IMG/VR virus record: IMGVR_UViG_3300031251_000012
Length of the DNA stretch: 20,000 nucleotides
Strand: one strand, 5' to 3'
Origin: an uncultured virus (IMG/VR IMGVR_UViG_3300031251_000012)
Lineage: Duplodnaviria > Heunggongvirae > Uroviricota > Caudoviricetes
Positions within the stretch are counted from its first letter, which is position 1, and every line of letters begins with the position of its first letter. The notes beneath the pieces were generated by a model. The model was not told the origin of the DNA and did no database searches. It saw nothing but the letters and a program-made list of their open reading frames with translations. The position numbers and the translations under genes were made by a program. Below, piece by piece: positions 1 through 20,000 of the stretch.

Positions 1-1
1 T

Positions 2-172
2 AGCCGTTTCCTTTATCTCTTGTGAGTTGTCAATATTTACAATCTTTTCGCTATTGGGTAATCCGATCTCTGGAAAAATCTTTTTTATCGTCTTGACTGT
101 CTTGAATATTTTATGTTTTTTTATAAACGATGGGAAGTCTTTTTTACTGAATATTTGTTTTACTGTTGGCAT
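2..172 (-). CDS. Hypothetical protein, N-terminal part (runs off the window start)
   Basis: Manual translation from ATG at 172: MPTVKQIFSKKDFPSFIKKHKIFK..., open to the window edge; begins 3 nt after the stop of 176..358. Confidence 0.6.
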   Translation of the reverse strand, partial: MPTVKQIFSKKDFPSFIKKHKIFKTVKTIKKIFPEIGLPNSEKIVNIDNSQEIKETA

Positions 173-175
173 AGT

Positions 176-358
176 TTATAGTCCTGTAATCTGTTTTCTA
201 TATACTGCTATTTGCTCTGCTGTTAGCTTATCCGAACTCTCTACGCGAACTGCGAATGGAAGCCTTGCTAATTCCCATTTTGCAACGCCCTCGTGATCGT
301 ATTCCCAGTATGCCATATCACCACGCGACGAAGTAATCATTAGAAAATAAGATTTCAT
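176..358 (-). CDS. Hypothetical protein (60 aa)
   Basis: ORF track; ATGA overlap with upstream gene. Confidence 0.6.
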   Translation of the reverse strand: MKSYFLMITSSRGDMAYWEYDHEGVAKWELARLPFAVRVESSDKLTAEQIAVYRKQITGL

Positions 359-741
359 TTGGTTTCTCCTAATTGAATAAAATCACAACCGCCGAACTTC
401 AATAACAACTCTGGTATATGTTTCATATTCCAGCCAACTGCTTTTTCTTTCGTTTTTAGTTTTACTTGCTCAGACAAGAAAATATACGCTCTATCAATCC
501 ATTGTTGTGGTAATGGTATTCCGCCTATATTTATATCTGCAATCCTCTTGTTTGCACCACCAAAACCAGAATAAGTCATAAATCCAGAACGCAATAACCT
601 AAATACTGATGATGATCTAAAATTAGAACCAGTTGCTTCTTCTGGAAGCACAAGGTTATATGATGGAATAACGAATGAATACTCGTTGCAAAACTCCATC
701 ATTTTTACTAACTGTTTTATTGTTGGCTGTCCGACAATCAT
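355..741 (-). CDS. Hypothetical protein (128 aa)
   Basis: ORF track; 4-bp overlaps with both neighbours. Confidence 0.7.
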   Translation of the reverse strand: MIVGQPTIKQLVKMMEFCNEYSFVIPSYNLVLPEEATGSNFRSSSVFRLLRSGFMTYSGFGGANKRIADINIGGIPLPQQWIDRAYIFLSEQVKLKTKEKAVGWNMKHIPELLLKFGGCDFIQLGETK

Positions 742-1103
742 TTTATTAATCCGATATGTTTGAATAATTCTGTATTGAACTCACCGAAGGTCTTGCCTTT
801 AACAAGAACATCAGGTGTTAGCCAGCGAACGATACCTTCATCACTTTCAATTATTGTTCCTGTGTATGATTTTGGTGTAAATACTTGAACCTGATATTCG
901 CCATCTATGCGTTCAAAAATAAATTGAGGATCAGATATTGTTAGTCCTGTTTCTTCCAATGTTTCACGGATGGCACATTGTTCGAATGTTTCATTTTCAA
1001 GGCTTTTTCCGCCGACCAGTCCAAAATCAGTATGATCGTTTCGGCGACTAATAGCCAAAACTTTATCGTTTTCAATTATCAGAACTGTTGATGCTCGTTT
1101 CAT
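738..1103 (-). CDS. Nudix hydrolase (MutT-like)
   Basis: Nudix box GGKSLENETFEQCAIRETLEETGL matches GX5EX7REUXEEXGU. Confidence 0.93.
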   Translation of the reverse strand: MKRASTVLIIENDKVLAISRRNDHTDFGLVGGKSLENETFEQCAIRETLEETGLTISDPQFIFERIDGEYQVQVFTPKSYTGTIIESDEGIVRWLTPDVLVKGKTFGEFNTELFKHIGLIK

Positions 1104-1106
1104 AAG

Positions 1107-1445
1107 TTATACCAATGTTAGATATTTTGCTAAGTTTTCTTTACCGTAGATTTTCTTATCATCTAATTGTGTAATGTGTTGCCCATTGATCCAATATTCT
1201 GTATGACCATTGACCCATTCTTTTGCTGGGCCGTCTTCTCTATGAAGTTCGGCTTTACCATTTATAAGGGAATAAGATCTTCTAACGCTCCTATCATAGT
1301 AATCTATGAATCCATTTTGTATGAAAATGCGAGAACTATTTCCGAATAATTCGTATAATTTTTTATTCACAATAAAACAAGTCTGGTGAATTATGTGTTT
1401 TACTGTTTGTCCAACTCTAAATAATAGATTTTGTTGCATAATCAA
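1107..1445 (-). CDS. Hypothetical protein with one LHREDGPA-type repeat and C-terminal KYLTLV tag
   Basis: LHREDGPAKEWVNGHTEYWING resembles a repeat common in large-virus proteins; ends ...LAKYLTLV*. Confidence 0.75.
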   Translation of the reverse strand: MIMQQNLLFRVGQTVKHIIHQTCFIVNKKLYELFGNSSRIFIQNGFIDYYDRSVRRSYSLINGKAELHREDGPAKEWVNGHTEYWINGQHITQLDDKKIYGKENLAKYLTLV

Positions 1446-2413
1446 TCTACTTTATACACATTAACAAGAAAACTATTACTATCAACTTCAATCTTTTTCG
1501 AATCCTTGTTGCCCCAATTATCTGGCAACAATGCAATATGATTCGCAAGTAATTCTTTTTTCAATTTATCTTTATATTTAGCAATAACATTTGCCTCTTT
1601 TGGCATACAGCAGATTTCAATCTCTACTCTATCTGTCAATTCCAATTCAAGTTCTTTTCGAACATTTTGCAATGCAGATTTCAAGTCGGCAATAAATCCT
1701 TGCTCCAACAATTCAGGAGTTAAATTAGTGTCAAGAATGATTACCCCCGACCTGTTTGATGCAGAAGCATAACCCGCTTTTGATACGAACTCAACTTCAA
1801 TATCACTCAATGTTAGATCAATATCGCACATTCTAACTGTTTCTTTATTTTCAAGCAGTTTATACAAGTTTTTCCTATCGGCAAAACTCATTTTTGCCAA
1901 TTCAGCTTTCAGTCCGTTTGCTTGCTTTCCAGCGCCACGCTTACCAAGAACTCGAAAATTAGGTTTCAATACCATATCGGTAAATTCATTTGCATTCTCA
2001 ATGAATACAACTTTCTCAACATTCAATTCATCTCCAAGAATATTAGCATATTCGTTATGTTTGCAATCAACATATACCATATAATTTTGAACTTGTTTGT
2101 CTGAATATAATACATACGCTGTGCGTAATGGCTGTCGATTACGGATCTTTACATCCGCACGAACCTTATGCCCCATCTCACACATATCGCGAATTGAACG
2201 CATACGATCAATCAATTCAAAATCAACATCGCTCAGTGGTAATTTATCTACACTGACGATAGTGAAGTTTGGATCGTTTTGATATTCCACCTGATACTCT
2301 TTGATCAGTTGTTCTGATTTATCGTCAATGGAATTGAATGACGCGAATGCTGTCCATTCCTGAACGAATCCATTATCGTTTGTTGATTTGTAGCGAACTG
2401 TGTATTCACGCAC
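1442..2413 (-). CDS. Stand-alone C-terminal region of type-2 isoleucyl-tRNA synthetase (DUF5915-like); no catalytic domain
   Basis: IleRS2 C-terminal motifs IRNRQPL, DELNVEKV, LKPNFRVLGKR, LDTNLTPELLEQG...LQNVRKELELELTDRVEI; no HIGH/KMSKS; GTG start with AAGGA SD and an in-frame stop just upstream. Confidence 0.85.
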   Translation of the reverse strand: MREYTVRYKSTNDNGFVQEWTAFASFNSIDDKSEQLIKEYQVEYQNDPNFTIVSVDKLPLSDVDFELIDRMRSIRDMCEMGHKVRADVKIRNRQPLRTAYVLYSDKQVQNYMVYVDCKHNEYANILGDELNVEKVVFIENANEFTDMVLKPNFRVLGKRGAGKQANGLKAELAKMSFADRKNLYKLLENKETVRMCDIDLTLSDIEVEFVSKAGYASASNRSGVIILDTNLTPELLEQGFIADLKSALQNVRKELELELTDRVEIEICCMPKEANVIAKYKDKLKKELLANHIALLPDNWGNKDSKKIEVDSNSFLVNVYKVD

Positions 2414-2529
2414 GGTTTTTGTTTCCTTCGATTAGCCCTGTTGCATTCCAGTCTTTACCGCTAACCCAATGCATTAGATTTGCAATACCAATTAGATTTT
2501 CTACCACGCCGGCACTACTGAATTGATCA

Positions 2530-3015
2530 TTATGCAATTGCTTTGCTAAATTGTTTATAGTCCTTATAGGACTTTGTAATCCTATTCCAAAATCCCCACG
2601 ATCTGTTTTTCCTACTACCAGTGAAAAACAATGTCCATGGACCATCATTTTCATCAATCAATTCCACTCGATGAAAATCGTTAGGCGTGAAAAAATTGAA
2701 TGACAAGGGTTTTACAAAACGACGATATACCGTATCATCTGGTGCTCTGCGTTCTTCCCAGTATCCCTTTGTCAAAACGAAACTAAATGAAAAACTCGTC
2801 GGATGGTTGTGGAGAAGATACGCATATCCTCCAACATTATCAGTAATATCAATATCAAGATCACTACTACGAAAATGATGAAGGAACAAGTTTCCCCGTT
2901 CCCTATCTTTCCATAATAGGTAATACCGTGTCAAGTATGGCTTGCCATCTGGCTTTGGAATTGTAATATTAGGAATCTTTTTAACCAATGAACCAAGCAC
3001 ACTTAGCATTATCAT
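2530..3015 (-). CDS. Cupin-like (HxH metal-binding) phage protein
   Basis: YLTRYYL...LFLHHF...LHNHP...GYWEE...FHRVEL...WTLFFTG...WGF pattern consistent with a cupin double-stranded beta-helix. Confidence 0.7.
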   Translation of the reverse strand: MIMLSVLGSLVKKIPNITIPKPDGKPYLTRYYLLWKDRERGNLFLHHFRSSDLDIDITDNVGGYAYLLHNHPTSFSFSFVLTKGYWEERRAPDDTVYRRFVKPLSFNFFTPNDFHRVELIDENDGPWTLFFTGSRKNRSWGFWNRITKSYKDYKQFSKAIA

Positions 3016-3032
3016 TCTCCATCTAAATTGTC

Positions 3033-3230
3033 GGGAACGCTGGAACCTTTACCAGTCGGCATTTAACTTATCCAGTTCTCATTCTTATAGATTACGCTTT
3101 GCAATCTACCGCGTCTGGGCACATTCAGCGGCGAATGAAAGGGATTTGTTTGCTTGCGGGCACGCCTCTATCGAGACTTTCAGATATTTTCAACTTTGGA
3201 CATTTACTTTATCTAAAAAACTCCGCTCCC
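3033..3230 (-). ncRNA. Candidate structured ncRNA or long 5' leader (~198 nt), family unassigned
   Basis: Starts at the predicted TSS of promoter 3238-3266; 5' GGGAGCG pairs with 3' CGUUCCC; several internal stems using G-U pairs on this strand. Confidence 0.6.
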
Positions 3231-3237
3231 TGTTAGT

Positions 3238-3266
3238 ATTGTAAGCATTAGCCCGACACCCGTCAA
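3238..3266 (-). promoter_or_regulatory. Sigma70-type promoter TTGACG-N17-TACAAT
   Basis: Read directly on the minus strand; the -35 overlaps the TGA of the upstream gene. Confidence 0.8.
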
Positions 3267-3772
3267 GGGGCTTTGGGATATTGTTTTTTATCTTTATTGG
3301 AACCAACTCTTGGCATTTCAACGCCGAAGATAGTTCGGTATATCGTTGCAAGACATACTTCTGAACAAGCAACTCTATTTGGTAAATCTTGTGTCTCGTA
3401 AGCCTTGTTCATATTACCAATTGGCTTTTGGCAATTGCAACATTTAGCCATACTTTTTAATGTTGTTTGTGCCCAGCGTTCAAGTTTTTCAATGTCTTTT
3501 TTATTGTGAGGATCGAATAATTGGCAGGAACCTTTGCCATCCGCATTTACAAGTGAAACGCTTTTTGTTTCATCCCAATATTTCTGATGCCACTCTTCAA
3601 TCATACGAAGCGATACATTTACTGCATCAACAGGACTAACAAGGTTTTTTTGTTCGCCACTAAACATAACTGGAAGTATATCTTTGCCAGCGAACTTAGA
3701 ACCACCACAACTAATCTCTACGAGTAGTCTATTGTCTTCATAACGTCTCTGGCGAGACACATAATAACCCAT
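3263..3772 (-). CDS. Hypothetical protein with C-terminal Cys-rich zinc-finger-like region
   Basis: CCNC...CSEVC motif. Confidence 0.75.
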   Translation of the reverse strand: MGYYVSRQRRYEDNRLLVEISCGGSKFAGKDILPVMFSGEQKNLVSPVDAVNVSLRMIEEWHQKYWDETKSVSLVNADGKGSCQLFDPHNKKDIEKLERWAQTTLKSMAKCCNCQKPIGNMNKAYETQDLPNRVACSEVCLATIYRTIFGVEMPRVGSNKDKKQYPKAP

Positions 3773-3777
3773 CGGTT

Positions 3778-4617
3778 TTACCTCAATCTCTCGAATGTTT
3801 CAATGAACCTGTTCCAATACTTATCTTCCAAGATAGTCTCGAACTCCATGTACTCGAACTCTTCCTTCAAGGAATCAAAATCAACTTCGTATTCACTAAA
3901 TTGCAACTCTTCATCCTCTATGATTTTGAATGCAACTAATTGATTATTCAATGAATAGTTTGCTCTATTCTCTACTACGGAAAGAAACTCCGCTAACTTT
4001 TCTGGATCGCTTGCAATAGCAATAGCCTTCTTCTTACTAATCAATGATGGAATGTTATCGCTTGTATCGCCATTCAATGTTAGGAATGTTAGGAAGTGAT
4101 AGTCTGGCGGAACAACATAGCCTTTTAGATTATGACTAAATACTTTTAGATTATCATAACCTTTTTGTAATAACTGAATGTAATCCTTGTCCGATGATAT
4201 AACTGTTAGATCCTCATCTTGCAATGTAGAAACTAATGTCGCAATAACATCGTCCGCTTCGTATCTATCTGATTTTACTTGGGTTATTGGAAGATATTTT
4301 AGCAACTTCAACATAATGTTGTATTGACGAAGGAAGTCATCGCGTTTCTTTTGCTTGTCTTCTGATCCTACTTTGATGATTCTGTTAGATTTATATTCGG
4401 AATATAACTCTCTTCTAAAACAATTTTCCCCTTCAAGCGCGAAGAATACTTTATCAGGATCGAATTGTTCAATCAATGCTCTGGTATTACGGAAAAAATT
4501 ATATACTGCGGCGAAACTTTCTTTATCTTCGTCTTCTGGTTTTGGCTTACCGAATGTGATATTCGCCCTATAACTAAAATTTAAACCGTCAATCAGTAAT
4601 ACTTTGTCCTTGCTCAT
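3778..4617 (-). CDS. 5'-3' exonuclease / flap endonuclease (T4 RNase H / T5 D15-like)
   Basis: LLIDG, RRELYSEYKSNR, EADDVIA, SSDKDYIQL and GDTSDNIP motifs; 279 aa stand-alone. Confidence 0.92.
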   Translation of the reverse strand: MSKDKVLLIDGLNFSYRANITFGKPKPEDEDKESFAAVYNFFRNTRALIEQFDPDKVFFALEGENCFRRELYSEYKSNRIIKVGSEDKQKKRDDFLRQYNIMLKLLKYLPITQVKSDRYEADDVIATLVSTLQDEDLTVISSDKDYIQLLQKGYDNLKVFSHNLKGYVVPPDYHFLTFLTLNGDTSDNIPSLISKKKAIAIASDPEKLAEFLSVVENRANYSLNNQLVAFKIIEDEELQFSEYEVDFDSLKEEFEYMEFETILEDKYWNRFIETFERLR

Positions 4618-4729
4618 CAGTTTTCAATCTCGAATGGTGTCGTTTTCTAACATATCCTTCAACCGACAAAATAACAATAATCAATAACGCTATGAATGCA
4701 ATCTTGTGTCGGCGAATAAAATCAATCAT
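4589..4729 (-). CDS. Small membrane protein (46 aa), not in the ORF track
   Basis: MIDFIRRHKIAFIALLIIVILSVEGYVRKRHHSRLKTDEQGQSITD; one hydrophobic helix; fills the gap between neighbours. Confidence 0.55.
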   Translation of the reverse strand: MIDFIRRHKIAFIALLIIVILSVEGYVRKRHHSRLKTDEQGQSITD

Positions 4730-4740
4730 CTAACATAATA

Positions 4741-4956
4741 CTATTTTATTGGAATATTGTCTGCCTCTTTTTTACTGACGAAGAAACTATGGCTCTTACT
4801 TTCTTTACATCTGACTAATACAACTTCTGGTTCGCATATCTCATAATCACCATCGTATGATGTCATCACATCCATACCATCCGAATCTTCGTTTGGATCA
4901 TCAAGATATAGTGATTTACATCCACAAAACGGGCACATTGTGATTTGATTTTTCAT
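4741..4956 (-). CDS. Small zinc-ribbon-like protein
   Basis: CPFCGC...C...H; AGGA SD. Confidence 0.7.
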   Translation of the reverse strand: MKNQITMCPFCGCKSLYLDDPNEDSDGMDVMTSYDGDYEICEPEVVLVRCKESKSHSFFVSKKEADNIPIK

Positions 4957-4965
4957 TTTTATCCT

Positions 4966-5181
4966 TTACATTAGCAATAGATATTTTTCAATGTCTTCTT
5001 TATATTTAGAAGCGCTTGGAACTGTCAGACATAATGTATCAATATACATTGTAATACTTGTCGGATTTATATTTCTATATATAGAATAAGCAATTTCTGC
5101 TGGGACATTCAATTCTTTTTTCTCGAACAATGCAATTGTGTCTTCCCAATTTAATCTTGCGTGTTCTTCATAATCAAGCAT
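4966..5181 (-). CDS. Small protein, family A (ExR/KxLNV...KYxxEIEKYLLLx tail)
   Basis: FEKKELNVPAEI...SKYKEDIEKYLLLM*. Confidence 0.75.
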   Translation of the reverse strand: MLDYEEHARLNWEDTIALFEKKELNVPAEIAYSIYRNINPTSITMYIDTLCLTVPSASKYKEDIEKYLLLM

Positions 5182-5962
5182 AATAAATTGCTTTCCTCAA
5201 TGCAAGCATCAACTCGTTCTTTTTTTCATCATCAAGTTTTTCCAATACTTGATTTACCGCAATACCAGCCCAACCGGCATTATCTTTCATACCAGTTGCA
5301 ATTGCATTCTCGAATGCTGCTTTGCTTGTAGGATCACTCCACATTGACGCCATTAGGAATGCGCCCTTGTCATAATTTCTTTCAATTAGTTTTGGAATCT
5401 CGCTCGCTGCCAACGCAGGATTACTTATACGCATTCCTAAAAATGATGGACTCCACCAAAATACAGAACATTCATTCCATACATTGTGCCACCATTGTTC
5501 AATTAGAATCTCTCTATCTTGAATGTAAGCGTATGCAATCATACCTTCACGATATGTGGTTTTCAACTTTAAATCATCACAACCAATTACTTGTTTATGT
5601 TTCAATAACCATCTGTATAATAGAACTTTACATTCTTTCAATTTAGAATTGGCAATGATATTAAAAATACCGCGTAATAGTTCGTGGCTTTCTTTTTCTT
5701 TATCATGTAATATATTATGTAGTATAAATCCAACTGCTGGAGCAATCCTTCTTCTATATTCCTCATTAGAATCAATAAATAGATTTATAACATCAGTAGA
5801 AGTTCCACCGTTATGATGAATAATTGGACCGTTCAATCCCGGTTTATCAATTCTTTTTTTAATCAACTCGGCAATCTCATTTGGATCAAAAGACTTTTTC
5901 ATAGCCTTTACCCAAGGATCGCGTTTGATATAACTATCTTTTAGATCTTGTTGCTGATACAT
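5174..5962 (-). CDS. Hypothetical protein (262 aa), probably alpha-helical
   Basis: Long ORF in gene-dense context; no family recognised. Confidence 0.8.
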   Translation of the reverse strand: MYQQQDLKDSYIKRDPWVKAMKKSFDPNEIAELIKKRIDKPGLNGPIIHHNGGTSTDVINLFIDSNEEYRRRIAPAVGFILHNILHDKEKESHELLRGIFNIIANSKLKECKVLLYRWLLKHKQVIGCDDLKLKTTYREGMIAYAYIQDREILIEQWWHNVWNECSVFWWSPSFLGMRISNPALAASEIPKLIERNYDKGAFLMASMWSDPTSKAAFENAIATGMKDNAGWAGIAVNQVLEKLDDEKKNELMLALRKAIYYA

Positions 5963-5970
5963 CTGATACC

Positions 5971-6270
5971 TTAGTATGATTTCTTTTCTGCAATACTTCT
6001 TGCAACATCAACCAACGGTTCAAGCTCCGGTTCAATTGGAATTAGCTTTACTTTGCTTGGATCATATCGCCTACAACATACACAAGTTTTAGAATTGAAC
6101 TTATTTACTAATTGAAGTATTGATTTTGATTGCCCGTTATCAATAAGTTTTTCGTTAATAAACGACTTCAATAGCGCTGGGTTTTCAAAAACTGATTTTA
6201 TCAATGCAGAAAACTCATGCTTGATCAATGATACCTTATCGCTTGGTGAAAAATCTGAAAACTTTGCCAT
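5971..6270 (-). CDS. Hypothetical protein (99 aa)
   Basis: ORF track; abuts neighbours. Confidence 0.7.
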   Translation of the reverse strand: MAKFSDFSPSDKVSLIKHEFSALIKSVFENPALLKSFINEKLIDNGQSKSILQLVNKFNSKTCVCCRRYDPSKVKLIPIEPELEPLVDVARSIAEKKSY

Positions 6271-6271
6271 G

Positions 6272-6520
6272 TTAGTTCATTTCCTTTTTATTATCACTGT
6301 GTTCAGCACGAACAATTAGGTTGTTATTGTCCTTTGCAGAAACGAAAATAATCTTGTTTGGTAAATTAATACGGAGGCTCTTGATATGTTTATCAAGGAT
6401 TGCGTCTGCACATCGAATTAGGATTTTAGATCCAATGTCTTCATCTGGCGCAGACACTTCGATTGAACGATCGAGCATAACCGCTTCTTGACCAATTAGC
6501 ATAAAAGACTGTGGTTTCAT
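6272..6520 (-). CDS. Hypothetical protein (82 aa)
   Basis: GAGGAG SD; directly downstream of promoter 6538-6566. Confidence 0.75.
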   Translation of the reverse strand: MKPQSFMLIGQEAVMLDRSIEVSAPDEDIGSKILIRCADAILDKHIKSLRINLPNKIIFVSAKDNNNLIVRAEHSDNKKEMN

Positions 6521-6537
6521 TGCACTCTCCTCACAAC

Positions 6538-6566
6538 AATGTAAGGCTCCGTGCCCGCCAAGTCAA
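6538..6566 (-). promoter_or_regulatory. Sigma70-type promoter TTGACT-N17-TACATT
   Basis: Intergenic, GC-rich spacer, followed by SD and ATG at 6520. Confidence 0.8.
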
Positions 6567-6591
6567 TGTGGATGCTTGCGCCCAGTGTGCG

Positions 6592-7011
6592 CTACCGTCT
6601 TACAACCAGCGCGCCCACAATAATCAATGCCATACCAATAACTTTCATCATAGTTATCTGTTCTCCGAAGAATATCGAAGTCAAAATCAATGTTATTACA
6701 ATTGGCGAAGTCATAGATATTGAATACAATGTAGCAACATTATTGCTATCACGAATAGCATATATGAATGCAAGCCCTGCCATTGTTGCAGATAGCGTTG
6801 CAAGCATTGCCCACATTGCACCAATAACATTAAATGGTTGTGCTACCTTTGTAGAAAGAATGTAGATATATATTGGTAATAATGCTATACCAACACAACA
6901 ATTCACTATATGAATTTGAAACGGATGTAGATGTCTTGTTGCCAACTTTAAAAAGAAACTCCAAAATCCATATCCAAGAATAGATATAATGATTAGGTAT
7001 TTACTATTCAT
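6592..7011 (-). CDS. EamA/DMT-family small membrane transporter (single domain)
   Basis: About five hydrophobic segments; SPIVITLILTSIFFGEQITMMKVIGMALIIVG is typical of EamA. Confidence 0.85.
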   Translation of the reverse strand: MNSKYLIIISILGYGFWSFFLKLATRHLHPFQIHIVNCCVGIALLPIYIYILSTKVAQPFNVIGAMWAMLATLSATMAGLAFIYAIRDSNNVATLYSISMTSPIVITLILTSIFFGEQITMMKVIGMALIIVGALVVRR

Positions 7012-7012
7012 A

Positions 7013-7711
7013 TCACGACCACAAGTATTTTCTAATACCTAATACACGAATAAGCATTTCTTCTAACTTATCTTCGTTTCTTTTATTAAGATTTTGTAAA
7101 TTATCCCACAATTGTTTTGTATCAGGTGATTTACTTCGTTTTGCTTTACTCCAAGCAGTCATCGCATCATCGGCTTCCTTATATTCGAGTTTTCGATCCT
7201 TATTCCACCAATGATAGATTGCATAGATTTCAGTGTATTTATCTAATTGCGTTTGTAAAATTGGTTCTTTTGCAACCTCTTCTGCTGTTGGCATATACAT
7301 ACGCTGACGCAATACGAAGTTAGTCAATAGATTGAATATCGCATATACCATTTTTGTATCGGTATCAATATACCCGTGTCGGTAATGATCAGCATCTCCA
7401 ATCTTATTCCTTTTTGGTTGGCGAAGATCAAGAATATGATCTCGCTCAATAATGAATGATATGAACCAGTATTTGAAGTCGTGAAGTTTCCATCCAATTA
7501 GACTAAGCCAAGCATAACGAATGAATGTCGGAAGTGTTGATGCGAAAAAGAACTTCACGGGGTAAATCTTTTTTAGGTGATCGTAATAGTCATCCCATGT
7601 TGGACTACCATCATCATTACCAAAATCTCTCATTGGCATAGCATTGCAGTGATCTGACATTCCTAATTGTTTAGGATTTGGAAACTTGAAAATCTTTGTG
7701 AAGTATAGCAT
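7013..7711 (-). CDS. Hypothetical protein (232 aa)
   Basis: Long ORF; TAATG overlap with the upstream gene. Confidence 0.8.
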   Translation of the reverse strand: MLYFTKIFKFPNPKQLGMSDHCNAMPMRDFGNDDGSPTWDDYYDHLKKIYPVKFFFASTLPTFIRYAWLSLIGWKLHDFKYWFISFIIERDHILDLRQPKRNKIGDADHYRHGYIDTDTKMVYAIFNLLTNFVLRQRMYMPTAEEVAKEPILQTQLDKYTEIYAIYHWWNKDRKLEYKEADDAMTAWSKAKRSKSPDTKQLWDNLQNLNKRNEDKLEEMLIRVLGIRKYLWS

Positions 7712-8079
7712 TATTTGACCAATTCCTCTCGTATCATAACTCCCAATTCATAAGCGAACTCTTCTCGATCATATTCGGATTTGGGATATCCATCGAAGCC
7801 TTTTTGAAAAGATCTAACCCAATTTGTATTCGTATCTAATAATTTTTCAATTGAATAACCGCGTCCGCTTGCTAAATGTTTTGGTATTTTTTCTTGATCT
7901 GCAAGCAACACACACGCTAATGCACAACAAGTTTGATCTTTTTTTGGTGCCCAGTGTTCTTTGCCTTTTGTAGATTTCCATTCAATTCCCCAAGATTGAA
8001 TACCAAGTTTTATACCCTTTGTTGTAATGGTCTTTATAGCATTACGAATAATTTGTTCTCGTTCCCCATCAGTTAGCAT
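7711..8079 (-). CDS. Hypothetical protein (122 aa)
   Basis: ORF track; overlaps neighbours. Confidence 0.75.
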   Translation of the reverse strand: MLTDGEREQIIRNAIKTITTKGIKLGIQSWGIEWKSTKGKEHWAPKKDQTCCALACVLLADQEKIPKHLASGRGYSIEKLLDTNTNWVRSFQKGFDGYPKSEYDREEFAYELGVMIREELVK

Positions 8080-8363
8080 AATATCAATAACTTTTCTAAT
8101 TGTTTCGCTGTTTTGATATCAAACAATTTATAACCATCAAAAACTTTGATTAGCCTTTCCCTACGATCAGGTGATGGAAACATATGCATTATGAATGTAT
8201 GTTCTTGGCTCCATTCGATTGCATAAGGCTGAATATTTTTCATCGCATAACTAAATTTGGTTTCGTCTTCTTCGGTAAAATGTAATATATCACAATCATT
8301 ACAATATTTATGGTCTAATTCTCCGCTACACCTAATGCAATGGATATTGGCTGGATGTTTCAT
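8073..8363 (-). CDS. Small zinc-ribbon protein, family B, C-terminal EKLLILC tag
   Basis: CIRC...CNDC; tail DGYKLFDIKTAKQLEKLLILC*; paralog of 8360..8713. Confidence 0.8.
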   Translation of the reverse strand: MKHPANIHCIRCSGELDHKYCNDCDILHFTEEDETKFSYAMKNIQPYAIEWSQEHTFIMHMFPSPDRRERLIKVFDGYKLFDIKTAKQLEKLLILC

Positions 8364-8713
8364 ATCAATATCAATAACTTTTCTAACTGCTCTTCTGTTC
8401 TAATATCGAATAACTTCCAACCATCAAGTTCGGCAATAGTACCATCCATATATTGACCTGATGTTTTTGATGTTTGGATCCATTCTTCTTTTAGAATAGT
8501 TGTTATTTTCTTATTATTAGGAATATCATATTCCCATCTAATTAGATATTTCAGGCTTATGGTTCGTTCCGCGCATCCCCAGCTTTTGTTATAAAACTTC
8601 GGATCGCCATAATATGTAATGGCGCAATCATCACATTTACTATTATATATTTGAGTTGCTTCCCGAGTTGTAGATTTACACGATATACAAAAATAGTTTT
8701 TATTCGTTGTCAT
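8360..8713 (-). CDS. Small zinc-ribbon protein, family B, C-terminal EKLLILI tag
   Basis: CISC...CDDC; tail DGWKLFDIRTEEQLEKLLILI*. Confidence 0.8.
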   Translation of the reverse strand: MTTNKNYFCISCKSTTREATQIYNSKCDDCAITYYGDPKFYNKSWGCAERTISLKYLIRWEYDIPNNKKITTILKEEWIQTSKTSGQYMDGTIAELDGWKLFDIRTEEQLEKLLILI

Positions 8714-8888
8714 CTTCGTCCGTATCTTTATCTACCTCTTCAAGCAACTCTCTTTGCTCATTCTTTTGACCACCACGAGGTGTGTTTTTAGATTTCATCG
8801 GCGCCATACCAGCCACACGAGAACGCGCAGATATAACATTGGAATTGCGAGGAACGGATTTTGTTTTCTTCTTTTTGTTTTTAGACAT
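8700..8888 (-). CDS. Small protein with basic N-terminus and acidic C-terminus
   Basis: MSKNKKKKTK...EEVDKDTDEDDNE. Confidence 0.7.
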   Translation of the reverse strand: MSKNKKKKTKSVPRNSNVISARSRVAGMAPMKSKNTPRGGQKNEQRELLEEVDKDTDEDDNE

Positions 8889-8895
8889 TGCGAGC

Positions 8896-9144
8896 CTATG
8901 TTAGTATTAGATACTTTTCGATTTCATCGAGATATTTTGCATGGTCTTCATAATCTAATTTCCAAGATTTGAAAATTACTTGGAGCGGAAGGGTTTTATT
9001 TTCATTATCCCACATGAATGCTTTCACTAATGTTTTAGGAACATTCATATTACGATTTTCAATAAATCTTGTTATCTCTACCCATGTAGCAACGCCCCCT
9101 AATTTATACATATATTCTTTTAGATCATCTTCATCTTTGGACAT
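8896..9144 (-). CDS. Small protein, family A, C-terminal EKYLILT tag (start revised to MSKDEDD)
   Basis: The ATG at 9219 lies inside a promoter spacer; ATG at 9144 has a GGTGA SD; IENRNMNVPKTLVKAFMW...KYLDEIEKYLILT*. Confidence 0.75.
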   Translation of the reverse strand: MSKDEDDLKEYMYKLGGVATWVEITRFIENRNMNVPKTLVKAFMWDNENKTLPLQVIFKSWKLDYEDHAKYLDEIEKYLILT

Positions 9145-9171
9145 TTGTATCACCGTGTAGGGAAAACTGCT

Positions 9172-9202
9172 AGGAACGGCTACCGCTTTGGCGCCGTTCC
9201 CT
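9172..9202 (-). promoter_or_regulatory. 5' leader hairpin GGAACGGC-GCC-AAAGC-GGT-A-GCCGTTCC
   Basis: Perfect 8-bp inverted repeat starting at the predicted TSS (9202). Confidence 0.6.
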
Positions 9203-9208
9203 GCTCTA

Positions 9209-9237
9209 ACAATAGCCATCGATTACCGCTTTGTCAA
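9209..9237 (-). promoter_or_regulatory. Sigma70-type promoter TTGACA-N17-TATTGT
   Basis: Consensus -35, 17-bp spacer, TAxxxT -10. Confidence 0.7.
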
Positions 9238-9529
9238 GCCCATAATAGTTGAGCAAGGTTTCGCTAAATAATGTCTGGTTGTGTATTGTTTGTTTATGAC
9301 AAGATTGTTCTACAATCATCTGGCTTTGTTCATGTGATGAGCACGTCTGGCGAGGTTGCATCTCTGCGAGCACATATCACTGTGCGTTTTCGTGTTTGGA
9401 ATGCCGTCGCATTATTTTGTTGTCGAGTTCAATGCCCTTTGAGTTTATCGCTCTTGGGTTATCATTGCCAGCACACGATCGGAGATACATTACATATCAA
9501 GCGAGCGCGCCCAACTTTTGCTGGAAAAT

Positions 9530-9775
9530 CTAGGTTTTACTTTCAAGTTTCCATACATCGTTTTGTAAATCAACGATCATATCATTTAAGTGCTTAATGC
9601 AATCCTTTATGTTTTCGTGTTCGCCTTCTTTGAATTCTGGCTTTGGATATTCATATCTTCCTTCTTTATTTTTTCCAATAATGTAAGACTTTATAATCCC
9701 GCCACAAAATACACACTTAATACCAGACTCTGTTTCTTCGGCTTCTAGTTTAGTTTTATTTTTTGTTTTACTCAT
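9530..9775 (-). CDS. Hypothetical protein with CxxC...H/C motif
   Basis: CVFCGG...H...CIKHL; ATGA overlap with upstream gene. Confidence 0.7.
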   Translation of the reverse strand: MSKTKNKTKLEAEETESGIKCVFCGGIIKSYIIGKNKEGRYEYPKPEFKEGEHENIKDCIKHLNDMIVDLQNDVWKLESKT

Positions 9776-10482
9776 GGCGATGAGCTTACTTTTTTGATTG
9801 GCTTTGATTTTTTTACAATCGTGCCGCCTGCAATAGCTGGATTTGTTTTTGCTGGAACTGCACCACTAATACTTCCACCACCAATATGATTTATAGAACC
9901 AGTTGATTTCGTAATGCTCTTTGAAGAAGAACTACTACTGGATTTCGTTGGTTTCAACGAACTTAGTTTATTTACTGCATCCTTCATTTTTTCTTCAATC
10001 GTTTTTTCTTTCTTTACAATCGGTTTGGAAGATAGATCAAGTTTCTTTGGTGTATATCCGACGGTCTTGAAAAACTCTTCTCTTGGTATCCTATAATATT
10101 TTATACCATCTTGTTCTGCGTTTTCTAACTTTGATATGTTTTCTCGAATGCGAACAATTGCATTTCCGCCATTAACATCTTGACCAATTATCCATATGGC
10201 TTTATGTAAAACATAATCTTTACCCGGAGCAGTGTGATCGAATGTTCTTGGCATATCCCACATAGAATCCATTTCAGAAAGAACAACGAATGCCTCTGTT
10301 GGTGAGATTGTCTTGGCAATATTTACCATATCGGGAAGGCTTAGATCACCAGCGCCGAGTTTTTCTCCTTGTAAATTATACCAGCCAGCATTGTTGATTA
10401 TGCTGTTGTGTCGCATTTGATTATTTGATAGTCCGAAAGATTTGCATTTTATGTCTCCGAACATTGATTTTGTGAGTTTCAT
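9772..10482 (-). CDS. Hypothetical protein with Ser/Lys-rich low-complexity C-terminal tail
   Basis: 236 aa ORF; tail KSSSSSSSKS...KKSKPIKK. Confidence 0.8.
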   Translation of the reverse strand: MKLTKSMFGDIKCKSFGLSNNQMRHNSIINNAGWYNLQGEKLGAGDLSLPDMVNIAKTISPTEAFVVLSEMDSMWDMPRTFDHTAPGKDYVLHKAIWIIGQDVNGGNAIVRIRENISKLENAEQDGIKYYRIPREEFFKTVGYTPKKLDLSSKPIVKKEKTIEEKMKDAVNKLSSLKPTKSSSSSSSKSITKSTGSINHIGGGSISGAVPAKTNPAIAGGTIVKKSKPIKKVSSSP

Positions 10483-10492
10483 TTTGTTTCTT

Positions 10493-10777
10493 TCATAGTA
10501 GTAATAGATATTTATCTATTTCGTCTGCATACTTTTTATATTGGGGATTGAGTTGCTTATTTCTAAGGATCGCAAAATCTATACCATTCCCGAGTGCTTT
10601 ATGATACCACACGAATGCTTTTATTAGATTAGGAATAACTGGTAATTTTCTTCGTTCATACGCCCTGATGACTGCGTCCGCAAGTTCTATTGATATTCCT
10701 TCGGTATTAACACTGGCTTTCTCTCGAAAATCAGTATCTACTATCAATGGAATATCTAACATATATTCTACAAACAT
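10493..10777 (-). CDS. Small protein, family A, C-terminal DKYLLLL tag
   Basis: IVDTDF...YERRKLPVIPNLIKAFVWY...KKYADEIDKYLLLL*. Confidence 0.8.
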   Translation of the reverse strand: MFVEYMLDIPLIVDTDFREKASVNTEGISIELADAVIRAYERRKLPVIPNLIKAFVWYHKALGNGIDFAILRNKQLNPQYKKYADEIDKYLLLL

Positions 10778-10778
10778 A

Positions 10779-12203
10779 TTATATCAGTTGCTTTTGTATT
10801 CTGTTCAATACTACTTCTTTACCCATCACTCCCATTACTTGGAATAATTCAGGGCTTTGTGTCCGACCATAAATCGCGCATCTTGTTGGTTGTCCGATCT
10901 CTTTTATAGTCATTCCATTTTGTGTTAGCCAATCATTTGTTGCCGTTCTAAGATTATTTTCCGTCCAATCATTTACGGATTGAAGGAATGTATTGAATGC
11001 GGATAGTTTTGTTTTGGCTTCTGGTGTGAGTATTTTTTCGACTGCTGATTGGTCAATGGAGATGTCGGAACGGAGAACTGGCTCTAACTCCGTTGCTGCG
11101 TCCAATAGTGTGCGGGCGCGTGTCCTCACCAGCGGTATTAGTGATGTAAGTCGTCTGGCGCAGATGTCAATGCCACGGGCTGTAATGAATGGTAGGAGGT
11201 GATCGGCATACACATTATCTGGCGTCAATGTGTTGCTTTTCAGATGTTCATAATTTATGACCGATGCCTTGACTGGATCAAACTTACCATCTTTACGAAC
11301 ACAATTTTCAAGTGAAAACTTTTCAATTAGTTCATTAATCGAAAACAATTCTTGATCTTTATAACCAAAACCAAGTCTTGCAACAATATTCAATAGAGCT
11401 TGTGGTGTATATCCTAAATCTCGAAACTGGAAAACGCTTGCAGCACCATCGCGCTTCGATAACTTGGATCCTGATTGTGATAGAATGAGGGGGAGATGTC
11501 CTTGAATAGGTGGTTCCCACCCGAACGCTTGATATAGCATCAGTTGGCAATTTGCATTAACCATATGTTCGCGTCCGCGAATAATATGAGTTATTTCCAT
11601 TAGATGGTCATCAATAGTCGCACCAAAATTATACATTGCTTGACCATCAGATCGTATAATTATGAAGTCCTGATTTTCAAAATTAGGTGTGCGCACTGTC
11701 TTGAACACCTGATCATCATATTCAATATGACCATCAAGCGGAGCCTTAAATCTAATTACATAATTTTTAGTTCGATCGTATCCTTTGTCAATGCAGGTTC
11801 GTGGATATTTGAATACTGATTTTGGATTATTGGCTTCTATTTCTTTTCGTTGTCGATCTAATTCTTCTGGTGTGCAATAACAACGATATGCTTTACCTTC
11901 TTTGATTAATTGTTCTGCATAATGCTTGTAAATATCTTTGCGCTCGCTTTGACGATACGGAACATCATTGCTTACGCCAATACCTTGTTGCCAATCTAAC
12001 CCGAGCCAACGAAGACTATCGAGAATTGTATTTTCGCTTGCGTCCGATGATCTTTTTTGATCTGTGTCCTCGACCCTTACCAAGAAAATCCCATTGTGTT
12101 TCTTTGCAAGTAGCCAATTATATAGGGCTGTTCTAGCCCCGCCAATATGTAATGAACCGCTCGGACTTGGAGAAAATCTTGTCTTCATTAGTTTTTCTTT
12201 CAT
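10779..12203 (-). CDS. gltX: Glutamate--tRNA ligase (glutamyl-tRNA synthetase)
   Basis: RFSPSPSGSLHIGG (HIGH), RVEDTD, AYRCYC, ITHIIRG, KLSKR (KMSKS); full length with anticodon-binding domain. Confidence 0.96.
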   Translation of the reverse strand: MKEKLMKTRFSPSPSGSLHIGGARTALYNWLLAKKHNGIFLVRVEDTDQKRSSDASENTILDSLRWLGLDWQQGIGVSNDVPYRQSERKDIYKHYAEQLIKEGKAYRCYCTPEELDRQRKEIEANNPKSVFKYPRTCIDKGYDRTKNYVIRFKAPLDGHIEYDDQVFKTVRTPNFENQDFIIIRSDGQAMYNFGATIDDHLMEITHIIRGREHMVNANCQLMLYQAFGWEPPIQGHLPLILSQSGSKLSKRDGAASVFQFRDLGYTPQALLNIVARLGFGYKDQELFSINELIEKFSLENCVRKDGKFDPVKASVINYEHLKSNTLTPDNVYADHLLPFITARGIDICARRLTSLIPLVRTRARTLLDAATELEPVLRSDISIDQSAVEKILTPEAKTKLSAFNTFLQSVNDWTENNLRTATNDWLTQNGMTIKEIGQPTRCAIYGRTQSPELFQVMGVMGKEVVLNRIQKQLI

Positions 12204-12222
12204 TTCACATTTTTATTTTTAT

Positions 12223-12312
12223 CTAAATATACCAACAAGATGATGTATGTTCAATATTATCTAAAAGAAACATCATACCAATAACAAGTCCAACAATAAT
12301 AAATAATACCAT
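12223..12312 (-). CDS. Putative 29-aa hydrophobic peptide
   Basis: MVLFIIVGLVIGMMFLLDNIEHTSSCWYI; AGGA SD; first ORF after promoter 12332-12360. Confidence 0.45.
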   Translation of the reverse strand: MVLFIIVGLVIGMMFLLDNIEHTSSCWYI

Positions 12313-12331
12313 TTTATCTTCCTACAATTAT

Positions 12332-12360
12332 AATCTAACCACTCCACCGCACCCCGTCAA
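12332..12360 (-). promoter_or_regulatory. Sigma70-type promoter TTGACG-N17-TAGATT upstream of gltX
   Basis: GC-rich spacer; the -35 overlaps the TGA of the upstream ORF. Confidence 0.72.
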
Positions 12361-12629
12361 GCCACATCCTGCGACAACGCAATACACTTTTTACAATTTA
12401 CTTTACTCGGCCAGCAAATCCATCCCCACAACCTATACCATTTCTTTTGCACATTGTTTTTAGCGCACAATGGTAAGTTTTCCTGAACATTAGCCAAGTG
12501 GAATGTCTTATTCTCTTTATTCATTCTTTTAGAATGCTCAACGATATTATCATCAGCATTTTTTATTGATTTATTGACTTCTTTTATACTGTATTTTTTT
12601 CCCATTCTCCACCAACAACCTTCCACCAA
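12357..12629 (-). CDS. Small Cys/His-containing hypothetical protein; true start probably downstream of 12629
   Basis: H...PLC...VNCKKC in the C-terminal 55 aa; the N-terminus overlaps a duplicated fragment read in another frame. Confidence 0.55.
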   Translation of the reverse strand: MVEGCWWRMGKKYSIKEVNKSIKNADDNIVEHSKRMNKENKTFHLANVQENLPLCAKNNVQKKWYRLWGWICWPSKVNCKKCIALSQDVA

Positions 12630-12652
12630 CGAACGCGAATGTTATTACTCAT
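12584..12652 (-). pseudogene. 22-aa mini-ORF/remnant homologous to the C-terminal part of 12882..13133
   Basis: MSNNIRVRWWKVVGGEWEKNTV vs VSWGKVVGGEWVKS; TAATG-coupled start. Confidence 0.5.
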
Positions 12653-12958
12653 TATGCTTTTCTCCAATCATAACTTTGATCTGGTAATCTCGTGTATTTT
12701 ACCTTATTCCAATAACCTAACATATTAGGGTTATCAATCTCCCACTCCTCAATTGAGACAATTCTATCACCATTATTCAGGAGATACTTATCTCCTGCTT
12801 GTTTTGCATCATTAAGTGATTGATGAACACTAAGCATGTCATCACATTCGCCATTGCCATAGAATAATATAAATACACTATTCATTTTGTTATGATTTCT
12901 CCAAGTGTAAAAGATGGTTCTGATTTTACCCATTCTCCACCAACAACCTTCCCCCAAC
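12601..12958. repeat. 30-bp direct repeat (29/30 identical) at 12601-12630 and 12929-12958
   Basis: cccattctccaccaacaaccttcc(a/c)ccaac. Confidence 0.9.
12652..12885 (-). CDS. Small protein, paralog of 12882..13133 (start revised to MNSVF)
   Basis: MNSVF..GNG..SLNDAKQAGDKYLL..VSIEEWEI aligns with the neighbour; ATGA overlap at 12882-12885. Confidence 0.8.
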   Translation of the reverse strand: MNSVFILFYGNGECDDMLSVHQSLNDAKQAGDKYLLNNGDRIVSIEEWEIDNPNMLGYWNKVKYTRLPDQSYDWRKA

Positions 12959-13133
12959 TCACATTATATTCCACCGCCCCAATATACCATTCAAAAATAT
13001 TTACATATTTTGATTTCCATCCAGCCAGCAATATTTCATCACCATATTTCATAGCCTCATCCAATGACAAGAAAATTGGCGTGTTATTGTCTTGGTATCC
13101 GTTGCCCGGAATTACTTGAAAGATACTATTCAT
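12882..13133 (-). CDS. Small protein, paralog of 12652..12885
   Basis: MNSIF..GNG..SLDEAMKYGDEILL..VNIFEWYI. Confidence 0.8.
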   Translation of the reverse strand: MNSIFQVIPGNGYQDNNTPIFLSLDEAMKYGDEILLAGWKSKYVNIFEWYIGAVEYNVSWGKVVGGEWVKSEPSFTLGEIITK

Positions 13134-13302
13134 TTTTCATCTCATCCTTTACCCATTCAATCAATTCTATAATAAAATTACACTTACCATTATTTTCGTG
13201 ATCGTAATCTGACATTGAGGTAATATAAGGATCGCCGGCGTTTTGTATCATTTGAAGTTCGGATTTCAAGTGTTCAAGTAATTTTTGCTGGAATGTTATC
13301 AT
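13126..13302 (-). CDS. Hypothetical protein (58 aa), not in the ORF track
   Basis: MITFQQKLLEHLKSELQMIQNAGDPY...IELIEWVKDEMKNE; ATGA overlap with upstream gene. Confidence 0.65.
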   Translation of the reverse strand: MITFQQKLLEHLKSELQMIQNAGDPYITSMSDYDHENNGKCNFIIELIEWVKDEMKNE

Positions 13303-13571
13303 TGTAATATCAATAACTCATTATGTCTTTCACAAACTGCCATCGCTTCTTCTTTTGTGTCAAACTTACAATCATCTGGCGTGCTATTGCCAAAAATAGT
13401 AATATCACTTGTACGAAGATTTTTGGTCAGAAAACGAATATTACCATTATTGACAATATATAATATATTATAATATAATTCATTTTTTACGGAAGCAACG
13501 GAATACTTATATGGCACAAACCAAGTTTCATTCCATTTATGTTGATGCTTACCTCCATATACCCATTCCAT
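13299..13571 (-). CDS. Family C tandem paralog 5 (MEW...CERHNELLILQ)
   Basis: Conserved tail CKFDTKEEAMAVCERHNELLILQ*. Confidence 0.85.
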   Translation of the reverse strand: MEWVYGGKHQHKWNETWFVPYKYSVASVKNELYYNILYIVNNGNIRFLTKNLRTSDITIFGNSTPDDCKFDTKEEAMAVCERHNELLILQ

Positions 13572-13579
13572 AATAAATC

Positions 13580-13873
13580 CTATTGCAAAACCAGTCGTTG
13601 ATTATATCTTTCACAAGCTACCATTGCTTTTTCTTTTGTGGCAAACTTATGATCTGGTCGAAGACCATTGTTATTTAGTAATGTTGTAGATACTGATCTT
13701 TTATTTAGCCAATGTATTTCGATATCGTCGATATGATTTTGACAAACCATAGTGCACCACCAACCGTTATTTGCTACACCTTGATACATCACACTATAAG
13801 TGTAAAATCCTTCGCGAGCAACAAAATAATGTAAATAACAATTATTCTCTTTTGCTATTGACCATTCTAACAT
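13580..13873 (-). CDS. Family C tandem paralog 4 (MLEW...CERYNQRLVLQ)
   Basis: Tail KFATKEKAMVACERYNQRLVLQ*. Confidence 0.85.
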   Translation of the reverse strand: MLEWSIAKENNCYLHYFVAREGFYTYSVMYQGVANNGWWCTMVCQNHIDDIEIHWLNKRSVSTTLLNNNGLRPDHKFATKEKAMVACERYNQRLVLQ

Positions 13874-13882
13874 ATTATTTCC

Positions 13883-14164
13883 TTATTGTAATATCAATAA
13901 CTCATAATGTCTTTCACAAACGGCTTTTGCTTCTTCTGGCATCTTGAAAAAACAATCATCTGGCAAACTATCAACCCTACTTGTAATACAATGCATATGA
14001 AGTCTGTCTGACAGATATCCGCCCAAACTTTTTGGCGGAGTATAAACTATATACCACCCACTTTTACTATATTGTAAATATACAATGTCATACCATCCAC
14101 GATCTGTATTTGATATATATCGGTCATCACCACTCAATGCATCACTATCATATTTCCATTCCAT
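13883..14164 (-). CDS. Family C tandem paralog 3 (start revised to MEWKY)
   Basis: MEW start shared with paralogs; tail CFFKMPEEAKAVCERHYELLILQ*. Confidence 0.85.
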   Translation of the reverse strand: MEWKYDSDALSGDDRYISNTDRGWYDIVYLQYSKSGWYIVYTPPKSLGGYLSDRLHMHCITSRVDSLPDDCFFKMPEEAKAVCERHYELLILQ

Positions 14165-14172
14165 AGTAAAAC

Positions 14173-14439
14173 CTATTGTAAAATCAATAATTTGTGATGG
14201 CGTTCGCATATCTCTTGCGCTTCTTCTTTCGTGGCGAACTCACAATTAGATTGTAGTCCTTGTGCTTCTGCTATTCCATAACCGCATTCTATGTTAAGAT
14301 TATTAGATAGGAAGCCACCGAGCATATCTGGTGGATTATATGATGAACACCACTTGCCATAATAACTAATCACACAATAATCATTTCCATCATCAAGATG
14401 TGCTTCCCAATAACCTGTATCAGTTTCTAACCAATTCAT
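14173..14439 (-). CDS. Family C tandem paralog 2 (start revised to MNWLE)
   Basis: Tail CEFATKEEAQEICERHHKLLILQ*. Confidence 0.85.
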   Translation of the reverse strand: MNWLETDTGYWEAHLDDGNDYCVISYYGKWCSSYNPPDMLGGFLSNNLNIECGYGIAEAQGLQSNCEFATKEEAQEICERHHKLLILQ

Positions 14440-14450
14440 TTTTAGAACCC

Positions 14451-14714
14451 TTATTGCAAAATTAGTAATTTGTAATGTCTTTCGCAAACTTCCATTGCTT
14501 GTTTTTTGGTCGTGAATTGACAATTAGTTTTTAACGGATCGCCATAATAAGTTTCTATACGAAGTCTATTTGATAGATAGCCAGCATACCTATTTAGATT
14601 TGGGGTATAATTAGCGACCCAAAATCCATCCCTAACAAAAACCCTGTAATCATGATCGAAGTCATCTTTGAATGGATGAGCCTCATAATGAAATCTCTTA
14701 GGGATCCATTCCAT
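14451..14714 (-). CDS. Family C tandem paralog 1 (MEWIP...)
   Basis: Tail CQFTTKKQAMEVCERHYKLLILQ*. Confidence 0.85.
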   Translation of the reverse strand: MEWIPKRFHYEAHPFKDDFDHDYRVFVRDGFWVANYTPNLNRYAGYLSNRLRIETYYGDPLKTNCQFTTKKQAMEVCERHYKLLILQ

Positions 14715-15554
14715 TTAGAAACCTATACACTGTGCTGTTGGCAGTCGGGCTTTCATAATTTTGACTGCGTCGGGGTTATTATCTATCATTACATAACCAC
14801 GATTATTATTCTCTGCTGATTGCCCAAGGGAACCGCTTCCAGCAAAAAAATCTAATACTATATCACCTTCATTAGAATGAACTTTGACTATACGATCTAA
14901 AACACCAAGTGGCTTCTGCGTTGGGTAATTTTGCTTTTCCTTACCCATTGTTGGAACGATTGTTTTGAACCAAACATCTGTTGGAGTTTTACCACGCTCT
15001 GCTTTTTCTTTTCCCACAAGTCCGGGCGCGAGATATGGAATACGATCCATTGCATCAAAATTGAAAACATATCCGCCTTTATTTGGATTCATCGCATAAA
15101 ATAAAATCGTGTCGTGTTTTGCTGGCCATTTACTTTTTGATCTGGCTCCGTAGTCATAAGCCCATATTAATTCATTGACAAACCTATGGCGTCCGAGCAT
15201 CTTGTCCAATGCAACCTTGATATAATGAACTTCTCTGTAATCTAAATGGACGAACAATGCTCCGTTGTCTGTTAGACAATGCAATGATGCTTCTATGCGT
15301 GGCATAAGGAATGCTGGGAAGTCATCGAACTTATCGTTGTAGATATTTGATGAGCCTTCTGCTTCTGTTGTTATGAATTGTTTTCCAGCGAATCCTGTTC
15401 GATCGCCTTCGCCATCTGTTGCTTTGACTTTTATTCTTTTGCGTTGTTGAACTTTTCCAGTCGAGAACGGACTATCGATGTAGATTAGTCGTGCAAAATT
15501 ATTAGGAAGTGTCGGTAGCACTTCGAGATTATCACCGAGAATTATTTGTTTCAT
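14715..15554 (-). CDS. DNA amino-methyltransferase (N6A/N4C), beta class
   Basis: GDNL, LIYIDSPF (motif IV variant), YPTQKP, VLDFFAGSGS (motif I) in beta order. Confidence 0.92.
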   Translation of the reverse strand: MKQIILGDNLEVLPTLPNNFARLIYIDSPFSTGKVQQRKRIKVKATDGEGDRTGFAGKQFITTEAEGSSNIYNDKFDDFPAFLMPRIEASLHCLTDNGALFVHLDYREVHYIKVALDKMLGRHRFVNELIWAYDYGARSKSKWPAKHDTILFYAMNPNKGGYVFNFDAMDRIPYLAPGLVGKEKAERGKTPTDVWFKTIVPTMGKEKQNYPTQKPLGVLDRIVKVHSNEGDIVLDFFAGSGSLGQSAENNNRGYVMIDNNPDAVKIMKARLPTAQCIGF

Positions 15555-15571
15555 ATGTATATACCTGTTAA

Positions 15572-16093
15572 TTAATAGGAATTATATATTCCTATATTTA
15601 TTTTTGTTTCACCAATAATATCAATAAGTTGGCTTACTTGTTTTGTATGTTTTGATGCCATATTTTTGCAATCAGCAAGTATATTTTGCATCATAATTTT
15701 TAACTCAGGATGCTTACGACCTTCTTCAATTGCATTTAGTGTTTCTTGTTTCAGATTATTTTCTACTACTTGATATGCGCTTATTTTATTTATAGACAAT
15801 GTCGCACATTCGAATTGATTTTCTGTATGTTGTCCTCGCTTTTTTTTACTAACTAAATTGACAATAACATTAGGTGGAACAACATACCAAGCATTATCTT
15901 TGCTATTATATACAACTAACGGAATATATTTCACCGCTCTTACTTGATTAATAGTTTCAACTGCTTCTTTTATTTCTCCGTTATCATCGCCAAAACAAAA
16001 ATCACCATCTACTTTATTTTTTGATTTTGACGCACCAGTGATCTGCATATAGTATTTCTCTGCCGACAAACCACTATTAGATATACCACTCAT
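15572..16093 (-). CDS. Putative PD-(D/E)XK nuclease, possible restriction endonuclease partner
   Basis: SGLSAE helix, DGDF and EIK motif pattern; lies immediately upstream of the methyltransferase. Confidence 0.5.
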   Translation of the reverse strand: MSGISNSGLSAEKYYMQITGASKSKNKVDGDFCFGDDNGEIKEAVETINQVRAVKYIPLVVYNSKDNAWYVVPPNVIVNLVSKKKRGQHTENQFECATLSINKISAYQVVENNLKQETLNAIEEGRKHPELKIMMQNILADCKNMASKHTKQVSQLIDIIGETKINIGIYNSY

Positions 16094-16100
16094 AAATAAC

Positions 16101-16469
16101 CTACGATATCCTCGCTAAATCTTCAACACTCACATACATCTCAATCGCATTCTTTGCGCCTTTGATTAGATCACGCGATATCTTTTCACCTGTTGCATAC
16201 GAAAGATCTATCATGTATTTTTCAGTCAATCTCCAACCACCATCATTTTCTTTGCTAAACTCATACATAACTTCTTCTTCGGTAGGATCTCTTCGCAACC
16301 ACCAACACCAACGACTGTTCATCCGCTTCTTCAATGATGCCCTAATCTTATCCATCGTCTCTTTATATCGTGTTTCTTTTCTTGCTTTCGCCCAAGCAAG
16401 ATATTTTTCCGCAATATGAACAACTTCCTTCGGATCCATTTTAACTAATGATGTATTTGGACAAGTCAT
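16101..16469 (-). CDS. Hypothetical protein (122 aa)
   Basis: ORF track; GAGGA SD. Confidence 0.75.
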   Translation of the reverse strand: MTCPNTSLVKMDPKEVVHIAEKYLAWAKARKETRYKETMDKIRASLKKRMNSRWCWWLRRDPTEEEVMYEFSKENDGGWRLTEKYMIDLSYATGEKISRDLIKGAKNAIEMYVSVEDLARIS

Positions 16470-16476
16470 TTTATCC

Positions 16477-16869
16477 TCACTTCAATAATAAACACACATC
16501 GCATTGACATCTAAACCAACCACCACTGGGAACAATCGTGCCCGGACGACCACATCGTTCGCAAGTCTTTGCGCTTTGTTCTTCTGCTTCGTTGATGGCT
16601 TGCGTCATTTCATCCGTCTCTGCTGACATATACCAGCGCAACATTCCAAACTTTTCCTTGCATTGACTTGCTTTATATTTTCCGCGTTCCTCTTCTGGCA
16701 ATGCTAAAATCATTGCTTCAAGTTTTGCTGATAGCGCCTCTGTTAGCAAGAACCAACCATCCCCATATGAGAAACCAAACCGCATCAATGATTTACTTGA
16801 TGGGTCAATCGCACTCACATATAGATTAGGATATGCTTTGATTAGTGTTTCTTCAAGTTCTTTTTTCAT
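16477..16869 (-). CDS. Phage-type hypothetical protein with KEKFGxLRxY motif and C-terminal zinc finger
   Basis: GDGW...QCKEKFGMLRWY...TCERCG...GW...CDVC. Confidence 0.85.
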   Translation of the reverse strand: MKKELEETLIKAYPNLYVSAIDPSSKSLMRFGFSYGDGWFLLTEALSAKLEAMILALPEEERGKYKASQCKEKFGMLRWYMSAETDEMTQAINEAEEQSAKTCERCGRPGTIVPSGGWFRCQCDVCLLLK

Positions 16870-17159
16870 TGTTTCATATACTCTTTTTCAATGGCACGCA
16901 GGTTCTTTGTCAGGAGAATATCTTGTTGATCTTTACTTAAATCAATCCGTGTAATGTTTCTTTCATTTATATTTCCGCGAAACACAACAAAACAATAATC
17001 ATAATAGATATCCTCATCAAAATCAAACTCTTTTTCTACCCAACCTCTTGCGCCATCAATAACTAATTCTGGTGCGGAATAAAATCCGATAGCACAATGA
17101 TCTGTTTCACCATCATCATTTTTAATATCAACCGATAGATAGTAAATTGTATTGTTCAT
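16866..17159 (-). CDS. Hypothetical acidic protein (97 aa)
   Basis: ORF track; ATGA overlap. Confidence 0.7.
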   Translation of the reverse strand: MNNTIYYLSVDIKNDDGETDHCAIGFYSAPELVIDGARGWVEKEFDFDEDIYYDYCFVVFRGNINERNITRIDLSKDQQDILLTKNLRAIEKEYMKQ

Positions 17160-17186
17160 TGGAAAATATATCCCTTCTTGCCATCT

Positions 17187-17420
17187 TTATCTCGAAGTAA
17201 AATAAATTACACTAAACATCAGCATCGTAAATATACTGAATGTCATCATATAAGAAAGAAAATCTTCCTTTGTCTGATCACGATTTCCTAAAATATATCT
17301 TCGTATTAGCCAAAATGCACAAGCCAGTGGCAATCCGGGGATACCAACGATAGCGTAAATCCATAGAATTACATTATGTCTGTTCATTGAACACTTATCA
17401 TAATATATAGTATGAACCAA
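17187..17420 (-). CDS. Small membrane protein with two hydrophobic segments (start may be MNRHN, ~17387)
   Basis: VILWIYAIVGIPGLPLACAFWLI and FLSYMMTFSIFTMLMFSVIYF. Confidence 0.65.
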   Translation of the reverse strand: MVHTIYYDKCSMNRHNVILWIYAIVGIPGLPLACAFWLIRRYILGNRDQTKEDFLSYMMTFSIFTMLMFSVIYFTSR

Positions 17421-17719
17421 ACAACTTTACAAGCAACATGCAAAATCTGATCTACATGAATGTTATATTTGCCTTCGCATTTGAAAAAATCGATCCAAAA
17501 ATGTGCAATTGTTTCTGCAATGCCAAGCCAAACATTTTGTGTAATCAATGCAACTGCGCCACCGTGTATTAGGGCATGGCTCAATAACCAATACTGCCAC
17601 GGGACGGATTTTTGTAATGCCGTATTAGCGTTTCGATTTTTATTGATCGCAGTAGCATCGCCTTGCAATGGGAAGTCGCATAGGGCGTGCGCGGCAAGTA
17701 GGAAGAATAGGATTATCAT
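17384..17719 (-). CDS. DUF3307-like membrane protein
   Basis: AHALCDFPLQ...HALIHG...HFWIDFFK...DQILH His/Asp motifs. Confidence 0.85.
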   Translation of the reverse strand: MIILFFLLAAHALCDFPLQGDATAINKNRNANTALQKSVPWQYWLLSHALIHGGAVALITQNVWLGIAETIAHFWIDFFKCEGKYNIHVDQILHVACKVVWFILYIMISVQ

Positions 17720-17725
17720 CTGCTC

Positions 17726-17754
17726 AATGTAAGGCGCCGTGTGGCTGTTGTCAA
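17726..17754 (-). promoter_or_regulatory. Sigma70-type promoter TTGACA-N17-TACATT; predicted leaderless transcript
   Basis: Predicted +1 falls on the A of ATG 17719; no room for an SD. Confidence 0.78.
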
Positions 17755-17764
17755 GACGCCGGTG

Positions 17765-18070
17765 TTAGATTAGTAAAAGATATTTATCTACTTCTTTGGA
17801 ATATTTATGATATTGTAATATCTGGCATTTGATATCATTGACGGCATCGCTCAATGATATATTCGGATATTTATTTTTGAACCATCTAAATCCAAGCGCT
17901 AAATTATGTGCAACATTTAGATTTCTTATCTCATATACATCAATAATATGTATTGTTAGACTAAATCTTACTGCACCATAACAATATGCGTTTCCACCTG
18001 TGTCTTCAAAATCGTCATCTATAATTGTGTAAATATCTTGTTGAACATCGCGAGAATAAGACCTAAACAT
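17765..18070 (-). CDS. Small protein, family A, C-terminal DKYLLLI tag
   Basis: TIIDDDF...YEIRNLNVAHNLALGFRWF...HKYSKEVDKYLLLI*. Confidence 0.8.
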   Translation of the reverse strand: MFRSYSRDVQQDIYTIIDDDFEDTGGNAYCYGAVRFSLTIHIIDVYEIRNLNVAHNLALGFRWFKNKYPNISLSDAVNDIKCQILQYHKYSKEVDKYLLLI

Positions 18071-19085
18071 TGTTCAATCTTTTTACAACTTCAATCAATA
18101 CTTCTTTTTCGACTGCAAGGTTCATCCTAATATAACCATCTTGTCCGCCGAAGTGTTTCCCATCCGCAACATTCACTTTGGCTTTCTCAAAAACATCTGG
18201 ACGCAAACATTTTGACCATAGGAACATCCCCGGCACATCAACAATATCCTCTGGCACATCAAGAATATCTTTACGAATAGATTTGATTATGGTCTTGTTT
18301 TCAATTAGTCCTTCTTGACATCGTTGAATAAAAACATCATATGTTTCTTTTTGTTCGAGGTCGGTTAGCAATTCAAGAACAATGCTTTGACTAATTGTTG
18401 ATACACCAACTGTCATCATTTCAATATATTCTTGGATCAGGTGGTAGAACTCGGGATTATTGCAAACTGCTATTCCAACGCGAAGTCCTGATAATCCTAA
18501 CCCCTTGCTAATAGAATATATCTGCACATCACCTAATGATCCGAACCCTTCATATTTAGGAAAATATATTGGTGAGTTATATACCTCATCTAATATAAAC
18601 GGAATATCGAGATCTTTATGCCAATACGCTAAATGCTTTGCTTGTTCAGCGGTTATCATATACCCATCTGGATTTCTTGGTAAAACCGCAAGATATGCAT
18701 TATAATCACTTTGATCGCTAACTTGTTCAAGATTGTGGGCTTGAATAATTGGGGGTAATAAACACCAATAAGGTGATGATAGTCCTAATTTTTTTTTACC
18801 TAATTTATTTAAAGCGTAGAACACCGCCCCCAAGCAATTTTTTGCTCCATTACATATAACTACTGGTGCTTGGTATTTATTTTCTAAAAACTTTACCAAT
18901 GGCGGGTAGCCAGTAGGCTGTTGATATTCACACTTGTTATTTGAATATAAATCAATATTTAATTGATTTTGAGATCGATATAAATCTAGTGTGGTAAATA
19001 GAGCATCACGAACTATACGCGCTTCACCAACGGCGAGATCAATAGTACCATCAAAAAAATTATTTTTAACTAGAAAATTATTCAT
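18063..19085 (-). CDS. PLP-dependent aminotransferase, class I/II
   Basis: NPDG, ILDEVY, SISKGLGLSGLRVG (PLP lysine), YIRMN. Confidence 0.92.
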   Translation of the reverse strand: MNNFLVKNNFFDGTIDLAVGEARIVRDALFTTLDLYRSQNQLNIDLYSNNKCEYQQPTGYPPLVKFLENKYQAPVVICNGAKNCLGAVFYALNKLGKKKLGLSSPYWCLLPPIIQAHNLEQVSDQSDYNAYLAVLPRNPDGYMITAEQAKHLAYWHKDLDIPFILDEVYNSPIYFPKYEGFGSLGDVQIYSISKGLGLSGLRVGIAVCNNPEFYHLIQEYIEMMTVGVSTISQSIVLELLTDLEQKETYDVFIQRCQEGLIENKTIIKSIRKDILDVPEDIVDVPGMFLWSKCLRPDVFEKAKVNVADGKHFGGQDGYIRMNLAVEKEVLIEVVKRLNNV

Positions 19086-19104
19086 AATTTGATATATATC
19101 CAGT

Positions 19105-19770
19105 ATGATTACTATCTATAAAATTACCTGCCTCGTAAATAAAAAAATCTACATTGGGCAAACTAAAAATAAAATTGAAAAAAGGCTTAACTATCATAAA
19201 TGGTCTGCCAGACGGCAAAAAATGAGTTGCCCTAAATTAGAAAAGGCTATAAATTATTATGGTGCAGATAATTTTGTTATTGAACAATTGGCTAATACTG
19301 AAACTCGCGAAGAAGCCGATCTTCTTGAAGAAGAATACATATCAAAATATGATAGTATCAAACTTGGATATAATATACAATCGGGCGGAACCGGTGGTAA
19401 TAGAGTTATTGTTGGATCTAAAAACCCCAATGCTAAACTAACTGATCAACAAGTAAATGAGATACGGATATTGCTTGACAATAAATCTATAAAACAAAAA
19501 GATATAGCAGATAAGTATGATGTTCATACAACTACTATTCAGCGAATATCATATAATGTTGGCTGGCACGAAAATGATATCAAGCCAACACGCAGAAAAC
19601 AACGCTCCATAAAAAAATGGACTACACTCACTGAGGAAAAGGTAAAAGAGATAAAAACACTTTTGAAAGAAGAAAAGATGGATATAATTGATATAGCCAA
19701 TCTATATGGCGTATGCTACGCTAGTATTTCACACATCAAAAATGAACGCACTTGGAAACATGTTAAATAA
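19105..19770 (+). CDS. Free-standing GIY-YIG (homing-type) endonuclease with duplicated C-terminal HTH-like modules
   Basis: IYKIT...IYIGQT, GYN; two repeats LTDQQVNEIR...IADKYDV and LTEEKVKEIK...IANLYGV. Confidence 0.9.
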   Translation: MITIYKITCLVNKKIYIGQTKNKIEKRLNYHKWSARRQKMSCPKLEKAINYYGADNFVIEQLANTETREEADLLEEEYISKYDSIKLGYNIQSGGTGGNRVIVGSKNPNAKLTDQQVNEIRILLDNKSIKQKDIADKYDVHTTTIQRISYNVGWHENDIKPTRRKQRSIKKWTTLTEEKVKEIKTLLKEEKMDIIDIANLYGVCYASISHIKNERTWKHVK

Positions 19771-19775
19771 ATTAC

Positions 19776-20000
19776 TCATATTAGCATCAAGTATTTCTCG
19801 ATTTCTTTATCGTATAAGTGATTGGTGAATTCGGTTGCGAGTTTTAGGATGTCATTTGTGCTACGAGATTGCACAAACGCAATACCACGCGCTAAATTAG
19901 CAGCAATATTCAGTCCTCTTCTATGGTATTCGAAAACTATTGCTTCCCAATAAGAATTAGCACCAATAGTAATACTAAAATCAGTATCAATAATAGTTAT
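19776..20000 (-). CDS. Small protein, family A, 3' part (start outside window), C-terminal EKYLMLI tag; not in the ORF track
   Basis: Manual translation: ITIIDTDF...EYHRRGLNIAANLARGIAF...YDKEIEKYLMLI*. Confidence 0.8.
   Translation of the reverse strand: MTIIDTDFSITIGANSYWEAIVFEYHRRGLNIAANLARGIAFVQSRSTNDILKLATEFTNHLYDKEIEKYLMLI

Follow-up and report, generated by a model that had tools for sequence, protein, structure and literature searches.

A probable lineage-specific structured RNA at the head of the cupin/IleRS-fragment/Nudix operon of an uncultured huge phage

Protein-binding mRNA leaders include the E. coli thrS operator, the ribosomal-protein leaders and the operators of T4 genes 32 and 43. 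Phages also make promoter-proximal RNAs that act in cis, of which HK022 putL and putR and lambda nut are examples, and the small stable RNAs of T4 offer the comparison for tRNA-like stable RNA; in tightly packed phage genomes, tRNAs and stable RNAs often have no terminator of their own and are released by processing. Huge phages carry many translation-related genes, the control of which is essentially unknown. Fremin, Bhatt and Kyrpides (2023; PMC10690425) describe candidate structured RNAs (csRNAs) from IMG/VR intergenic regions, a model being retained if it matched three or more unique regions.

The window analyzed here, a 20,000-nt stretch of DNA from an uncultured phage (IMG/VR record IMGVR_UViG_3300031251_000012), holds what is best explained as a lineage-specific structured RNA constituting the first ~199 nt of an operon mRNA. 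It is compared throughout with IMGVR_UViG_3300044797_000098 (G001, locus L009; henceforth the relative), a 406-kb phage record with the same gene order and the sole full homologue found. The features are as follows, helices being given as 5' strand with 3' strand.

3238..3270, minus strand: sigma-70-type promoter, with CCCC at 3270..3267, the -35 hexamer TTGACG at 3266..3261, a 17-nt spacer and the -10 hexamer TACAAT at 3243..3238
3033..3231, minus strand: structured RNA module of 199 nt, from the predicted +1 to the final base of the closing stem
3230..3224 with 3039..3033, minus strand: P1, the closing stem, 7 bp, GGGAGCG/CGUUCCC (GGGAAUG/CAUUCCC in the relative; one double change, C-G to U-A, and one single change, G-U to A-U)
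3223..3221 with 3175..3173, minus strand: P1a, GAG/CUC, 3 bp, closing the P2 arm; one double change (G-C to U-A)
3217..3210 with 3186..3179, minus strand: P2, 8 bp, UUUAGAUA/UAUCUGAA, present in both single-sequence folds; four double changes, a number that hinges on gap placement in the alignment
3188..3211, minus strand: invariant block of 24 nt, UAAAGUAAAUGUCCAAAGUUGAAA, forming the top of P2 and a large apical loop
3203..3201 to 3182..3180, minus strand: micro-ORF of 7 codons, AUG to UGA, without a Shine-Dalgarno sequence, within the P2 region
3152..3169, minus strand: invariant block of 18 nt, AGAGGCGUGCCCGCAAGC, identical in the relative
3166..3162 with 3062..3058, minus strand: P3, long-range, GGCGU/AUGCC, in the RNAalifold prediction and the window fold
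3144..3142 with 3073..3071, minus strand: P5, UCC/GGA, invariant, in competition with the candidate pseudoknot
3140..3133 with 3084..3077, minus strand: P6, 8 bp, UUUCAUUC/GAAUGAGA; one double change (U-A to C-G) and one single change
3132..3127 with 3114..3108, minus strand: P7, GCCGCU/ACGCGGU; one single change (C-G to U-G), no double change
3107..3101 with 3095..3089, minus strand: P8 hairpin, AGAUUGC, loop AAAGC, GUAAUCU; three double changes, no single change
3055..3052 with 3043..3040, minus strand: P9 hairpin, CUGG, loop UAAAGGUU, CCAG, adjoining the 3' strand of P1
3201..3197 with 3074..3070, minus strand: candidate pseudoknot, GUCCA/UGGAU, in competition with P5
3164..3177, minus strand: hairpin GUCUC-GAUA-GAGGC, in the window only, overlapping P1a and P3; the relative has CCAAUCAUCAGAGGC
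3007..3032, minus strand: A/U-rich linker (3032..3021), Shine-Dalgarno sequence GGAGA (3020..3016) and start of the cupin-like gene

A promoter scan of the minus strand locates TTGACG-17-TACAAT, with 10 of 12 consensus matches, where the preliminary description had placed it together with a +1 near 3231; the predicted start is A3231/G3230, about 7 nt separating the end of the -10 hexamer from the start of the module. The site is one of the two top-scoring among 8 in 2000..5000, a count that is not enriched over shuffled sequence (11.1 +/- 3.8). Both hexamers, the preceding CCCC and most of the spacer have the same letters in the relative. Each of the two records contains CCCTTGAC-N16-18-TANAAT twice, on the gene-sense strand every time, against 0 occurrences in the reversed control, and the promoter type CCCCTTGAC is also found at two further intergenic sites of the phage genome. 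These two sister promoters are followed after ~35-45 nt directly by a ribosome-binding site and ATG, and it is for this reason that the 199 nt resemble an inserted module. The stop codon of the upstream gene (TGA, 3265..3263) falls within the -35 hexamer.

The module is richer in GC than the window (44% versus 36%). Its first and last 7 nt pair with each other, P1 beginning 1-2 nt past the predicted +1; this closing stem had been pointed out before, and it is compensated in the relative. The 199-nt RNA folds at -55.5 kcal/mol with z = -3.0, a stability matched by 0 of 200 shuffled sequences but flattered by module ends that had been picked to pair; the whole 247-nt spacer gives z = -1.1 only. 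The whole-spacer fold also contains an outer stem, UGUCGGG (3258..3252)/CCCGACA (3035..3029), which was rejected: the relative has CCCGCAA and the pairing is lost. The modelled fold branches at 4 points, and the module is single-copy in each of the two phage records by paralogue search. As to strand, the preliminary description had argued from G-U pairs, which occupy 12 of the 112 paired cells of the two sequences and would be A-C mismatches on the opposite strand; the argument holds for the window, where the antisense strand gives z = -0.45, but not for the relative, where the two strands are on a par (z = -3.4 and -3.5). Two antisense frames of the window are without stops, every frame of the relative has at least two, and none is open in both phages.

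Covariation is stronger evidence for the conserved fold than folding energy. All 56 predicted pairs form in the window and in the relative (112 of 112 cells); 17 of them vary in base identity, each without loss of pairing, 14 through double changes and 3 by way of G-U. This covariation test in a homologue, which the preliminary description had called for, compares two full sequences from which the structure was itself derived; shuffles give 7.0 +/- 2.0 double changes, 0 of 500 reaching 14, and sliding the partners by 1-3 columns leaves 0-1. P1, P2, P6, P7, P8 and P9 are each predicted independently in both single-sequence folds. Neither P3 nor P5 nor any of the small hairpins varies from one sequence to the other, and they hence provide no covariation test; P3 is absent from the single-sequence fold of the relative, and with all five of its pairs invariant, covariation is silent on it either way. 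Support for P1a is weak, the stem being short. A third variant seen in part (X23; 78 differences and 7 gaps over 686 nt) has G in place of A3105 and maintains the P8 pair with U3091 as G-U.

Three internal helices of the preliminary description, UUUCAUUC/GAAUGAGA, GCCGC/GCGGU and AGAUUGC-AAAGC-GUAAUCU, are present and retained in the relative; P2 and its 24-nt invariant block had been overlooked. GUCUC-GAUA-GAGGC drops out as a conserved helix, since the relative carries CCAAUCAUCAGAGGC in its place. The proposed UGUCCA/UGGAUA pairing is compatible with both sequences but cannot nest, so that it survives as a pseudoknot candidate or as a rival to UCC/GGA; its GUCCA/UGGAU core is paired in 10 of 10 cells of the two sequences, with one one-sided change (G-U to G-C). 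The structure of the module is, in sum, well supported, and the analysis shows its promoter, conserved fold, strand and position and that no terminator follows it; its regulatory role, its binding of a factor and the identity of that factor we infer.

Identical runs of 24, 18, 13, 12, 12 and 9 nt thread the module, the UAAAGUAAAUGUCCAAAGUUGAAA block being the longest; GUGCCC of the AGAGGCGUGCCCGCAAGC block repeats at 3122..3117 inside the second invariant block, GCUGAAUGUGCCC, and the P7 loop contains GAAUGUGCCC. In the genes on either side, identity at synonymous third positions is just 60% and 66%. The coding flanks also hold identical runs (26, 26, 20 and 20 nt), and the long runs of the module accordingly show constraint, not exceptional constraint. 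A reading that dispenses with RNA function altogether, attributing the similarity to recent common ancestry or to a DNA-level signal (a protein-binding site or an extended promoter), can appeal to these flanking runs of similar length, to the sample of two sequences, and to the antisense strand of the relative, which folds as well. It is nevertheless quite improbable: DNA-level constraint does not predict that 17 of 17 variable pairs stay paired, and neutral sites nearby have diverged by ~35-40%.

The P2 region bears on another reading, in which translation of the 7-codon micro-ORF in the P2 loop (product MSKVENI in the window, MSKVER in the relative) would remodel P2. The AUG and in-frame stop are kept in both phages, the stop lying in the 3' strand of P2, and an unrelated contig uses the same 23 nt as a true gene start; even so, such leader-peptide control is very improbable, because the micro-ORF has no Shine-Dalgarno sequence, unlike other genes here, the block is identical at all codon positions and thus gives no sign of protein-level selection, and A/U-rich sequence has frequent stop codons in any case.

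The 7-bp terminal stem with a hairpin straight before its 3' strand has, in both phages, the topology of an acceptor plus T-arm, and the preliminary description entertained a tRNA mimic or a 6S-like polymerase decoy. The hairpin itself is present: its counterpart in the relative is ACCACA-AAAG-UGUGGU, and 4 of 4 counted pairs are double-changed. The T-arm comparison fails, as there is no 7-nt T-loop, the loop is not conserved (UAAAGGUU in the window, AAAG in the relative) and the stem has 4 bp in one phage and 6 bp in the other. The 3' tails are GACA and GCAA, not NCCA; ARAGORN finds 0 genes in the 20-kb window (its 5 tRNAs elsewhere in the genome show that the tool works here), the module has no similarity to these 5 phage tRNAs, and there is no tRNA, tmRNA or 6S match at E<=10. 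The branched fold, without a rod and central bubble, is likewise at odds with a 6S-like decoy. Both ideas are hardly credible.

Three further RNA types were rejected: a T-box leader (neither phage has an Rfam match at E<=10; no conserved UGGN bulge by eye, UGGU in the P9 loop being confined to the window), a Y RNA of the YrlA type (no TROVE partner in 2 of 2 records and no Rfam match), and a retron msr-msd (no reverse transcriptase in 2 of 2 records). The protein searches behind these statements gave 0 matches to TROVE PF05731 in both records, one of which is 95% complete, with the control positive in 2 genomes, and 0 to reverse transcriptase PF00078 in both, none being found either among the 42 window proteins searched against Pfam.

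The distance from the end of P1 to the Shine-Dalgarno sequence is 12 nt in the window and about 10 nt in the relative, and the linker varies in sequence and length among the window, the relative and X23 while the module is retained; a self-contained binding module fits this better than a switch that works by pairing with the linker. The cupin-like gene starts at ATG 3009..3007 by comparison with the relative, another in-frame ATG lying at 3015..3013. From P1 to the start codon the scan shows no terminator-like site, and no conserved alternative pairing that would hide the ribosome-binding site is found in the two phages; the predicted pairing of that site involves downstream coding bases, different ones in each phage. 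These observations weigh against a new class of metabolite or ion riboswitch controlling the cupin/Nudix operon, for which the terminator and the Shine-Dalgarno-sequestering pairing would be the expected expression platforms. Its P1-closed multi-way junction, covarying stems, invariant junction and loop nucleotides, and place in a 5' UTR directly upstream of a ribosome-binding site would suit a riboswitch, but there is no Rfam riboswitch match even at E<=10 and the searches confine the module to one rare phage lineage, with the scan of species genomes a weak negative; a riboswitch is unlikely.

The module heads the operon cupin-like / IleRS-C-terminal fragment / Nudix, as the preliminary description had stated and gene annotation bears out; the run comprises at least 8 co-oriented, overlapping genes, and besides the cupin, IleRS C-terminal and Nudix proteins the operon encodes proteins of 83 and 112 aa. 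Three genes downstream of the module lies a stand-alone IleRS anticodon-binding/C-terminal region, which aligns to PDB IleRS residues 784-1007 (E 1e-17) and is retained in both phages, neither of which has an IleRS catalytic domain. The phage further encodes a tRNA-Ile(UAU) and a full GluRS-type enzyme. Being the first RNA that the strong promoter of this gene run yields, the module might act on RNA polymerase for processive antitermination, in the manner of HK022 put or EAR, and so let transcripts read through the long operon; comparable phage antitermination elements exist. This is improbable, there being no EAR or other Rfam match and no enrichment of terminator-like sites downstream (3, versus 1.6 +/- 1.3 expected); HK022 put, moreover, is about one third the size of the module.

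A cis-acting leader that binds a factor, the alternative offered in the preliminary description as a regulatory leader, is ranked first here, tentatively and at somewhat less than an even chance. In this model P1 joins the two ends of the module around three arms: P1a-P2, whose stem top and loop carry the 24-nt invariant block; a long inner arm, P3-P5/P6, branching into P7 and P8; and P9, stacked on P1. The module would thus be a self-contained platform for a factor acting in trans, a protein being likelier than a small ligand, and the obvious candidate would be the tRNA-binding IleRS fragment encoded three genes downstream. With P1 and P9 only ~12 nt upstream of the Shine-Dalgarno sequence, the occupied or folded module could set ribosome access to the operon or the stability of the 5' end of the message. 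The notion of thrS-like autoregulation is without direct support because the module has no tRNA-Ile anticodon-like loop (no 7-nt, NAU loop by eye in a conserved hairpin of either fold) and no similarity to the phage tRNA-Ile(UAU) (local score 13, versus a shuffled mean of 14.6).

The same compactness can be read differently: the module may be a stable noncoding RNA, released from the leader of the operon message (by a cut in the A/U-rich linker past P1, for instance) and acting in trans as RNP scaffold, decoy or sponge. Ends sealed by P1 at +1/+2 with P9 stacked beside them give the compact form, resistant to exonucleases, that stable RNAs typically have; invariant blocks hold about half of the unpaired positions, and the linker after P1 is A/U-rich and variable. 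On the other side, the scan finds no terminator or recognizable processing signal, a search for exact matches in the 157-kb phage record finds no target elsewhere to which an invariant block is complementary over 10-11 nt or more, and neither record has a Ro60/TROVE partner. A stable RNA acting in trans is less probable than the cis-acting leader, though the likeliest of its rivals. More specifically, the released ~199-nt RNA might form a phage-specific RNP with an operon product, the stand-alone IleRS anticodon-binding domain being the most interesting partner candidate; such an RNP, itself rather unlikely, could target either translation or the tRNA-Ile of host or phage. A close second to the RNP reading is a new riboswitch class so far found only in huge soil phages.

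The distribution of the module comprises two phage records and one partial variant. Pattern scans of viral-contig DNA with four invariant blocks ended every time at the single relative: one gave 85 stretches, with blastn similarity extending in the relative's contig alone; a second gave 2, one of them a chance match within a coding region; a third gave 1; and a fourth gave 5, of which 4 were unconfirmed by the model. One candidate homologue (L111) was rejected, at 6.2 bits and E 1.1 and with a different hairpin. No further module emerged when the search was guided by protein queries (upstream protein, cupin, IleRS fragment, 5'-3' exonuclease), the cupin scan yielding 7 loci at 29% identity with 0 matching the model. 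A metagenome scan with 20-mers returned 5 contigs, three of them 100% identical to the window over 260 nt; the other two were set aside as a chance 23-nt match at a gene start. A two-block pattern run against 185,579 species genomes gave 3 matches, 0 confirmed by the model, a weak negative in that the pattern demands 21 exact bases. Among GenBank phages, a 1.6-kb blastn query had no match; tblastn returned 3 distant records (28-32% identity) for the IleRS fragment and, for the cupin, 33 records, all below 60% identity and mostly mycobacteriophages. The literature search found no RNA described upstream of these genes and no paper for 'DUF5915'.

As to family, Rfam 15 (4227 families) yields 0 matches at gathering score in the window and 0 at E<=10 in 2900..3400, and its sole match in the relative (E=6.8) lies outside the element and is irrelevant; a multi-stem RNA of no recognized family, as the preliminary description had it, is what this check leaves standing, and the module is probably a real RNA element without a classified family. 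The csRNAs resemble it in being covarying intergenic motifs upstream of phage genes from the same data source, and differ in that the module is found in two IMG/VR regions, below the three-region threshold of that screen (PMC10690425). The relative's contig id is absent from the 6 supplementary files of that study that were searched, and within those limits the module is likely to be absent from the csRNA catalogue (PMC10690425).

The module shares with tRNA, tmRNA and the T4 small stable RNAs a 7-bp terminal stem and a hairpin directly before the 3' strand; unlike them, it has no T-loop, cloverleaf, CCA-like tail, or ARAGORN or Rfam match. Like HK022 putL and putR, lambda nut and EAR, it is the first RNA from a strong promoter of a long phage operon, but it is much larger, has no EAR match and is followed by no enriched terminators. 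With the lysine and cobalamin riboswitches it has in common the joining of ends by P1, covarying stems, invariant junctions and loops, and a 5' UTR; unlike these, it has no Rfam class, terminator or Shine-Dalgarno-sequestering platform.

What is at stake is a compact RNA of ~200 nt with a defined promoter and covarying helices, of no known family, heading an operon with an orphan IleRS domain. As a regulatory leader it would provide an entry point to gene control in uncultured jumbo phages. Should it prove to be a riboswitch or a stable RNP RNA, it would represent a new RNA class, and the RNP reading, if true, would mean a novel type of particle for translation takeover or anti-defence. Set beside the protein-binding mRNA leaders, the module is larger than most operators, with ~200 nt and at least 7 helices, its binding is a prediction, and it is without a tRNA-Ile-like anticodon arm or homology to an Rfam leader; what it shares with them is the arrangement itself, a structured 5' leader upstream of the ribosome-binding site of an operon that encodes an RNA-binding protein.

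The window spans bases 25336-45335 of a 157-kb IMG/VR record (G000; 38% G+C, an estimated 32% complete, 5 tRNA genes), and nearly all of its genes lie on the minus strand, abutting or overlapping. The element occupies an intergenic gap of 247 nt (3262..3016). The features concerned are:

3772..3263, minus strand: 169-aa gene of no known family, upstream neighbour
3231..3033, minus strand: predicted structured RNA, 199 nt
start listed at 3015, minus strand: 161-aa gene, downstream neighbour; PHROG 4786 'cysteine dioxygenase', a cupin-type family (E 1.7e-22)
1442-2413, minus strand: 323-aa protein; DUF5915 match over residues 124-321; residues 63-295 align with positions 784-1007 in IleRS chains of known structure (E 1e-17)
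downstream of the element, minus strand: NUDIX protein
upstream of the element: 5'-3' exonuclease
G000:C1:108634 and 150079, minus strand, outside the window: further CCCCTTGAC-N17-TAnAAT/TAnACT promoters with short leaders

The matches to PHROG 4786, DUF5915/IleRS and NUDIX bear out the cupin, IleRS-fragment and Nudix neighbourhood of the preliminary description. Thermodynamics alone are equivocal about the RNA: the 199-nt sequence folds at -55.5 kcal/mol with z = -3.0, its ends having been picked for pairing, and z is -1.1 for the 247-nt spacer as a whole. The comparative evidence is decisive. The relative, reached via the upstream protein, is a 406-kb record, 95% complete, with the same gene order (G001, contig IMGVR_UViG_3300044797_000098; its locus is L009); the intergenic regions are 84% identical over 226 columns (blastn). 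RNAalifold draws 56 pairs, 14 of them changed on both sides with pairing kept, from the same two sequences on which this covariation is counted. An independent count finds standard pairs in 112 of 112 cells (56 pairs in two sequences); all 17 of the variable pairs remain paired, 14 by double changes (the four in P2 depend on gap placement) and 3 via G-U. Shuffled partners yield 7.0 ± 2.0 double changes, 14 being reached in none of 500 shuffles, and partners slid by 1-3 columns retain 0-1 double changes and 33-47% pairing. P1, P2, P6, P7, P8 and P9 appear in both single-sequence folds, independently of the alignment. The covariation test does not bear on P3 (GGCGU/AUGCC), P5 and two mini-helices, which do not vary; P3 is absent from the L009 single-sequence fold. 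Contigs of a third, partly seen variant from a soil run (X23) show 78 differences from the window and 7 gaps over 686 nt. Among the differences listed, 35 fall within the coding stretch 2845..3011 and only two within the RNA stretch 3033..3105: A3085 to U in a junction, and A3105 to G, which turns a P8 A-U pair into G-U; this gives the conserved fold partial support only. Judged from these alignments, the element that heads this jumbo-phage operon is a real structured RNA, its predicted structure well supported for two sequences.

Conservation of sequence by itself says less. Runs identical between the window and L009 measure 24, 18, 13, 12, 12 and 9 nt inside the RNA and 26, 26, 20 and 20 nt in the coding flanks, so that the former show only constraint comparable to that of conserved protein segments; synonymous third positions are 60% identical in the downstream gene (82% amino-acid identity) and 66% in the upstream gene (76%). 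That the stretch has no function as RNA, a reading to be set against seventeen variable pairs that all stay paired, is highly improbable. No reading frame is conserved across the element: the window has 2 open antisense frames, L009 has at least two stops in every frame, and the indel lengths are not divisible by three. The strand is assigned from conserved G-U pairs (12 of 112 cells; four pairs are G-U in both phages), promoter and gene orientation together; the antisense fold is poor in the window (z = -0.45), and in L009 it matches the sense fold (z = -3.5 vs -3.4).

Every sequence feature listed in the preliminary description lies where it was placed; its anatomy requires revision. The GUCUC-GAUA-GAGGC helix is peculiar to the window, and in the consensus its bases fall in P1a and P3. 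UGUCCA/UGGAUA cannot nest with P2, but a 5-bp candidate pseudoknot (3201..3197 / 3074..3070) fits both sequences, with one G-U to G-C change, and competes with P5. The supposed T-arm (P9) does directly adjoin the 3' strand of the 7-bp closing stem, but neither its loop (UAAAGGUU vs AAAG) nor its stem (4 bp vs 6 bp) is conserved. P2 and its 24-nt invariant block were missing from the helix list. A 23-nt exact match to this P2 loop block in an unrelated metagenome contig (L100 / L102, 2999-3021, plus strand) coincides with the point where one gene stops and the next starts (TAA ATG TCC AAA GTT GAA...); the match is most likely chance, and shows the P2 loop to resemble, as sequence, a translation initiation region. 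The hexamer GUGCCC occurs twice (3117-3122 and 3156-3161, minus strand) among invariant unpaired bases (GCGUGCCCGCAAGC and AUGUGCCCAGACGC; in L009 the latter reads AUGUGCCCGAAGC) and may be a repeated recognition motif.

The promoter TTGACG-17-TACAAT (3266..3238, minus strand) scores 10/12 matches in a promoter scan; across 2000..5000, sites of promoter type are no more frequent than by chance (8 observed vs 11.1 ± 3.8 expected). It is credible because it is conserved and belongs to a promoter family: L009 has the preceding CCCC, the two hexamers and most of the spacer unchanged; CCCCTTGAC occurs 3 times in 157 kb, each time intergenic and on the gene-sense strand; and CCCTTGAC-N16-18-TANAAT occurs 2 + 2 times in two phage records vs 0 in the reversed control. 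Of the two other promoters, one immediately follows tRNA-Asn and the other a terminator-like hairpin. Each is only ~35-45 nt from an RBS and ATG, and such short leaders suggest a small group of strong promoters of host type; by comparison with them, the 199 nt lying here between +1 and RBS constitute an extra module. The promoter spacer UGUCGGG (3258-3252) is perfectly complementary to CCCGACA (3035-3029), overlapping the P1 end. Such pairing, which L009 (CCCGCAA) lacks, could lengthen the closing stem in read-through transcripts from upstream.

From the predicted +1 it is 1-2 nt to the module, and from the module's end another 12 nt (about 10 nt in L009) to the Shine-Dalgarno sequence of the cupin-like gene that opens the operon; the true start of this gene, by comparison with L009, is ATG 3009..3007. 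With no terminator-like site between module and start codon, the RNA is, at a minimum, the operon's 5' mRNA leader; everything said beyond a conserved structured leader RNA we infer. That such a leader works in antitermination, in the manner of put or EAR RNA, is distinctly improbable, and control by a micro-ORF is scarcely credible. No conserved alternative pairing that hides the RBS is found in the window or L009, and between the three variants the linker after the module changes in both length and sequence, so a self-contained module is favoured over a classic two-state switch; a new riboswitch class is improbable. The reading we tentatively prefer is that the leader binds a factor in cis and would thereby set ribosome access or 5'-end stability. 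A protein is ranked above a small ligand on two grounds: the element is restricted to a single phage lineage, and among the operon's products is an orphan tRNA-binding IleRS domain, kept in both phages, neither of which has the catalytic domain. A stable RNA processed from the operon 5' end and acting in trans is possible if rather unlikely.

The 323-aa protein corresponds to the stand-alone anticodon-binding / C-terminal region of a type-2 IleRS. With an 81% identical counterpart in L009 (4463-5452, plus strand) and PF00133 absent from both phage records, G000 and the 95% complete G001, it is, on homology, not a gene fragment but an orphan tRNA-binding domain. Beside it one may note, among the 5 phage tRNAs, a tRNA-Ile with anticodon UAU (G000:C1:46753-46828, minus strand, ~1.4 kb past the window end), which reads AUA without lysidine. 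The window also encodes a full-length class I Glu/Gln-type aminoacyl-tRNA synthetase (474 aa, 10779-12203, minus strand; catalytic domain E 2e-90, plus anticodon-binding domain); a 139-aa protein (6592-7011, minus strand) whose one EamA domain is half of the usual two-domain transporter; among otherwise unannotated small genes, an N6/N4 DNA methylase (14715-15554, minus strand) and a class I/II aminotransferase (alliinase-like; 18063-19085, minus strand); and the sole Pfam-supported plus-strand gene, a 221-aa GIY-YIG and helix-turn-helix protein (19105-19770), probably a homing endonuclease.

Searches of viral contigs, metagenomes, species genomes and GenBank phages return only G001, three window-identical contigs and chance matches; the pattern scans among them need 15-27 exact bases, a demand that distant members could escape. 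The IMG/VR csRNA screen requires at least 3 unique regions per motif (Fremin et al. 2023, PMC10690425, Methods 4.2), and none of the 6 supplementary files searched contains the contig id of the relative; no published description of the element was found in the literature. As first proposed, no family is recognised: 0 of 4227 Rfam 15 families reach gathering score in the window and none E<=10 in 2900..3400, and the sole match in the L009 copy (E = 6.8) lies outside the element. The suggested mimicry of tRNA or 6S RNA is the least credible reading: ARAGORN finds nothing in the window, the element has no similarity to the phage's five tRNAs, the T-arm loop varies, and the fold is branched, not 6S-like. 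Neither phage record encodes TROVE/Ro60 or a reverse transcriptase, which argues against a Y RNA and a retron RNA, respectively. The element is thus previously unclassified; should it turn out to belong to a stable RNP or to sense a ligand, its interest would be sharply higher.
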